Virus record (IMG/VR): IMGVR_UViG_3300047160_036266
Location: 96,001 to 160,000 of that record
Origin: a virus
Taxonomy: Duplodnaviria > Caudoviricetes
Direction: 5' to 3' (one strand)
DNA: 64,000 nt
Positions 1 to 64,000 of this stretch are shown here, piece by piece. The notes below the pieces were generated by a model. The model ran no database searches and was not told the origin of the DNA. It saw only the letters and a program-made list of their open reading frames with translations. Position 1 is the stretch's first letter. Each line of letters starts with the position of its first letter. Made by a program: the position numbers and the translations under genes.

Positions 1-177
1 ACTTGCGCAGTGTTGAAGTGACTGTGAACAATCTGACGGCGTTAGGCGGTCGTGGATATTAGTCCCGGTTGCTGGTAGACTCCTTGAGCAAGACCAGGAT
101 TACGAAGATCACAAGCACCAAGATTATGGTGCCCCAGCAGTCAAATATGGCCGTGCCGATGTCGTTGGCTGCAAACA

Positions 178-1632
178 TTAAAAATCCACCTTGTCTTTGA
201 TGATAACCTCGTGTCCTTTGTCCTTGAGGATGCGGACCCGCTTGTTGCTGTGCGTTTCGAGGTATTCATTGATCTTGAAAATAAAATCGTAGTAGTTGAG
301 GATTTCCTTGTCATCGGCCTGGCGCAAGCCACGACCGATGCGCTGCTCGATCTGGTGTTCGGCCTGGCCACCGGCGGCGTTGATGAGGTTGTGGACGAAG
401 ACATTGATGCCGGTGTTGAAGATGCCCTGGGTGGCGATGGCGACGACGTTGCCTTTGGCCCGCTGGAGCTTCTTGATGACCACCTGGCGGGTGTCCGGGG
501 TGTCCTGGCCCTGGACCCAAAGGGCACCGGGGATCATTTTGGAGAGAGCGTCCCCGTGGGCCAGGCGCTCCACCAGGATCAGCGTGCGGCCCGTTTGCAG
601 CTTCGCCAGGCGACTGACGATCTGGTGGAAGTGGTAGCTCTCAGCGATGCCGTGGGTAACGGCATCCATGTAAATATCCCAGGGAATCTGCGGTTCGGTG
701 ATGGGATAGAAGGTGCAGCGCGAGGAAGACAGAATGCTGCGCTCCTGAAGTTCCTTCGTCGTAATCTTACCGTCCCAGGTCGCCTTGGTTTTGAGGACCG
801 GGCCGAAGAAACCCTTGACGAAAAACTTCTGCACGCGATCCGTCTCGCCAAACTTGAATGGTGTGGCGGACAGAGCTACACGCACGGAGCAGTCCTTCAA
901 TAGCCGGTAAACCTGCTTGGCTTTGGTGGTCATCATGTCGTGGATTTCGTCCACGATCAGGCACCTGATCTTTGGCAGCAGTCGCTTGATCTTGTCGATG
1001 GACTGGATGGTGGAGCAGGTGATGATATTTGGGTCGTGATAGCCGCCGCCCAGCATACCGCAGTAGGGGAAGCCCCAATTGCTGATCTCGTCGTAGTTCT
1101 GCTTGGCCAGGCTGATGCGGTTCTGGAGAACCAGCGTGGGCGTCCCTGGGGGCAATGTCTTGAGGATGCCAACCATGATGTAGGTCTTGCCGCTGGCGGT
1201 GGGGGCGAAGATAACGCCCCGGTGGTTCCTGGCGACCTGATTGATGAGGTCCACTTGGTAGTCGTGGAGGATAATGGGCGAGGCCGGAGTGCCGTCCACC
1301 CAGGTCTTGGGAAGCCACTGGTTGAGGAACTGCTCGTCTACCTTGTCAAAGCGGAAGGGAAAGGCGTGGCGCTCATCGACCAATTCATAGTCGATATTCT
1401 TGCGGTCGAGGACCGACTTGACTTCGGGCAACAGGCCGGTGAGGAACTTGCCGGGTTCGCGCTTGAAAAACTCGGTGTAGCCGTCCCATATTTTTTGCTT
1501 GTAGGCACGGTTGTGGAAGTAATTCCGCTCCCGGAAACGCAGGCTGGTCCACAGGAGGGTCTTGACCGAATCGTTATTGGTGATGAGCCAGGAGTAGTCG
1601 TTCTGAATGCGTAGTATCGCTGCCATGCTCAT
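178..1632 (-). CDS. SF2 DEAD/DEAH-like DNA helicase (T4 UvsW-like)
   Basis: Motifs Q (LHDYQ), Walker A (APTASGKT), DEIH, SAT, GRTLILV..LAHG and QRIGRGLR; N-terminal extension as in UvsW. Confidence 0.85.
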   Translation of the reverse strand: MSMAAILRIQNDYSWLITNNDSVKTLLWTSLRFRERNYFHNRAYKQKIWDGYTEFFKREPGKFLTGLLPEVKSVLDRKNIDYELVDERHAFPFRFDKVDEQFLNQWLPKTWVDGTPASPIILHDYQVDLINQVARNHRGVIFAPTASGKTYIMVGILKTLPPGTPTLVLQNRISLAKQNYDEISNWGFPYCGMLGGGYHDPNIITCSTIQSIDKIKRLLPKIRCLIVDEIHDMMTTKAKQVYRLLKDCSVRVALSATPFKFGETDRVQKFFVKGFFGPVLKTKATWDGKITTKELQERSILSSSRCTFYPITEPQIPWDIYMDAVTHGIAESYHFHQIVSRLAKLQTGRTLILVERLAHGDALSKMIPGALWVQGQDTPDTRQVVIKKLQRAKGNVVAIATQGIFNTGINVFVHNLINAAGGQAEHQIEQRIGRGLRQADDKEILNYYDFIFKINEYLETHSNKRVRILKDKGHEVIIKDKVDF

Positions 1633-1694
1633 ATTTACGACTCCCTTCCCTGAAAGTCGTATTATAACCCATTGGCCCGCAAGGAAAAAGTCGG

Positions 1695-1937
1695 TTATCG
1701 GCGCTGGGACGGGATGTAACCCAACATGCGCCGCAGCTTTTCATCCACAAAATCTCGTGGGGCCATACCCGCTCGGTGATTGGGGACTATTTCCTCCTCA
1801 ATCTCGACTTCAGTTACCTTTTCAACGGCGTAGAACCAGTCTGCCAGATGATCGCCTGCGATCCCCTTGCGCAGCCGGCAAAGATAGCGAAAGTAAGCGG
1901 CCACCTGGATGTGATCGTGAGGTACGGTGGCACTCAT
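1695..1937 (-). CDS. Small DUF2934-like protein
   Basis: IQVAAYFRY...G.AG...DWFYA pattern resembles DUF2934. Confidence 0.5.
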   Translation of the reverse strand: MSATVPHDHIQVAAYFRYLCRLRKGIAGDHLADWFYAVEKVTEVEIEEEIVPNHRAGMAPRDFVDEKLRRMLGYIPSQRR

Positions 1938-1985
1938 TTGGCCACCGTGTCCTCTTTGGGTGCAGGTTTGGGCTGCTCCAGCGGT

Positions 1986-2336
1986 TTAGCTGGTTGCTGA
2001 GTCTTCGGGAGGGGCCTTATCACCCGGCTGCGGCCCCGAACCATCCTGGGTACTTTTCGACAGCACATCCTTCCCTCCTTTGAGTATGTGGCTGGGATAG
2101 CTTATATAGCCGTCCATGCCCTCTTCTTGCTTCTTCTTCTCGTCGTACTCGAAGAAGGAGGAGTAGTTGTCGTTGATGATGACCTCCAGATCGTGGTGGT
2201 CGATGTAATAATCCTTGTATTTGCGGCGGTCCAGTGGGTCGTAGATGCGGAAGAACAACTGGCCGTCCACACCCCGGAGGAGGAAACCCTTGACGTGGTG
2301 GGCCGGCGTTTCATTGGGCTGGAGGGGTCTTGCCAT
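1986..2336 (-). CDS. Hypothetical protein
   Basis: 116-aa ORF in gene-dense minus-strand run. Confidence 0.5.
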   Translation of the reverse strand: MARPLQPNETPAHHVKGFLLRGVDGQLFFRIYDPLDRRKYKDYYIDHHDLEVIINDNYSSFFEYDEKKKQEEGMDGYISYPSHILKGGKDVLSKSTQDGSGPQPGDKAPPEDSATS

Positions 2337-3699
2337 GTGACATCACCTTTGGTTCGATTAGGGTTCCAGGCATGAAAATACCCATGTATTCACGCATGTC
2401 GTCGTAGATCGCCCGTAGCGTCCCCGTCATGGGATTCTTCTTGCACTCCTCAATGTGGACATCGCAGAAGTGGTGCCAGAAGAATGTGAAAAGCAGAAAA
2501 CCTGCCTCCGTCCAGTCATATTCCTCGAAGGCGGCGTTAATGCGCTTCTTAAAGTCCAGCCACTCATTCCAGACCGCCTCATTCTTGCCATCGTCAGTCT
2601 GCAAGTCCAAGAAACGCTTGGCGTTGCGCCACTTATTGACGCAGCGCTTGCCATATTCCATGACGACGGGGTTGATGCGGGCGTCGGACCCGACCTGGGG
2701 TTGTGCGGCCCAATAGCGGACGCCATCCGAAGTATGCTGGTCCATATACTTGCCAGGAGGGACGAAGTTGCCAGCCGTCTTGGAAATCTTCTTCCCTTTA
2801 TCGTCCAGAGCGTGCCCGCAGATCACTATGGTTCGCCACGGTATCTGGTCGTTGTGAAGGACGCTTTTGATGATTGTGAAGAGCGCCCAGGTGCGGATAA
2901 TGTCGTGCGCTTGGAAACGAACGTCGAAGATTGGGCATTTGAGAGTGAGTTCGTACTGGTTGGCCTCGTGCCAGGCTAGTTGCGGCGACAGGCTGGACGT
3001 GTGCCAGGTGTCAAAAACGATACCCGGCTCGCCGGGGATGGGGATGCCGTAGTTCCGTTCCCGGCTGATAGACCAGTCCGAATCGCACTGATCCAGCCAG
3101 GAGAGGAGGCGGCCCTTGTACATCTCCGGCTTCCAAACGATCTGGTCAATGGCGGCACGGATGCGGGGCAGGTTGTCGAGGACTTTGATGAACCAACCCT
3201 CACCCCGGCGAAGCTCGACCTTAGCACCACTGCGCTCGTAGCAACCGTCTTCGGTCAACTCATTTTGGGAGACGGAAACCTTGGTGAGCGGGCAGTAGTA
3301 GTATTCCCGCTCGGCCTTATACGCCTGGCCCTTGTCCACCAAGTCCTTGAAGGACAGTTCGGCCAGTTTGATGGCGAAGGGGCAGAAGGTGGTGTAGTGG
3401 TGCCAGGACCAGGCCATTGCCAGGCGCATGAAGAGAAGGTGGTAAGCGATGGACTCGTGGTAGGAAAAGTCAATGATCTTGTCCTGGTCGGTGATTCCAG
3501 CGGCCTGGGCGAGCTTTTCGGTGGGCAACCCGTTGTTGTCGTAGCAATAGGGGTAGACTAGGTATTCGCCCTTGATGTGGCGGTGGTAACGGGCAATGAA
3601 GTCCATTTGGGCGTAGCTGAAGACGTGCCCCATGTGGAGGTTGCCGCTAATCGTAGGCGGCGGACAGTCGATGAGAAAGCGTTTGTTCTTGTCGTGCAT
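2311..3699 (-). CDS. valS: Miniature valyl-tRNA synthetase (archaeal/type-2-like), no CP1 editing domain, truncated C-terminus
   Basis: IDCPPPTISGNLHMGH (HIGH), YDNNGLPTE, DWSISRER.YGIPIP, FDTW.TSSLSP, QAHDIIRTW, KISKT (KMSKS); start taken at ATG 3699; about 460 aa. Confidence 0.85.
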   Translation of the reverse strand: MHDKNKRFLIDCPPPTISGNLHMGHVFSYAQMDFIARYHRHIKGEYLVYPYCYDNNGLPTEKLAQAAGITDQDKIIDFSYHESIAYHLLFMRLAMAWSWHHYTTFCPFAIKLAELSFKDLVDKGQAYKAEREYYYCPLTKVSVSQNELTEDGCYERSGAKVELRRGEGWFIKVLDNLPRIRAAIDQIVWKPEMYKGRLLSWLDQCDSDWSISRERNYGIPIPGEPGIVFDTWHTSSLSPQLAWHEANQYELTLKCPIFDVRFQAHDIIRTWALFTIIKSVLHNDQIPWRTIVICGHALDDKGKKISKTAGNFVPPGKYMDQHTSDGVRYWAAQPQVGSDARINPVVMEYGKRCVNKWRNAKRFLDLQTDDGKNEAVWNEWLDFKKRINAAFEEYDWTEAGFLLFTFFWHHFCDVHIEECKKNPMTGTLRAIYDDMREYMGIFMPGTLIEPKVMSHGKTPPAQ

Positions 3700-3857
3700 G
3701 GTGGGTTTGTCCGGTGAGAGAGCGTGTGGAAACGACGGGGCCACGCTCCTCCACGGAGACGCAGCCCGAAGCCACGCCCACACGGACAACAAAACTAGCC
3801 GCAAGAACGGTCATGTAGGTATTATACGTCAGTGTCGCTCAAAACGCTACCCGAAAA

Positions 3858-3952
3858 TGCCCAGGGCGGGACTCGAACCCGCACGGGAGTTACCTCCCAC
3901 GGGATTTTAAGCCGACTTAAATCCCGTGTGTCTACCATTCCACCACCTGGGC
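3858..3952 (-). tRNA. tRNA-Leu(TAA), class II, with a 10-nt insertion in the anticodon arm
   Basis: GCCCAGG/CCTGGGC acceptor, A73, D-loop TGG, long variable arm, GGTTCGAGTCC; anticodon arm is 27 nt (CGGGATTTAAGTCGGCTTAAAATCCCG) instead of 17. Confidence 0.85.
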
Positions 3953-4663
3953 TTAGACCTCCCACTCGGCGTCGATGCTGCGGTAAACCCGACCCTTCTT
4001 CACTTTGGGCTGGTCCAGGTCAAAACCCATGTGTTGCTCGATCACGCTTTTCACAGTGGCGGCATCCTCCATCCGTGGAATGGTGGACAGGGTATGGAGG
4101 GATGCCATCCAGAAGTCCCATTCCTTCTTGGTCCCGGCCTTGGAGGGTTCCAAGAAGCCGGACTGGCTGTAATCAGGATATTGAATGCCACCGGGGCCAT
4201 GCTGCATAAAGCGGCGAACCTGGAAATCACGCCCGGTTTTATAGTGGGTCACGTCGCCAAGGGGTTTTTGAATGTGGCCGGACTGGCGCAGGAAGTTCAC
4301 CTGTCCGGCGATGGCGGTAATAATGATGGTGTGCAAGGTCTTGCCCATTGAAAAAACGAGCGGCCCCTTGTCTTGGTTGCGGCGGTCGATGACGTTGTAA
4401 TATATCCGCTCGACCGGCTTGATCTGCTTGGCTTCCTGCTCCCGCTGCTGCCGCCAGAGGGCTGTGAAGAGGGAACAATAGTCGCATTGACCAATCCACT
4501 TGCCATCCTTGAGGGTCATGTGGCAGAAGTGGGTGCCGTTCGCCAGGCGGTGGGTACGGCAGCCGTGGAACAGCTTGCAACCCTGTTTCGGCGGCAGGAT
4601 GCGCAAGTCGAAAGGTTCGATGCCGTTGGGCAGTTGACAGAAGATGTTGTTGAGGTTGCCCAT
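3953..4663 (-). CDS. Single-stranded DNA-binding protein, T4 gp32-like
   Basis: LRILPP, His/Cys cluster, YYNVIDR...GPLVFSMGK pattern typical of gp32-like SSBs. Confidence 0.6.
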   Translation of the reverse strand: MGNLNNIFCQLPNGIEPFDLRILPPKQGCKLFHGCRTHRLANGTHFCHMTLKDGKWIGQCDYCSLFTALWRQQREQEAKQIKPVERIYYNVIDRRNQDKGPLVFSMGKTLHTIIITAIAGQVNFLRQSGHIQKPLGDVTHYKTGRDFQVRRFMQHGPGGIQYPDYSQSGFLEPSKAGTKKEWDFWMASLHTLSTIPRMEDAATVKSVIEQHMGFDLDQPKVKKGRVYRSIDAEWEV

Positions 4664-4813
4664 GAGGGCCTATCCTACCCCGTTTTTTCTAGCAGGTAAA
4701 GGTTGAATACTTCAGGATTTGGCAGTACAATCAGAGTGGAGAGGTTGCGCCTTCCACGGAACAAAGGTACAGTAGCCGACCCTCTATTTCCTTCCTGCCG
4801 GCTATATACCAGC

Positions 4814-5638
4814 ATGGACTTCACCGAATTTCTGCTTGAGGCCAAGTTTGCCAAGATCATGAACGCCCTCCGGGGTGACGTGCCGCACGTCAACCAAATG
4901 GGCATCATGACCGCCCAGAATCCCTTGGGCGTAGAGGCCCCGGCCCAGCAGAACAACGCCGCCAACCGGGAGCTTCTGAAGGAGCTTCGTCGCGCCAACT
5001 TCCGGGGCTACCCGGTGAATCCCCGCTGGATAATGGGTAAGTTTGGAAATATCGAGGACAGCTACTTCATCCCGCATATCGACCGGAATACCCTCATCAC
5101 CTTGGGTGCCCGCTTCGGCCAGCGGTCGGTGATCTGGGGCCAGAAGATGCAGGACGAAGATGGCACCTACATTCGCTTCGAGTATATCGACACCCCGGCA
5201 GAGACATTGCCTCTGGACCCGTCCACCTACCAGACATCGCAAACGAGGGACGTGGTTCTGGCCGGCAAAGAGGCGGCTGAGCGCAGCGATTTGTTCTCGG
5301 CCAAACCCTTTCCCCGCAGCGGCATCGACAAGCGCACCGGCAGGCCGGCGACGGTTCGGAAGTTCGTCATTCCCTTCTTTGATCCCACCTACGAGAAGGC
5401 GAAATTCGCCCCTGACAAGGCCAGTGTCATGAAGCCGGTCGAGGATTCCGTGTCCGCCGAACCCTCGTTCTTATCTTCCGAATTGCCGGACACGCCCGAA
5501 GTCCGGCGGCTGGTCGAGGAGATTCGCAACCGGGAGGGCAGCTTGTATGCCCAGGGTAAGGTGCAACGCTGGTATTGGGAGAGTCGGGGGCTGCTGGAAG
5601 TGTCCCTTCAGAAGCTTCGTGAAGTTCTTAAAGGTTAA
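4814..5638 (+). CDS. DUF3293-like protein with N-terminal capsid-targeting-like motif
   Basis: Start MDFTEFLLEA; GIMTAQNP...N..ANREL...RFGQRSVIW resembles DUF3293; TATATA 5 nt upstream of ATG. Confidence 0.55.
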   Translation: MDFTEFLLEAKFAKIMNALRGDVPHVNQMGIMTAQNPLGVEAPAQQNNAANRELLKELRRANFRGYPVNPRWIMGKFGNIEDSYFIPHIDRNTLITLGARFGQRSVIWGQKMQDEDGTYIRFEYIDTPAETLPLDPSTYQTSQTRDVVLAGKEAAERSDLFSAKPFPRSGIDKRTGRPATVRKFVIPFFDPTYEKAKFAPDKASVMKPVEDSVSAEPSFLSSELPDTPEVRRLVEEIRNREGSLYAQGKVQRWYWESRGLLEVSLQKLREVLKG

Positions 5639-6366
5639 TTGTTGGATGGGTCGAAGGTTTCCTCATCCTCGTCTTCATCCAGGCCCAGGTCTTCCCAGGG
5701 CACCGTTTCCAGTTCCCCGCTCTTGATCTTCTCGGTTGTCTCCTTCATCTCTTCGAGGAAGGCGGCGTTGTCTGCCGGCCCGCCCATGAAGGAAATATCG
5801 TCGTAGATTGCATCCAGCACGTCCAACAAGGTGAAGTCCCGTTCCCCCATGAAGATGAGCTTGGCCTTGCCGTCGCGCATCTTGGGGTCATAGATGCTGA
5901 CTTCCGTATTGAGCTTGACGGGCAGGTTGGCAAGTTCCCACATGGGGGAGTAGGAGACGCTGTAGCAGGTGAAGCCCTGTTCGTTGGGCTTGCCAATGCC
6001 GTGGAAGCCCGCTGACAGGTCGATGCTGTTCTTCTTCTTGTAGTTGTGGGTGCTGGCGTGCCAGTAGATTTCCAGGTGGTCCAGCGGTTCGGGGTCCGGC
6101 TCCATTTTGAGGACCATTTTGCGGGCGTCCTCGTGGAACTCGTCAATGTGCCGGCACCACGCATATTGCGAGATGAAGTCCTTCAGGTCAGGGAGCTTGG
6201 CCACCCCCTCGAAGATGTCCCGCAGCGTCACTCCTTCCTCGATCTCGCAGGAGCAGCGCAGCAGGGTCCAGATGTACCGAGGCCGGCGCTTTACATATTC
6301 ACGCGCGTCTCCGTCCCATTTGTAGGACCAAATGCCGTCCTTCTCGATTTTGGCATGTTCCGACAT
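5635..6366 (-). CDS. Hypothetical protein
   Basis: 243-aa ORF with acidic C-terminus. Confidence 0.6.
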   Translation of the reverse strand: MSEHAKIEKDGIWSYKWDGDAREYVKRRPRYIWTLLRCSCEIEEGVTLRDIFEGVAKLPDLKDFISQYAWCRHIDEFHEDARKMVLKMEPDPEPLDHLEIYWHASTHNYKKKNSIDLSAGFHGIGKPNEQGFTCYSVSYSPMWELANLPVKLNTEVSIYDPKMRDGKAKLIFMGERDFTLLDVLDAIYDDISFMGGPADNAAFLEEMKETTEKIKSGELETVPWEDLGLDEDEDEETFDPSNN

Positions 6367-6381
6367 AGCAGTTCCTTAATA

Positions 6382-6628
6382 GGTAGCACACTCCCGTAAG
6401 CAGGATTCTGTTCTATGCCATCATTTATCTCACAGGCCGTGGTGGGCCTGCGGCCTTGCGGCTGCACCTACCAGACCCGTTGCCCTGCTCACCGGCTGGG
6501 TCTATTTGGTTTGCACCCTCCGGGGTGGTAGCGATACTGAGCCTTGCGGCTGTTCTCTCCCCCGTTAAGCAGTGGTGTCCTGACTTTCCTCTATCCCTTG
6601 CGGGACAGCGATGGCTCGGAGCGCTACC
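6382..6628 (-). ncRNA. rnpB: Minimal RNase P RNA
   Basis: Minus strand: P1 GGTAGCGCTCC/GGAGTGTGCTACC, P2 GCCATC/GATGGC, P3 GTCCC-GCAA-GGGAT, CR-I GAGGAAAGTCAGGACACC, GGGTGCAAACC, GAGCAGGGC, GAGATAAATGATGGC, CR-V AGAACAGAATCCTGCTTA; P4 covaries (AAGTCAGGA/TCCTGCTT); 247 nt. Confidence 0.85.
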
Positions 6629-6671
6629 TAGTTAGTGATTGTACCAGGGATTTGGCCGGTTGTAAAGCCCC

Positions 6672-9185
6672 TCAATCTTCTGAGCCGCCGTCCGTTCCTG
6701 GGTCAGCGTCCTCCGATCCGTCGTCGCTCCAGGTCACATCCGGCGAGTTCCAATCCCAATCATCTGCGTTTTGAAGCCGCAATCGACAGACATTTCCAAA
6801 AAGGAGACGCCGGCCAGAGTCGTCATGGGTAATAACCGACTGGCTAGGATTAGCCGTTACCACATAACGGAAACCTGTGGTTTGTTCCCAACAACCTTGC
6901 CTCACGACCTCCTGAATAATGTAGCGACCGGGCCGAACGTAGAATAGCAGATCGCCGTTCCTGTCCGTTTCGCCCACTATCCTGTCATTTGCCAGAATGC
7001 GCCATCCCGCCAGACCTTCCTCGTCAGGGTCCAGTTCCCCATTGCCATTACGGTCGTTGAACTTGTGAACCAGAATGGCCACCTTGATAGGTCCAGGCTC
7101 GGCACTATCATCGCCGCCGCCTCCTCCACTTAAATTTCTTGGCGGGCCAGTTATCACTGGCTCAAAGGGATTGTAGGGCGAAACCACAAAAGGAGGATTC
7201 TGATTGGGCAGATAAGGCAGGAGGGATATAATCGCGTAGAGTATCTTTATCTTTAGCAATGCTCGCAGAATGTCTCCCTCAAGTGCCAAGTCAGGGTTTT
7301 CACCTGGGGGTTTTTCGCCACCGTCTCCTGGGGGCTTACCACCGCCACCGCCACCGCCACCGCCACCGCCACCGCCACCACCACCACCGCCACCATTTTG
7401 GGGAATTACCACGGTTTGTTCGGTGATTCCTCCCTGGTCGTTAGTAGCGTGGTTATTGCTGTCGCCGTTATAGTGAACCGTCCATGTATATTTGCCGGGC
7501 ACCGATCCCAGGGTGAAGCCGATTGGGGTAGCATAGGTTCCATTGCCGTTGACCGTTACCGTCTCAGTGTCCACCGTATTACCGCCCGGCCCCGTCAGGG
7601 TGAAGGTGATTGTGCCAGTGGGCGAAAAACCGCCGGCCAGGATCGCTTTGTCAGTCAGGATGGCCGAGGCCGGCAGGGTCACTGTGTTGGGGCTGGCGTT
7701 CGTAACCAGCGTGGGGCTGTTTGGTGTAATCACTGCTCGCTCCTGTGCAGGATTACTGTCGCTGAGGCTGTTGTTGTTGCCGTCGCCGCTGTAGGTGGCG
7801 ACCCAGAGGTAGGTGCCAGCGCCCGCCCCTGTGAAGCCGATGGGCGTTGTATAAGTGCCATTCCCATTGACCGTGACCATCTCCGTGTCCACAGGCAGGA
7901 TTCCACCGTTGAGGAATAGTCTGAAGGTGATAGTCCCGGTGGGGTCGAATCCCCCGGCCAGGATTGCCTTGTCAGTTAGCACTGGAGCCGGCAAAGGGGC
8001 TGTGGCGGGGCTGGCGGCTGTGAACAAGTTCGGACTGGCCGGTGTAATGACAACCCGCTCCTGGGTGGGATTGTTGTCGATGGTTCCATTATTATTGGGA
8101 TCGCCGCTATAGGTAGCGACCCATTGATAAGTGCCGGCTCCTGTGGCTGCATTCAAGGTGAAACCGACAGGTGTGGTGTAGGTGCCGTTGCCAAGTACCG
8201 CAACCATTTCCGTGTCCACGGGCAGGATGCCGCCGTTGAAGAACAATCTAAAGGTGATGCTGCCGACCTCGAAGAAGCCGCCGCTCAGCGTAGCCGAGTC
8301 CTTCAGCACCGTGGGTGTGTTGCCCAGGGTGACGGCGCTTGGATTGGCGCTGGTGGTCAGTGTCGGATTCGCCGGACTTACGACGGTTTGTTCTGCGGTC
8401 CCTCCTTGGTCGTTGGCGGGACTGTTTGCGCTATCGCCGCTGTAGTGAACTGACCATGTATAGGTGCCGGCCACTGATCCGGTGATGGATATATTGGTGC
8501 TGGCGCTGTAGGTGCCGTTACCGTTGACCGTTTCGGTCTGGGTGGACGAGAAACCGCCTGGGCCGTTCAACGTGAAGACGATGGTGCCTCCAGGGGAGTT
8601 GCCGCCGGACAGCACTGCCGTGTCGCTTAGTGATGCTATGCTCATCCCCAGCGTGATGGCGTTGCTGGCGGTGGTTATGAGCGTGGGTTGGACCACCGCC
8701 AGAACCTTGAAATTGTCCGTCTTGCTGTTGTTATTTTCAAAACCGAAATTGCTGTGAGGATCACCCGGATTATAGTCCGCCACCGGCGTCAGCCACACCT
8801 TGTAATTCCCCCCTGGGTTGGGCGTGGTGCTAAAGGGGAAAAGACCCACCGTTATGCCGCCGAAGACCGAGACGCCGATAGCGTGCGTCGTGCCGAGGTA
8901 AGCGTCGAAAACGCCCGCTGCTGAAACATGGGCCTCACGCTCGGTGATCGGGTCGGTGGAAAGTAGAGTGGAGCCGTTCGGGTCGGTGACTTGAAAAAAA
9001 TAGTCGCCGCTTGGGGTGTTGCCCTGGTTGCTATTGCCGACCCGGATATAAACGTCCGACTTGTTGGCGAAGTTGTTGCCGTTGATCGTTGACCCATCCA
9101 CGGTGGTGGCAAACACATTACCAGCAAAAGAGGGGCAACATCTATCTTCTAACTGCTCAAGCCTTGGGCGGAAGGTATTTCGCAT
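6672..9185 (-). CDS. Secreted surface/adhesin-like protein: planctomycete leader, four Ig-like repeats, poly-Gly linker, SdrD-B-like domain
   Basis: N-terminal RPRLEQLEDRCCPS; repeats PTL.T.AS...L.D.A.L.GG..P.GTI.F.L...GNGTY...Y.W...YSGD.NN; C-terminal KFNDRNGNGELDPDEEGLAGW. Confidence 0.75.
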   Translation of the reverse strand: MRNTFRPRLEQLEDRCCPSFAGNVFATTVDGSTINGNNFANKSDVYIRVGNSNQGNTPSGDYFFQVTDPNGSTLLSTDPITEREAHVSAAGVFDAYLGTTHAIGVSVFGGITVGLFPFSTTPNPGGNYKVWLTPVADYNPGDPHSNFGFENNNSKTDNFKVLAVVQPTLITTASNAITLGMSIASLSDTAVLSGGNSPGGTIVFTLNGPGGFSSTQTETVNGNGTYSASTNISITGSVAGTYTWSVHYSGDSANSPANDQGGTAEQTVVSPANPTLTTSANPSAVTLGNTPTVLKDSATLSGGFFEVGSITFRLFFNGGILPVDTEMVAVLGNGTYTTPVGFTLNAATGAGTYQWVATYSGDPNNNGTIDNNPTQERVVITPASPNLFTAASPATAPLPAPVLTDKAILAGGFDPTGTITFRLFLNGGILPVDTEMVTVNGNGTYTTPIGFTGAGAGTYLWVATYSGDGNNNSLSDSNPAQERAVITPNSPTLVTNASPNTVTLPASAILTDKAILAGGFSPTGTITFTLTGPGGNTVDTETVTVNGNGTYATPIGFTLGSVPGKYTWTVHYNGDSNNHATNDQGGITEQTVVIPQNGGGGGGGGGGGGGGGGGGGKPPGDGGEKPPGENPDLALEGDILRALLKIKILYAIISLLPYLPNQNPPFVVSPYNPFEPVITGPPRNLSGGGGGDDSAEPGPIKVAILVHKFNDRNGNGELDPDEEGLAGWRILANDRIVGETDRNGDLLFYVRPGRYIIQEVVRQGCWEQTTGFRYVVTANPSQSVITHDDSGRRLLFGNVCRLRLQNADDWDWNSPDVTWSDDGSEDADPGTDGGSED
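7338..7394 (-). repeat. GGT/GGC codon repeat encoding about 19 consecutive Gly
   Basis: (acc/gcc)n run on the plus strand. Confidence 0.9.
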
Positions 9186-9221
9186 ACCATATAAATTGTC
9201 CTCGTGTTGAAATTCTTTTAG

Positions 9222-9305
9222 TGCCCCCGCCAGGACTCGAACCCGGACTCCCGTTACAGGAACTTGGGCCTAAGCCAAGCGCGTCTACCCTTTCGCCACG
9301 GGGGC
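9222..9305 (-). tRNA. tRNA-Leu(TAG)
   Basis: Cloverleaf; CTTGG-CTTAGGC-CCAAG arm, long variable arm, GGTTCGAGTCC, A73. Confidence 0.92.
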
Positions 9306-10364
9306 TTACGGTCGCCTCGCTGAAGCGACCCAGATGACCGAGTGTTTGGCGCGACTTGCCGCCGTGTACGCCCAGCGTTTATGGTCCCAGCGATCACACA
9401 CCTGCTCGTAGACCAGGATATTGTCCCACTCATCGCCCTGGCTCTTATGGCAGGTCACGCAGTAGGCGTAATCGAACGGATTGGGCGGCTCCCAGCCACC
9501 CTTTAATTCGGTCTTCTCCTTGCCGAACTGCTCCCGGTCGTACCGGATGTAGTAATAGATATGCCCGTCCGACTCGAAATCGAACATATCGGGCTTGTGC
9601 AGGGTCTTCACCACGCCCTGCATCCCGTTGAAGATGCCCAGGCGCTTGTTATTTTTCAAGCACATGACCCGCTCGCCCCGCTCGATGAGGGCCTTCTTGC
9701 CCAGGTGGTGGCGGATGCGCTCGTTGGTGTTGACCCGGAACTTATTGTAGGCGCAGATAATCTGGTCGGTGTTGGTCAGGTGTTCGTCCTGAATGTCACT
9801 TACCGTGCCGATCTGGACCTTCTGGCGTTCCGTGAAGGTCCAGGGCGAGCGGCCTTTGCGAAGGTGTTCGGCAAAGTGGGCGATCTCTCCAGCGTTGCGG
9901 TGGACCATCTCCAGTTTGTACATTGGGTCCATCATCAGGTTGAAGTCGCTGCCGACCGGCTCAAGCTGGCCGTGGTCGCCAACGTAGATAATGGGCAGCC
10001 CGAAGGACTGGAGATCGGTGTCCAGGTCTTTGCTAACCATCGAGCCTTCGTCAACGATGAAACCCTTCTTGGTGAAGTCATCCGGGTGGATAAGGTCGAA
10101 GTAGATGTGCCCGTCGTACTCGTAGGGCCGGTAGATGGTGCTATGGATCGTCTGCGCCCCGTGAATGCCCTTGCGCCGCAGGACGTTGGCTGCCTTGCCG
10201 GTGAAGGCACAAACGGCCCAATCAGAAAGCTTCTGGACCAGAACCGAGATGAGGGTCGTCTTGCCGGTGCCGGCGTAACCGCCTACCGTTTGGATTGCCT
10301 CGTTCTCCTTGTTCTGGAGAAGCTTCCTGATGATCGTCTTCTGTTCTTCGCTCAGGTCCGGCAT
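9306..10364 (-). CDS. SF1B helicase (Dda / RecD-like)
   Basis: GGYAGTGKTT, AFTGKAA, IVDEGSM, VGDHGQL, YAYCVTCHKSQG, YTAASRAK. Confidence 0.88.
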   Translation of the reverse strand: MPDLSEEQKTIIRKLLQNKENEAIQTVGGYAGTGKTTLISVLVQKLSDWAVCAFTGKAANVLRRKGIHGAQTIHSTIYRPYEYDGHIYFDLIHPDDFTKKGFIVDEGSMVSKDLDTDLQSFGLPIIYVGDHGQLEPVGSDFNLMMDPMYKLEMVHRNAGEIAHFAEHLRKGRSPWTFTERQKVQIGTVSDIQDEHLTNTDQIICAYNKFRVNTNERIRHHLGKKALIERGERVMCLKNNKRLGIFNGMQGVVKTLHKPDMFDFESDGHIYYYIRYDREQFGKEKTELKGGWEPPNPFDYAYCVTCHKSQGDEWDNILVYEQVCDRWDHKRWAYTAASRAKHSVIWVASARRP

Positions 10365-10553
10365 GTTTTTCTTTCTCTCGAAACTTCCAGCATTTCTTGC
10401 AGTAATCGTACTGCGGCCAGTTCGGTTCCCCCAGGCCCGCCCAATAGAAGGTGTCCCAGGCGTGGCCAAAGGTAAGGAAACAAACCACCCGCCGCCACAG
10501 CGGCGGGTGGGGAACGAACAGGGGAGGCCAACAATCCCTGGGCCAAAATTCCA

Positions 10554-10949
10554 CTATTTCACCTTCCTTGGCGATTCAAACGTGACCTGTACCCCGCTGC
10601 TGCATTGGCCCTTGGTCATTTTGTTCAGCAGCCGACCACGGAAGTCGATGGTCAGTTTGATGGTGTAGTCGTACTGGCTGTAGAACGTACCGTCCATTGT
10701 CTCCTTGGTATACAGCACGTCGTCTTTGAAGGTCCAGGTGCCGTAATACCTCGTCGTGCCGAGGGTACAGTAGAATTTACCACCCGGTTGGAGGACATAG
10801 ACCCCGGTGTGGCCCCCGTAGTTCCACTGGAATTCATGTCCGGTAAGGTGTTTGGCCTCGACCTTGGGAATCGGTTTGGGTATTGGGGCGGGAGCAGCCT
10901 GACACAGCCCGGTGACGTACAGGGCGATGCCTACCAATAACCACTTCAC
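10554..10949 (-). CDS. Secreted hypothetical protein (APAP-type signal)
   Basis: Hydrophobic signal then AAPAPIPKP. Confidence 0.6.
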   Translation of the reverse strand: MKWLLVGIALYVTGLCQAAPAPIPKPIPKVEAKHLTGHEFQWNYGGHTGVYVLQPGGKFYCTLGTTRYYGTWTFKDDVLYTKETMDGTFYSQYDYTIKLTIDFRGRLLNKMTKGQCSSGVQVTFESPRKVK

Positions 10950-10963
10950 GACTAACCTCCGTG

Positions 10964-11446
10964 TCAGATTTCGTCTCGGTATTTTTCTCCCACTTCACGC
11001 TTGATGTTTCCATCAGGGGTCTGCTTGAATGTTGTCACCCGCAAGGGCCGCTCACCCCTGGCCCACTGAAGTCCCTCCTGTAGACCACGGACGATCTTAT
11101 CGGCTACCGTCTGAGGCTCGCCCAGCTTTTCGCTGGCCTCCCACGCTTGTTCCAGACTGGAGCCGATCTTAGCAAATAAGTCCTCCGGCGAATAGCCGGG
11201 ATAGGCCGTGCCAGTAGCGTGATATTGCTCGGCCTTCCAGTGGCAGTTATCCTGGTCGTCGCCGGCGCAGAGTGTGATGCCGTTCTCCGGGACGTATCCG
11301 CCATTGGGCATGTCGTGGCGGTCTTCAATATGATGGGCGTCCAGTTTCTTGGTCTTGCAGCCGCACATGACGCACTGGTGGCGGTCCCGCTCGAAGCAGG
11401 TGGTGCGGAAGGCTTCACGAATCGCTTTCTTTTCCTGCTTGCTCAT
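10964..11446 (-). CDS. HNH endonuclease family protein
   Basis: RD..QCVMCG...LDAHHI...NGITLC...CH. Confidence 0.75.
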   Translation of the reverse strand: MSKQEKKAIREAFRTTCFERDRHQCVMCGCKTKKLDAHHIEDRHDMPNGGYVPENGITLCAGDDQDNCHWKAEQYHATGTAYPGYSPEDLFAKIGSSLEQAWEASEKLGEPQTVADKIVRGLQEGLQWARGERPLRVTTFKQTPDGNIKREVGEKYRDEI

Positions 11447-12164
11447 CGGGCTTCTCCTTGGTGCGTTTTTGCGCCGCCCAGCCCGGAAAGTCGCCGGGCT
11501 TGACGTGGTGACAGCCCTCCGTGGGTGGGTCAGCGAGCGTCAGCCCGCAGCTTGGCATGTGTTTGATCTCGCCGCCGCCGAACCAGATGCGATACCAGCC
11601 CGGCCAGTCGCCCTTGGCGACCACAACGCCCAGGGCGTCTCGGTTCCATACCCACTGGAGGAGTTCAAAATCCGGGTACTCCGGTTCCTTGATGACGACC
11701 TTGCGGCGCTTGCCGTCCTTGTCGTACATGCTCGGCCCGGCGTGGCCAGCAAAATTCAGGTCGGCAAAATAAGAACCGATCTCCTTCTCGTTTCGGATTT
11801 GTAGGAAGCTGCCCAAGGCAGCTTCCAGGTCGGCGGTGCGGTCCATGATCTTGCCGTTGTAGACGATCTCCCAGCCCTTGTCGCTGCCCGCCGCCCCGTA
11901 GGCGATCTCGCGCAGTTCCAGGCAGGAGTCGTGGTCCAGGCAGCCCTTCTCGGTGAAGGCGGGGCCGACGATGCGAATGACGAAATCACGTTGGCTCGCC
12001 AGCAGGGTGAGGATGGCGATTTGCAGCTTTTCCTCGTCGCCGGTGGACCAGTAGTAGCGGGCTATTTCCTTGTCGCCCTGCTTGTTGATGACCAGTTCGC
12101 CGGCACGCCAGGGGTGGCGGACGGTTTCGTAGGTTTTGCGCAGCGGCTCTCCTTGCGGTGTCAT
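11415..12164 (-). CDS. Hypothetical protein
   Basis: ORF coupled by ATGA overlap to the upstream gene. Confidence 0.55.
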   Translation of the reverse strand: MTPQGEPLRKTYETVRHPWRAGELVINKQGDKEIARYYWSTGDEEKLQIAILTLLASQRDFVIRIVGPAFTEKGCLDHDSCLELREIAYGAAGSDKGWEIVYNGKIMDRTADLEAALGSFLQIRNEKEIGSYFADLNFAGHAGPSMYDKDGKRRKVVIKEPEYPDFELLQWVWNRDALGVVVAKGDWPGWYRIWFGGGEIKHMPSCGLTLADPPTEGCHHVKPGDFPGWAAQKRTKEKPDEQAGKESDS

Positions 12165-12559
12165 TTGGATTCCTCCGGCCATTCAATCAGGTCTTTGGTG
12201 GCGTTCTTCAGGGTTTCGTAGTCGATAATTCCGTGGTAACTGAACTCATTCTCCCCGGCCAACTTGCAGAACTCTCGCAGGGTTTCGTCCGACTCCATCA
12301 TGCCTAGAACTGTGTCCAGGTTCATGCCGTTGTCGTGCATCTGCTGGTATTCTTCAACCGGCGCTGGCGGGTCATCCCGGAGTTGCTGGCCGAAGACAAC
12401 CTCCTCGTCCACCATGACCCGCAGATAGCCCCAGCGGTAACGGGCGTATATTTCCTTGCCGTCCGCTGTCTTGCCGTTCCACGAGGAAGGGCAGCCGAAG
12501 CAGGTCTGCTCTACTTCGGTAACTTTGATTTTCTCAAGCGTGTCTTTATATTCTTTCAT
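12161..12559 (-). CDS. Hypothetical protein
   Basis: ORF with TCFGCPSSWNG motif; ATGA overlap. Confidence 0.55.
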   Translation of the reverse strand: MKEYKDTLEKIKVTEVEQTCFGCPSSWNGKTADGKEIYARYRWGYLRVMVDEEVVFGQQLRDDPPAPVEEYQQMHDNGMNLDTVLGMMESDETLREFCKLAGENEFSYHGIIDYETLKNATKDLIEWPEESK

Positions 12560-12798
12560 GACCAGTATCTTTTCCATCGCTGCCACAGGGAGTGATATTT
12601 CTTCTGATGCTGCTGGTGGTCCTGCATCTCGGCCACGTCTGTAGTGTGGTAGCCGCAGTCCACGCAGGTGTACTCCTTCTCCAAGGTAGACCCGTCGATC
12701 ACCGTGCCGTCTTCGATGGGTTCACGGGAGTCGAACAGGAATTCCATCTTGGTGCGGGGCGGGATCGGACCAAGGTTGTGGATTTCAATTTCTGGCAC
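12556..12798 (-). CDS. Small C2H2-type zinc-finger protein
   Basis: YTCVDCGY...DHQQHQKKYH; GTG start with GGAGG RBS inferred. Confidence 0.45.
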   Translation of the reverse strand: MPEIEIHNLGPIPPRTKMEFLFDSREPIEDGTVIDGSTLEKEYTCVDCGYHTTDVAEMQDHQQHQKKYHSLWQRWKRYWS

Positions 12799-12800
12799 CG

Positions 12801-13361
12801 TCAACCCTCCCGACGAATACTCTCCCATTGAATATACTGCGGCGGAACCCGATCCGTCAACCAAACGCCGTTCTCCGACTGGAAGAACTTGTAGCCATCT
12901 CGGTGCATGTCTCCCGACCGGACCACCAGGATGATCGGCTTGCCCCGCCGGGAACCGACCTTGATGGCGGTGTCGGTATCGGGTGACAGGTGGACGTGGT
13001 GGCGATCCATCCGCAGCAAACCCTTGGTCTTAATTTCGGCCAGGAAACGATTTACCGTCCCATGATATAGTAGGGCCGGCGGCTCCTTCTCTTCAAGCTG
13101 GAGGTCAACGGGCGTTGAATGGCCCTGGTTGGCTCGGATGAGGGTCTGGGTTGAGTCCAGCGAAAAGCGCTTCTTGTCGTTGAGTTTGACGCACTCCTTG
13201 ATTTCTTCCAGGGTCACAGGGAAGTGCTTCTGGCGGGCACCTTCGATGACTGCGGCGATTGAAACCCACCCGCCGGGCATGAGGGTGAGGCCAAGTTCCT
13301 CCGGCTCGTGGCGAAGGTACTTGGCAAGGAATTTGCTAACACGGATGAGTTGAGGAGTCAT
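12801..13361 (-). CDS. kptA: RNA 2'-phosphotransferase (KptA/Tpt1)
   Basis: SKFLAKYLRHEP, NDKKRF, IRANQGHS, LYHGT, RHHVHLS, VWLTDRVPP. Confidence 0.93.
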   Translation of the reverse strand: MTPQLIRVSKFLAKYLRHEPEELGLTLMPGGWVSIAAVIEGARQKHFPVTLEEIKECVKLNDKKRFSLDSTQTLIRANQGHSTPVDLQLEEKEPPALLYHGTVNRFLAEIKTKGLLRMDRHHVHLSPDTDTAIKVGSRRGKPIILVVRSGDMHRDGYKFFQSENGVWLTDRVPPQYIQWESIRREG

Positions 13362-13954
13362 CTGGCAGTATTCTGTTTGAGGTAAGTGCGAAGGCCGTGC
13401 AGCAGGGCGTCCAATTCACCCCAGACCGGCCATTTGACACTGGTGATGAAGCTGGGGTCGTCAGCCGTCGTCTTGGCCCATTTGGACCAGTTTGGACCGC
13501 TGTACGAACCAATGTGACGGTCGTTGGCGTAGGCGTTTTTGGTCTGGTAATCCCGATCCAGACTCCCGGCACAGGTCCACAGTCCTCCCCACAACACGCC
13601 AATGGCCCTGGCCCAGAACTCTTCCTCATTCTCTTTGGCCTGCCTGACAACATTGCTGTCACCGAGGCACAGCCGAAGGTCGCCCGTGTAGACGTTCCAC
13701 AAGCTGGGGTAGCAAAGAGTTTGATCCTTCTGCGTCATGGAGGTATTGCGAAACGCCAGGTGGATGGTCAGGAGATGATTCGTGGTATAACAAAGCGAAT
13801 AAACCTGCCAGGGAAAGGCGAGACGGAAATGCTCGTCCTTGTAACGGGAGTTCTCACTGCCAATACGCACAACCTCCCTAATGAAGATGGTGCGACAGGT
13901 GGGAGGGCGCTCAATAACGGCGATTCCCTGCTCGTAATAACGAAGACCGTCCAC
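13358..13954 (-). CDS. Hypothetical protein, possible prokaryotic E2 family D-like
   Basis: LCYPSLWNVYTG...LCLG resembles Prok-E2_D core. Confidence 0.4.
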   Translation of the reverse strand: MDGLRYYEQGIAVIERPPTCRTIFIREVVRIGSENSRYKDEHFRLAFPWQVYSLCYTTNHLLTIHLAFRNTSMTQKDQTLCYPSLWNVYTGDLRLCLGDSNVVRQAKENEEEFWARAIGVLWGGLWTCAGSLDRDYQTKNAYANDRHIGSYSGPNWSKWAKTTADDPSFITSVKWPVWGELDALLHGLRTYLKQNTAR

Positions 13955-13957
13955 GTC

Positions 13958-14284
13958 TTATCTCCCGAACAGGGCGAGCAGCGATAGTCCGACAAACAAT
14001 AGGACAACTAGCACCCACCATAGGGCTTTCCAGTTTGGGACCGACTTCGGCACCCACATAACCACATGGGGCTTGTAGAGCCGTTGGGCTTGTTCGTTGT
14101 TGATCTGATCGAGGAACACCTTGCAGTTGCCGCAGTAGTGTTCCTGAATGTCGTCCCGGTTGTAGCTGGTCATGCCACACAGGTGGCAGGTGATCCCACC
14201 GTCCCGGACGGTGTACAGTTTGCCCTGGGCGACGTACTGCCTCGTCGCGTCATCGAGATGCCGTTGAACGATGCGCTTGTCCAT
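13958..14284 (-). CDS. Zn-ribbon protein with C-terminal membrane helix
   Basis: CHLCG...YCGNC; hydrophobic C-terminus. Confidence 0.55.
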   Translation of the reverse strand: MDKRIVQRHLDDATRQYVAQGKLYTVRDGGITCHLCGMTSYNRDDIQEHYCGNCKVFLDQINNEQAQRLYKPHVVMWVPKSVPNWKALWWVLVVLLFVGLSLLALFGR

Positions 14285-14285
14285 G

Positions 14286-15464
14286 TCAGCTTCCGTAATG
14301 CACCCGCTCCCCGAAAATATGCGGCACGAAGCGGCTCATATTTTGAGTGATGCGGCTGCCGTCCTCTCGGATGCCAATGCCGCAGGCCCAGCCGTTGACG
14401 ATCCAACTGCCGATGACCGGGAAGTGACCGTCAAAGTTGGGCAACTCCCAAAGCTCTTGATAAATCGCCGGGCCGGTGTACGGCCCTTCGGTTTCCTCCA
14501 CCTTGACCCCATGCTCGAACACGGCGATGTTGGCCCCCTCACGGGCCAGGATCGGCTTTTTCACATAATCGTTGATGCCGTGAATCTCCATGTCGGTGGC
14601 GTCGAAATATGCCGCCAACAGGTAGGTGTTGTTGGGATACAGTTCCCAGAGCGTTGGAAGCAAGGCTTTATTGCTGAGCAGCGACTTCCAGGGCGGCTCC
14701 CACCACTTGGTCCGGGCGCTGCGCAAGTAGGGACCGAACTGCTCGCGCATCAGCCATTCCCAAGGGTAGAGCTTGAAGATTTGTTTGATCTCCCGCTCCT
14801 GCAAGTCCGTGAAGATGCCGCTGGCATTGTTCCAGCCCACGTCGTCAATGTCCAGGTACTCTACTCCGGCGATGGGGCCAAACCCGGCCTGCACCGCCAC
14901 GTCCTTGAGATACTGGACGGTCATGTAGTCTTCCAGGTGGCCCTTGAGCGCCGCAAAATAAAAGCGCTCGTCACCGACCTCCTTATAGATGGTCTGGAAG
15001 ACTTCCATGAGGCGGTCGTGGATGCTGTTGAACTGGTCGCCCGCCGGGTGGACCGCCTTCAGCCAGTGCCACTGAATGACAGAGGCTTCCAGCAGGGCGG
15101 TCGGCGTGTCGGCGTTATACTCAAACAGCATGGGGTCTTTGCCGGGCTGGAAGCAGAAATCGAACCGCCCGTAAATACTGTGTTCGTCCTCCTCCCAGGA
15201 GCGGATGATATATTCCTCGTAGCCCGGCGGAATTTGAAAACGCTCAAAGAGGTTGTTGTCGATGACGTGCTGGACGACCGCCAGGCACATCTCGTTGAGG
15301 GCGTAGGTGGCCTTCTCGATCTGGTCAATTTCCTGGCGGGTGAACTCGTAGTACGCCGACTCGTTCCAGTACGGCGTACCGTCTTCGGACGTGTGAAAAT
15401 ACAAGCCCTGCTCTTCGACAATCTTTTGCCAGTTCTCACGAGGCTGTATTTCCACCCGTTTCAT
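14286..15464 (-). CDS. Glutathionylspermidine synthase family ATP-grasp protein (YgiC/YjfC-like)
   Basis: YWNESAYY, YGRFDF, EYNADTPTALLEAS, EPPWK.LLSNKALL, KKPILAREGANI, GIGIRED...IT..MSRFVPH. Confidence 0.92.
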   Translation of the reverse strand: MKRVEIQPRENWQKIVEEQGLYFHTSEDGTPYWNESAYYEFTRQEIDQIEKATYALNEMCLAVVQHVIDNNLFERFQIPPGYEEYIIRSWEEDEHSIYGRFDFCFQPGKDPMLFEYNADTPTALLEASVIQWHWLKAVHPAGDQFNSIHDRLMEVFQTIYKEVGDERFYFAALKGHLEDYMTVQYLKDVAVQAGFGPIAGVEYLDIDDVGWNNASGIFTDLQEREIKQIFKLYPWEWLMREQFGPYLRSARTKWWEPPWKSLLSNKALLPTLWELYPNNTYLLAAYFDATDMEIHGINDYVKKPILAREGANIAVFEHGVKVEETEGPYTGPAIYQELWELPNFDGHFPVIGSWIVNGWACGIGIREDGSRITQNMSRFVPHIFGERVHYGS

Positions 15465-15793
15465 TGCTTATACCTCTTCTCAACTCGGTCCACGATGTCA
15501 AACATGGTTTGCTCGTCGTCCGAGTCGGTATAAAGGGTCTTGAGGCCCGCTGATATTTCCTGCTGGCTGACGTGGAAAGCGAGGATTGGCTTGGGCAGGT
15601 CCAATAAAGCTCCCAGGTCACGGACGGCGTTTCGATAAGAATGGCACTCGTCGTCCACCACCCCAATGCGCAGTTCCCCGTCTCGGAAGGAGAGTGGCAA
15701 AAGGTTATACACCGTCGCCAGCGTCTCCGGTATCAGACAAATCGCTTTCCGCTGCGTGTTATGCGGTTCCTTCCAGGTGTCGTAGTGCTGCAT
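15461..15793 (-). CDS. Stand-alone T2SS GspE/PilB N-terminal (T2SSE_N)-like domain
   Basis: LIPETLA..YNLLPL....ELRIGVVD...DL..LL...I......I...L..LY. Confidence 0.55.
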   Translation of the reverse strand: MQHYDTWKEPHNTQRKAICLIPETLATVYNLLPLSFRDGELRIGVVDDECHSYRNAVRDLGALLDLPKPILAFHVSQQEISAGLKTLYTDSDDEQTMFDIVDRVEKRYKQ

Positions 15794-15796
15794 GGT

Positions 15797-16273
15797 TCAC
15801 ACCATGTCGAGGCCACCGACAGCGCGATAAAACTCGCGCCAGTACAACCGCCCGGCAAAGTTGGACGTGCAAAGACTGACTCGCTTGACCAACTTGCTTC
15901 CAGGCAAGGGCCGCACGAACTCTCCGGCGAAGTGGTGCATCCCAGGGCAATGGTTGAAACAGTAGGTCACTTCCACCGGCCCCTCCACTTCCCAACCAAA
16001 GGCCAGAGGGTTATAGGCCGCAGACTCCCGATATTCTTCGGGAATATAGACGTAGTTGCCGGCGTAGTCGTTGGGCTTGGCCGTGCGAATGACTTTGCGG
16101 TGGACTCGACCTTCGTTGTAGGTGACGATGCGCCCGTCGCTGGTGACAAGCGATTCCCAGCCGGTTTCGCTTTCCTCGAAAGGCTGGGTGGCCGCACGGA
16201 TGGGTTTGGGGCGGGGCAGGAATATGGCTCCGAGGAGCGCCCCGCAGAGTTTTAGGAAGTTGCGTCGGATCAT
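15797..16273 (-). CDS. Hypothetical exported protein with twin-arginine-like signal
   Basis: MIRRNFLKLCGALLGAIFL. Confidence 0.55.
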   Translation of the reverse strand: MIRRNFLKLCGALLGAIFLPRPKPIRAATQPFEESETGWESLVTSDGRIVTYNEGRVHRKVIRTAKPNDYAGNYVYIPEEYRESAAYNPLAFGWEVEGPVEVTYCFNHCPGMHHFAGEFVRPLPGSKLVKRVSLCTSNFAGRLYWREFYRAVGGLDMV

Positions 16274-16277
16274 GGTC

Positions 16278-16589
16278 TTAGCCCCCGGCAGCCGCATGGC
16301 CCATGCCACCGAAGCCGCCACGAACGGAGATGGAGGGGGCTTTAGCGCCGCCCCCGGAAGCTATGCCGTGGCCGCTGAACACGGCGGTGCCGCCAGCGTG
16401 AGGGAAAATGACGGTCCCTTCCGTAGACGGTATTGGGACGGCGTGAGGATAAATCAAGTAACCGCCGCCCCTGGCAGGCCGATCTCGTTCGTCCTCAGTC
16501 GGGTGATGGGTGCTGCACCCAGCCAGAATGAGAGACGACGAGATCAGCCACAGGTTGATTTTCTTCGAGAGCCTGCTATTGAACCACAT
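16278..16589 (-). CDS. Small lipoprotein, YgiB/DUF1190-like
   Basis: Lipobox LAGC; Gly-rich C-terminus with VRGGFG; adjacent to GSP-synthase homolog. Confidence 0.6.
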   Translation of the reverse strand: MWFNSRLSKKINLWLISSSLILAGCSTHHPTEDERDRPARGGGYLIYPHAVPIPSTEGTVIFPHAGGTAVFSGHGIASGGGAKAPSISVRGGFGGMGHAAAGG

Positions 16590-16826
16590 TTAGCGGACCA
16601 CTTGGCCGACGAGGTACGCGATCCCCAGCAGGATCGACCCGATGACGATGGCCACGGCGATGTTCTTGTGTTCAGACAGTTCGCGCTGGAAGTGGACTTG
16701 TGGAAACAGCCAGTCGAACAGCTTGAACCCCGCCAGCATCAAGCAGATGCCGATGGCTCCGAAGATCAACGAACCGAGGACACCCTCACCGATTTTTTCG
16801 AGGGACAGTTCGGCTAACAGGACCAT
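16590..16826 (-). CDS. DUF350 membrane protein (YjfL-like)
   Basis: Two TM helices, FKLFDWLFP...EL..KNIAVAIVIGSILLG. Confidence 0.75.
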   Translation of the reverse strand: MVLLAELSLEKIGEGVLGSLIFGAIGICLMLAGFKLFDWLFPQVHFQRELSEHKNIAVAIVIGSILLGIAYLVGQVVR

Positions 16827-16866
16827 TTTTGGCACTCCTTTGTTTTTGGGGCGAGTACGCCGGGAA

Positions 16867-18150
16867 TTATACCGGCTTCCTGTCGGGCTGTAAAGCGATT
16901 CCGGGCGCGAAGCAGCGCAGCATGGGTAGCAGGGCTTCGACCGTCTGGGCGGAAGGTTTCTGCCCCTTATTCTTGTTGTAAAACTCCATGAGGGTCGAGA
17001 CAACCTTGTTGACCTTCCAACTACGCATGTAGTGATGGAGATTGGCGTGCAGGTCGGTGAGGTCGATGTCGTCTTGTCCCGGTTCGGCCAGCCAGCGGCG
17101 CAGTCGGCCCAGGAACCGGCGGATACCCGTAATGGCCTTATCATCCCAATCGCCGCCGTCCTGGTATGGCCCCAGGAACATGAGGTAGAGGCGCAGTTCA
17201 TCCGGGTCGTAGGCGTCCGGGTTGACGGCGTTGCCCTTGCTCTTCCCCATCTTGGCCCCGCCCGCCGTAATCATACCCTGGTGGATCACCTGTTTGAACG
17301 GTTCCTCCTCTTGCACGATCCCCTGGTCGTAGAGGAACATATTGATGAAGCGGGCGTAAATCAGGTGCATACAGGCGTGTTCCGGCCCGCCTACATACAG
17401 GTCCACTTGCTGATATTTCTCCGGGTGCAGGAACGTGTCCGAATCGTTTTCAAGATACCGGAGGAAATAAAAGCTGGAATCCACGAAGGTGTCCAGCGTG
17501 TCGGTTTCGCCCTCGACGGGGATCGGACAGCCCCAGCGGCGCTGGCGGGAAACGCACCAGTCGTGCAGGTTCTCCAGCCAGGCCCGCTGCTGGTTGAGGG
17601 TGCCGATGGGGTAGTCGATCTTGTCCAGGTTGGCGATCAGGCGGTCCTTGTAAGCCGTGGTGCGGAAGAACCACTGGTTGAGCGACCGCTGTTCAATCTT
17701 GGCCTGGCAGCGCTCGCAAAAGCCGCCGCCACACTGCTCTTTGGCCAGTACGGTGTCGCAGGACGGGCAGTAGTTGACGGGACCGAAGGCTTTGTAGGCC
17801 AGGCCGTTCTCGCGCAGCAGGGTAAAGAGCCATTGCGTCCATTTGATGTAGGATGGGTCGCACGTCACCAGTTTTTCCTGGTACACCGTGTTCATGTGTC
17901 GCATCTGGCCCCGGAAGCGTTCGATGTTGGCCCAGGTAACGGTGGCCGGGTCGCCGCCGATGGAACGGGCGTAGTTCTCGGCGGGCAGGCCGAAAGCGTC
18001 GTAGCCAAAGGGCTGGAAGACCTCGATGCCCAGGTAGCGCAGCCACCGGCAGTACGAGTCCACGATGGCGTAGTTGTAGTAGTGCCCCAGGTGCAGGCCG
18101 GCACCGGAGGGATACGGGAACATGACGCAGCAGTAGAATGGCTTGCTCAT
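16867..18150 (-). CDS. leuS: Miniature leucyl-tRNA synthetase, no CP1 editing domain, no C-terminal domain
   Basis: MFPYPSGAGLHLGH, GYDAFGLPAEN, WTQWLF, QWFF, DWCVSRQRRWGCPIP, DTLDTFVDSSFY, YVGGPEHACMHLIYARF, KMGKSKGN; 427 aa. Confidence 0.92.
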   Translation of the reverse strand: MSKPFYCCVMFPYPSGAGLHLGHYYNYAIVDSYCRWLRYLGIEVFQPFGYDAFGLPAENYARSIGGDPATVTWANIERFRGQMRHMNTVYQEKLVTCDPSYIKWTQWLFTLLRENGLAYKAFGPVNYCPSCDTVLAKEQCGGGFCERCQAKIEQRSLNQWFFRTTAYKDRLIANLDKIDYPIGTLNQQRAWLENLHDWCVSRQRRWGCPIPVEGETDTLDTFVDSSFYFLRYLENDSDTFLHPEKYQQVDLYVGGPEHACMHLIYARFINMFLYDQGIVQEEEPFKQVIHQGMITAGGAKMGKSKGNAVNPDAYDPDELRLYLMFLGPYQDGGDWDDKAITGIRRFLGRLRRWLAEPGQDDIDLTDLHANLHHYMRSWKVNKVVSTLMEFYNKNKGQKPSAQTVEALLPMLRCFAPGIALQPDRKPV

Positions 18151-18153
18151 GAC

Positions 18154-18327
18154 CTATGGTACTGTGGGATCGTCGGGTTGTTTAGTACGATTGGGCCACC
18201 ATGTCCGCATGTTGGCTTCTGCCGCCTCCTTGGGATAGCGCAGAAATAGGAAAATAAGAAACTCCCGGCGGACACCTTCCGGGAGTTGGTCGATCTTATC
18301 GAGAATGATCTTTTCGTCTTCGCTCAT
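18154..18327 (-). CDS. Small hypothetical protein
   Basis: 57-aa ORF MSEDEKIILDK..., ATGA overlap with upstream gene. Confidence 0.45.
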   Translation of the reverse strand: MSEDEKIILDKIDQLPEGVRREFLIFLFLRYPKEAAEANMRTWWPNRTKQPDDPTVP

Positions 18328-19022
18328 GACTTCTTCGCCCGTTCAAACCGCTTGCTATCACTATTATAAGCGGCAAATAGGCGGAATTCCTTGACCACGT
18401 TGATGTCCCAGAGGACGCCGCTGGCGCAGTCCCAGCCGTAATACCAGTGGGATTCCAACCGCTTCTGGTAGAGGTAGGGGTTAATTTCCACACCGGCGTA
18501 TTGTTCGGCCACGGCGGGCCAGTCAATGTAGTCCATGCGGAGCAGGCCCCGGTGCCGGCGAAAGGGCCGCATGAGTTCGGCCAAGCGCTCGTCCTGTTCC
18601 CAGGGCGGGCCGCAGGAGAATTCTTCCTCGAAGTCTTCAAACTCCTTGAGCGTGGTGATGACTCGCAAGCACTTTGGGTCCAATTCCAGTTCGTAGAAGT
18701 ATTTCTCGCTGCCCCGGAACTCGGCGCACAAACACCAGTCGGCCCAGGAGCCGTTTATTCCCCACCAGAAGCCGGTTGGGGTCGGTTCGCGCTTTTCAAC
18801 CGAGAAGATGGCGGGCTTGTAGTCGTGCTGGTCAGGCGGATATTCCACCTGGAGGCGGTTGATTTTCTTCTTTGACAGGTGCAGACGGTGCTTCCCCCGC
18901 AGGCGGTCGATGAACGTCCGCATCGCCTCGTTGATTGGACTCTCTCGGTGGCGACGTTGGTGGGCCTTCATTTTCTTGATGCTGGCTTCCATGTCCGGCG
19001 TCAAGTTGGGGTTTGGCTTCAT
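18324..19022 (-). CDS. Hypothetical protein
   Basis: 232-aa ORF with GGAG RBS. Confidence 0.6.
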   Translation of the reverse strand: MKPNPNLTPDMEASIKKMKAHQRRHRESPINEAMRTFIDRLRGKHRLHLSKKKINRLQVEYPPDQHDYKPAIFSVEKREPTPTGFWWGINGSWADWCLCAEFRGSEKYFYELELDPKCLRVITTLKEFEDFEEEFSCGPPWEQDERLAELMRPFRRHRGLLRMDYIDWPAVAEQYAGVEINPYLYQKRLESHWYYGWDCASGVLWDINVVKEFRLFAAYNSDSKRFERAKKS

Positions 19023-19209
19023 CGGTTCTCCTCACCGGCTCTATGAGGCAATAATACCTGCGAACCATCTCTGTTATATTTACCTTGAGGATGGGGTTTC
19101 CGTTGGCCTCCTGCCACGGTCGCACCAGGATTGTCAACTCCTCTAAGGAACGGGCAGTACCAATCAGCCGACCGTCGAGGGTCTTGGCCTGGTAGATGCC
19201 CATGTCTTG

Positions 19210-19740
19210 ACGCCACTCGATTTGATCCACGTCAACTCCAAGTTTACAGGCTGGCTTCACGCCACTTACTCCTTCCGGCCTCTTGGCGGTCTGCCTGGGA
19301 CTCCTTTCTCCAGCACAGGGTCCGGCTACCGTTCCTGCCTACTCTCTCGCACCCCCGGTCACGCCTGGCCTTTTCATGCGGTTCCAGGTCCGCCTGAGCG
19401 ACCCCCTTAGTATACTTCTAGGGGCGTGTTGGGCAGCGTATGGGCAAAAAACATGGCTGGTCCCAACGACCTTATAAGATATTCCGCCAACCATAAGGGT
19501 GCCAGCGTCGTAGGCCCGCTGGGAGTTGACCGGAGGAGTAGTGGCGGGTTTGTCCCGCAGTCCCTAGTTTCCACTTTACCACCCTGGGACTTTCCACGCA
19601 CTCAGTTTGAGACTGAGGCTGGGCTACCAGTGTCGCATCGGCAGGTATCAGCACTAAGCATGGAAACCGGGCTTAGTTTTGCCTGCTGCATTTTCTGGCC
19701 ACGTCTTCACCGTGGGGCACCGCTCCAAGCTTCCGGTTGA
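19210..19740. ncRNA. Candidate large structured non-coding RNA
   Basis: About 530-nt gap lacking a credible ORF, with many hairpins (see findings). Confidence 0.4.
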
Positions 19741-19862
19741 TTCATTTGCGCCAGGACTTCCAAAATCCGTCGTCCCAATAGGGTTGAAAGCTGGGGCAAC
19801 CGCAGAACGACGTATAATGTGATCCACAGCTTGCGCAATTATACTCGACCCCGCCGGAAAAG

Positions 19863-20291
19863 TCACCCGTCTTTTGCCACGGGTGGCCCCGCCAGCGGCA
19901 GAGCAATTTTCTTAGCGCCTTCACGGCCTTTTCCCGGAGTCGGGTCAGCAACGTGACCATAACACGCTCTCCCTTCATGTCCTTCGGGGAGGTATTCGGT
20001 GATGGGCAGACCTTCGGGCGTAACGAACAGCAGGCAGTGGCAGTATTTCCAATTTTTCATTTCATCGCAAGCGCAGTTCCACTCCCGGCTGCGTTCGACC
20101 TGGGCCTTTTTCCCTTCCGGGTAGAAGTTACAAGGACACAAGGGCCGACCCACTTCATCCAAGTTGAGGGCCAGCCCTTGTATGACAGACTCAGTGACTT
20201 CGGGGTTCGGGTGTTTGGTGGTCCCGGTCTTCTCCCAATAAGTCTGGACGTACCTCTCGATCTTCCGCTTGGTTTCCGGCTTCGGTTCCAT
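19863..20291 (-). CDS. Ferredoxin-thioredoxin reductase catalytic (beta) subunit
   Basis: GRPLCPC...WNCAC...YCHCLLFVT Cys triad of FTR-c. Confidence 0.85.
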   Translation of the reverse strand: MEPKPETKRKIERYVQTYWEKTGTTKHPNPEVTESVIQGLALNLDEVGRPLCPCNFYPEGKKAQVERSREWNCACDEMKNWKYCHCLLFVTPEGLPITEYLPEGHEGRACYGHVADPTPGKGREGAKKIALPLAGPPVAKDG

Positions 20292-20292
20292 C

Positions 20293-20673
20293 TTATTTTT
20301 TGATCTCCTCAATGAAGTCAATCGCCATGCGCACCTTGGCCGCTCCGATCCGCTCGATCAGGTCCAGCGTGTCCTTGAGGCAAATCAGGGAGGAGGCCGT
20401 GTGGGGCTGCTTGAGATAGTCCGCCACCTTCTGCACGTCCTGCATGGTCAGTTCCAGCTTGTCGTTCTCCCGGACGCCGACCGGCAGGCCCATCCTGCGG
20501 CGAAGAGCGGCCCGCTCGGTCCAGAACATGGACGCTTCGCAGCCATTGGTGATGCCGTAGCGCCCGAAATAGGTGTCCACCTGCTGCCGAGTCGCCTCCG
20601 GCCCCAGCTTTTCAAGGGCCTCCTGGGCGATCTGCTGCCTCGTCTTGCCTTTGTACAGTTGCGGCTTGCCCAT
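20293..20673 (-). CDS. Hypothetical protein
   Basis: 126-aa ORF with GGAG RBS. Confidence 0.55.
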   Translation of the reverse strand: MGKPQLYKGKTRQQIAQEALEKLGPEATRQQVDTYFGRYGITNGCEASMFWTERAALRRRMGLPVGVRENDKLELTMQDVQKVADYLKQPHTASSLICLKDTLDLIERIGAAKVRMAIDFIEEIKK

Positions 20674-21442
20674 CTGAAATCTCCTTCGGGTGTGTGGTGA
20701 GGATTCTGCAACCTTTGTCAGTCACGAGAACCGTATGCTCGTACTGTGCGCTTAAAGCCCCATCCTGGGTGCGGGCCGTCCATTGGTCAACTTCGTCAAT
20801 CACGGCTTCGGCCACGCCGAGATTTATCATTGGCTCGATGGTGAATATCATGCCTGGGCGCAGGCGTGGTCCCTCGCCCCTGACCGTGTTGTTATACGTC
20901 ACCTGTGGCTCTTCATGAAACTGAATGCCAACGCCATGCCCGCAGAACTGGTGGACCACGCTACAACCCTGCGACCGGGCGTACTTGTTAATTTCAAAAC
21001 CGATGTTGCCAAGCCTTTGGCCCGGCCACACGTTGGCAATGCCGATGTTCATGCACTTGTGGGCGACCGCCATGATTTTCTTGGCGTCATCCGAGACTTC
21101 ACCCACGGCAAACATATAGCTAGTGTCGCCGTAGTAGCCGCCGAGGATTGTGGTCACGTCGATGTTGACAATATCGCCGCCTTTGAGAATCTGCCCGCCA
21201 GGAATGCCGTGGCAAATGACCTCGTTGACGGAGATGCAAGTGGCCCTGGGGAAGCCGCAATAACCCTTGGGGGCTGGAAGGGCGGCGTGGTCGTAGATGA
21301 ATTTTTCAATTTGCAAATCCAGTTCGGAAGTCGTCACGCCGGCCCTTACGAATGGACGGATATATTCCAGGCATTCGCCGGCCAGCTTGCAACTCTGCTC
21401 AATGCCGACCACCTGCCGGGGAGTTTTGATAATGATGCCCAT
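20612..21442 (-). CDS. map: Methionine aminopeptidase type I
   Basis: CISVNEVICHGIP, GDIVNIDVT, YYGDTS, GHGVG..FHEEP, FTIEPMIN, SAQYEHTV. Confidence 0.95.
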   Translation of the reverse strand: MGIIIKTPRQVVGIEQSCKLAGECLEYIRPFVRAGVTTSELDLQIEKFIYDHAALPAPKGYCGFPRATCISVNEVICHGIPGGQILKGGDIVNIDVTTILGGYYGDTSYMFAVGEVSDDAKKIMAVAHKCMNIGIANVWPGQRLGNIGFEINKYARSQGCSVVHQFCGHGVGIQFHEEPQVTYNNTVRGEGPRLRPGMIFTIEPMINLGVAEAVIDEVDQWTARTQDGALSAQYEHTVLVTDKGCRILTTHPKEISDGQAATVQRQDEAADRPGGP

Positions 21443-21488
21443 GCTTGTATTATAATGCACCAGCATCTCAAGCCCACGGTAGCGTTTG

Positions 21489-21522
21489 AAAAAGCCCGGC
21501 GGGAGGGTCGGCCCGCCGGGCT
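21489..21522 (-). terminator. Intrinsic terminator
   Basis: GCCCGGCGGG/CCCGCCGGGC hairpin followed by U-tract on the minus strand. Confidence 0.7.
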
Positions 21523-21527
21523 ACGGG

Positions 21528-21806
21528 TCATGCGATCTGGATTTGCGTCTTCTGGTGCTGGGTGTCGAGGATGGTGATGCGACACTTGTTCGTGATGAGC
21601 AGGTCGAGCTTGTTCAATCTCTCCCGCACGTCCTGGCCGGTCGGACACAAGGGATGATAGAAGACTTCATCATCCGTTGTCATCCAGCCGTCATCCTTCA
21701 GTTTGTCGATCACCTTCTGGAACTTTTTGAGCGTTTTGGCGACGGTCTTCTTGGCTTCAGGCTCCACCTGAACACCGGGCAGGTCTTTCCTTTCCTCTTC
21801 AGCCAT
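21528..21806 (-). CDS. Hypothetical protein
   Basis: 92-aa ORF. Confidence 0.5.
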   Translation of the reverse strand: MAEEERKDLPGVQVEPEAKKTVAKTLKKFQKVIDKLKDDGWMTTDDEVFYHPLCPTGQDVRERLNKLDLLITNKCRITILDTQHQKTQIQIA

Positions 21807-21957
21807 CAGTAGCCCTCTCTCACAAAGACTCGGTTATTGCCCAGCCTCCTTCCCTGTCTTTTTCAGATGCTACTGAAGAAACTTGTGGTTGTAAAGCACA
21901 CAAATGGAGGCGGCGCGACTTGCACGCGCAAGCAACTCCAGCCTTTCGGTTTAGGAA

Positions 21958-22395
21958 TTACTCAGCCTTCTCGCCCCCCGTCCTTTTCGCTTCCCAGAGC
22001 CTCCGTGTCTCCTCCCGGCACGCCTTGCAGTGGGTCTTGATCCAGTTGGTTGGCGTGGGCAGGGGTTCGGCTTCCTCTGTGCTGCCGCATCGTTCGCACA
22101 CCTTCGCAGAGTCCTCCTCTGCCTTGTGGATCAGGTCGTAGATGGACTGGTTTCCACCACTACCGTATATACGCAGCGTCCCGAACTTCTCCTTGATCTG
22201 GAGGAACTTGAAGTCCACGCTGCTGTCCTTGGCCGACTCCTCTCGGATTTTGTCGCACAGCAAGAACAGGATCGGGAACCAGCCCTTCTCGACGCAAACG
22301 CCGAAAGCCATACAGGTTACGCGAGGATCACCGCCGTGGTCCCGGAAGAAGGTCGGGAACTCTTCCACCAGTTTCTTTTCCCATTCTTCGGTCAT
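21958..22395 (-). CDS. Hypothetical phage protein
   Basis: QIKEKFGTLRIY motif and CERCG/HC Zn-ribbon. Confidence 0.6.
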   Translation of the reverse strand: MTEEWEKKLVEEFPTFFRDHGGDPRVTCMAFGVCVEKGWFPILFLLCDKIREESAKDSSVDFKFLQIKEKFGTLRIYGSGGNQSIYDLIHKAEEDSAKVCERCGSTEEAEPLPTPTNWIKTHCKACREETRRLWEAKRTGGEKAE

Positions 22396-22405
22396 GCTGT
22401 TCTCC

Positions 22406-23179
22406 TTATCGACAGGCGAAGAGGCGGGCAGGCTGAAGTTTCACTTTTTGGCCGTTGCCGTACCTCCGCACCTTCCCTTTCTCACAAATTACCATCTGTC
22501 CCCTGCCCATGACTTGGACGGTGTTATCTATTATGATGATCGCCGTTGCCTCGTCAATGCCTATCCCCATAAGGTTGGGGTGCTTACTCAAAAGGTTGAG
22601 CAAGCGGTTAAGACGTTTTCGGTTGGTGAAATGCTGGTCCACAATGGGGTCCACGAGGCCCAGACCCACTGCTTCGGTATCTTCGTACACCATCACCTTG
22701 CTGACGATGGAAGCGCCGGCGGACGTGCCTCCGATCACCCCGCCCCGACGATACAGGTTCTTTAATTCCTCCTCAACCCTGGTGCCGCCGTAGCGTTCGG
22801 CAAGGATCGCCTGGTCGCCGCCGGAAAACCAAACGCCGGTGGCTTTTTGCAAAACACCGGCGAGTTTATTCGATTGGAGGCGGTTGGGAGCGTGGAGTAC
22901 CTGGATCGAGGCCACCTTCTCCGTGGCCCAATAACGCAGGATCGTTCGTTCTATATTCGGTTCCCGACAGGCGGTGGGGATTAAGACGATCCGTGCCTGT
23001 TCACCGCCTGCCAGCACGATGAACTGCTGTCTTATTTCTGGTAAGGTTGTCCCACCACCGACCAGGACGAAGGAACCGTAATGGACGGGCGAGGATTCAA
23101 TATGGGGTGCCTGCAATTGACAAGGGATGCAGGCAAAAAGGGCGAAGCAGAGGAGCAAGAAAATGCAGTAGCGTAACAT
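22406..23179 (-). CDS. Cyanophycinase / peptidase S51, with signal peptide
   Basis: LVGGG, IVLIPTA, GVWFSGGDQ, GGTSAGA, IVDQHF..R.RL.RL, GIGIDEATA. Confidence 0.88.
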   Translation of the reverse strand: MLRYCIFLLLCFALFACIPCQLQAPHIESSPVHYGSFVLVGGGTTLPEIRQQFIVLAGGEQARIVLIPTACREPNIERTILRYWATEKVASIQVLHAPNRLQSNKLAGVLQKATGVWFSGGDQAILAERYGGTRVEEELKNLYRRGGVIGGTSAGASIVSKVMVYEDTEAVGLGLVDPIVDQHFTNRKRLNRLLNLLSKHPNLMGIGIDEATAIIIIDNTVQVMGRGQMVICEKGKVRRYGNGQKVKLQPARLFACR

Positions 23180-23218
23180 ACTTCCGTGTAATTAGTTGTA
23201 CATATCCATATTTCAGCG

Positions 23219-23590
23219 TTATTTCTTCGGAATTTGCCCTCGATGAGTTTGGTGAAAGAGCTTCACGGCAGCCGTGGCGGCTTCCCGCTTACTCATCCCC
23301 GGAGGGTCTTCTTCCGTCCCGCCATGACAGTGACAGCGTTTCATCTGGTGCCCCACGGAACCGACCACGCTGCGAACGAAGCAGTCGATGTGCCAGGGGT
23401 GACTTTCGAGCCGGGGCAGCTTCTTGAGAAAGTCCTCGATATTGAAGCCGAACAGGCCGTCGATCATGACCCCCTGATCGCCCTCCGCAATCGGCTCGTC
23501 GCAATGGGCGCAGAGGACACCCACCGGCGTGTCCACATGCTCGCCCTGACAAACAGATGCGCCCCAACTCTCGCCAAACCACTTGGTCAT
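23219..23590 (-). CDS. Hypothetical Cys/His-rich protein
   Basis: CAHC...HIDC. Confidence 0.5.
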   Translation of the reverse strand: MTKWFGESWGASVCQGEHVDTPVGVLCAHCDEPIAEGDQGVMIDGLFGFNIEDFLKKLPRLESHPWHIDCFVRSVVGSVGHQMKRCHCHGGTEEDPPGMSKREAATAAVKLFHQTHRGQIPKK

Positions 23591-23754
23591 TGGCTCCTCC
23601 AGGCCAGGTAAAGGTTGACCGCCAGCCATATTAACAGGCCCAGGACGAAGGAGCCAAACAGGAGGTTCCCTGTCTTGATGTACCCTTTATTATGGAGCCG
23701 GGCGGTGGCATAACCAACGCCCAGCCCCAGGATCAGGAAAATGGTGCCGGTCAT
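23587..23754 (-). CDS. Small two-TM membrane protein
   Basis: 55-aa ORF MTGTIFLILGLGVG...; ATGA overlaps both neighbours. Confidence 0.5.
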   Translation of the reverse strand: MTGTIFLILGLGVGYATARLHNKGYIKTGNLLFGSFVLGLLIWLAVNLYLAWRSQ

Positions 23755-24101
23755 ATCGCCTCGCGCCGTCCGTATTTGGTGAAGTTGCCTCGTGTGTAGC
23801 CGCAGCCATGCAAGGCGTACTCGATCACCAGCCGCAGCGACTTCCAGTATTCCAGCGGGAACGCCCCGCCGTAACGGTGGTTCAGCCGGGCGATGCGATT
23901 CTTGCCCTCGCCCTCGACCAGCAGGAACCAGTCGTTGCCACCCAAGTCCCAGGAGTCGCTGCCGCCGCCTTTCTGATAGGGAATGCCTTCCGACTTCAGG
24001 CCCCAGACGAGCATGGACAGCCGCTCGGCCAACTCCTTCTCGTCCCAGGTGCCGATTTCAAAATGAATCTCGCCAACGCTGTCGTCGTCAAGCGTCAACA
24101 T
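23751..24101 (-). CDS. Hypothetical protein
   Basis: 116-aa ORF. Confidence 0.5.
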   Translation of the reverse strand: MLTLDDDSVGEIHFEIGTWDEKELAERLSMLVWGLKSEGIPYQKGGGSDSWDLGGNDWFLLVEGEGKNRIARLNHRYGGAFPLEYWKSLRLVIEYALHGCGYTRGNFTKYGRREAI

Positions 24102-24537
24102 GGATGAACTCCTTGAGGATGCGGATTCCGTTCCATGTCTGTTCCTGTTCTTTCCGTTTGGACTCTTCGATCTGTTCGGCTGTCACCCAGGGGGCGTAAC
24201 AGGCGATGTAGAAGGTCCGGGGCCACTTGGTCTGGTCGTCACCGGGGTGGTTGGCGAGCATCCTTTTTATTTCCGCCATCAGGTCGGGCGGACACAAGCG
24301 GATGAACTCCTCCATCTCATCCCGAATGGCGAGCCGGCAGACGTAGTTCCCAAACTCAGTCTTGGTAATGTCGCCCCGGTTGTAAACATCGACAGCGTGG
24401 ATCATGTGCGGTTTGGCACGCTTCGGACGGGACGCTTCCAGGTCTTTCCACCACTGGATTTGCTCCTCCCGGCTCAGCGCGTCCCACTCCTCTGGCGAAA
24501 TCTCATTGGGACGCCAGATCAGTCGTTCCTTGGTCAT
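24088..24537 (-). CDS. Hypothetical protein
   Basis: MTKERLIW... with GGAG RBS. Confidence 0.5.
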   Translation of the reverse strand: MTKERLIWRPNEISPEEWDALSREEQIQWWKDLEASRPKRAKPHMIHAVDVYNRGDITKTEFGNYVCRLAIRDEMEEFIRLCPPDLMAEIKRMLANHPGDDQTKWPRTFYIACYAPWVTAEQIEESKRKEQEQTWNGIRILKEFIHVDA

Positions 24538-25213
24538 CGCAGCACTCCTTGGAGAGTTTGCCAGAGCCGCAAAGGCATTGCTCGTCTGGTTTTGCGTCGT
24601 TCCAGGCGTCCTCGTCCCAATCCGCCACGTCGATCTGGTGCCGTTCGGTCGGCCCGATCCACAGGTGGACGCCTTTCTTGCCGTCGTTGACGTGCATCCA
24701 CATTGTACACGCATCCATCCGCTCCATGTGGAGAATGCACTTGCCCTGGAATTTGAAAAACAGTTCATCGAAGATGCCGTCGTCGCCGGCCCAGCCCTCG
24801 CAGATGGTCCACGGGCCGCAGAGGTAATCGTGGTCGCCGTCCTTCTCCAACTTCGCTTTGCGGGCCTGCATGATCTCGGCGTAGGTGAACTTGGCGTCTA
24901 CCATCGCCTGTTCTTCTTGGGTCCATTCCTCTTCGATGTCCCAAACGACGCCGGAGGGAGTGACATCGAGGGGGCGGAAGTGAATGACAAGGCGGCGCAG
25001 GGTTCCCGGCTCGTAGAGCGCCATCCAGATAACGTGGTCATCCAGGCGTTCCAGGTGGATGAGGCATTCGTCGTTCTTGCACAGGACCACTTCATCCAGG
25101 TCTTCGTCGTCCTGCGGCTCAAAGCGCAGTTCAATCTCCCCGATCCACTCCTGGCGGTAGCGGTGGGTGCGGCCTCCGACTTGGTATTCGTGGTAGTGGT
25201 AGTTGGTATTCAC
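24503..25213 (-). CDS. Hypothetical protein with C-terminal SEC-C motif
   Basis: EQCLCGSGKLSKECC; start uncertain. Confidence 0.5.
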   Translation of the reverse strand: MNTNYHYHEYQVGGRTHRYRQEWIGEIELRFEPQDDEDLDEVVLCKNDECLIHLERLDDHVIWMALYEPGTLRRLVIHFRPLDVTPSGVVWDIEEEWTQEEQAMVDAKFTYAEIMQARKAKLEKDGDHDYLCGPWTICEGWAGDDGIFDELFFKFQGKCILHMERMDACTMWMHVNDGKKGVHLWIGPTERHQIDVADWDEDAWNDAKPDEQCLCGSGKLSKECCDDQGTTDLASQ

Positions 25214-25484
25214 GGCAGTAGCTCTCGAAGGTGGCGATGCCGAAGTGTTCCAGAAACCTCGTGAAGTATTGGCTGCGGTCCCGCCCTTCACGGGCCTGGT
25301 GCTTCTCTAGTTGATAGCATACTTCCAGAAGGTAACTTTGGAAAGTACGAAACCCCCGACCTCGCAGCGTTGATTTCACCACGAAGGTCGGGTAAAAGTC
25401 GCACGCTCGTGCGAGATCAGGGGTGATGAAATCCTTGATGGCGACGGGTAGCTCGATGTCATCCACCAGGATTTGAGTTGACAT
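25131..25484 (-). CDS. Hypothetical protein
   Basis: MSTQILVDD...; 3' end overlaps next ORF. Confidence 0.4.
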   Translation of the reverse strand: MSTQILVDDIELPVAIKDFITPDLARACDFYPTFVVKSTLRGRGFRTFQSYLLEVCYQLEKHQAREGRDRSQYFTRFLEHFGIATFESYCREYQLPLPRIPSRRPHPPLPPGVDRGD

Positions 25485-25753
25485 TAGTAGACTCGCACAC
25501 GCTTGTAGCGGTAACAAAGCTTCTCAATGTAACCCGTCACGACGCCGTAGCAGTCGTAAACCGGAACTGTCCTGTAGTAAGGCACGCGAATCCGCTTGTA
25601 CCGAACCCGGTAGGCGCTGTAGCCATATCCGTGGACATGACGATAACTATGCCGGTGGTGGCGGTGGTGCTTGTAGTGAGCCGCTTCTGCCGTGCCTGTG
25701 CCGCCCACAAGGGAAGCCAGACCTACAACGGCGGAAAGCAGTAACGCTTTCAT
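25484..25753 (-). CDS. Small secreted His/Tyr/Arg-rich protein
   Basis: Signal peptide ending AEA; HYKHHRHHRH. Confidence 0.6.
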   Translation of the reverse strand: MKALLLSAVVGLASLVGGTGTAEAAHYKHHRHHRHSYRHVHGYGYSAYRVRYKRIRVPYYRTVPVYDCYGVVTGYIEKLCYRYKRVRVY

Positions 25754-25823
25754 GCGTTCCTCCTAACTCTAGGGTATGAACCTACTTATATAGGAGGAAT
25801 GACAACTAATTTAGTGAACATTC

Positions 25824-26003
25824 CTAACGTGGTGCAAATAATAGGATTACGAACCCCAGGATCAGGAATACCAGTGCGATCCAGCCGGTGGTTTGTTGAG
25901 CTTCGGGCGAGTCCCAGCGGCGTCCTGCGTTATTGAGGAACAGCAATAACGCGCCAAAGGCTACGAGAATCCATCCAAGTACGAACACGATGAAAGCCTC
26001 CAT
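25824..26003 (-). CDS. Small two-TM membrane protein
   Basis: MEAFIVFVLGW... Confidence 0.5.
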   Translation of the reverse strand: MEAFIVFVLGWILVAFGALLLFLNNAGRRWDSPEAQQTTGWIALVFLILGFVILLFAPR

Positions 26004-26015
26004 TCTTTTTGGGAG

Positions 26016-26099
26016 TGCCAGGGGAGGGAGTCGAACCCTCACGGGATTTCTCCCACCAGATTTTGAGTCTGGCGTGGCTGCCGATTACACCACCCTGGC
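26016..26099 (-). tRNA. tRNA-Leu(CAA)
   Basis: CCAGA-CTCAAAA-TCTGG, long variable arm, GGTTCGACTCC, A73. Confidence 0.92.
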
Positions 26100-26302
26100 T
26101 AATTGGCCGACATCTTGCCGATGCCGTTACCCTGATGTGCCATTATAAGGACGGCTTCCTCACGAGAGAAACCTTCCGCCATCATAGCGTCGAGGGTTTT
26201 CTTATAGAGGCGGGCAGCGATTTTGAAAATCTCTTCCTGCTTTTCCGCCGCTTCCATCATATATTTGACGGCCTCAAACATCTCGTCTATTTGCTCGATC
26301 AT
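26099..26302 (-). CDS. Small hypothetical protein
   Basis: MIEQIDEMFE..., GGAGG RBS. Confidence 0.5.
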   Translation of the reverse strand: MIEQIDEMFEAVKYMMEAAEKQEEIFKIAARLYKKTLDAMMAEGFSREEAVLIMAHQGNGIGKMSAN

Positions 26303-26316
26303 GGGAACCTCCAAAG

Positions 26317-26400
26317 TGTCCAGGGCGGGAGTCGAACCCGCACGCCCTTTCGGGCACCAGCCCCTCAAGCTGGCGTGGCTACCAGTTACACCACCTGGAC
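26317..26400 (-). tRNA. tRNA-Leu(GAG)
   Basis: CCAGC-TTGAGGG-GCTGG, long variable arm, GGTTCGACTCC. Confidence 0.92.
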
Positions 26401-26612
26401 AGGGGCGGCGGTTGTTACCTCTTGCCAGATCAACATTCTCGGCACGGGGGCCATTGAGAAGGTCATCTAAGCACCAGGGCCACGCTCCGTGTCAAAAGAC
26501 GACTCGGCGTTTACCTGGCTCTGGCAGACGACTTCCCCTTCCGCCGCCCGGTCGTCTACTCGATGGTATCGAAGACGCGCAATAGTCGGGGAAGAGGCCA
26601 AGACAGAGGCAG

Positions 26613-26695
26613 TGCCCAGGGTGGGAGTTGAACCCACACGCCCTTACGGGCACACGGCCCTGAACCGTGCGTGGCTGCCATTACACCACCTGGGC
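26613..26695 (-). tRNA. tRNA-Leu(CAG)
   Basis: CACGG-TTCAGGG-CCGTG, long variable arm, GGTTCAACTCC. Confidence 0.92.
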
Positions 26696-26707
26696 TTTCA
26701 TTTCATT

Positions 26708-28357
26708 CTATCCTGCGGCGAGCGGGAGCGATACCCTTCCTGCCGGCTTTTGTTGCTGTTGCGCCTGACGCTTCTTGACATAATCACTAAAACTCGTCGG
26801 CGGCTGGGCAATGTCAAGGTCTTTGTCGAGGTACTGGCTGGCCAACTGGATGAACCTTTGATGCCATCGCTCATGCACCTGCGGGTCCGTATGGAACGAC
26901 TTTTTAATCTGGTTCTCGTCCCGGTCGGCATCGGACGCCACATGAATGTCGTTCTTCAACTCCGTGTCATCATATATCGCCAGGCTGTAAATGTTCAAGT
27001 GGCTGATGATGTCCTTGTTCTCCAACAACCAGTTGTAGGTTTTTCGGTAGGTTTCTTCTGTCTCATCAGGAAAGCCCACGATGATGTTCGGTATCAACCA
27101 GACATTGCCGCCCTCCTGGCGAATTTGCCGTATTTTCGTCGCTGCCAGGTCGATGCTCTTCTCCGTGGCCGGCTTCTTCTGGCTTTTGAGGATGAAGTCG
27201 TTATACGACTCAATCCCCAACTCAATGAACCGTATCCCCGCCTCCTTGATAAACTCGTTGGGCAGCCGCTTACTGGCCATCGTGGAAGCCGTTGTCTGGA
27301 CCACAAACCCCTGGAAATTGGGGTTGCGTTTCTTAATCTCCCAATAGATTTCCGGCAGGAGAGTGTAGTTGTTGGCCTGGCCGAAGGTCTTGTCGTTAAT
27401 GTATACCAGCTTGGACTTTAGCTGGGACAGCGCCTTGGCCTCCTGCTCGATGGTTTCGGTCGGGACTTCCTCCAGCTTGCGCGACACGTCGCAGAATTTG
27501 CACTTGTGGCGACAACCGCTGCTCATACACAGCCTGGGGATGACCGCCGTTCCTCTGAAGAGGTTATAATCGGTGCCGCCCTCCATCCCGCCTTTCTTGT
27601 GCTTTTGTTCGAGGATGAAGTCCTGCATACTGTTGAACACATGCACGTTTTTGAACGGGGCGAATTCTTCCGCCAGGTTGGTGCTGTAGCCGCCCACGGC
27701 AATGGCCCCTGGATAGCTCTGCGCAATGCGCTTAACCTGGGGCAGCACCACGTCCATGACCGAGAAGATGACCTCCTTATATTTCGCCTGGTTGAAGAAC
27801 TGGATCGCTTCGTTCACGTCCCGGACAACGTAAAAGTCAACATTGTTGAGGTTGCGGGAGATGACGGCGACCCAATATGGTACTTCCCAGAAGTCCTCTG
27901 GCTTCTCGTAACCCTGCCGCTTGGCGTACAGCTTCTCGTAATATTCGTCGGCGTAGTTGGGCTTGTGGGTGTACAAGGTCTTGGCGGCGAACTGACAGGC
28001 CAGGATTCGGTCATGGTTGTTAGGGTCCGCCGAGTGTTTCACCCAAATATTTTTTGTCTCTCTGGCTGGGTCGGCGGCTCCGTGTTGGTAATACGGATAG
28101 GCGGTCCCGTAGGGTGTTTTGTCCTTGAAGGAGGCTGGGGCCTGGTGGCCTAGTTCATCGCTCAGGTCGTGGATGTAGCGGTTGAAAACCGGGTCGTTGT
28201 AATCGGGTGCCTGGCCCTGCTGCCGCTCCAACTCGATGATCTTACGCAGATGCCCTTGGTAGAAGGCATCCGGTTTGCCGGGGAAATAACGCTGGAGGCG
28301 GGCCAGATAGTCGTCAGCTTTGGACTCAATGCTTTCGAGAAACCTACGGAAGCGCAT
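26708..28357 (-). CDS. Radical SAM protein (B12-binding-like subclass) with capsid-targeting-like N-terminus
   Basis: GCRHKCKFC (CxxxCxxC), INDKTF, ELGIES, NIIVGFPDETEET; N-terminus MRFRRFLESIE. Confidence 0.8.
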   Translation of the reverse strand: MRFRRFLESIESKADDYLARLQRYFPGKPDAFYQGHLRKIIELERQQGQAPDYNDPVFNRYIHDLSDELGHQAPASFKDKTPYGTAYPYYQHGAADPARETKNIWVKHSADPNNHDRILACQFAAKTLYTHKPNYADEYYEKLYAKRQGYEKPEDFWEVPYWVAVISRNLNNVDFYVVRDVNEAIQFFNQAKYKEVIFSVMDVVLPQVKRIAQSYPGAIAVGGYSTNLAEEFAPFKNVHVFNSMQDFILEQKHKKGGMEGGTDYNLFRGTAVIPRLCMSSGCRHKCKFCDVSRKLEEVPTETIEQEAKALSQLKSKLVYINDKTFGQANNYTLLPEIYWEIKKRNPNFQGFVVQTTASTMASKRLPNEFIKEAGIRFIELGIESYNDFILKSQKKPATEKSIDLAATKIRQIRQEGGNVWLIPNIIVGFPDETEETYRKTYNWLLENKDIISHLNIYSLAIYDDTELKNDIHVASDADRDENQIKKSFHTDPQVHERWHQRFIQLASQYLDKDLDIAQPPTSFSDYVKKRQAQQQQKPAGRVSLPLAAG

Positions 28358-28407
28358 GTAATATTTATGCGCCTCGCAGAGAAAGTCATGAACCGACTAT
28401 ATATTGC

Positions 28408-29838
28408 ATGGGATACAGGATCACGCCACATACGAATGTCACCAACGACGACGGCACCATCACGATTTCCGAAGAGGGGGTCACTGAGACTATCAGCGTT
28501 AATCTCGCCAAGGATAATACTTGGTCGGCAACCCAAACCGTGGAAACGGACGGCAGCACAGTTCCGGTAGTCGTTAGAGCCGCCACCAACCAAACCGCCG
28601 ATCTCCAGCAGTGGCAGGACGCCAGCGGTAATGTCGTCAGCCGGGTCGGGCCGGACGGTCAGTTGGAGATTTCTGTGACGAGCGGGGTTATTTCCATCAC
28701 CAACGATGACGGCACTTTAACGATCACGCCCACCACGGGCGATGCCGTAGCTAAGCTCAATCTTGGCAATGCCAATACATGGTCTGCCACGCAAACTCTG
28801 GCACCAGCTACAGATACCGTACCCCTGGTCATCAAGGCCAGCGCTACTCAGACGGCTGCATTGCAGCAATGGCAGGACACCACCGGAAAGACGCTAAGTA
28901 GCGTCAATGCAGCCGGCCAGTTTGTCCTGGCGACCAGCACGGGTACTCCCAGCGGTTCGGCCACCGATGGCACCTGTGTGGTGGACCCAAGCAATTTGAA
29001 ACTGTGGATTTACCTACAGGGCGACTGGCGGGAATCAACCTTGTTTGGGGAGCCATCTTTGTGCCAGGGCCGGCTCACTCTAACCTCCGGCACTCCCGTA
29101 ACCACCCAGGATGTAATTGGGGCCTCTACCATATATTTCACACCCTTCGGCGGCAAGCGCATCAGTCTGTATGATGGCAAGGGCTGGGTATCCCATCAGT
29201 TTACCGAGGCCAGTCTCGCTTTGGGCGGGCTGACATTAGGCATCCCCTATGATGTCTATGGCTACTGGAACAATGGCCTGGTTCTCGGTTTGGACCCCTG
29301 GAGCGGACCCAATGCCCGCACGGGCAACCTGAACCTTCAGGACGGCATCTATGTGATGGCTGTTGATCCGACGTACCGCTTTCTGGCTACTATTTACCCC
29401 ACCAGTGCGACCACCACGGAGGACTCGGATGCCAAGCGATTCGTGAACAATTACTACAACTACCGGCTGCGGCGTCTGCGCATTGCCGATACCGGGACGC
29501 ACACTTACAACACTACTGTGTGGCGACCCTATAACAATAACGCTGTCAACAGAGTCGAGTTTGTGATTTCGATGGTGGAAGACGCCATTCACTGTGCGTT
29601 ATTTGCCCAGGTAAATGCCAACGGTGCTGCCGGCATCAATGTCGATGCGACGGATGGTTCGGGAGTCTTGCAGCAGTGCATTGCCAATGCAAATAATAGT
29701 AGTGTCTGGGCGGGTTCCTCCCCCACTTTTTTGCCGCCGTCAGAAGGCTATCACTTCCTTCAGGCGATGGAATATTCCGGTGGCGGTCAGACATCCAATT
29801 TCACCGGCATGGTCCTAAACGGCATGATCCCAGGTTAA
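28408..29838 (+). CDS. Probable virion tail/fibre-associated structural protein
   Basis: Two internal repeats NTWSATQT...VP.V..A...QTA.LQQWQD..G; Thr/Gly-rich; TATATA 4 nt upstream. Confidence 0.55.
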   Translation: MGYRITPHTNVTNDDGTITISEEGVTETISVNLAKDNTWSATQTVETDGSTVPVVVRAATNQTADLQQWQDASGNVVSRVGPDGQLEISVTSGVISITNDDGTLTITPTTGDAVAKLNLGNANTWSATQTLAPATDTVPLVIKASATQTAALQQWQDTTGKTLSSVNAAGQFVLATSTGTPSGSATDGTCVVDPSNLKLWIYLQGDWRESTLFGEPSLCQGRLTLTSGTPVTTQDVIGASTIYFTPFGGKRISLYDGKGWVSHQFTEASLALGGLTLGIPYDVYGYWNNGLVLGLDPWSGPNARTGNLNLQDGIYVMAVDPTYRFLATIYPTSATTTEDSDAKRFVNNYYNYRLRRLRIADTGTHTYNTTVWRPYNNNAVNRVEFVISMVEDAIHCALFAQVNANGAAGINVDATDGSGVLQQCIANANNSSVWAGSSPTFLPPSEGYHFLQAMEYSGGGQTSNFTGMVLNGMIPG

Positions 29839-30305
29839 ACTGGCATCGGTGATGGTGATTTGATGGCCGGTTTGGGCTTCGGTGGTTTGGGCGCACCCAT
29901 GTCATCACTTCGCACCGGGGCGCGATCCTTGGCCTGAATGTAGAAGACGTAAGTTACACGGTCGTCCGCCCCGCCGCTTTGCCTTTCCGTCTGCCGGAAC
30001 ACGACCATGAGCTTGGTCTGGGCTGATTCGTATTGCATGAATTCCTTGAGGCGGGCGATAGTGGAAGCGATGAACTCCTTGCTGCCCGTGATGCGGATGC
30101 CGTCTTGTTGGTAGGTGGAACCTTCGTGTTCGTAGGGGATAGGCTGCATGGCGAGGGGCATATTTGGTTGGAGGCCCTGCCAGTAGGACATTACCTGTTC
30201 CTTGGTGGCCTTCCACTTCTTGCCGGGCTGCATGGTGGCGCTGGTGGTCGTCGGGGGCGTCGTTTGCAGCGGGCGCTCATACCGCCATTCGTTGAAGTTC
30301 TTCAT
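29835..30305 (-). CDS. Hypothetical protein with capsid-targeting-like N-terminus
   Basis: MKNFNEWRYE. Confidence 0.6.
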   Translation of the reverse strand: MKNFNEWRYERPLQTTPPTTTSATMQPGKKWKATKEQVMSYWQGLQPNMPLAMQPIPYEHEGSTYQQDGIRITGSKEFIASTIARLKEFMQYESAQTKLMVVFRQTERQSGGADDRVTYVFYIQAKDRAPVRSDDMGAPKPPKPKPAIKSPSPMPV

Positions 30306-30460
30306 CAGTATTATCTATGACCGGCATCCGCTTTTTGTGCTTGTGCTTGCGGCCATTTTGACACCACGGGCAGGAGCCGTGGTTGCGGCAAGAGCCGTCT
30401 ACGGCCTTGGCCGAACGGGGCTTATAAGCCTTGCGCCAGTCCTTGCGATGGGGATAGACC

Positions 30461-30649
30461 TTATCGAAGCTCATCGGAACCTCTCCTGGCCTTTCTTATT
30501 TTCATCAGTTCCAGCATCTTCGGGACGTTCAAGGTGCGGATGTAGTTATCAAGCCCTCTCCTCTGGATGATGCGACCTTTTTCCAGCTTCTCCCAATACT
30601 CACGGGAGACGCCGAAGACTTCTTCAGGGTCGAGCAGTTCTTCTTCCAT
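30461..30649 (-). CDS. Small hypothetical protein
   Basis: MEEELLDPEE... Confidence 0.45.
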   Translation of the reverse strand: MEEELLDPEEVFGVSREYWEKLEKGRIIQRRGLDNYIRTLNVPKMLELMKIRKARRGSDELR

Positions 30650-30651
30650 AG

Positions 30652-30725
30652 TAGCACGGGTGGGAATTGCACCCACGGCATCTCAGTTTTTGAAACTAAG
30701 TGGTCTACTGTCTGCCTACCGTGCC
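30652..30725 (-). tRNA. Non-canonical tRNA-like gene, anticodon CAA (Leu)
   Basis: GGCACGG/CCGTGCT, A73; D-arm GGCAGACAGTAGACC without GG; 6-bp anticodon stem CTTAGT/ACTGAG; 5-nt variable loop; T-loop TGCAATT; 74 nt. Confidence 0.8.
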
Positions 30726-30729
30726 ATAT

Positions 30730-30840
30730 CCCGTGACAGGAGCATTGCGGTTTTGCGGCTGCGCCGCCTTTACCCCGCTCGCATTAGCCCCATGTCACCT
30801 GCATCCCGATGCGAGCCGTTATGACAGGTCGAGTCACGGG
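30730..30840. ncRNA. Candidate small structured RNA inside the tRNA-like array
   Basis: Closing stem CCCGTGAC/GTCACGGG and internal GCTCGCAT/ATGCGAGC. Confidence 0.35.
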
Positions 30841-30843
30841 AAG

Positions 30844-30917
30844 TGCCCAGGGCCGGAGTTGCACCGGCGGCATCACTGGTTCTAAGCCAATGTGGTCTGC
30901 TGTCTGCCTACCTGGGC
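30844..30917 (-). tRNA. Non-canonical tRNA-like gene, anticodon TAG (Leu)
   Basis: GCCCAGG/CCTGGGC, A73; CATTGG-CTTAGAA-CCAGTG; T-loop TGCAACT; 74 nt. Confidence 0.8.
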
Positions 30918-30920
30918 AAG

Positions 30921-30994
30921 TGGCACGGGTGGGAATTGCACCCACGGCATCGCTGGCTCTCGACCAACGTGGTCTACTGTCTGCCTACCGTGCC
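30921..30994 (-). tRNA. Non-canonical tRNA-like gene, anticodon GAG (Leu)
   Basis: GGCACGG/CCGTGCC, A73; CGTTGG-TCGAGAG-CCAGCG; T-loop TGCAATT; 74 nt. Confidence 0.8.
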
Positions 30995-30998
30995 ATAG

Positions 30999-31072
30999 TG
31001 CCCAGGGTGGGAGTTGCACCCACGGCATCAGAGGTTCTGGACCTCTGTGGTCTGCTGTCTGCCTACCTGGGC
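30999..31072 (-). tRNA. Non-canonical tRNA-like gene, anticodon CAG (Leu)
   Basis: GCCCAGG/CCTGGGC, A73; CAGAGG-TCCAGAA-CCTCTG; T-loop TGCAACT; 74 nt. Confidence 0.8.
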
Positions 31073-31075
31073 CTG

Positions 31076-31423
31076 TTATTGAAGTCGATCTCGGATACTT
31101 TCAAACCACTGGATGAACTTTTCTTTGTTTGGATGTTGCCCTTGCGACACAACCTCCACCGCACGGTCCAGGGCGTAGTGCATATTGCCGATTAGGTCGT
31201 TGAGCCATCGACCCTTGGGGATTGCCGATCTGAGCGCCTTGGCGTCCGCCGGCAAGTGCTGGGCATAAGCCTGCATATTGTGCAGGAGGTTTCCGCCCAT
31301 GTCCCAGCGCCCTTTTAACATTTCCTGCGCTAACCGACCCAGCTTCGTGGTGTTGACCAGGGCATTGGTGACTATCTCTTGGGCTACGTCAGCGGCCTCC
31401 AGCCATTGTCGGAAGGTACTCAT
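31076..31423 (-). CDS. Hypothetical protein with capsid-targeting-like N-terminus
   Basis: MSTFRQWLEAA; TACATA 5 nt upstream. Confidence 0.6.
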   Translation of the reverse strand: MSTFRQWLEAADVAQEIVTNALVNTTKLGRLAQEMLKGRWDMGGNLLHNMQAYAQHLPADAKALRSAIPKGRWLNDLIGNMHYALDRAVEVVSQGQHPNKEKFIQWFESIRDRLQ

Positions 31424-31443
31424 GGAGTTATGTAGGCTTCCCG

Positions 31444-31743
31444 CTACCAAAACGGGTCGCTGTCGGGCTTGCACTCCTCAAAGCCGCCTTCCTTGTCAAA
31501 CATCCGTTCCCACAAGGTCGCGTCCCGATATAGTTCGATGGTCCGGGCTGAACTGCAACAGTCGTGGTAATCATAAGGGTCTTGCTCGTGCAATTCGAGG
31601 TAGGTTGCCTTGTCCTCGAAGAGAATATGCGTGAGCGTCACTCGGTCCTGGCCGAAGCGGCTGACCTTCTGGCCCCGGAAGGCCACGATATTCATGCCGA
31701 TCAGGTCGGTCCACTTCGGAATGCTGGACTTTTTCTTTGCCAT
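31444..31743 (-). CDS. Hypothetical protein
   Basis: MAKKKSS..., GGAGG RBS. Confidence 0.55.
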   Translation of the reverse strand: MAKKKSSIPKWTDLIGMNIVAFRGQKVSRFGQDRVTLTHILFEDKATYLELHEQDPYDYHDCCSSARTIELYRDATLWERMFDKEGGFEECKPDSDPFW

Positions 31744-31755
31744 AATTCCCTCCAG

Positions 31756-31829
31756 TGGCACGGGCCGGACCTGCCCCGGCAGCATCACTGATTTTAAGTC
31801 GGTGTGGTCTTCTTCTTGCCTACCGTGCC
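31756..31829 (-). tRNA. Non-canonical tRNA-like gene, anticodon TAA (Leu)
   Basis: GGCACGG/CCGTGCC, A73; D-arm GGCAAGAAGAAGACC; CACCGA-CTTAAAA-TCAGTG; T-loop GGCAGGT; 74 nt. Confidence 0.75.
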
Positions 31830-31833
31830 AAAA

Positions 31834-31920
31834 TGAGCAGTGGAGGAGTTGAACCACTCGGCATCCGCCCCACTTCTTTAATGCCAACAGTTTTACAGAC
31901 TGCCGTGGGGAACACCGCTC
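31834..31920 (-). tRNA. Atypical tRNA-Tyr(GTA)-like gene lacking a conventional D-arm
   Basis: 8-bp acceptor GAGCGGTG/CACTGCTC; CGGCAGT-CTGTAAA-ACTGTTG; D region reduced to TTCCCCA; irregular T-stem with TTCAACT loop. Confidence 0.55.
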
Positions 31921-32048
31921 AAATTCTTTCGATCCGAATTGACATGATTGCCCAAATGAGTTATTGTCTCCTAACTGTAGTGCGGCTGGACGGGACCGCA
32001 CTACGAGGGCGGGTTGTGCGAGGGGGCACACCCGCCCATTTTATTTAG

Positions 32049-32123
32049 CGCCTGGGAGCGGTATCGCACCGCTGACCTCCGGTGTTTCAAGCCGGCGCTC
32101 TGTCTTGTCTGAGCTACCCAGGC
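32049..32123 (-). tRNA. Non-canonical tRNA-like gene, anticodon GAA (Phe)
   Basis: GCCTGGG/CCCAGGC, G73; D-loop AGACAAGACA (no GG); CCGGC-TTGAAAC-ACCGG; T-loop TGCGATA. Confidence 0.75.
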
Positions 32124-32127
32124 GTAA

Positions 32128-32224
32128 CCGGAGATATATTCGTTAAGGACTGCCGATTTGAACGGCCAATTCCCCTTGTGGGGGAACACATCACCTAGAA
32201 GTATTCCTTAACTGCACCATCCGG
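32128..32224 (-). ncRNA. Y-RNA-like element 1
   Basis: CCGGA/TCCGG ends, GGTGCAG-TTAAGGA-ATACTTC motif, T-arm GCCG-TTCAAAT-CGGC, TTAAGGA/TCCTTAA stem. Confidence 0.5.
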
Positions 32225-32227
32225 TAG

Positions 32228-32300
32228 TGCCTGGGGTCGGAGTCGCACCGACGACCTCTTGCTCTTCAGGCAAGCGCTCTACTGGTTGAGCTACCCAGGC
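32228..32300 (-). tRNA. Non-canonical tRNA-like gene, anticodon GAA (Phe)
   Basis: GCCTGGG/CCCAGGC, A73; D-loop AACCAGTA (no GG); CTTGC-CTGAAGA-GCAAG; T-loop TGCGACT; 73 nt. Confidence 0.8.
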
Positions 32301-32306
32301 ATATAA

Positions 32307-32450
32307 GGCAGGAGAAAAAGACGCTGAGAGAGATTTTTCCCGCTCTACCACTGAGCTACCTCCCAATAATTTCAGAGTTGGGAGGGTCGGGATCGAACCG
32401 ACGACCTGGCGCTTTTCATGCGAAGTAACCCTCAACTGCACCGTCCTGCC
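32307..32450 (-). ncRNA. Y-RNA-like (YrlA-type) tRNA mimic
   Basis: GGCAGGA/TCCTGCC ends; GGTGCAG-TTGAGGG-TTACTTC; T-arm GTCGG-TTCGATC-CCGAC; loop-closed acceptor CCTCCCAA/TTGGGAGG; D-arm GCTC-AGTGGTA-GAGC; no anticodon loop. Confidence 0.65.
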
Positions 32451-32453
32451 TAG

Positions 32454-32543
32454 CGGAAGCGGAGGGAATCGAACCCTCGCCGGTTTTGAAGCCGGTCCCG
32501 TTTTCAAAACGGGTGCAGCAACCCAACATCCGACCTCGCTTCC
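32454..32543 (-). tRNA. tRNA-Ser(TGA)
   Basis: CCCGT-TTTGAAA-ACGGG, long variable arm, GGTTCGATTCC, G73. Confidence 0.9.
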
Positions 32544-32544
32544 T

Positions 32545-32685
32545 TCAGAGATAACCAAATACCCTCAACAGAACCAGCGTGCCGATAATCAGCGAAGCTA
32601 AATTCAAAATCGTGCGGATCAATTCCAGTTCGTGATTATGGCGGTCAAGCCAGCGTTCCAGCTTGTCCCTGTGGTTGTCTTCCAT
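32545..32685 (-). CDS. Small membrane protein
   Basis: 46-aa ORF MEDNHRDKLE...IIGTLVLLRVFGYL. Confidence 0.45.
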   Translation of the reverse strand: MEDNHRDKLERWLDRHNHELELIRTILNLASLIIGTLVLLRVFGYL

Positions 32686-32698
32686 GCGGGTATTTAGA

Positions 32699-32768
32699 GG
32701 CGGGAGATATAAACGGTGAGGGGGGTTTTCTTTTCAAGAGAAGTATCCCTCATCTGCACCATCCCGCC
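32699..32768 (-). ncRNA. Y-RNA-like element 3 (stem only)
   Basis: GGCGGGA/TCCCGCC, GGTGCAG-ATGAGGG-ATACTTC, TGAGGG/CCCTCA. Confidence 0.5.
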
Positions 32769-32771
32769 GAG

Positions 32772-32843
32772 TGCCACCCCACGGAGTTGAACCGTGACCT
32801 AGACGTTTTCAGCGTCCCGTGCAGACCCCTACACAAGAGTGGC
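32772..32843 (-). tRNA. tRNA-Phe(GAA), canonical T-loop
   Basis: GCCACTC/GGGTGGC, A73; D-loop with GG; GGACG-CTGAAAA-CGTCT; GGTTCAACTCC. Confidence 0.8.
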
Positions 32844-33110
32844 ATGGCGCTGTTGAGTGCGGGGTCTAAGATGGCCCCCACCAGCCCGCATAAGCAGGCC
32901 GTTTTCATCCCCGCCTTTGCAGCGATGTTTCAGTATCGTGAGAGCAGACTCGCCTGCGTTGACCGCAAGAGGCTTATCGCTCACGTTTCAGCATCGCTCC
33001 CACCCCGATAAATCGAAGCGGGTCCGGGCCTCCCTATCAGGGGAGGACTTACCTGGCGCTAGAGCGGCCCCGAAGGGCCAACCCAACAGCATAAGGCTTT
33101 CACCGGGTTG

Positions 33111-33410
33111 TCAAAGAGCAGCCTTTAGTTTCTGGACCAAAGGTAGCAATCTTTCGATCTTCCCCATCAGGGGCCGCTGCCGTTCTTGCTGGAGCAGCGT
33201 ATATTCGTGTTTTTCCAGTGACCGTCTGCCGCTCAGCCAGATCGCCACCAACCGATGGTGGCCGTTCAAGACCTGGATTTCTCCGTCTTCGGACTCGATC
33301 AACCTGATCGGCGGCAGCGTCTCGCCCCGTCTAAGGGCTTCCACCATGCCAGGAATCTGCGCCTTGCGGCGCAGCTTCCGCTGGGCCATCCATATTTTCG
33401 TGATGTCCAT
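33111..33410 (-). CDS. ParB/Sulfiredoxin-like N-terminal domain protein
   Basis: LPPIRL...IQVLNGHHRLVA. Confidence 0.65.
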   Translation of the reverse strand: MDITKIWMAQRKLRRKAQIPGMVEALRRGETLPPIRLIESEDGEIQVLNGHHRLVAIWLSGRRSLEKHEYTLLQQERQRPLMGKIERLLPLVQKLKAAL

Positions 33411-33579
33411 TGAAACCTCCGTCGAAGACGGAGGTAGGACCATCACGAATCAGGTAGCCCTCGCCGTTGCAGGCTTTGCAGTCACGACCGTTGTGCGCCC
33501 CGCAGGTATAGCGGAACGCCAGGTCGGGATCGGTCCCCGATCCCCTGCACCGGCGACATATTTTTGGCTTCATTTCCAT
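33331..33579 (-). CDS. Small DnaJ-type Zn-finger protein
   Basis: CRRCRGSG...CKACNGEG; 3' end overlaps next ORF. Confidence 0.4.
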   Translation of the reverse strand: MEMKPKICRRCRGSGTDPDLAFRYTCGAHNGRDCKACNGEGYLIRDGPTSVFDGGFNGHHENMDGPAEAAPQGADSWHGGSP

Positions 33580-33590
33580 AATTCACCAAG

Positions 33591-33679
33591 CGGAGGCCAA
33601 GGGAATCGAACCCTCGCCGGGGGTTAGACCGGAGCCGCTTTCCAGGCGACCGCAGCAAACCAACATCTGCCTAGCCTCC
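33591..33679 (-). tRNA. tRNA-Ser(GGA)
   Basis: GTCGC-CTGGAAA-GCGGC, long variable arm, G73. Confidence 0.9.
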
Positions 33680-33742
33680 AATGTGCCCTGGGTTCATCAG
33701 GCGTCCCGTGCTGGACGCCAGGATCGCCCAGGGCGGCGGGAG

Positions 33743-33828
33743 CGGAAGCGGTGGGACTCGAACCCACAAAGCATATTTCAGCCCATACGCTTTCGAGGCG
33801 TACTCCTCATCCAAGCCGGATCGCTTCC
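33743..33828 (-). tRNA. tRNA-Ser(CGA)
   Basis: TACGC-CTCGAAA-GCGTA, long variable arm, G73. Confidence 0.9.
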
Positions 33829-33841
33829 AAGTTTTCGAGAG

Positions 33842-33931
33842 CGGAGGCCAGGGGAATCGAACCCCCACCGGCTTTGACCCCGGAACGGTTTAGCAAACCG
33901 CCGCAGCAACACCACCATCTGCCTAGCCTCC
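33842..33931 (-). tRNA. tRNA-Ser(GCT)
   Basis: GCGGT-TTGCTAA-ACCGT, long variable arm, G73. Confidence 0.9.
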
Positions 33932-34160
33932 GTGAGAAATTCCCTCCTTCTTCCTGTCCTTATCTGGTAGAGGCTGTCACAAACCGAAAGGTTCGCGTCC
34001 TTATACCAGTGGAGGACCACCATGCAACATTACTTCGAGTACGTCTGCCACAAGTTCGCCAAGGAGAGGATTGTCGCCCGCTTCTTGGAGAACCCTGCCC
34101 TCCTTGACGAGCTACGCCGCCGTCTGGAGGACGAGGATATTGTTCCCTGGGACGACGAGC

Positions 34161-34838
34161 CTACTCGTCGTCAATCGACCGATACTTCGGAGGGCGAGGC
34201 GGTTCCTTGATCCGCCCGTCCTTGATGGCCTCGATCAGCTTGAAGGCCACTTCCGTCTCCACGCCGAGTTCATCCCGGATGAGCTTCATGCAGTGGGCCT
34301 TGTTCTGGCTGTCCTTTATCAGCCGCCGCACGTCCGACCAGACAAACCAACTCAGGTTGTCCGGCCAGGGCGTCCGGTTATATTGCAGGTCTTCAACGGC
34401 ATCCTTGGCCTCCTTCAGCCCCCAGCCAGTCTCCTCGCGCACCCTCTTAATGGCGGCGATCTTCTGCTCCGGGAGCATCTTGCGGACCTCTTCCTCAAGA
34501 TCATCCGGCATCGGCGGCATGAAGGCCAGGTCTGGCGTTTGCAGTCTCATGCGTTCCTCGAAGTCGATCAAAACCTGACGAGCTTCGTTCAGGTATTGCA
34601 GGTTCATCTTTTCCCGAATCAACCTGATGGCTTCAATCCGCAAGCCCTTCTGCGCCAGCGCCTTTACTTCCACTTCCAGTTCTGCCGTCCACATGACGTT
34701 ATTTACGCTGGTCGGGGTCGAAAGTACCTCCTGTATAAGCTGGGCCATTGCATTGGTCTGGCCCATCTGGGCGAACATGCGGGCCTGTTCGACCTTCTCC
34801 TCCAAGCTGCCCGGCAGATAACCAACATCGTCGTCCAT
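34161..34838 (-). CDS. Protein with ribosomal L7/L12 C-terminal-domain-like repeats
   Basis: KIAAIKRVREETGWGLKEAKDAVE plus two degenerate copies (RIEAIRLIRE.., KAHCMKLIRDELG..). Confidence 0.75.
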   Translation of the reverse strand: MDDDVGYLPGSLEEKVEQARMFAQMGQTNAMAQLIQEVLSTPTSVNNVMWTAELEVEVKALAQKGLRIEAIRLIREKMNLQYLNEARQVLIDFEERMRLQTPDLAFMPPMPDDLEEEVRKMLPEQKIAAIKRVREETGWGLKEAKDAVEDLQYNRTPWPDNLSWFVWSDVRRLIKDSQNKAHCMKLIRDELGVETEVAFKLIEAIKDGRIKEPPRPPKYRSIDDE

Positions 34839-35137
34839 CAGTCCTCTACCTTCGTCAGCTTGCCGTATATTGCGGCCCGGCCTATCCAGCCGTTTATGTG
34901 GCCCCGGTTGTTGCCGATCTGGAAGCGGTCGCCCTGGACCGCCTTGACCAGATGAAGGTACTCAGCGCCACGCACCTTGCACAGCACTATATCGCCCTTC
35001 CCGATCTCACCGTTCACCGGCTCGACCGTACACAACTGACCGGACTCGATCTTGCCGGTCATGGAGTTGCCACGGGGGCGAAACTGCACCGTCTCGCCTT
35101 TCCCCAGCTTGGCAATGTACTGCGTTGCCCAGCCCAT
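34838..35137 (-). CDS. Peptidase S24/S26-like domain protein
   Basis: RGNSM..., GDIVL...YLHLVKA...GNNRG. Confidence 0.6.
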   Translation of the reverse strand: MGWATQYIAKLGKGETVQFRPRGNSMTGKIESGQLCTVEPVNGEIGKGDIVLCKVRGAEYLHLVKAVQGDRFQIGNNRGHINGWIGRAAIYGKLTKVED

Positions 35138-35325
35138 CGCACCCCCATAAAACGCCAAAGGCCCCAGGTCAGCTTGGGTTTCCAAGTGACCTGGGGCCTC
35201 TATCCCCCAATTCCTCAGTCAGCTTAGACACCCTCCTCCGGCCCGCTGCTAAGCGAGCTATAGGACAGACTAAACAGGACTGAGGACAACACGTTCATTT
35301 CATCGCTCCGATTTCCGGTAAGAGT

Positions 35326-35354
35326 ATAGTACGCACCGGCGGGCAATTTTGCAA
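35326..35354 (-). promoter_or_regulatory. Sigma70-type promoter
   Basis: TTGCAA-N17-TACTAT on the minus strand. Confidence 0.6.
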
Positions 35355-35467
35355 GTGCTTTTTCAGAATTTTTATGCCGGGCGGGGAAAGCCCACAACCC
35401 CGCCCGGCATGGAGAAACAACACTCCTAGTATCCTACCGCCGGTTCACCCCGTTGTAAAGGGGAATA

Positions 35468-35680
35468 TCAGCCGGCCTTCCTCTCCAGCAACTCGATCTC
35501 TTCCTTGGTCTTGCGCATCCGGTGCAGGGCCGTGTCAAGGGCCTGCTCCATCTTCCACTCGTGCTTGTCCTTGTAGGTCGTCAGCCCGCAGCACTCACAC
35601 TTGCTCCGGTCGTTGCAGAGGGTCATCTTGACCTCCGTGACCAGGGCGATAGCGACATTCAGCTTCTCGATCCGACTCAT
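35468..35680 (-). CDS. Small hypothetical Zn-binding protein
   Basis: CECCG; GGAGG RBS. Confidence 0.5.
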   Translation of the reverse strand: MSRIEKLNVAIALVTEVKMTLCNDRSKCECCGLTTYKDKHEWKMEQALDTALHRMRKTKEEIELLERKAG

Positions 35681-35746
35681 GGGAACCTCCAGGTTAGGGG
35701 AACACGCCTCTACCAAGGAATGTCCGCCTGGAGGCTCGCGCGTGCA

Positions 35747-36514
35747 TCAATTTTCGAGAATTCCAAGGAAATTCGCCATCACCCGGTCGGTGCCGATGGC
35801 AACCTCCAGGCAGTGCGCCCCCTGGATGGCTGCCCGCCGGCCCTGGTCATCTTCGATAGTCCGGGTGAAGTCCTTACGACGGCTGATGCTGCAAAGCTCC
35901 AGGCCCGTCCGCTCCAGCACAATATCCATCGTGGACTCGGAATAGTCCGGGAGCCGGTCGCTTTCCTCGACCTTGCAAGGGCCGAGAAGCTGGACGAAGG
36001 CTTTCAGCAGGTAATCAAGGACCAAGGGCCGGTAGTCGTTGCCGGTGGTAAGGCCGTAGAGGCACTGGAATTCAAGCTGATAGAACTCCTTGAGCCGCAT
36101 GTGCTTCTGGGGCTGGTCCTGCTCCCGGCGGAAGCTCTTGCCGTGCTGCCAGACACAGAGGGGAAGGCGGACGCCGGTGTGGTGGTCCAGCAGGTAGCGG
36201 GCGTACTGGTAGCTGCCCATCGTGGTTTCGGGGCGCAGCGCGATATTGTCGAAGAGCATGATGTCTCTCGTCTCGTCTGCTGCGTCCTGGGTGAGCGTGG
36301 CCGGCATGAAGATATTGTCGCCAGTGTAGTTGTCGTTGATGAGATGGCGGGGCGTCAGCAGCGGGGCCTCGACCTGGACCATCTCGAAGGCCCGGTTTTG
36401 CTTTTTAAGAGCTTGGCCCATCACCAGGACGAACCGCTCCTCGATCATCCGCCGGACCTTGATCTGCTCCTCGTTCCAGAAGATCAAGCCGTTCTTGTCG
36501 TACAAATTCATCAT
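35747..36514 (-). CDS. Class II aminoacyl-tRNA synthetase catalytic core only (alpha2 GlyRS-like)
   Basis: Motif 1 VEAPLLTP, LRPETT, motif 2 GKSFRRE...MRLKEFYQLEFQ, motif 3 CLEVAIGTDR; 255 aa, no anticodon-binding domain. Confidence 0.75.
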   Translation of the reverse strand: MMNLYDKNGLIFWNEEQIKVRRMIEERFVLVMGQALKKQNRAFEMVQVEAPLLTPRHLINDNYTGDNIFMPATLTQDAADETRDIMLFDNIALRPETTMGSYQYARYLLDHHTGVRLPLCVWQHGKSFRREQDQPQKHMRLKEFYQLEFQCLYGLTTGNDYRPLVLDYLLKAFVQLLGPCKVEESDRLPDYSESTMDIVLERTGLELCSISRRKDFTRTIEDDQGRRAAIQGAHCLEVAIGTDRVMANFLGILEN

Positions 36515-36592
36515 ATGTAGCCTCGCCTTCCTTCTCGCACCGTGGGGAACAGTAGGCCGGCGGAAGCTTTCCCGCCGGCACATAGTAGGTTT

Positions 36593-37291
36593 TCAAGCAG
36601 TTCCGGCAGGTGTAGCCGTACTCCCACCCGGTTTTTTGCGCATCCATAACTGGAGATTATATTTCTTGTCGATATTGAGGACCACAGGCTCTACCTCCAG
36701 GCTCTCGACAAGTTCGGCCTGGGCCACATCGAGGACGTAATTTTGAAATTCCTTCATGGCTGCCTGTATCGGCGGGTCGGCACTTTGCCAGCGCATCTCG
36801 ATCTGGTCTTCCATGACCATGCCGGCCTTCTTCCGTGCCATCTGGATCGCGTGGGCGATGTCCCTCGCCAGTCCTTCCAGTTCTAGCTCCCGGTCGATGG
36901 TCTTGTCCAGGGCGATGGTGCCGAATTCGCCGCCGTCCTGGGTGACGTACTCGGCCACATGGTCGTGCGGCAGGCCGTGGCGGTACTCGTACAGCCGGGC
37001 AGCGGCGAATTCACCATCGAACGCCCCGTACTGGCCGCAGATGAAGCACTTGACGTTCAACTCGTCAAGGAGATGACACACCAGGCCGGGAGAGGTTACG
37101 ATCTGGTGCGCCGGATTCTGGCTCAGGTCGATTTTTGTGGGGTCGTGTGTGAGGATGACTGGCACTGTCCCTTTGTACATGCCGGCGGACGTGTCGCCCC
37201 CGAAGGCGTAGACCATGAAGTGGTATTCAGCGTAGGTGAAGAAGTCACCGACGTTGAGTTCAACCGGCCCGTACTTTGTGAGGATGAGCAT
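36593..37291 (-). CDS. Stand-alone IleRS (type 2) C-terminal domain, DUF5915-like
   Basis: IALDKTID.EL..EGLARDIAHAIQMARKKAG...EDQI. Confidence 0.7.
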   Translation of the reverse strand: MLILTKYGPVELNVGDFFTYAEYHFMVYAFGGDTSAGMYKGTVPVILTHDPTKIDLSQNPAHQIVTSPGLVCHLLDELNVKCFICGQYGAFDGEFAAARLYEYRHGLPHDHVAEYVTQDGGEFGTIALDKTIDRELELEGLARDIAHAIQMARKKAGMVMEDQIEMRWQSADPPIQAAMKEFQNYVLDVAQAELVESLEVEPVVLNIDKKYNLQLWMRKKPGGSTATPAGTA

Positions 37292-37317
37292 AAAAAAGGC
37301 GGGGCAAGTGCCCCGCC
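37292..37317 (-). terminator. Intrinsic terminator
   Basis: GGCGGGGC/GCCCCGCC hairpin plus U6 on the minus strand. Confidence 0.65.
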
Positions 37318-37341
37318 CCTCCAGTCCTCACCAGGATACGG

Positions 37342-37767
37342 CTAGGTATGAGCTTCTGTAAACTCCACCTTGAGGAAGGAATTGACCTTGGTGACTTGGA
37401 AGACTTCCTGAACGAAGGGCTGCATGTCACGCAGGACCAATTCGCCGCCACGCTTGAGGAGTCTCTTGTGGAGAGTGATGATGTGCGCGAGATCGGTGCT
37501 GCACACTGTCTCCACCTTGCTGAAGTCGAGAATGACCCGGCCATCCAGGGCCATCTTGTCCAGGCGGGGGAGCGTTGCACGCTCCACCACGAAGACGGTT
37601 TCGGGCTTGTTATTCATCCGTTCACGGACCTCCTGACGGTGAACCGGGACATCTTTGGGTGCCGTAATCCCCAGGCGAACGGTATTCCCCTGCACAGAGA
37701 CTACGACCACTTCCACATTCCCACCGATCAGGATTCTCTCTCCGGGGCGACGTGATAAAACCAACAT
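37342..37767 (-). CDS. csrA: CsrA fused to a STAS (anti-sigma-factor antagonist) domain
   Basis: MLVLSRRPGERILIG...VRLGITAPKDVPVHRQEV then VILDFSKVETVCSTDL..II.L.KRL..RGGELVL..MQP.V.EVF.VT. Confidence 0.85.
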   Translation of the reverse strand: MLVLSRRPGERILIGGNVEVVVVSVQGNTVRLGITAPKDVPVHRQEVRERMNNKPETVFVVERATLPRLDKMALDGRVILDFSKVETVCSTDLAHIITLHKRLLKRGGELVLRDMQPFVQEVFQVTKVNSFLKVEFTEAHT

Positions 37768-37845
37768 CCCCGCCTCCTTTCGGAAAAACCACCTTGTTTT
37801 CAGGCCGTGCGTGGCCCGGCGACCCCCGTTGGTCGCAAGGGGAGA

Positions 37846-37874
37846 AGAATAGCTGAATCGGGTGGGTTCGTCAA
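37846..37874 (-). promoter_or_regulatory. Sigma70-type promoter upstream of csrA-STAS and aaRS-like genes
   Basis: TTGACG-N17-TATTCT on the minus strand. Confidence 0.65.
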
Positions 37875-38078
37875 GGGAAACTAAGAAGGGGCCAGTTTAC
37901 GTCCGGCCCCAGGACGGCGAGTTCTTGGCACCACGCGAGCCAGAGTCGATTGTCGCACCGACTCGGAGCGTCAGGTTTTCAGGTCCAGAAACCCGGTCTT
38001 TTGAGCCTGACTCCCGGCCTCCTCTGTAAAGGGACGAGGAAACCCTCCCCTTTTAGGTAGGGGCAACCTCCAATTGGC

Positions 38079-38924
38079 TCAGTCGCTACCGCCACCCCCG
38101 CCGTCGCCCCCACCGCAGTCGGAGCTACCGCAGTCCGATGAACTGCTGCTGTCGTAGCTCGAACTGCTGCTGTCATAGCTGCTGCTCGAACTGTCGTAGC
38201 TCGGCGTGGGGTCCGGCGTGTAACTCGGCGTTGGATCGGGGGTATAGCTGGGTGTCGGATCGGGCGCAGGGGCCGGCGCTGGTGTCGGGTCCGGCGTATC
38301 GAAGGGCGGCTGGTAGGTGTCAGCCACATATTCGCTCTTAGCACCGACATCGGCCCCGACCGTTAAAGGTTCGGCTCCCACAGGCTGGTCCTGATCCTGC
38401 TGTTGTGGCTCCGGTTGCGGTTCGGGTTCTTCCTTGCCGCCGCCGAATATGCTGCCGAAGAAGCCGCCGACACTATCGGCCAGTTCGGAGAAGAAACCGG
38501 CGCTTTCTTCGTTCTCTTCCTCTTCGGCCAGGCACACGAAGTCGCCGTCGAAGTCATCGACCAGCAACACGCTGTCTTCCTCCAGGCTGGAGGAAACGAC
38601 GAGGTAGAACTTGGCGGTAGTGGTCGTGCCGTCCGCCTTCTTCACCGTTACGGTGGTGCAGGTTTCATTGATGGCGATGGAATCCGGCGTGCCTGGGGTG
38701 GCACTGCGGGAATCCTCATTGGCCGTCAACTCAACCGATTCGGTTGTTGAAACCTTCATAACCACTTGATCGCCGTCCTCGACGGCGACAAAGTAGGCGT
38801 CCGCTTCGGTTTCAGCGGGGAACTTATCCCGATACGCGCTGACCGGCTGGATTTCGGCAGGGGTGTTACCGTCTTCCCCACGGAAGAAGGACACGCTCAC
38901 GGGACCAATGTTGACTGACTGCAT
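38079..38924 (-). CDS. Hypothetical protein with TPDPTPSY repeats and Ser/Asp/Gly tail
   Basis: Low-complexity C-terminus DSSSSSY..SDCGGGDGGGGGSD. Confidence 0.65.
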   Translation of the reverse strand: MQSVNIGPVSVSFFRGEDGNTPAEIQPVSAYRDKFPAETEADAYFVAVEDGDQVVMKVSTTESVELTANEDSRSATPGTPDSIAINETCTTVTVKKADGTTTTAKFYLVVSSSLEEDSVLLVDDFDGDFVCLAEEEENEESAGFFSELADSVGGFFGSIFGGGKEEPEPQPEPQQQDQDQPVGAEPLTVGADVGAKSEYVADTYQPPFDTPDPTPAPAPAPDPTPSYTPDPTPSYTPDPTPSYDSSSSSYDSSSSSYDSSSSSDCGSSDCGGGDGGGGGSD

Positions 38925-38975
38925 ACGTTTCTCCTTTTTGCTCTTTTGTTCTATTAAAGCCTACGCCGAAGAACG

Positions 38976-39731
38976 CTATTTGTCAATCGCTTTTGGCATT
39001 ATAGGCGGTGGGGCCACCGGCACTGGAACCGCCACCCGACCCATTCTTATAACCGCTGTGCCAACTCCCTGCGCCGGGCATACTTGCGCCGCTTCCCTTT
39101 TCAAAAGCTTGCCGGGAGGACTGATTTGCCGGTAAACGCCCTTGCTGTCGTGTCCGTATGTCCCATTCTCGTTGTACATATTCTTCGCGTTTTCCACCAT
39201 CCCATTTAAGCGGGCTTTGGCTTTTTTGTGCGACATGCCCTTCCAAAGCAGGTCTTTGATGTACAACTGAGTGGCGTATTGGGTGATGTACCCTTCACTC
39301 CAGTTCTCTGGGGAAATCGTCTCCTGGGGCGACCGCCCCTTGTTATACACTTTGCGGGCCTTGGCATAATAGTGTTTGGCTATGTCTCGCCCATCCTGCC
39401 CATCCGGCCAGCGGTGGTCATTATCCAATAACCATATTGACGGTATTGGGGTGTCCTTGTCGTCGGAGGAGACGCCGTAATACTTGGCCAGGCTGCGTTC
39501 GGCACGCCGGGCGATCTCGATGTCTTTGTGTTTTACGGCACCTTGCAGGGCACGCAGGGCCTTCCAGCCCATCGCTTCCAGGTCTTTGTTGGCCTTTTCC
39601 CGAACGTGATAAGAGTCATCGCCCATCAATTCCACGAGTTTCAGTTGTTCCTTCGTAGGCTGGGGCGGGCCGTTGAACGGAGGGGCAGCCCCAAACGCCA
39701 GGGCCAGGGCTAATCCAAAAGCAGAGTACAT
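38976..39731 (-). CDS. Secreted protein with HEAT-like repeat
   Basis: Signal peptide; LVELMGDDSYHVREKA...L..MG..AL.AL......D.EI.RRA. Confidence 0.6.
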   Translation of the reverse strand: MYSAFGLALALAFGAAPPFNGPPQPTKEQLKLVELMGDDSYHVREKANKDLEAMGWKALRALQGAVKHKDIEIARRAERSLAKYYGVSSDDKDTPIPSIWLLDNDHRWPDGQDGRDIAKHYYAKARKVYNKGRSPQETISPENWSEGYITQYATQLYIKDLLWKGMSHKKAKARLNGMVENAKNMYNENGTYGHDSKGVYRQISPPGKLLKREAAQVCPAQGVGTAVIRMGRVAVPVPVAPPPIMPKAIDK

Positions 39732-39813
39732 AGTTGTGGCCTCCTTTGCCACAAGGGGAAATGTACCTGTATTATAATGCTTGGGGAATTTTGGTGAAGC
39801 CCGAATAAATAAG

Positions 39814-40131
39814 ATGATGCGTAGTTTTTTGCAATTTGTGGACTTACTTCGTGAACAAGCACCGCCCCCGCCGCCCGGTGGGGCAGCCCCGCCCCCTCCA
39901 CCACCAGGAGGAGCGCCTGGGGGAGCGCCGCCTGGTGGCGCACCACCCGGTATGCCGCCGCCCGGCGGGGCACCGCCGCCTGGAGGGATGGGTGGTCCGC
40001 CGGGCATGGGTGGCCCTCCGATGGGAGGCGCACCTGGGGGACAGCAAGGACCGATGAAGTTGAAATCTACCAACGTGTGGGACGTGCTAGAGAAGCTATT
40101 GGGTGGTGAGCAGCAAAAGCAACACGGCTAA
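39814..40131 (+). CDS. Pro/Gly-rich protein with capsid-targeting-like N-terminus
   Basis: MRSFLQFVDLLRE; TAAATA just upstream. Confidence 0.5.
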   Translation: MMRSFLQFVDLLREQAPPPPPGGAAPPPPPPGGAPGGAPPGGAPPGMPPPGGAPPPGGMGGPPGMGGPPMGGAPGGQQGPMKLKSTNVWDVLEKLLGGEQQKQHG

Positions 40132-40379
40132 TATTCCTTGGCCGGTCGCCACGTCGGATCATCTTTATAGGTAGCGGGCCGGGGCTTCATAATCCCTGGC
40201 TTAATCCAGGTTGTTCCTCGTGGATACACGATGTCAAGGTAGGTGATAAAGTCGGCGGCGTGCGGTGTAACGTACAGCGGCGGGTACTGGCCGAGTTGGT
40301 CGGAGGGTTCGGGGTACAGTCCAAGTCTGTTCGTCCGCCGCTCGTCCTCATTTAATCGCAGCCATTCCTTGAATTCCAT
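40128..40379 (-). CDS. Small protein with capsid-targeting-like N-terminus
   Basis: MEFKEWLRLNE; TAAATA-CCAGC-ATG. Confidence 0.6.
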   Translation of the reverse strand: MEFKEWLRLNEDERRTNRLGLYPEPSDQLGQYPPLYVTPHAADFITYLDIVYPRGTTWIKPGIMKPRPATYKDDPTWRPAKEY

Positions 40380-40441
40380 GCTGGTATTTATCCGAGATTA
40401 GCCAAGAACTACAATTATCTTACTCGCCCGGAGGAAATAGC

Positions 40442-41518
40442 ATGGCACACGCGCTGATTTTTTCCGACATCCACATTTATCCGCATAAGCGGAAGGTCGA
40501 GCGTCTGGAGGACTGCCTCAAGGCGCTCGATTGGGTTTTCCAGGTCGCCAGGGAGCGCAAGATCGAGGACATTATCTTCGGTGGCGACCTGCTGCACGAC
40601 CGCCAGCGCATCGACGTGTTTACTTACATGCGGACCTGGGAAATTCTGAAAAGGAACATGACCGGCAACCTGCGGCTGTGGCTGCTGCTTGGCAATCACG
40701 ACCTGTGGTTTGCGCAGAAGTGGAGCGTCAGCAGCATCCACCCCTTCTCGGCCTTACCCGGCGTGACGGTTATTGACAAGCCCTCCCGGCTGAAGATCGC
40801 CGGGGCGTATTTCGACTTTATTCCTTATACCCATGACCCCATCGCCGCCTTGGAGGAACTGCGCCAGATGGGCGGCAAGGTTCCCTATGCCGTTGGCCAC
40901 CTGGCGATGCACGGGGCCAAGATCAATGCCCACCATCAGGCGGATGTTGTTATCGAACACGACGGCGACATGGTGACGGTGGACCCGAAGATATTCAAGG
41001 GCTATGAATGGGTGTTCCTGGGCCACTACCACGCCGCCCAGCAGATTGCCGACAACGTGGAGTACATCGGCTCCCCGCTCGAATTGAGCTTCGGGGAGGC
41101 TTTTCAAAAGAAGCACATCATCGACTTCGACGTGGCCCATAACCACCGGGAATATATTGAAAACACGTTCTCGCCCAAGCACCTGTACCTGAAGCCCGAA
41201 GATTTGAACAAGCACGACCTGGACAATAACTTCGTAATTGTCCTGACGGATGATATTTCGGCGGCTGACGTGACGCAGTTGCGTTCCGAGTTACTGAAGG
41301 AGCATGAACTCGGCAGCCTGCAAATTCGCCAGGTTCAGCGCAAAAATGCCGATGACGACACCATTATTCATGACGCCAAAGCTATCTTATTCAAGGAGGA
41401 CGAGATGTTGGAGCGGTACATGAAAGAAGTGCCGCCGGACAACCTCGATAACGATACCTGCCTTCAAGTCGGCAAGCGGATCATCACCGAAAAGAATAAA
41501 GTTGACGTAACAATATAA
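40442..41518 (+). CDS. Recombination nuclease subunit (SbcD/Mre11, T4 gp47-like)
   Basis: SDIH, GGDLLH, GNHD, HLAMHG, LGHYH, YIGSP. Confidence 0.92.
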   Translation: MAHALIFSDIHIYPHKRKVERLEDCLKALDWVFQVARERKIEDIIFGGDLLHDRQRIDVFTYMRTWEILKRNMTGNLRLWLLLGNHDLWFAQKWSVSSIHPFSALPGVTVIDKPSRLKIAGAYFDFIPYTHDPIAALEELRQMGGKVPYAVGHLAMHGAKINAHHQADVVIEHDGDMVTVDPKIFKGYEWVFLGHYHAAQQIADNVEYIGSPLELSFGEAFQKKHIIDFDVAHNHREYIENTFSPKHLYLKPEDLNKHDLDNNFVIVLTDDISAADVTQLRSELLKEHELGSLQIRQVQRKNADDDTIIHDAKAILFKEDEMLERYMKEVPPDNLDNDTCLQVGKRIITEKNKVDVTI

Positions 41519-41526
41519 GGGGACTG

Positions 41527-42297
41527 ATGCAACAATGTGTAGTGACCAGTTTTGATAAGCGTTACTGGCAGGAGTGGGGTGCTGCCTGGGTCGCCTCGCT
41601 GAAGGAGCTTGCCAAATATAAAGGCAACGTGGTGGTTATCAACATGGGCGACCTGCCCGGTCCTGCGGTGGGCCGGCTCAAACAGTTGAAATTTACGGTC
41701 ATTCCCGTCGTTTCCCGGTTCGATAATCCTCCCCTGGATCGCTTTGTGACCCTTGGTTTGTATGGCCGGGAGAATCCGGGCCACTACGCCTATTGGGAGG
41801 CCGATGCCTATTTCCAAGCGGACCTGGAGGGGGTGTTCGACGCCCCTTCCCTGGCCTGCACCTTTGACCACAGCACATTCGGCCAGCAGCCAATTCACAC
41901 CGGCTTTATTAGTGCGCCGTCAGAATTATGGAACGTATTCGGCAACTTCCTCACGTTTGCCGCCAACTTTGGCAACACGTCTGACCAGGATATATTAAAC
42001 AACTTTGGCCGTTGTTTTAACCGACTGGTAACGGTGGCCGACCCCAAGTGGAACTGCACGGACCTTGCCAGTTTGAAATGGCGGGACGGGTTTTATTTGG
42101 GTGACTCGTTGGTGCGTGTCGTTCACCCCAGCGGGGCTTTCAAAAATATGACGGGCCGGCAATATATGTTTAGCGAAAAATATAAGAGCCTCTATGATGA
42201 TTGGCACGCCTGGCTTATCAAGGGCAACTCCACGTCGGCCCGCAGTATTCTAAAGAAAACGTCAAAATACCTGACCTTCAAAAAGAACTCACCTTGA
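41527..42297 (+). CDS. Glycosyltransferase-like (GT-A fold) hypothetical protein
   Basis: YWEADAYF (DxD-like), HTGFI, SDQDILN, KWNC. Confidence 0.45.
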   Translation: MQQCVVTSFDKRYWQEWGAAWVASLKELAKYKGNVVVINMGDLPGPAVGRLKQLKFTVIPVVSRFDNPPLDRFVTLGLYGRENPGHYAYWEADAYFQADLEGVFDAPSLACTFDHSTFGQQPIHTGFISAPSELWNVFGNFLTFAANFGNTSDQDILNNFGRCFNRLVTVADPKWNCTDLASLKWRDGFYLGDSLVRVVHPSGAFKNMTGRQYMFSEKYKSLYDDWHAWLIKGNSTSARSILKKTSKYLTFKKNSP

Positions 42298-42360
42298 TCC
42301 GAGTTGGCTGCCGCCAGACAATAACAGGTCTGGCTATAATACGGTCGGACGGAGCAGCCA

Positions 42361-44391
42361 ATGCGGAACCTTCACTTCAAGTACGCCAAAGCAGAGAACT
42401 TTATTTGCTTCGGCCCGGAACCCATCGAACTGAAATTCGAGACACTTGGCAACATCGTCCTGGTCCGGGGCCGTATCCTCGACCGGCAGCAGGATAGCGA
42501 GGAGGACGATGATAAAGCGTCCTGCAACGGCGTCGGCAAGTCTTCGATCCCCGAAATCCTCACTTATGCCCTTTACGGGAAGACGATAAAGAAGCCCAAG
42601 AAAATCGGGCACAAGGACGTTATCAACAACAAATGCACCGGCAAATTGCGGGTGGAGGTCCAGTGGGACGACTACCGGGTGGTGCGCACGCGCGTCCTGG
42701 GCAAGACGGGGAAGGACAGCGGCACCATTCAGTTCTGGGAAAGCTCGGAGGGCATCTGGAACGACGACACGGAAAAAACCTTGGGTGGGATGCCGGCTAC
42801 CCAAAAACTCATCGAGGAAAAGATTGGCCTCTCTTACGAGGCGTTCGTCAACGTCGTTATCTTCACCGATGACTCCAATGCCGCCTTCCTTGAATGCGAC
42901 ACCGGGGAGAAGCGGCAGATCGTTGAGAACCTGTTATCCCTGGAGAAGTACCGGGATTATGGGGAAACGGCCAAGCGCCTCCTCAAAGAATCCAATAACA
43001 GCGTGAAGGTGCTGGCCAAGGAATATGAATTGCTGCTGGCAAGCAAGGACACCACCGAGCGCCGGGTCGGGCAGATCAGGAGTCAAGAAAAGCAGTGGAA
43101 GGATAACCGCCTGGCGGAAATAAAGGGCCTGTTTGACCAGGCCAAAGCCAAGAAAGTCCAACTGGAAAGCACGGACGAAGGATCGGCGCTGCTCCAGTAT
43201 CAGGAAGCCCAGGATAAAATCAAGGTACTCAGCGAGGAAATAACCGAGTACGAGGGGAAGGCCCAGGTGGCAAGCGACCACCTAAAAAAGACCCATGCTG
43301 CCCTTAACCTCCTGCGGGATGGGCGAAACGCTAAAGCCATTGAACTTCAGACCGCCAAGCTCGCCATTGCCGCCCAGGAAAAGGAGATTGCCGCTAAGGA
43401 GCGGGCCGTTCGGGAACTCCAGGGGAAGCAAGGAACCTGCCCCTGGTGCTACGGCCAGGTCGATCCGGCCAACTTTGCTCATGTCATCGAACATGCCCAG
43501 CAAGCCCAGGAGGAGGCTCGCCAGGCCATCGTCGGTTTCAAGGATGAGATGGCCGGCTTCAACGAAAGTATCGCCAAATACGACGAGAAGATCGAACGGT
43601 GTCATGCCGTTATAAGCGATGCCGAAACCAAAGCCCAGCGGATTCAGACTAAATTGCGGGAGAACCGCAATCAGATTCACGCCTTTTCCCAGGTGCGCGA
43701 ACCGAAGGCTAATAGCGCCCAATTACTCTTGGAGCAGCAGATCGCTGACCTGCGCAAGCAGGCGGCGGATAAGAACGCCGAACTGGAGGGGCCTTCCCCA
43801 TACGCCGAGATATTGAAGTCCTCGCTGGACGATATTGATAAGGCGACCGCCGCCTGCGTGGCCAAGGACGCCCAGATCAAGGAGGAGGAAGCCTCGCAGC
43901 CTTACTACACCTACTGGCTCAAAGCGTTTGGCGACGATGGCATTCGCAAGTTCGTCATTGACGGCATCATTCCAGCGCTGAACGCCCGCATCGAATATTG
44001 GCTCCAGTTTCTCATCGACAATAAGATCGAATTGGTATTCAACAACCAGTTGGACGAGAATATCCAGCGCAACCCGCCGGACGGCAACCCCTTCGTCTAC
44101 CACATGCTCAGCAAAGGTCAGCGGCAGCGCTTAAACCTGGCGGTGTCCCAGGCTTTTGCCTACGTTATGATGCTCAACTCTGGCACGTCGCCGTCCGTGG
44201 TCTTCCTCGATGAAGTGACCACCAATGTGGACCCGCAGGGCGTGCAGGGAGTTTATAATATGATCTGCGAACTGGCGAAGGACAAGCAGGTTTTTGTCAC
44301 CACTCATGACCATGATCTGCTCGGTATGCTTCATGGTTGTCAGACTATCAACCTGGAGATGCGGAACGGTATTACCACCCTCGCCAAGTAA
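42361..44391 (+). CDS. Recombination ATPase subunit (SbcC/Rad50, T4 gp46-like)
   Basis: NGVGKSS Walker A, coiled coil with CPWC hook, LSKGQRQRL signature, FLDE Walker B, TTH. Confidence 0.93.
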   Translation: MRNLHFKYAKAENFICFGPEPIELKFETLGNIVLVRGRILDRQQDSEEDDDKASCNGVGKSSIPEILTYALYGKTIKKPKKIGHKDVINNKCTGKLRVEVQWDDYRVVRTRVLGKTGKDSGTIQFWESSEGIWNDDTEKTLGGMPATQKLIEEKIGLSYEAFVNVVIFTDDSNAAFLECDTGEKRQIVENLLSLEKYRDYGETAKRLLKESNNSVKVLAKEYELLLASKDTTERRVGQIRSQEKQWKDNRLAEIKGLFDQAKAKKVQLESTDEGSALLQYQEAQDKIKVLSEEITEYEGKAQVASDHLKKTHAALNLLRDGRNAKAIELQTAKLAIAAQEKEIAAKERAVRELQGKQGTCPWCYGQVDPANFAHVIEHAQQAQEEARQAIVGFKDEMAGFNESIAKYDEKIERCHAVISDAETKAQRIQTKLRENRNQIHAFSQVREPKANSAQLLLEQQIADLRKQAADKNAELEGPSPYAEILKSSLDDIDKATAACVAKDAQIKEEEASQPYYTYWLKAFGDDGIRKFVIDGIIPALNARIEYWLQFLIDNKIELVFNNQLDENIQRNPPDGNPFVYHMLSKGQRQRLNLAVSQAFAYVMMLNSGTSPSVVFLDEVTTNVDPQGVQGVYNMICELAKDKQVFVTTHDHDLLGMLHGCQTINLEMRNGITTLAK

Positions 44392-44497
44392 TAATACCCC
44401 TCTCGGTGTAATAGCCGAATTTTTGGCGCTATTACACTTAGATACCTGCCCCTGAAGACGGGATCGTTGACTTTAAGTAGAAGAAAGAAGGGAGAAA

Positions 44498-46750
44498 ATG
44501 TCTATAAAGGCTTTACAAGATTACACTTACGTCAGTAAGTACGCCCGATATAACGCGAATGATCGGAAGCGGGAGTCATGGGTGGAGGCAGTGGAGCGGG
44601 TGAAGGAAATGCACCTGCGCAAGTACCCGCAGGTGCGACCTGAGATCGAGTGGGCGTTCGAGCAGGTCCGGTTGAAAAAGACGTTAGGAAGTCAGCGTGC
44701 TTTACAATTTGGCGGCACGCCAATCGAGCGGAAAAACGCCCGGATGTACAATTGCTGCGTTTCATTTTGCGACCGGATGCGCTTTTTCCAAGAATGTTTC
44801 TGGTTGCTCCTTTGCGGTTGCGGCACCGGCTTTTCAGTGCAAAAGCATCATGTCGCCAAGTTACCTGATTTTTCCAAGAACTTACTTACCAAGGGCAAGC
44901 GAACCTTCATTATTCCTGACACCATCGAGGGTTGGGCTGATGCCCTGGGGATATTGTTAGCGACCTACATGGCGCACCCGCAGTACCCGGAATGGGAAGG
45001 TTATGAGGCGGTCTTTGACTACACACGCATTCGTCCCGCCGGTTCCGATCTGGCTTCGGGTGTTGGCAAGGCCCCCGGTCATAAACCTTTGAAACGGTCC
45101 CTGGAAATCGTCCGCCAACTCCTCGACCAGCGGATTGGCGAGGGCTTTACCCGCCTGCGGCCCATCGACGCTTATGACATCGTGATGCACGCTTCTGATG
45201 CCGTGTTGTCTGGCGGCGTTAGACGCTCAGCGACGATCTGCCTGTTTTCGGCGGACGACATGGAGATGGCCACCGCCAAGACTGGCAACTGGTTTGCCGA
45301 GAATCCCCAGCGTGCCCGCTCAAATAATTCTGCTTTGTTATTGCGTGACAAGACCACGCGCAAGCAGTTCCTCAAGCTGATGGAGAGCGTCAAGGAGTTT
45401 GGCGAGCCGGGCTTTGTATGGAGCGACAGTACCGAGTTGGTAGTCAACCCCTGCGTGGAGATCGGCATGTGGCCGGTCCATTGGCTGACGGGGGAAACGG
45501 GCTGGCAAATGTGCAACCTGTGCGAGATCAATGGGCGAAAAATAAAGTGCAAGGAGGACTTCGCCCTCGCCGCCAAAGCGGCAGCTATTATTGGCACTCT
45601 CCAGGCCGGGTATACGGATTTTGATTACCTGGGGAAGACCAGCAAGGAGATCGTGGACCGGGAGGCGCTGCTGGGGGTATCAATTACGGGGATGATGGAC
45701 AACCCGGACATCATATTTGACCCGAAAACGCAGCGGGAGATGGCCAAATTGGTGTTGGACGTGAACGCCGAATTCGCCCCAAAAATCGGCGTCCGCCCAT
45801 GCGCCCGTGGCACCTGCGTCAAGCCAGCCGGCACGACATCCTGCATCCTGGGATGCGCCAGCGGCATTCACCCCCACCACGCCAAACGCTATTTCCGGCG
45901 GCAGCAGGCCAATTATATGGAGGCCCCCCTTCAGCACTTTAAGAAGTTCAATCCCAAGGCGGTGGAACCTTCGGTGTGGAGCGCCAACCAGACCGACGAG
46001 GTTATTACGTTCTGCGTGGAAGTGCCGGACGGCGCTCGCACCAAGAACCAGACCAACGCCATTACCCTGCTCAAATACGTCAAGTTGACGCAGCAAAATT
46101 GGGTCACGCACGGGAAGCGGGCCGAAGTCTGCACGCAGCCCTGGCTGACCCATAACGTCTCCAACACGATCAACGTCAAGCCGGAGGAGTGGGGGCCGGT
46201 GTCGGAGTTCATCTATGACAACCGCCAGTTTTTTGCCGGTATTGCGCTGCTGCCGCAGTCCGGCGACCTGGATTACAAGCAGGCTCCCATGTGCGTGGTC
46301 CACGACGCGAAGGAAATCGTCAAGACCTACGGTGAAGGGAGTCTTTTTGCTTCCGGGCTGATTGTTGACGGGCTGCGGGCCTTCGACAACGATCTGTGGG
46401 AAGCCTGCGATGCTGCCCAGGGGAAAGGAACGCCGGTCGAGGAGCCGGTGGAACCCGTGCGTTTGACGCCAACCTTTTCCGTGCCGGAGTTCAGCGAATG
46501 GAAGGCGGCGAAGGAGAAATACGAGGCGAAGCTCGACTGGATTCGACGGGCCAAGCAGTTTGCGCAACGGTATTTTGGCGACGACATTCGGCAGATGTCT
46601 TACTGCCTCAAGGAAGTCGCCAATTGGAAGCAGTGGTGCGACCTGAGCCGGGCGTATGTGGATGTACCCTGGCAGGAGATGGTGGAAGAGGAGGATAATA
46701 CCAAACCGATGCAGGAATGGGCCTGCGCTGGCGGCGCGTGCCAGATATAA
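44498..46750 (+). CDS. nrdJ: Class II (adenosylcobalamin-dependent) ribonucleotide reductase, monomeric type
   Basis: SQRALQFGG, YNCC, GCGTGFS, GGVRRSA, RARSNNS, NPCVEI, CNLCEI, TCVKPAGT. Confidence 0.92.
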   Translation: MSIKALQDYTYVSKYARYNANDRKRESWVEAVERVKEMHLRKYPQVRPEIEWAFEQVRLKKTLGSQRALQFGGTPIERKNARMYNCCVSFCDRMRFFQECFWLLLCGCGTGFSVQKHHVAKLPDFSKNLLTKGKRTFIIPDTIEGWADALGILLATYMAHPQYPEWEGYEAVFDYTRIRPAGSDLASGVGKAPGHKPLKRSLEIVRQLLDQRIGEGFTRLRPIDAYDIVMHASDAVLSGGVRRSATICLFSADDMEMATAKTGNWFAENPQRARSNNSALLLRDKTTRKQFLKLMESVKEFGEPGFVWSDSTELVVNPCVEIGMWPVHWLTGETGWQMCNLCEINGRKIKCKEDFALAAKAAAIIGTLQAGYTDFDYLGKTSKEIVDREALLGVSITGMMDNPDIIFDPKTQREMAKLVLDVNAEFAPKIGVRPCARGTCVKPAGTTSCILGCASGIHPHHAKRYFRRQQANYMEAPLQHFKKFNPKAVEPSVWSANQTDEVITFCVEVPDGARTKNQTNAITLLKYVKLTQQNWVTHGKRAEVCTQPWLTHNVSNTINVKPEEWGPVSEFIYDNRQFFAGIALLPQSGDLDYKQAPMCVVHDAKEIVKTYGEGSLFASGLIVDGLRAFDNDLWEACDAAQGKGTPVEEPVEPVRLTPTFSVPEFSEWKAAKEKYEAKLDWIRRAKQFAQRYFGDDIRQMSYCLKEVANWKQWCDLSRAYVDVPWQEMVEEEDNTKPMQEWACAGGACQI

Positions 46751-46839
46751 TGCGTAGCACCCGGCGGGTCTTCCTGCCGGGTGCTTTCGTTTGGTATACT
46801 ACTCTCATAGATAAGAGCGAAGCTTTTATGGGGGTGGTC

Positions 46840-48483
46840 ATGGGCAAGTACATTATCGTGGCGGGCGGCGTTATTTCGGGAACGGGAAAGGGAATTTCAG
46901 CCGCTTCGCTCGGTTTGCTTCTGAGCCTCCGTGGCCTCAAGATTCACCCAATCAAGTTCGATCCCTACCTGAACACCAACGCCGGCATTCTCGCGCCTCG
47001 TGAACACGGGGAGGTTTACTTGTGCGACGACGGCAGCGAGACGGACCTGGACCTGGGACACTATGAGCGCATTATCGGCTGTCCGGTATCGAGCAAGAAT
47101 ATCCTCACCAGCGGCACGGTCTACAAGGAACTCATTCAGGAGGAGGAGGAAGGTAAGTACCTGGGCCAGACGGTCCAGTTTATTCCCCACGTCACCGACA
47201 AGATTATGCACCGCATGACCGACTTAGGCAAGGAGGCCGACGTGGTGATTATCGAGATCGGCGGCACGGTGGGGGACATCGAGAGCGGCCCTTTCCTTGA
47301 GGCCGTCCGCCAGTTCAAGCAGCGCAACTGGAACGATGTCATGCTCATCCTGGTCGCCCCGATCCTGTGGATTCCGACGATCAAGGAGTTCAAGACCAAG
47401 CCGCTCCAGAAGGCTGTCCGGGAGCTTCAATCGTTCGGCCTGACGCCGGAAATCCTGCTCTGCCGTGTTGACCGTCCAATGTCTTCCAAAATCCTTGACA
47501 AAGTATCCAACCTGACCAACGTACCCCGTGCGGCGGTGTTCGAGGCCCCCGACGTGGAGACGATCTATCAGGTGCCCCTGGAGCTTTACAATCGCCACGT
47601 CGATGATCTGATTATTGACAAGTTCCACATGACCCGCAACGGCGTGCGCATTCACAAGTACCGGGAGTTGGTCGAGAAATATGTGGACGACAAGGAAATG
47701 TCCGAAGTGGAGATCGGCGTCCTGGGCAAGTACGACAATTGCTGCGAGGCGTACCTGTCCTTGAAGGAGGCCATCTACCATGCCGGCGTGTCGAACAACG
47801 TCCGCACCAAGATTCGCTGGATTGCCGCTGAGGAGTTGGAGAACGCCAAGGACATGCGTGGGGTCTGGAAGCACTTCGAGGGCTTGCACGGTGTCATCGT
47901 ACCGGGCGGTTTCGATGCGCGTGGCATCGAGGGCAAGATTCGGGGCATCAAATACGTCCGGGAGAAAAAGATACCTTTCCTGGGCATCTGTCTGGGCCTC
48001 CAATGTGCGGTCATTGAATATGCACGGAGCCGGGGGCTGGAGAAGGCCAACAGTGAGGAGTTCGACGCCAAGACGCAGCATCCGGTCATTCATTATGTCA
48101 AGGGCCAGGAAGGATTGACCAAGAAGAGCGCCACCATGCGCTTGGGAGCCTACGACTGTGAACTGGAGAAGGATTCCCTGGCGTTTGATCTTTACAAGAA
48201 GAAGACGATCAGCGAGCGGCATCGGCACCGTTACGAGGTCAATCCTTTTTACGCCGACAACCCGACGTTTTCGGAGAAGGGGCTGCGGGTGACGGGCCGG
48301 CACCCCAGCGGGCTTATTGAGATCATGGAGATGGACCGCAACGTGCATCCGTTCTTTATAGGGACGCAGGCGCACCCGGAGTTCAAGAGCCGACTAACGG
48401 CGGCTGCGCCGCTGTTCCAGGGTTTAGTCGCTGCCGCCGTGCAGCGCAAAGCGTTGGAGCCTGATAATGACTCAAAAGTATAG
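46840..48483 (+). CDS. pyrG: CTP synthase
   Basis: GGVISGTGKG, KFDPYLN, ETDLDLGHYER, EIGGTVGDIE, KTKPLQ, GICLGLQ, ERHRHRYE, QAHPEF. Confidence 0.97.
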   Translation: MGKYIIVAGGVISGTGKGISAASLGLLLSLRGLKIHPIKFDPYLNTNAGILAPREHGEVYLCDDGSETDLDLGHYERIIGCPVSSKNILTSGTVYKELIQEEEEGKYLGQTVQFIPHVTDKIMHRMTDLGKEADVVIIEIGGTVGDIESGPFLEAVRQFKQRNWNDVMLILVAPILWIPTIKEFKTKPLQKAVRELQSFGLTPEILLCRVDRPMSSKILDKVSNLTNVPRAAVFEAPDVETIYQVPLELYNRHVDDLIIDKFHMTRNGVRIHKYRELVEKYVDDKEMSEVEIGVLGKYDNCCEAYLSLKEAIYHAGVSNNVRTKIRWIAAEELENAKDMRGVWKHFEGLHGVIVPGGFDARGIEGKIRGIKYVREKKIPFLGICLGLQCAVIEYARSRGLEKANSEEFDAKTQHPVIHYVKGQEGLTKKSATMRLGAYDCELEKDSLAFDLYKKKTISERHRHRYEVNPFYADNPTFSEKGLRVTGRHPSGLIEIMEMDRNVHPFFIGTQAHPEFKSRLTAAAPLFQGLVAAAVQRKALEPDNDSKV

Positions 48484-48552
48484 AGGGTACTACTATTACG
48501 GTAGGCCCTTTGCTTGGTATTTCGACTGGAAAGGCCACTATATAAAGGTGTT

Positions 48553-49119
48553 ATGGATTTCAAGGAATTCTTATTGCTAGAGCAGAGGGCCTATCTGGGC
48601 CAGAAGGTTGGCGACATTTTGACCGCCATCCATGACCTGCGTGACGATGCCAAGAGCATGGGCAGTCGCAATCTGATAAAATACTCAGAGAAGGTCGTCA
48701 ATCAAATTCGACGCATCCTGCATCAGCATTGGCCCAGGGAAGAGATCAAACACCTGAAAGTGTTGCAGAAGGTGGCGGTGGCCTTGATGAAGGCCATTGA
48801 TGAGAAGGATGATCTGCCGGGGGTTGTATCCAGTGTGGCGCAAGAGTTGGAGAGGCTGAGTGGAAAGCTGGGCGTACCGATTCATCAATTGGGCACTCCC
48901 GATAAGAGGTCTGAGGGACCAGACGATGACAAGCAAGGAACTGCGCCTCCTCCTGAAAAGGAAAGTCCTGAACAACCTCCTGCCCCGCCTCCAGGCGGTG
49001 AGGGCGCTCCTCAGCCGGGCGGGATGCCTCCTGGTCAACCTGCCGCCCCGCCACCAGGAAGTGGACCTCCTGGTGGAGCGAGTCCTTTGGGCGCACCGCC
49101 GACGATGCCTACTACATAA
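48553..49119 (+). CDS. Hypothetical protein with capsid-targeting-like N-terminus and Pro-rich tail
   Basis: MDFKEFLLLE; TATATA 8 nt upstream. Confidence 0.6.
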   Translation: MDFKEFLLLEQRAYLGQKVGDILTAIHDLRDDAKSMGSRNLIKYSEKVVNQIRRILHQHWPREEIKHLKVLQKVAVALMKAIDEKDDLPGVVSSVAQELERLSGKLGVPIHQLGTPDKRSEGPDDDKQGTAPPPEKESPEQPPAPPPGGEGAPQPGGMPPGQPAAPPPGSGPPGGASPLGAPPTMPTT

Positions 49120-49143
49120 GCTCAGGCAATACGGAGTTGAATC

Positions 49144-50304
49144 GTGTGTGGAATTACAGGCTATTTGGGAGAATCCAAGAAACCCATAGCAACCTATCAA
49201 ATTATTACCAAGCTCTTTGAGAAAACCGAGAGCCGTGGCATGGATGCCGCCGGCTTTTGGGGAACCCAGGCCGGCAGGGATGGCAAGATCATATTCCATA
49301 AGGAACCGATCAAGGCCAGCCTGCTGGTCAAAAAGGAAATCTGGCGAAAGGTCGCCCGCCTCAATCCCAACCTGCTGCTTTGCCACGCTCGTGCGGCCTC
49401 CCAGGGCGTGGGCGAACCCTCGCACAACTTCAATAACCATCCCTTCGTCAGCCACAACCGCTTGATCGGCCTGGTCCACAACGGGCGCATCACCGACCAG
49501 GAATATCAGGCTCTCAAGCAGAAATACGAAGTGCTGTCGGAGTGCGACTCGGAAATCCTGCTCCGGGTGTTCGAGGGCGCAGAGAAATACAGCAGAAAGG
49601 CCAAAGAGGAGTTCCCGGATTTCAGCGCTCATATTGCTGCACGGTTCGCCGGCCTGCGGGATATTTTTTCCCTGGTGAACCAAGGACACATGGCGGTGGC
49701 CATCGGGGAGCGGCAGGATAACAGCCGCTTCCTGTGGCTGTTCCGCAATATCCATCGGTCCCTGTACCTCGTGGACATGCGCGAAACGCTGGGTCAGATT
49801 TTTTTCTGTTCCACCCCTGAAATATGGCAGGATGCAATCGGGGCCTGCGAAAGCGTTCATGCCTACATTGGCAAGAGCCACAAGATCATTGAAGTGCCGC
49901 CGGAGGAAATCTGGTTCTTCAAAATAACCAGCGATGCCCCTCAAGTCGAGAAAGTGCAGCGGTTCGACATCGCTAGGGACAACGACTATAAGCAGTGGGT
50001 TTATGACGGCGAGCGGCTGACGATTAACCGGCGCAACGCCGACGTGGAAGTTGTTTGCCGCCTGGACGAGAACGAGGACGTGATTAAGGGCGAGAAAAAC
50101 CCCAACCCACTGCCGGAGTATAATATCCATGAGTTCCAAACGTGGTGCCAGAAGATCAAGGAGAAGGTCAACGACATCGAGGCGCAAACCCTTATCATGA
50201 CCCAGGAGGGGTCACTGACCCTGAGCGACTTCAATGAGTTGATGCAGTCGTTGGAACACAACGAGCGGGACATGGAGGGAATTCTGAAACTGTTGGAGGG
50301 CTAG
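49144..50304 (+). CDS. Class II (Ntn) glutamine amidotransferase domain protein
   Basis: MCGITG, RGMDAAG, HARAAS, NNHPF, VHNGRI, CDSEI. Confidence 0.85.
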   Translation: MCGITGYLGESKKPIATYQIITKLFEKTESRGMDAAGFWGTQAGRDGKIIFHKEPIKASLLVKKEIWRKVARLNPNLLLCHARAASQGVGEPSHNFNNHPFVSHNRLIGLVHNGRITDQEYQALKQKYEVLSECDSEILLRVFEGAEKYSRKAKEEFPDFSAHIAARFAGLRDIFSLVNQGHMAVAIGERQDNSRFLWLFRNIHRSLYLVDMRETLGQIFFCSTPEIWQDAIGACESVHAYIGKSHKIIEVPPEEIWFFKITSDAPQVEKVQRFDIARDNDYKQWVYDGERLTINRRNADVEVVCRLDENEDVIKGEKNPNPLPEYNIHEFQTWCQKIKEKVNDIEAQTLIMTQEGSLTLSDFNELMQSLEHNERDMEGILKLLEG

Positions 50305-50853
50305 ATGAATGATGCTTATGACGATTATGACGTTGACGATATTCTTGTGACCAGGAGGAAGAAGGTGGATGGAGGCAAAAAGGGCAAGAGGACGGAACGC
50401 AATCTGGTGGGGGTGCTGACCAAGCGCTTTGGGGAGGGTTTTAGCCGCTCGCTGGGGTCCGGCAACCGCTGGGGCCAGGTGGCCCACCTGCCGAAGCACG
50501 CCAAGGACACGTTGACCGGCGACCTGTGCTGTCCCAAGGGCTTCAAATTCGTTATCGAGAGCAAGGGCGGCTACAGCGGCATCGACATTGATTCAATATT
50601 TGTGCGGGGCAATAGCGAACTGGACAAGTTTCTCAATCAAGTGAGCAAGGACGGCAAGCGCTGCAACCGCAAACCCATGCTCATGTGGAAGCGCGACCGC
50701 AAACCGTGGCTGGCGTTTGTCCATTCAGCGGAGATAAAGGGTCGGAGGTTCAAGTACAAGCTTAATTATGGCCGGTGGACCTGTGTGGCCCTGGAACACC
50801 TTCTCAAGCTCGAAGACTCGTTCTTTTTCGATCAGGATTCCGTGGGATCGTAG
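50305..50853 (+). CDS. Holliday junction resolvase (Hjc-type PD-(D/E)xK)
   Basis: GKKGKRTER, GDL, VIESKG. Confidence 0.75.
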   Translation: MNDAYDDYDVDDILVTRRKKVDGGKKGKRTERNLVGVLTKRFGEGFSRSLGSGNRWGQVAHLPKHAKDTLTGDLCCPKGFKFVIESKGGYSGIDIDSIFVRGNSELDKFLNQVSKDGKRCNRKPMLMWKRDRKPWLAFVHSAEIKGRRFKYKLNYGRWTCVALEHLLKLEDSFFFDQDSVGS

Positions 50854-52322
50854 CCCCAGACCTTTTTGAACCAGGCGGCTTCTGCGGCGTCCTTGGCTGC
50901 CTTCCGGGACTTCTTGCCGCCCAGGGCCATGCGCTGGGCGATAATCCGGCGGACGTGTTCGGGGTCCACTTCGAGGTCGCTGCCCGTGACGGCAGGGCCA
51001 AAATACTTGAGGGCGGATGGCTCCACACCCATCGTCTGGTCAAGGGGTCCGCCCTTCGGCCCCTTGTGGAAAGCGACGGCCCGTGCCGCAGGACTTCCGG
51101 CCTGACCCAGCCGGTACATTTTGTAGAACTGCTTCAGTGCTTCGTCGGGTTCCATTGGCAAGTGGGTGGCGCTGGCTCCCATGCCGACCCGGCCCTTAGC
51201 GAGTGGCACCATAACGCCGCCTGCATCCTTGCCGATTCCACGCTTCGGGATGGTGACGCCCTTCATCGAGGCATATTCGGGCGAGGACGGGTCGAGGGCA
51301 CCGCCCTGGTAATCGTAGTAACCCATGCCGTGCTTGGTAATCATGATGTACATGGATTCCACGAAGTCCACCCACACGTCCCATAACTGCTTCGTGCCAA
51401 TGCCCCGGCTTTGCAGCTTGTCCAGCAAGCCTGTATATTTCTTGACCTTGGCGGTGCGGCTCTTATCGCTGGCGGACTTGCCGATCTGCCAGGGGTCTTT
51501 TACGCCCCGCTTGGTGGGATCGCCAAACTCGCCGGCCAATTCCAGGTCCGGGAAGACCTTGGAGTAAATGTCGATGTTGTGCGTGTCGATGCAACCCGAC
51601 CGGCCCCAGAGTAACTGGACGATGAACCCGGCCTTGACGGGCTGGACGCCTGGGAGCTTGGTGAGCCGCTTTATCAGGGACACGTCATCCCCAGCGGCGG
51701 CGAGGCCGTTCAGTTCTTTGTAGAGGGCCTTGCGATTGGTCCAAATCTCAGATATTGTTTGGAACTTCCAGCCGCTTATGGTATGGGCCATCGCGTGGCG
51801 CTTTTCACCGAAGGAGTCCACGGCATGGGAAAGGTTTTGGGGCGTCCAGCCCTCCTTTTCTCTACCCGGAGGCCCATTGGGGAATCGCGTCAATATCATC
51901 ATCAGAACTTGGTAGTTGTCCCAATGCTTGGCGAAGGGGGTGTTGGCAGACAGGGGGGAAAACATCAAGACCTGGGCGAAGTTTTCGGGGCTGGCTTTCG
52001 CGTAATTTTTGATGGTTTCAATATGGCGGGCGTAGCCGCTCAGGGGCGTCACCGGACAGCTTTGGCCGATGGTTCTGCCCTGTTGTTCCGGCGCTTCGAC
52101 GGGACTGGCTTTTTGGATGCGCTGGCCGATCTTCTCTTCGGGGTCATCCGGGGCACCAAATAGGTCCGCCACACGGGTGAAGTCCTGGGAAGCCAGCTTC
52201 TTGCGGTCCTTGCGGCCTTCGAGGGCCAGTTCCTCAGCAATCACGGTCATTAAGGAGGAGAGGACGTACCCGCCAAAACCCTCGTCCAATGTCATGAACT
52301 CTTTGAAATCCCCACTTTGCAT
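50832..52322 (-). CDS. HhH DNA-glycosylase-fold protein with capsid-targeting-like N-terminus
   Basis: LTKLPGVQPVKAGF...CIDTHN (HhH Lys plus Asp); N-terminus DFKEFMTLDE; TAAATA 4 nt upstream. Confidence 0.55.
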   Translation of the reverse strand: MQSGDFKEFMTLDEGFGGYVLSSLMTVIAEELALEGRKDRKKLASQDFTRVADLFGAPDDPEEKIGQRIQKASPVEAPEQQGRTIGQSCPVTPLSGYARHIETIKNYAKASPENFAQVLMFSPLSANTPFAKHWDNYQVLMMILTRFPNGPPGREKEGWTPQNLSHAVDSFGEKRHAMAHTISGWKFQTISEIWTNRKALYKELNGLAAAGDDVSLIKRLTKLPGVQPVKAGFIVQLLWGRSGCIDTHNIDIYSKVFPDLELAGEFGDPTKRGVKDPWQIGKSASDKSRTAKVKKYTGLLDKLQSRGIGTKQLWDVWVDFVESMYIMITKHGMGYYDYQGGALDPSSPEYASMKGVTIPKRGIGKDAGGVMVPLAKGRVGMGASATHLPMEPDEALKQFYKMYRLGQAGSPAARAVAFHKGPKGGPLDQTMGVEPSALKYFGPAVTGSDLEVDPEHVRRIIAQRMALGGKKSRKAAKDAAEAAWFKKVWGYDPTES

Positions 52323-52350
52323 GAATTATTTAGGCGCATATTCGCAAAAT

Positions 52351-52383
52351 AAAACCGCCGGGCTGGTTGCCCGGCGGTTTTTT
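52351..52383. terminator. Bidirectional intrinsic terminator
   Basis: AAAACCGCCGGG-CTGGTTG-CCCGGCGGTTTTT. Confidence 0.75.
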
Positions 52384-52400
52384 ATTTCTCAGGGGGTTTC

Positions 52401-53021
52401 TCAGGTGGCAGGTAGAAGTAACCCCCGTTCTTCACGGGGGCTGTCTCTGATGGCTTCCTCGACCTCCTGCTTGATGCGTTCGAGTTCTCGGTTGTGTTCC
52501 ACGGCCTGGCGTTTTTCAATAACCCGCTGTTCGAGAATCTTCAGGTCCACTTCGTCGTTGTTGTTGAGCAGGTCGTCCGGGAGCGTGTAGTCTTCGTCCC
52601 ACTCGAAGATGTCGGTCTTGATGGGGCTGATCCGGTCGATTTTGCGGCCTTCCATGTAGGCCCGGACGGCGCAAATGGTCTTGCGGTAGACCTCGACGGT
52701 CTTTTCGTCACGGGCGCTGTTCTTGAGCAGGTAGAGCCAGAGGAGATGGGCTGGGTCGTCGGGGCCTTGAAACTTCAGCTTGGTGAGGGCGGCACATAGA
52801 GCTTCCGTCTTCTCGACGCCGTAGACGATCAGGGCTTTGCAGATCACCGCCGGGACAGCGGCGCTGGCCCGTTTGTGGGTAGGGAGCTTGTCAAGCACCC
52901 AGCGGATTTTGTCCTCGTGACGGCGCAGGAAGGCAGCTTGCTGCTTCTTGTTCGCCGGAAGTCGCCCATAGTTCGGTCCCTTCATCATCTGGTTGGCGAC
53001 CATCTGCGTCAGGTCATTCAT
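52401..53021 (-). CDS. Paralog of the C-terminal half of the ParB-like protein at 60050
   Basis: KALIVYG...C..L.KL.FQG..DPA..L..YL...YRKTI.A..A.ME.R matches 60050..61291. Confidence 0.6.
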   Translation of the reverse strand: MNDLTQMVANQMMKGPNYGRLPANKKQQAAFLRRHEDKIRWVLDKLPTHKRASAAVPAVICKALIVYGVEKTEALCAALTKLKFQGPDDPAHLLWLYLLKNSARDEKTVEVYRKTICAVRAYMEGRKIDRISPIKTDIFEWDEDYTLPDDLLNNNDEVDLKILEQRVIEKRQAVEHNRELERIKQEVEEAIRDSPREERGLLLPAT

Positions 53022-53080
53022 TTGAGCGCAGTCCTCCTTTCGTTCCTTGATTGTACCGTGGGCAACATCACCCGTCAAAG

Positions 53081-53716
53081 TTAGCGCAAAGGCGGCGGGT
53101 CGAGCAGCTTGCAGGGCCACTCCTCGCCGCAGTACATGCAGTTGACCTTGCCGGGGATGAGGCACATGCGGTCGATGGCGGTGATGGTGTCTTCCGACAC
53201 GACGATGCGAAGGGAGGCGATGGTGAGTAGTGGTACGGGCTGGCCCCAGCCCTGCTTGACGATCTCGATGAAGTTGCGGAGGGTCTGTTCGGGGAAGTCG
53301 GTGATCTTCTCGTCCTCCAGCACTTCCAGGGGCGTGAAGCCTTCCACGCCGCATTTGGCGCAGTTGAAGGCACCGGCGTCCTCCAGCCTCCTGCCCTTGA
53401 GCAGTGGGGCCAGGTGGTACTCCTGGCGGCAGTGATCGCAGTTGACGCGATCCGGGACCACCTGGAGGTTGAGGCCGGGCGGTGTCGCGTTGACGCCCTC
53501 AGAGCGAAGCTGGGCCACGTTCAGGTCCAGTTCGTAGATTTTCTGCATCGCCTCCTCGCCGTAGCGCTCCAGGGCGACGGCAAAGCCGGTGCGGTCGCCC
53601 CCGAACTGCACCGTGGTCGCGTTTATCCACACGCTCTGTCGGCAGCGCTTGCACTGGATGAAATACGCCGGGTACAGGTCCACGGTCGTCACGGTGTCTC
53701 TCCTGGTGGCGATCAT
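53081..53716 (-). CDS. Multi-CxxC zinc-binding protein
   Basis: CKRC, CDHC, CAKC, CMYC. Confidence 0.6.
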   Translation of the reverse strand: MIATRRDTVTTVDLYPAYFIQCKRCRQSVWINATTVQFGGDRTGFAVALERYGEEAMQKIYELDLNVAQLRSEGVNATPPGLNLQVVPDRVNCDHCRQEYHLAPLLKGRRLEDAGAFNCAKCGVEGFTPLEVLEDEKITDFPEQTLRNFIEIVKQGWGQPVPLLTIASLRIVVSEDTITAIDRMCLIPGKVNCMYCGEEWPCKLLDPPPLR

Positions 53717-53719
53717 ACG

Positions 53720-54124
53720 TTAGCTCCCCCTGTTGGCACCACACTTGAACAAAACGGCACGAACGTGGCGCAGCATCTCATAACGGTCCCGGTCCTTCAG
53801 CCCGTCAAAGTCGATGCCCGCCGTCAACAGCATGTGGGCAATATCGAGGCCGTCAATGACCGTCAAAACCTCGACGGCTTCCAGGGTCACGAAGCTGACG
53901 TGGCGGGGGTGCCGACACCGGCTGCCGTTGCGGCAGGACCGATTGTGGACCTTCATGCCGGCGTTCAGCTTGCCGACCAGGGCTTCGACCTCCCCGGCCC
54001 GGTGGGCACGCTCGCCGGGGAACCAGGGGCGACTCAGGGGTTGCGGCCCGCCGTTGTCCAGCAGCGAACGCAGGACCAACGTGGCGCTGGTCGTGGCCTT
54101 TAACTCCGGGATGGTGAATTTCAT
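53720..54124 (-). CDS. Hypothetical protein
   Basis: MKFTIPELK..., GGAGG RBS. Confidence 0.5.
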   Translation of the reverse strand: MKFTIPELKATTSATLVLRSLLDNGGPQPLSRPWFPGERAHRAGEVEALVGKLNAGMKVHNRSCRNGSRCRHPRHVSFVTLEAVEVLTVIDGLDIAHMLLTAGIDFDGLKDRDRYEMLRHVRAVLFKCGANRGS

Positions 54125-54588
54125 CGACCCTCCTCCTCCTCCCACGGTGCGTCAATCGAGCGGTACTCGGTTTTCTTCTTGGGCGGGATGATCGGCTGGC
54201 CAGTCATCGGGTCGGCCTGGGCGTTGAAGAGCATCGTCACCGGAACCTCCTTGCCGGCGGCACGGAGGCCGTGCAAACGCATCAGCCCGTCTGCCAGACC
54301 GCCCTGGGGGTCGGTGGCGATAACGCTGGGAAGGAAGCGGCCTTCGAGGATGTCCTGGGCGTAGGCGTCCACCATCTTCTGGTTGGGCAGGCGGCACCCT
54401 GCCCCGGCACAGTCCAGAAGCTCCTGGGCCATTTCCGGCGTCACGGTGACGATCTCCTGGTAGCAATGGGGTGCGCGCGTGTAATGGTGCCACGGTCGCT
54501 TGCCCTTCTTGATTTCTTCGCGCTGCCGGCGCAGATAATACGCCTGGTTCTCCTTGCCTTTTTCTTCTGGCGTCATAGTTGTTTCCAC
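54121..54588 (-). CDS. Paralog of the N-terminal ParB-like domain of the protein at 60050
   Basis: VTVTPEMAQELL...V.AYA.DI..G......DGLMRL. Confidence 0.6.
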   Translation of the reverse strand: METTMTPEEKGKENQAYYLRRQREEIKKGKRPWHHYTRAPHCYQEIVTVTPEMAQELLDCAGAGCRLPNQKMVDAYAQDILEGRFLPSVIATDPQGGLADGLMRLHGLRAAGKEVPVTMLFNAQADPMTGQPIIPPKKKTEYRSIDAPWEEEEGR

Positions 54589-55058
54589 TCCTCGTTGCGG
54601 CGTTCATATTCCTCTTGGGAGAACGCCGAGTGTTGTTGAAACTCCTCCAGGGAAGGAACGGCCAATGAAGGTGTGCTGTCCGGCAAGGGGCGGTCTTTGT
54701 TGGCTTCGTACCAGCGGAATACCCGGCGCTTGTCGCCCTCGCTCATTACCCCGACCTTGCCGGAGTCAAGCAGGGACGCGAAGAAGAAGTCCCCCACCAG
54801 GCCGCACGAGTTGTACGGCAGGTGACGCACCAGGCCGTTGCCGTTGACGCACACATGAACCTTACCGCCCAGGTGGACCCATTCGGGATTGCCGCCGACA
54901 AGGTAGCTGGCAGCTTCTTTGTCCGTCTCCCAGCGCAGAATGCCCGATGCAGGCGTGATGCCGGCGCAGAAGAGTTGGGTGACGTAGGGTTCGTCACCGA
55001 CCTTCTTCACTACCACTTCCACCTTCGGCGGTGGCTTCTCCTTTGCCTTCTTCCCCAT
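54573..55058 (-). CDS. Hypothetical protein
   Basis: MGKKAKEK... Confidence 0.5.
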   Translation of the reverse strand: MGKKAKEKPPPKVEVVVKKVGDEPYVTQLFCAGITPASGILRWETDKEAASYLVGGNPEWVHLGGKVHVCVNGNGLVRHLPYNSCGLVGDFFFASLLDSGKVGVMSEGDKRRVFRWYEANKDRPLPDSTPSLAVPSLEEFQQHSAFSQEEYERRNEEWKQL

Positions 55059-56067
55059 CCTTCTTGTCCTCGACAACATAATCCAGCAACGCTTGCGCGA
55101 TCCGGCAGTAGTTCCCGTCGTCGTTGAAGACGACGTGAATCTTGTCATTGCGGGCACGCATGGGCTTGACCTGCGTACCCCGAAGAAAGACCCCAGCTTC
55201 CACGCGCACGGCCTTCTTCGGCACCTTGCGCTTTGCGCCCATCGGCAGGCCGATAAAGCCGCCCTCCGGCACCCGCCACACCTGCACGTCCTCGATAAAG
55301 CGCAGGGCCGGGTGGCGGGCCTTTTCCTTCGCCAGCACAATGTTCAATTCGCGTGCCCGCCGCTGGGCAAAAGCTTCCTCCTCAGCGATCCCCAGCTTCA
55401 TCTGTTTGAGCCGGACGCTGGTAATGGTCTGGCCCAGCTTGATGTTCTCCCGGTAGACCTGGCGCATCTTGCGCAGGCCGTCCATCGTCAACTCCTTGGC
55501 TGAGCCTTTGAGGATGTTGCAGATGGTACACATGGTCTGGAGGTTGTCCAGGTGTTCGGGGCCGTCGTGGGCCACGGGGATGATGTGGTCCTTGGTGAAC
55601 AGCACGTCCCGCCCGTCCTCGACGCCGTAGAGGTTGAAGTGGGGCCGGGGCGTGTGCCTGGCCTTCTCCAGTACCATCTTCGTGCCGACCAGGCCACAGC
55701 AGACGCAGGTGCAGGCATCGCGTCGGAAGCACTGGTAACGCAGGCTGCTCATCTTGACCATGAAGGCTTCGCCCGCCGCCGTGGTGTACTGGCGCTGGCC
55801 CTTGTCGTCTTCGGGCGTCAGGAAGCTCAGGACTTCCTCCACCGGCCACTCGCCCAGGATGATCTTCTTGGGCTGTTTCTCGACCACCGGCTGGACGCGC
55901 ACTTTCAATTTCCAGCCCTGGAGAATATCGGCTGGAATATATTGGCTCAGGACGTTTTCAAAATAATGGATGGCCTGGGCGTTGGCCTGGTGAATATCAC
56001 CATCGGCCTCCATGTCCCAGATGACGGTGGCGAGGCCCTTGAACTTTTTACTGGTTGGGGTGGTCAT
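54994..56067 (-). CDS. HNH endonuclease family protein
   Basis: CVCCG, FTKDHIIP...G....NLQTMCTICN..KG. Confidence 0.8.
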   Translation of the reverse strand: MTTPTSKKFKGLATVIWDMEADGDIHQANAQAIHYFENVLSQYIPADILQGWKLKVRVQPVVEKQPKKIILGEWPVEEVLSFLTPEDDKGQRQYTTAAGEAFMVKMSSLRYQCFRRDACTCVCCGLVGTKMVLEKARHTPRPHFNLYGVEDGRDVLFTKDHIIPVAHDGPEHLDNLQTMCTICNILKGSAKELTMDGLRKMRQVYRENIKLGQTITSVRLKQMKLGIAEEEAFAQRRARELNIVLAKEKARHPALRFIEDVQVWRVPEGGFIGLPMGAKRKVPKKAVRVEAGVFLRGTQVKPMRARNDKIHVVFNDDGNYCRIAQALLDYVVEDKKDGEEGKGEATAEGGSGSEEGR

Positions 56068-56629
56068 GGTCGTCTCCGGTCCAGGGGTTCTTCCAGCACT
56101 CCCGGAGCCGCTGCTCTACCAGGGGTGGAACCCCTAGCTGGTCGCCGCCCGTCGAAATGCCGATCAGGGCTTGCACAAGGCGCTGCTCGTAGCGATAGTT
56201 GCGAACCTCGTCGTTGAGAAATAAAACGTGGTACTGCTTCCAGGCGCAGAATATGCGGCTCCACACGCCGATCTCGCGTTCGGGGTGGGCGTCGCGCATG
56301 AAGCCCACTTCCCACTGCTCCAGGGTGTACTTCTCGTCGTAGACGTAGCGGCCCACTGTCTGGAACAACATCCTGATCTTGGGCAGTAGGTCCGCCGGCA
56401 AGCTGCTGTGGCGGATCGGGGCATCCTTCAGGTCGCCCACGTTGACGCGAATCAACTCGCCCGTCTCCACGTCTCGCGCCTGGATGGTCGGCCCGATGTT
56501 TTCACCGTAGTGCCGCTCGTGGATCACCAGGCCCTTGGCGTGCCGGCGCTTCTTGTCGATCTCGCGCTGCTTGGCCCGTTCGCGTTTGGCCCGCCGTTTG
56601 CGCTTCTTGCGGTCATCTTCTCGACTCAT
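56048..56629 (-). CDS. Hypothetical protein
   Basis: 193-aa ORF with basic N-terminus. Confidence 0.55.
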   Translation of the reverse strand: MSREDDRKKRKRRAKRERAKQREIDKKRRHAKGLVIHERHYGENIGPTIQARDVETGELIRVNVGDLKDAPIRHSSLPADLLPKIRMLFQTVGRYVYDEKYTLEQWEVGFMRDAHPEREIGVWSRIFCAWKQYHVLFLNDEVRNYRYEQRLVQALIGISTGGDQLGVPPLVEQRLRECWKNPWTGDDHDHPNQ

Positions 56630-56703
56630 GTTGCCCTCGCCGGAAACGCACCACAGGCAGGGAGATTATCCCTGCCTATGGTACTGCGGAATGTCCAGGT
56701 TGT

Positions 56704-58104
56704 TTACTCGAAGTCCGCCAAGTTGTAGACGTTGCACTCCTTGGGGACGTAGGTGCCGACGATGTTCTTCATGTTGTAGCTGGTCCCGCCGCTGATGAAC
56801 CAGTACCACTGCTCCGGCGTTTTCGGCTCCACCTTGTTGCCCCAGCCGTCCGTGATGACGAAGACCGCCTCCGGGTAGCGCCCGGCGTTCTCGCCCTCCT
56901 TCATTTCCTTCTGGATGAATTTCTCCAGAATGTCGAAGGCCGTGCCGCCGCCTCCGTAGACCTTCTTGGACGCGAGGGTGGTTTCCTTGACCACGGTATC
57001 GAAGCAGAACAGGCGAATGTCGAAGCGCTCTTCGGGCAGGCTCTCGGCAGCCTGGAAGAAGCGGTCCTTGAGGCCCCAGCACGAGCCGGACGTGTCGAGG
57101 AAGAAGTAGACCTTGATGCGGTGCTTCTCCTCGTTGACTTCCTCAATCTCCATGTCCGAGGGCAGGAACATATCCTTGGGCAGCATCGAGAAGCGGCGGT
57201 TGAGTCGCGCCCACTGCTCCCGGTCCTTGCTGTCCGCAATCATGTACTTCCGTGCCCACTTCTTGATGACGGACTCCCACTTCTTTTTCTTTTTCACCTT
57301 CTCCGTGGTGACGAAGTGCCACTGCCCGCCGGTGCCGGTGCCGGCCTTCTGTTCCTCCTGCTCAAAGTGCTTGTCGATGATGGCCTTGAGGGATTCCTTT
57401 TCCTCTTTGCTCAGGCCCTCGTCCAGCCGGTCGATGACTTCCGAGAAGTCGCTGTCGTTCATCAGGCTGTGATCGTCCACCGTACCCAGGCCGTCGCCGG
57501 GCTTGCCGTCGCCCTTCTTGCCGGTGCCGACGCGAATGCGGGGCAGCGTGATCTTTTCAAACTGGTTGATGTAGTATTCAAAGCAGTCGTCGTCCGGGAT
57601 CGGACGGCCCTTGTCCGTCTTGATCGAGCCGTCCGGCTGCTTGAACACGGTGTCCACCCAGCACAGCTTGTCCCAATTGGCAATATGATGCCGGTCGAAG
57701 CCGAAGCTGCGCAAGAGCATGTGGTTGACCACAACATCCAGCGCGACGTTGCAGGCGCGAGGGTCGTCGGTGTCCTTGATGCGGACGCCGTGGTTGAGGA
57801 TGACGTGCAGCGCCTCGTGGCAGATCGTGAAAAGCCGCTCGTAGGGCGTGCAGGACGCCCAGAATTCCGGGTTGAAGTGGAAATATACGAAGTCCCCGCC
57901 CCGGTCGAACTGGATGGCGGCGGTTTCCACGGCGTCGGAGAAGATCGGCTTGCCCATCTCCCACAGCTTGTAGAAGACGGCGTGGTGCTGCTCAAGCTGA
58001 GCGCAAATATCGAACCACTCCTCCTTCTTCATCGGCTTGAAGTTGATCGGCTTCTTGTCCCGGCCCTGCGGCGGGGCGTCTGGCGTTGCGGTCGGATTCG
58101 ACAT
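56704..58104 (-). CDS. Metallopeptidase (HExxH)-VWA protein (DUF2201-like)
   Basis: ICHEALHVIL.H, NVALDVVVN, FLDTSGS, CFDT, GGGTAF, VITDG. Confidence 0.85.
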   Translation of the reverse strand: MSNPTATPDAPPQGRDKKPINFKPMKKEEWFDICAQLEQHHAVFYKLWEMGKPIFSDAVETAAIQFDRGGDFVYFHFNPEFWASCTPYERLFTICHEALHVILNHGVRIKDTDDPRACNVALDVVVNHMLLRSFGFDRHHIANWDKLCWVDTVFKQPDGSIKTDKGRPIPDDDCFEYYINQFEKITLPRIRVGTGKKGDGKPGDGLGTVDDHSLMNDSDFSEVIDRLDEGLSKEEKESLKAIIDKHFEQEEQKAGTGTGGQWHFVTTEKVKKKKKWESVIKKWARKYMIADSKDREQWARLNRRFSMLPKDMFLPSDMEIEEVNEEKHRIKVYFFLDTSGSCWGLKDRFFQAAESLPEERFDIRLFCFDTVVKETTLASKKVYGGGGTAFDILEKFIQKEMKEGENAGRYPEAVFVITDGWGNKVEPKTPEQWYWFISGGTSYNMKNIVGTYVPKECNVYNLADFE

Positions 58105-58197
58105 GGGGGTTCCTCCGGTTAGGTGATCTGGAGAGCCAGGTACACGAACCCGCCGGGTGGTCAGAATTTCCCGGCGGATTCGTGGCGCGTTTTATTT

Positions 58198-59826
58198 TCA
58201 AACGCTGGCGGGCTGGCCGGAGCCGGACGGTGTGAACAGCTTGTTCGCCAGGCCGGCGTCCTTGATCTTCTCCAGCAGGTGGCGCATCCGTCCGCCGTGC
58301 GTGCCGACAATATCGACCCAGCCCTTGCCCGTCCCTTGGGCCACCTGGGCGATGCAGTGGTTGACCATGTTGATGAGCAGCTTGAGCGACACGCTGCCCA
58401 CGGTGCTGGTCCAGCAGCGGCCCACGATCAGGTCGAACAACTCCAGGGTCGCCAGGGCGTCGTCGGGCATCATGACCTTGGGGATGTTGGTCATGATCTG
58501 GTTGTACAGCTTCATGCGCTGCTGGGTCGTGTCCATCTGCTCGCGCTTCATCTGCGCGACCTGCTGCGCCCACGCCACGTTTGACGCCGGCTTCTCATTG
58601 TAGTGCGCCGGGGCCGGCTGGGACGCGCCCGCCCCCACGAAGCTGGAGGCCATGACCTGATTCTCGGTCAGGGCCTTGCGGATGCGCTTGACCAGCTTCT
58701 TGTTCTGGTTCGCGTTGAGAATGTCCTTCATCACCGCCTGGAAGTGCGGGTACTGACCGCCACGGGCGCAGATGAAGCGGCAGGCCCGGTCGTTGCTGCT
58801 CATCAGCACCGACAGCTTTTCCTTGTTCAGCAGCGGCAGGAAGAACTCCATCAGCGTCTCGCTATCGGTGATATAGCGGATGGCGCTGTTGTAGTTGTTC
58901 TCGTTGCTGAGGAACAACCGGGCCGCAGTGGTGTCCTTGGCCTTGTAGAATTCCTCCACCTTGTCGCTGGCCGGGCCGACGTTGAGAACCTGGCCCAGCT
59001 TCGTGACGTTGCTGCTGACGGGCAGCACGTCCCGAATATCGCCCTTCACTTCCCAGAGGTTCAGAGCGTACTCCAGCCGGCGGGGGCTGACCTTGTTCTG
59101 CTCCTCTTCGGACAACTCATCCCACCAGGAGATCGCCGCCTTGGCAACGCGATCCCCGAAGCGCTGGATGAACCACGTCGCGCTCGGCTTGTACGGGACC
59201 GTGACCGTGATATGGAAGCGGTCGGCCTGGGCGGGGTCGATCTTCTCCACGTCGTACTCGCTCTCCTCGTCCTCCGGGTTGATAGCCGCCCACACCACCT
59301 TGAGGTTGGGGAACGGTTTGCCGTTGATGGACTTGAATTGCAAGCACTCCATCACGGCATTACGGACCTTCTTCGGGCTGCGGTTGAATTCATCGAAGAA
59401 TAGCGCCTCGACCTTCGCCTGCGCGAACGCCTTCGGGCGGACCAGATCGAGATAGGTCAGGCCGTCCTGGCGGTCCAGGGCGTGGGAGACGACCTTCTTG
59501 CAGGCATCGCTGCCCAGGTGCCAGTTCTTCTCCACCCACTCGTAGGCCATCTCCAGGTCGATGGCAGCCAGTTCCTTGATGATGGAGAACGCCTCCGGCA
59601 CCTTGTCAGTGATGCGCTCCTTCGGAACGCCCACAAGGTCCACCCACGGGTCCAGCGTGGACGCCGAGAAGTACAGGAAGGTTTCACCCAGCACCAGATC
59701 GTGCCGCTCGAAGCACGACTTTATCATGGCCGTCTTGCCGACGCCGTGCTTGCCGACGAACAGCACGTTCTGCTCATGCTCCAGCCAGAAGTCCAGTTTC
59801 TCATCCCGAACAGTGGTCGCGCTCAT
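58198..59826 (-). CDS. MoxR-like AAA+ ATPase
   Basis: GKHGVGKT, DLVGVP, LFFDEFNR, AAINP, DPAQADRF. Confidence 0.88.
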   Translation of the reverse strand: MSATTVRDEKLDFWLEHEQNVLFVGKHGVGKTAMIKSCFERHDLVLGETFLYFSASTLDPWVDLVGVPKERITDKVPEAFSIIKELAAIDLEMAYEWVEKNWHLGSDACKKVVSHALDRQDGLTYLDLVRPKAFAQAKVEALFFDEFNRSPKKVRNAVMECLQFKSINGKPFPNLKVVWAAINPEDEESEYDVEKIDPAQADRFHITVTVPYKPSATWFIQRFGDRVAKAAISWWDELSEEEQNKVSPRRLEYALNLWEVKGDIRDVLPVSSNVTKLGQVLNVGPASDKVEEFYKAKDTTAARLFLSNENNYNSAIRYITDSETLMEFFLPLLNKEKLSVLMSSNDRACRFICARGGQYPHFQAVMKDILNANQNKKLVKRIRKALTENQVMASSFVGAGASQPAPAHYNEKPASNVAWAQQVAQMKREQMDTTQQRMKLYNQIMTNIPKVMMPDDALATLELFDLIVGRCWTSTVGSVSLKLLINMVNHCIAQVAQGTGKGWVDIVGTHGGRMRHLLEKIKDAGLANKLFTPSGSGQPASV

Positions 59827-60049
59827 GGGGGCCGTCTCCTTCAGTTTGGTGTCTCGTTGCCGCCTCTGCCCCTACTGGTACACGTTACGCCCTAGCGGTC
59901 AGAATTTTTCGGGGCTGCGTTCCTTTTTTCTCATCGGCACGCCGGAAGCAGATATTCAACATTACGGCGGATTGTACCAGTTGTAAACCTCGAAAACAAG
60001 AAAACCCCGGCGAACCGGGGATTCTTGTTTTCCAGGGCGGGGAGGGCGC

Positions 60050-61291
60050 TCACGGCTGGCCCTCTTGCTGCTGCGGCTGAGGCTGCTGTCCGGCCCCGGA
60101 GGGAGCGCCCGGCGGCACTTCCCAGCCCGGCAACCAGGGGAAGATGTCGTCGTCCTGCTCGTAGAGCTTGGCGACGGTGCGATCCTCCATCAGCGCCGTG
60201 ATCGCCGCCAGCGTCTTCTTGTAGGTCACGAGCGGGTTCTGGGAACGGGTGGCCTTGGCCCGCTGCAAGAAGATGTAGAGGGCCTTGGCCGGGTCGCCGT
60301 CGCCGGAGAACTGTAACTGCTTGAAGCGCTTGCAGAACGGCTTCAGCTTGTCCTCCCCGTACCAGATGACGGCCTTGGCTACCGCCGCCTGCACGTCCGC
60401 TCGCGTGTTGGGCAGGAACTCCCCGATCCAGTCGGAGACGTGCTGCCACTTGATGGAGAACTCCACGATCTCCGAGTCGGAGAAGCGGGCGCGATTGGCC
60501 GTGCCACGCATCAGGGCCTTGAGGAAGCCGCTGGTGCGGTTGCCCAGGCTGGGGTCCACCACCATCTGGATGCGCTCGGCGGTCGGGCGCTTCTTGCCGG
60601 AGTCGGCCACGAACTTGGCCTCGTCCAGCACGTTGAAGACGATCCACAGCGGCCAGCCCTTGTTGGCTTCCACGATGGCCAGGCCCCGGTGCTGGCCGTC
60701 GAACATATTGCCGCTCAGGTTGATGCCGATGCCCTCGTGGGACGGCACCCAGCGGTCGTGTTCCACGTCCCGCTTATAAGCCGCCACGGTCTGGGCGCTG
60801 ATATTCCGGTTGTCCGGGTTGTAGCGGAGCAGTTCTTCGGCCATGTCCGGGGTGACGAACACGAACTCGCCGTACTGCGTCCGCTTCTTCGGGTACTGGA
60901 ACCAGGGCTTCTTCAGGTCGTCTTCCAGGGCCTTCGACTCGTAATACTCCTTGTTGGCGAGGGCTTCCTCCCAGATCAGGTCTTTCTGCTGGCGCGACTG
61001 AATGACCTCCGGGATGTCGCCCAGGTCGGGGATTTGGACCGGCTCCAGAACCGCCGGTCCAGCGGCCCCGCCGTCCCGTACCGCCCCAGGAATGGAATGC
61101 TCGCTGTCTGCGGGGGCTTCCTCCGTGGCACCCAAACCCTGACGGATTCGGTGCAACTTCAGGAGGTACATATCGTGGTAGCTGGACCGCCCACCGCCGC
61201 CGCCCTGGCGGGCCGCAAGTCCTTGCAGGCCAGTGCCTTTGGGCTGCGGGCCTCGCGCCGCATCTCGTTTTTCTTTCCGCTTGTTGCTCAC
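60050..61291 (-). CDS. ParB-like (DGQHR) domain protein
   Basis: VTPDMAEELL..N..NR...Y..D....W......DGQHR..AI; start uncertain. Confidence 0.7.
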   Translation of the reverse strand: MSNKRKEKRDAARGPQPKGTGLQGLAARQGGGGGRSSYHDMYLLKLHRIRQGLGATEEAPADSEHSIPGAVRDGGAAGPAVLEPVQIPDLGDIPEVIQSRQQKDLIWEEALANKEYYESKALEDDLKKPWFQYPKKRTQYGEFVFVTPDMAEELLRYNPDNRNISAQTVAAYKRDVEHDRWVPSHEGIGINLSGNMFDGQHRGLAIVEANKGWPLWIVFNVLDEAKFVADSGKKRPTAERIQMVVDPSLGNRTSGFLKALMRGTANRARFSDSEIVEFSIKWQHVSDWIGEFLPNTRADVQAAVAKAVIWYGEDKLKPFCKRFKQLQFSGDGDPAKALYIFLQRAKATRSQNPLVTYKKTLAAITALMEDRTVAKLYEQDDDIFPWLPGWEVPPGAPSGAGQQPQPQQQEGQP

Positions 61292-61515
61292 GTCTGAACG
61301 CCTCCAGAAAGTGCCTCGAAGCAAAGCCCTCTATCTCACTATACGCGAAAGCGGGTTTGCGTAAAGGCTTCCTTCGAGAAAATCTGCCAGAAAACCCGCT
61401 TCCAGCACACGCATGTTTTACCACAGATCGGGCCGGTTGTAAACCTGAATTATTTGTTCACTTCTGAACGCCTGTTCCAAATGGCACGGCCTCTGCAAAG
61501 GGGTACGAAACGTGG

Positions 61516-61544
61516 TTGACAACTTTTCCTGTTCGGAGTACACT
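61516..61544 (+). promoter_or_regulatory. Sigma70-type promoter
   Basis: TTGACA-N17-TACACT. Confidence 0.7.
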
Positions 61545-61587
61545 GGAATGAGGATTTTTGTCTTTCCTGTGCATCGAGGGCTGTGCC

Positions 61588-62361
61588 GTGGGAGTCGAGA
61601 CGACGATTTCGTGGACCGATCACACCTTCAATATTGTATGGGGGTGCGAGAAGGTTTCTCCGGCTTGCGACAACTGCTATGCTGAAGTCTTCGCTCACCG
61701 CATGGGCCTGGACATCTGGGACGACCAGCGGCCCCAAAGCGCCACCAAGGGGAAGACGCAGACGCCCCGGCGGGTTTTCGGTGTCAAGCACTGGAACGAG
61801 CCGCTGAAGTGGCACCGCAAGGCCATCAAGGAAAAGAAGCGCCATCGCGTCTTCTGCGGGTCGATGTGCGACATCTTCGAGAACCACCCCCAGGTCATTG
61901 GGGAGTTGGCGAAGCTCTGGCCGCTCATCAGGGCCACCCCGATGCTGGACTGGCAGCTTTTGACCAAGAGGCCCCACCGTATCAAGCAAAGCCTGCCGCC
62001 CGATTGGGGTCCGACCGGCTACGAAAATGTGTGGCTGGGCACCACCATTGAGAGCAACGAGTATGCGCATCGCGCCAAGCGCCTGATCGAGAACCCCGCC
62101 CCGGTTCACTTCATCAGCTACGAGCCGGCGCTGGGTCCGCTGGATACGCTGGACCTGACCGACATCGAGTGGGTGATTTACGGCGGCGAAAGCGGCGCTC
62201 ACCGCCGTCCCGAAGACCTTCAGTGGGCCAGGGACATGGAAAAGCGCTGCACCCAGGCGGGCGTGGCCTTTTGGTTCAAGCAGTCGTCCGGCCTCAAATC
62301 GGGAACGAACCCGACCCTGGATGGCGTTCAACATCACCGCTTTCCCCTGGCCCTGGTGTGA
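61588..62361 (+). CDS. DUF5131 (phage Gp37/Gp68) radical-SAM-like protein
   Basis: ISWTDHTFN...GC.KVSP.C.NCYA, VFCGSMCDIF, LLTKRP, NVWLG, FISYEP.L, WVIYGGESG. Confidence 0.88.
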   Translation: MGVETTISWTDHTFNIVWGCEKVSPACDNCYAEVFAHRMGLDIWDDQRPQSATKGKTQTPRRVFGVKHWNEPLKWHRKAIKEKKRHRVFCGSMCDIFENHPQVIGELAKLWPLIRATPMLDWQLLTKRPHRIKQSLPPDWGPTGYENVWLGTTIESNEYAHRAKRLIENPAPVHFISYEPALGPLDTLDLTDIEWVIYGGESGAHRRPEDLQWARDMEKRCTQAGVAFWFKQSSGLKSGTNPTLDGVQHHRFPLALV

Positions 62362-62708
62362 AAAAGAAACTGACCCCGCTGGAAATACCCGGCGACATCA
62401 ACTTGTATGATGAATTGGTGGCGATGGCCGGGAAGAACCCGGATGTCGCCGCCCTGGTGGATTGTCTGCACCGTACCATGCAGCATTTTGAGATTCCACG
62501 CGAGCGCTGGCGTGAGGTCGGCAACGTGGTGCAGCGATTCTCCATGTTACTGTGTCTTCAGGACGAGCAGGTGAGCGTTGATACCGATGACCCTGGCGTT
62601 CATGCGCTCATCGACCTGACGGAGCATTATAACAAACTGGCCGGGAAGGAACTAGAGGGGAAGGAGGTTGACCCCTTCCCCTCCTGGCCTCGGCGCTTTT
62701 CAAAATAA
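62358..62708 (+). CDS. Hypothetical protein
   Basis: GTG start overlapping the upstream stop (GTGA). Confidence 0.5.
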   Translation: MKKKLTPLEIPGDINLYDELVAMAGKNPDVAALVDCLHRTMQHFEIPRERWREVGNVVQRFSMLLCLQDEQVSVDTDDPGVHALIDLTEHYNKLAGKELEGKEVDPFPSWPRRFSK

Positions 62709-62743
62709 GAGCGTGGCCCATATATACTCTCAGGGAGGATATA

Positions 62744-62997
62744 TGGCCAAAACACCCACAAATACGTTCTATGTCAGGGTCAGCAGCGTAGTCGCCTCAA
62801 GCGGCTACCTCATTGTTACCGGCGACAAGCCGTGGGTCAGCCACCAGGGCAACCTGTCCTTTGGCAACGACCCCACGCCGGTAGTCATTCCGGCCCATTA
62901 TTGGCAGGTGGTCTACGCCGTGGACCCAGCGACCAAGATGCCGATTAACGTCACCGTGCCCAGGGAGAAAGACCTGCCTGAGTGGTGCCGGCATTGA
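62744..62997 (+). CDS. Hypothetical protein
   Basis: MAKTPTN..., GGAGG RBS. Confidence 0.5.
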
Positions 62998-63720
62998 TTA
63001 TTCCTGCTGAAGTGCCTTGAAAGTCGCTATCAAGCGGTCGATACGCGCACCGACCTGGCCTAATATTCTGCGCAATTCCAGGGCCTCTTTCTCCAGCTTA
63101 CCTTTCGTGGTCACATATTTCAGGCCGGCGAGCTTCAGGTAGTTTGTAATTTCCAAATCCAACTGGTTGATCCGACCCTCGACCATCGCCTGGAGGGGCA
63201 AGGGCATTCCAGAGTCTTTCAACTGCTGCGGCACGAGTCCGGCCCGCCGCTTCCACTCCTCGCGTATGTTGGAAGTCACCCGCTTCCACCAGTCGTACTC
63301 AGGATGGCTGGGGAAGGGGCTGGGGAAGGGGTTGTCAATGATATATTCGTTGCTGGCGCAGTCCAAGAACGGCACCGGAGCGGTGGCCTTCTGCCGATCC
63401 TGCCACTCCCATTGCTCGTGTTTCTTCTTGTATGCCTCTCCAGCCGCCTTTTGCTGCTCAATGAAAGCTTCGTCTTTCTTCTCCTGCTGCCTGATCTTGG
63501 CGATCTCGGCCTGGAGGTTGGGATTGTTTTTCAGATCGAAGGTTTCGTTTTGGGCGATCAGCCGAATGTCAATCATGTCGGCGTCGGGCGTCTGGTTCAG
63601 CCACATTTTTTCAAAATTGCCGTCTGGGTATTCGAGATGATATTTCAACCCGGTGGCGTCCTCCCGGCCCAGAAAACTGTGGGCGTAAGCGGGATGTGCG
63701 GTCCTGTTCGACTCATCCAT
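62998..63720 (-). CDS. Hypothetical coiled-coil-rich protein
   Basis: 240-aa ORF, GGAG RBS. Confidence 0.55.
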   Translation of the reverse strand: MDESNRTAHPAYAHSFLGREDATGLKYHLEYPDGNFEKMWLNQTPDADMIDIRLIAQNETFDLKNNPNLQAEIAKIRQQEKKDEAFIEQQKAAGEAYKKKHEQWEWQDRQKATAPVPFLDCASNEYIIDNPFPSPFPSHPEYDWWKRVTSNIREEWKRRAGLVPQQLKDSGMPLPLQAMVEGRINQLDLEITNYLKLAGLKYVTTKGKLEKEALELRRILGQVGARIDRLIATFKALQQE

Positions 63721-63865
63721 TTATATGCTCCTTTTCTCATTATAAAGTAGTACCTTTCACCCGTAAGCAGTCGGGTACTTTATCTAGGCAGGAGCGTTAT
63801 TAAAAACAAACCCCCGGCGAGGATTTGCCTCGTCGGGGGTCAACCACTACTACCTTCTGTAGTGA

Positions 63866-64000
63866 TTAGAACTTGTGGCCGCACTTGCCGCAGAAGTGGT
63901 CGGCCTTGCGAGCCTTCCGCTGGCCGCAGTTGGTGCAGTAAGCCTCTTCCTTGGGCTTGATGCTGGTGACACCCAGCTTGTCGCTGGCTTCCGGCTTGAA
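63866..64000 (-). CDS. C-terminal fragment of a double-Zn-ribbon protein (runs off window)
   Basis: YCTNCGQ...HFCGKCGHKF*. Confidence 0.55.
   Translation of the reverse strand, partial: FKPEASDKLGVTSIKPKEEAYCTNCGQRKARKADHFCGKCGHKF

Follow-up and report, generated by a model that had tools for sequence, protein, structure and literature searches.

Bacterial tRNA-Leu is taught as a class II tRNA, and the G18-Psi55 contact is counted among the most conserved contacts in tRNA. Non-proteinogenic tRNA-Gly species of Staphylococcus, which serve as cell-wall donors, carry UGC for T-Psi-C and have a D loop without GG. Cloverleaves whose variable loop is short can also carry Leu anticodons, as in mitochondrial type I tRNA-Leu and in the type I tRNA-Leu(CAA) of Streptomyces coelicolor, which has the U8:A14 pair and shares its compartment with class II tRNA-Leu (PMC6614811). 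Type I and type II tRNA-Leu are both substrates of the S. coelicolor LeuRS, and for the type I molecule the catalytic efficiency stands at 113% after deletion of G18/G19 and at 96% after deletion of U55/C56. Streptomyces type I tRNA-Leu is not charged by the E. coli LeuRS (PMC6614811). Dense, same-strand clusters of supernumerary and horizontally spread tRNA genes are described as L-arrays, exemplified by the trn operon of Anabaena sp. PCC 7120 and with Planctomycetes among the phyla that carry them (PMC8421152), and as the tRNA array units of mycobacteria and their phages (PMC5966550). Neither type I tRNA-Leu nor an 18:55 swap is mentioned in the searched parts of these two papers, and a literature search found no description of a natural A18/G55 pair or of a phage type I tRNA-Leu.

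The window analysed here is a 64-kb stretch of a 343-kb phage record. Absences of genes from this record are soft evidence because its completeness is 69%. The source is soil, and the phage is a giant one. All tRNA genes in the window lie on the minus strand, and they include five 74-nt genes with Leu anticodons at the positions given in the initial annotation: CAA (30652..30725), TAG (30844..30917), GAG (30921..30994), CAG (30999..31072) and TAA (31756..31829), three of which are separated by just 3-4 nt. Like the S. coelicolor and mitochondrial molecules, they place a Leu anticodon on a short-variable-loop cloverleaf, and they share with the former both U8:A14 and the coexistence with class II tRNA-Leu. 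Unlike the S. coelicolor case, the setting is a phage and mobile arrays rather than a housekeeping gene, there are five isoacceptors rather than one, and the phage set has a 6-bp anticodon stem, A37 in the readers of CUN codons and a natural A18:G55 pair. Other annotated features also hold: A73 is present in all five genes, the long variable arm is replaced by a 5-nt loop, and the GCCCAGG/CCTGGGC acceptor of the TAG and CAG copies matches that of class II Leu-AAG and Leu-CAG. The T loop reads TGC, with GGC in the TAA copy only, whose full T loop is GGCAGGT (G54, G55 and G58).

ARAGORN calls three of the five short Leu genes (CAA at 30651-30725, TAG at 30843-30917 and CAG at 30998-31072) and gave no call for the GAG gene in the window scan. 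The Rfam tRNA model (RF00005, gathering threshold 29 bits) scores the CAA, TAG, GAG and CAG genes at 37, 36.1, 31.3 and 34 bits, respectively, and the TAA gene falls below the threshold, such that this copy is missed by both tools; four of the five thus have scores above this threshold, and Rfam applied at its gathering threshold recovered one of the five. A model built for the family scores the same genes at 95.7, 98.3, 98.2 and 97.7 bits, and the TAA gene at 89.5 bits. Annotators should be aware that standard tools under-call these short tRNA-Leu genes.

The family model yields 33 matches above 74 bits. All five anticodons are present in each of L005/L066, L028 and L046, and four of the five in L017, which is cut at the contig end; the CAA gene has identical copies in L006 and L046. 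These related contigs are soil contigs, and their proteins are only 55-90% identical. No match emerged when the gene cluster was compared by blastn with 50,697 phages, cultured or deposited. Among 22 distinct family sequences, 99.6% of the cells at stem positions are paired and 14 pairs show compensatory (double) changes, a result equalled in 0 of 500 shuffles. The 15-48 Levitt pair is G-C in 12 of the 22 sequences and A-U in the other 10, with no exception, and the 26-44 pair that extends the anticodon stem to 6 bp, as annotated, covaries as C-G, G-C and U-A. A compensatory A-U to G-C difference separates the TAA copy of the window from that of L046. A73, U8 and A14 are invariant in the 22 sequences, and the variable loop is RUGCY except in one TAG lineage, which has RUACC. 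The Leu identity elements considered here (A73, U8:A14 and the 15-48 pair) follow PMC9976931 and PMC6614811. An alternative fold proposed by RNAalifold, in which positions 10-13 pair with 46-49, was rejected because columns 14 and 49 show perfect covariation as the Levitt pair and because one lineage breaks the proposed helix (TACC for TGCC).

With anticodon sets kept across contigs and stems that covary, the earlier proposal of a selected, diversified family stands, and the homologues exhibit covariation rather than random decay. Recurrence in related contigs with covariation of this strength goes far beyond chance. The comparative evidence shows that selection maintains a full set of type I tRNA-Leu isoacceptors in huge phages. 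Had these genes been decaying or non-functional copies, Rfam scores as low as 31-37 bits, a TAA copy invisible to standard tools and C33 in two copies might be expected. However, nearly complete stem pairing with many compensatory changes, and anticodon sets conserved while the proteins of the contigs have diverged so widely, make decay extremely unlikely, and the covariation seen in the alignment already contradicts it.

In the elbow of the family, A18 and G55 are present in 22 of 22 sequences, G19 and C56 are invariant, and the canonical combination of G18:U55 with G19:C56 is thus replaced in its first pair and kept in its second. The initial annotation had reported a loss of the D-loop G18G19. 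The GG dinucleotide is indeed absent, but only G18 is replaced, which leaves an invariant AG that keeps G19. The elbow is remodelled rather than lost, with A18/G55 in place of G18/U55. In the clade of the window, all 26 tRNAs with G55 lack GG and have AG, and GG is found in every one of the roughly 38 tRNAs with U55. The altered elbow also occurs in two minus-strand tRNA-Phe(GAA) genes called by ARAGORN. One of these (32228..32300; Rfam 68.8 bits) has made the switch in the window alone, since GG/TTC is seen in the L005, L028 and L067 orthologues, and the elbow of the second (32049..32123; Rfam 52.5 bits) is conserved in L005 and L028.

The same association extends to about 1,800 tRNAs from other phage and Planctomycetota tRNA arrays, where GG is absent from 29 and present in 11 of the tRNAs with G55, versus 25 and 1431, respectively, of those with U55 (odds ratio 151, Fisher p = 3e-37). 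The co-switch recurs in about 2% of these array tRNAs, and G55 is seen in Thr, Ala, Met, Ile, Gly and Lys tRNAs. These distributions show several independent origins of A18:G55 in mobile tRNAs, each with G19-C56 kept. In IMG/VR, exact patterns for the D arm and T arm of A18:G55 tRNAs gave no match, and the D-arm pattern gave 34 matches in 185k species genomes, all due to chance and none confirmed by the family model. For tRNA structural biologists, A18:G55 represents a natural alternative elbow.

The initial annotation also held that the short genes carry the same five anticodons as the class II tRNA-Leu genes of the phage. This proved incorrect, as the class II set reads AAG, TAG, CAA, GAG and CAG, across the genome as well as within the window, and contains no TAA. 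Because a class II TAA gene is absent, the short TAA gene, which is the sole UAA-anticodon tRNA-Leu of the phage genome, fills a gap rather than creating a duplication. In their acceptor stem, T stem and T loop, the short CAG gene and class II Leu-CAG (26613-26695) differ only at position 55; the T stem of the short family (GTGGG/CCCAC) is that of the phage class II tRNA-Leu(CAG), and its D loop retains the class II Leu motif (G/A)GYAGAC. This type I scaffold, with its short variable loop, derives from class II tRNA-Leu. Position 37 is A in all three CUN readers, versus G37 in the phage class II Leu-CAG and Leu-GAG. Leu, Phe and Ser are the only kinds of tRNA gene that ARAGORN finds in the phage genome. 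A degenerate Tyr-like tRNA gene is also present.

Versions of this type I scaffold with a GG/TTC elbow and Leu anticodons are found on ~20 other IMG/VR phage contigs, and no other type of tRNA-Leu occurs in the fetched parts of some arrays, for example those of L216 and L197. With the GG/TTC elbow the scaffold also occurs in tRNA arrays of 20-43 genes in about 50 Planctomycetota genomes; among confirmed and titled bacterial loci with the scaffold, 50 of 55 are from Planctomycetota. The scaffold is common in the accessory tRNA arrays of both phages and Planctomycetota. As in the L-arrays and the mycobacterial array units, dense same-strand supernumerary tRNA genes are shared between distant genomes. 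The cluster in the window differs from L-arrays in that it holds just Leu, Phe, Ser and Tyr-like genes, which are interspersed with protein genes in a huge phage that has mini-synthetases. We also considered type I as the native housekeeping tRNA-Leu of Planctomycetota, and rejected this for Singulisphaera sp. GP187, where the scaffold is an extra copy and a complete class II Leu set lies elsewhere in the genome. Taken jointly with a role in decoding, we think it probable that the five phage genes belong to a mobile tRNA-Leu lineage found in phages and in Planctomycetota accessory arrays.

Together the five genes span the Leu codon boxes. The conserved decoding set, the unique TAA gene, the canonical T stem, the arrays in which the scaffold is the sole tRNA-Leu and the lack of a transferase gene indicate ordinary ribosomal decoding, and it is probable that these genes are working type I leucine isoacceptors of the mobile phage and Planctomycetota lineage. 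The short genes would be transcribed from the minus strand as multi-tRNA precursors, which RNase P would cut and to which a CCA-adding enzyme would add CCA; CCA is absent from all five gene sequences, and two members of the CCA-adding family are present in the phage. A 249-nt bacterial type A RNase P RNA encoded by the phage (6379..6627, minus strand; RF00010, 65.9 bits, E 2.6e-19) is a possible candidate for processing the precursors, with most of its specificity domain deleted (105 model positions reduced to 8 nt). Leucylation would then be carried out by the host LeuRS, by a phage mini-LeuRS or by both, and EF-Tu would bring the charged tRNAs to the ribosome for use there. Tolerance of the elbow swap would follow because the elbow matters little for leucylation of type I tRNA-Leu, as was measured for S. 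coelicolor tRNA-Leu(CAA).

Several observations speak against decoding, including C33 in the GAG and CAG copies where U33 is near-universal, A37 in the CUN readers and the odd G54/G58 T loop of the TAA copy. Decoding also leaves unexplained why class II and type I sets coexist and why A18:G55 arose repeatedly. A promoter and terminator scan gave sites no more numerous than in shuffled sequence. The DNA of this phage is present in 24 public runs, which are DNA runs apart from two, and the two that are labelled metatranscriptomic provide no evidence either way because their contigs are short and include coding sequence.

The initial annotation had instead suggested dedicated Leu donors, decoys or tRNAs for a rewired ribosome interface, none of which gains support from a full decoding set with a unique TAA gene and a canonical T stem, or from those otherwise complete phage arrays that have no tRNA-Leu except this scaffold. 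It is true that the UGC T loop and the missing D-loop GG recall the staphylococcal non-proteinogenic tRNA-Gly, and that Leu and Phe, the amino acids of the elbow-switched tRNAs, are those donated to L/F-transferase. The likeness to tRNA-Gly is superficial, however, since the phage elbow is a compensated 18:55 swap that keeps G19-C56. The staphylococcal genes are redundant copies with one anticodon, T stems that weaken EF-Tu binding and Fem partners, whereas the phage family has five distinct anticodons conserved across genomes, the T stem of canonical tRNA-Leu and no transferase gene; a partner transferase, a divergent T stem and a single redundant anticodon, by which donor tRNAs can be recognized, are each missing. 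Searches for Leu/Phe-transferase (PF03588) and Fem (PF02388) gave no match in the 343-kb record (69% complete), and no PheRS or Ro60 (TROVE) gene was found in the phage genome. Given also that the canonical-elbow version is the sole tRNA-Leu of some phage arrays, we judge it very unlikely that the genes supply leucyl donors for a transferase or act as decoys for anticodon nucleases or Leu-sensing RNAs.

A different possibility is that the tRNAs still decode, but that the short loop and altered elbow were selected because they turn these tRNA-Leu, and the tRNA-Phe, into poor substrates for toxins of the host or of competitors. The toxins in question read the long variable arm of class II tRNAs or need a canonical D/T-loop corner. 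For instance, MenT3 requires the long variable loop of tRNA-Ser together with the D/T-loop core, and adds CMP weakly to tRNA-Leu and tRNA-Tyr (PMC11162799), and class II tRNAs appear to be the preferred targets of AbiEii, an abortive-infection toxin (bioRxiv 10.64898/2026.01.19.700257). Leu, Ser and Tyr, which with Phe make up the tRNA gene kinds of the phage, are the class II families, and only Leu among them can lose its arm because bacterial LeuRS needs none (PMC9976931). The several independent origins of A18:G55 would also suit such selection. Evasion of tRNA-targeting defences by phage tRNAs is known: the T5 tRNA-Lys that faces PARIS (PMC11464382) and anticodon-loop variants (PMC10264068) are likewise phage isoacceptors that duplicate a host function and differ where a nuclease could read them. 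Those examples are altered in the anticodon stem-loop, whereas the present family is altered in the variable arm and elbow and its cognate defence is hypothetical.

Escape from toxins is nonetheless unlikely to be what shaped the family. The toxin is hypothetical, the class II Leu set and the Ser tRNAs that the phage retains are canonical and would stay vulnerable, and tRNA-Phe, a class I tRNA, also switched its elbow. Moreover, no Leu-specific pressure is evident because G55 is spread over Thr, Ala, Met, Ile, Gly and Lys tRNAs in the arrays. A related proposal, which we hold only tentatively and regard as unlikely, is that the type I shape and A18:G55 form an adaptive disguise, with which the tRNAs would still serve the ribosome and an elbow-blind LeuRS but would be invisible to readers of the arm or the G18-Psi55 corner. 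The LeuRS in question may be the phage mini-LeuRS or a Planctomycetota enzyme, and the readers evaded may include MenT/AbiEii-type nucleotidyltransferase toxins, T-loop nucleases and host modification enzymes. If this were true, phage and array tRNAs with the A18:G55 corner would constitute a counter-defence or stress-proof translation set. For phage biology, escape from toxins that target class II tRNAs is a concrete hypothesis.

The phage encodes a 427-aa mini-LeuRS (16867..18150, minus strand), which matches NCBIfam leuS_bact in 4 stretches with 380 bits. When it is aligned to the LeuRS of T. thermophilus, the gaps show that it lacks the CP1 editing domain, the leucine-specific domain and the C-terminal domain that binds the tRNA elbow. 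The type I, elbow-altered tRNA-Leu could accordingly be seen as dedicated substrates of this enzyme in a host-independent leucylation circuit, given that the enzyme has lost the C-terminal domain, by which G19:C56 and the variable arm are read. This domain contacts the elbow and variable arm, and charging is abolished when it is deleted from the LeuRS of E. coli or T. thermophilus (PMC3561953). In addition, 16 mini-LeuRS loci in IMG/VR have a tRNA-Leu gene no more than 10 kb away, and in 12 of them short tRNA-Leu genes are found. However, the enzyme is present in only 3 of 34 phage records that bear the scaffold and in none of the five among these that are at least 90% complete, and the scaffold is also found on Planctomycetota chromosomes. 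The A18:G55 elbow occurs on tRNA-Phe as well, with no phage PheRS found in the 69% complete record. We therefore consider a dedicated pair quite improbable, and co-occurrence led us to reject the mini-LeuRS as an obligatory partner; it is a possible, non-obligatory candidate for charging the tRNAs. A 427-aa LeuRS without editing or elbow-binding domains and a set of arm-less Leu tRNAs are candidate LeuRS/tRNA parts for synthetic biology. Close-relative patterns revealed no relatives of the mini-ValRS in IMG/VR, and the mini-LeuRS belongs to a large family on huge-phage contigs.

The five 74-nt genes reported in the initial annotation are indeed present on the minus strand at window positions 30652-31829. 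They are type I tRNA-Leu genes carrying the anticodons CAA, TAG, GAG, CAG and TAA, and each has A73, a 5-nt variable loop, a TGC or GGC T loop and a 6-bp anticodon stem, as described. Also as described, two of them share the GCCCAGG acceptor of canonical Leu tRNAs. The CAG copy differs from the phage class II tRNA-Leu(CAG) in its acceptor stem and T arm only at position 55. The phage genome keeps both Leu sets. However, contrary to the initial annotation, these do not carry the same five anticodons: the class II set comprises AAG, TAG, CAA, GAG and CAG without TAA, and therefore the short TAA gene is the sole UAA-anticodon Leu gene in the genome. The D loop does lack GG, but the elbow G is not missing, given that an invariant AG occupies the usual place. 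Of the five genes, three are called by ARAGORN and four are scored by Rfam at 31-37 bits (threshold 29), and the TAA copy is missed by both. The GAG (30921-30994, minus strand) and CAG (30999-31072, minus strand) genes have C33 in place of the near-universal U33; among their relatives on other phage contigs, the L028 GAG copy likewise has C33, and U33 is present in the copies of L005 and L017. Short tRNAs that read CUN codons carry A37, in contrast to G37 in the phage class II Leu-CAG and Leu-GAG.

A degenerate D-arm pattern retrieved 64 metagenome stretches, among which a covariance model (R1) built without any D-arm pairs identified the true relatives: contigs L005/L066, L006, L017, L028 and L046, and one copy in L067. 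These represent distinct related phages, because their flanking proteins are only 55-91% identical to those of the window. All five anticodons recur in each of L005/L066, L028 and L046, and four are found in L017, which ends at a contig edge. Across 22 distinct short tRNA-Leu sequences, 99.6% of cells hold standard pairs and 14 pairs have changed on both sides, whereas shuffles and slid registers are nowhere near as good. For example, the TAA copies of the window and L046 exchange A-U for G-C in the anticodon stem. These covarying stems and preserved anticodon sets uphold the earlier view of a selected family rather than decay, and the comparative data indicate that the tRNA fold and its conserved anticodons are under purifying selection.

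The most plausible D arm comprises G10-C25, G11-C24 and a weak third pair, closing an 8-nt loop, A14-R15-N-N-A18-G19-Y20-A21. An RNAalifold helix pairing 10-13 with 46-49 was rejected, as columns 14 and 49 covary without exception (12 G-C and 10 A-U in the 22 sequences, the classical R15-Y48 Levitt pair) and one TAG lineage (L005/L066, L017) also breaks the helix. Relatives with a normal elbow carry GGYAGAC at the same D-loop place. This is the class II tRNA-Leu D-loop motif, so the short scaffold is a class II tRNA-Leu that has lost its variable arm. In the window's clade, G18 has become A and U55 has become G, while G19 and C56 are unchanged.

This 18:55 swap is a coupled change. Within the clade, G55 occurs in 26 tRNAs (22 short Leu and 4 Phe), every one of which has AG and lacks GG, whereas all of the approximately 38 U55 tRNAs have GG. 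One tRNA-Phe orthologue is AG/TGC in the window and GG/TTC in L005, L028 and L067, and the change in the window is an independent switch. No G55 was found among the approximately 200 tRNAs adjoining mini-LeuRS genes in other huge phages. In a set of approximately 1,800 distinct array tRNAs of phages and Planctomycetota, G55 is present in 47 (Thr, Ala, Met, Ile, Gly, Lys and Leu). For the 40 of these whose D stem could be parsed by script, 29 lack GG and 11 have it, compared with 25 and 1431, respectively, for U55 tRNAs (odds ratio 151, p = 3e-37). Most of the 11 exceptions read AGG and therefore might still place A at position 18. A18:G55 recurs in the window's clade and in other array tRNAs. 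Separately, tRNA-Arg genes in two huge phages (L126 and L158) combine TTT T loops (U56) with TGAATA D loops (A19), which looks like covariation from G19-C56 to A19-U56.

With a canonical elbow, the scaffold (GTAGGCAA...GGYAGACCAC) occurs in 35 IMG/VR stretches. In 24 of these (approximately 20 contigs) ARAGORN confirmed the tRNA, always with a Leu anticodon, although one CAA copy was wrongly labelled SeC. In the fetched parts of phage arrays such as L216, L197 and L204 the scaffold is the sole tRNA-Leu type amid an otherwise normal complement. Among species-representative genomes it occurs in at least 120 stretches; of the 55 titled loci at which a tRNA was confirmed, 50 belong to Planctomycetota, mostly within arrays of 20-43 tRNA genes, which hints, and no more, that Planctomycetota host the scaffold-bearing phages. 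The isolate Singulisphaera sp. GP187 has one extra scaffold copy and, elsewhere in the genome, a full class II Leu set; the type I lineage is therefore a mobile, accessory one and not part of the housekeeping set. The extra copy, Leu-TAG, lies with His, Ser-GGA, Arg-TCG and Leu-GAG genes in a small cluster of low-scoring additional tRNAs (contig C4, 1209080-1211330) that looks like the remnant of a mobile tRNA array. Some huge phages (L114, L126, L127 and L128) and Planctomycetota arrays (L225, L259 and L261) also carry, beside short ones, 84-96-nt versions of normally 72-77-nt tRNAs (Asn, Thr, Val, Met, Cys, Arg, His, Glu, Asp, Gln, Ile, Gly, Ala and Pro). These may contain inserts, introns or long variable arms, a mirror image of the short tRNA-Leu.

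A possible partner is the 427-aa phage LeuRS (16867-18150, minus strand), which, aligned with the Thermus thermophilus enzyme, is missing CP1 (residues ~229-417) and hence any editing domain, the leucine-specific insertion (~580-635) and the C-terminal domain. The last of these touches both G19:C56 and the variable arm in ordinary bacterial LeuRS, and its deletion abolishes charging (PMC3561953). The mini-LeuRS family is large (410-440 aa, 64-88% identity, contigs up to 630 kb), with one member on a deposited 635-kb uncultured phage. Where mini-LeuRS loci have any tRNA-Leu, short ones lie within 10 kb in 12 of 16, as a dedicated pair would predict. However, such a pairing is unlikely, because the enzyme is encoded in just 3 of the 34 phage records that carry the scaffold (0 of 5 among those at least 90% complete) and no PheRS was found in the phage genome to match its elbow-altered tRNA-Phe. 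Mini-LeuRS may well use the short tRNAs as substrates.

We favour ribosomal decoding as the probable role of the short tRNA-Leu, given that full anticodon sets are conserved and TAA is unique, that the T stem is canonical and the L-shape tertiary pairs are retained, and that the scaffold is the sole tRNA-Leu in some arrays. The earlier proposals of aminoacyl donors outside the ribosome, decoys or a rewired ribosome interface are not supported, since decoding features are conserved and a search of the phage genome (record 69% complete) revealed neither an L/F-transferase nor a Fem gene. Bacterial type I tRNA-Leu has been described before, in Streptomyces coelicolor, where a single LeuRS charges both types and charging of type I survives elbow deletions (113% and 96% efficiency), whereas Escherichia coli LeuRS cannot charge it (PMC6614811). 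By this precedent, the elbow of a short scaffold would be free to change. Accessory tRNA arrays are likewise known; what is new here is a phage-borne, full isoacceptor set with an A18:G55 elbow. Counter-defence is an attractive candidate reading, because MenT/AbiEii-family toxins select class II tRNAs via the long variable loop and require the D/T-loop core (PMC11162799; bioRxiv 10.64898/2026.01.19.700257), the features that are altered here.

The window spans bases 96001-160000 of a 343-kb IMG/VR virus record with an estimated completeness of 69%. In all of this record, the only tRNAs that ARAGORN detects are for Leu, Phe and Ser, besides a tmRNA; the tRNA genes found are all on the minus strand. 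The window also encodes a 497-aa ValRS-like enzyme without CP1 or an editing domain (2311-3804, minus strand), a 278-aa class II synthetase catalytic core with weak GlyRS/HisRS matches (35747-36583, minus strand) and a methionine aminopeptidase. An RNase P RNA of bacterial type A, 249 nt long (6379-6627, minus strand), scores 65.9 bits (E = 2.6e-19), below the gathering score of 100; catalytic-domain parts align, and 8 nt replace 105 positions of the specificity domain, most of which is missing. Elsewhere in the genome are a ThrRS-like gene, a third class Ia synthetase and two CCA-adding-family enzymes. Genes for tRNA-Val and tRNA-Thr were looked for in the phage genome and not detected. Directly adjoining the mini-ValRS gene is a 95-nt class II tRNA-Leu(AAG) (3858-3952, minus strand), approximately 10 nt longer than its neighbours. 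A 549-aa radical SAM protein (26708-28357, minus strand) with weak class B methyltransferase and MiaB/RimO matches, which may be a tRNA-modifying enzyme, separates the class II Leu cluster from the type I cluster, with synteny kept in L046 and L017.

Other tRNA-like elements lie near the cluster. One at 32339-32409 (minus strand), kept in L028 at 3600-3668 (minus strand), is circularly permuted, running from T arm and 3' acceptor strand through a short loop to 5' acceptor strand and D arm. It matches the Rfam YrlA (Y RNA-like) family at 31-33 bits, below threshold, and no Ro60/TROVE gene was found in the phage genome. A motif of approximately 25 nt, GGTGCAG-W-T-R-AGGR-W-TACTTC, is repeated on the minus strand (~32195-32226, 32415-32445 and 32740-32771) immediately downstream of three genes for tRNAs or tRNA-like RNAs, and may fold into the stems of Y-RNA-like modules or act as a processing signal. 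An 88-nt Tyr(GTA)-like gene (31834-31921, minus strand) has a poor cloverleaf, scores 29 bits with the tRNA-Sec model and is not called by ARAGORN. An intact class II tRNA-Tyr directly adjoins a short tRNA-Leu in L028 (2377-2458), and another is present in the L067 tRNA cluster.
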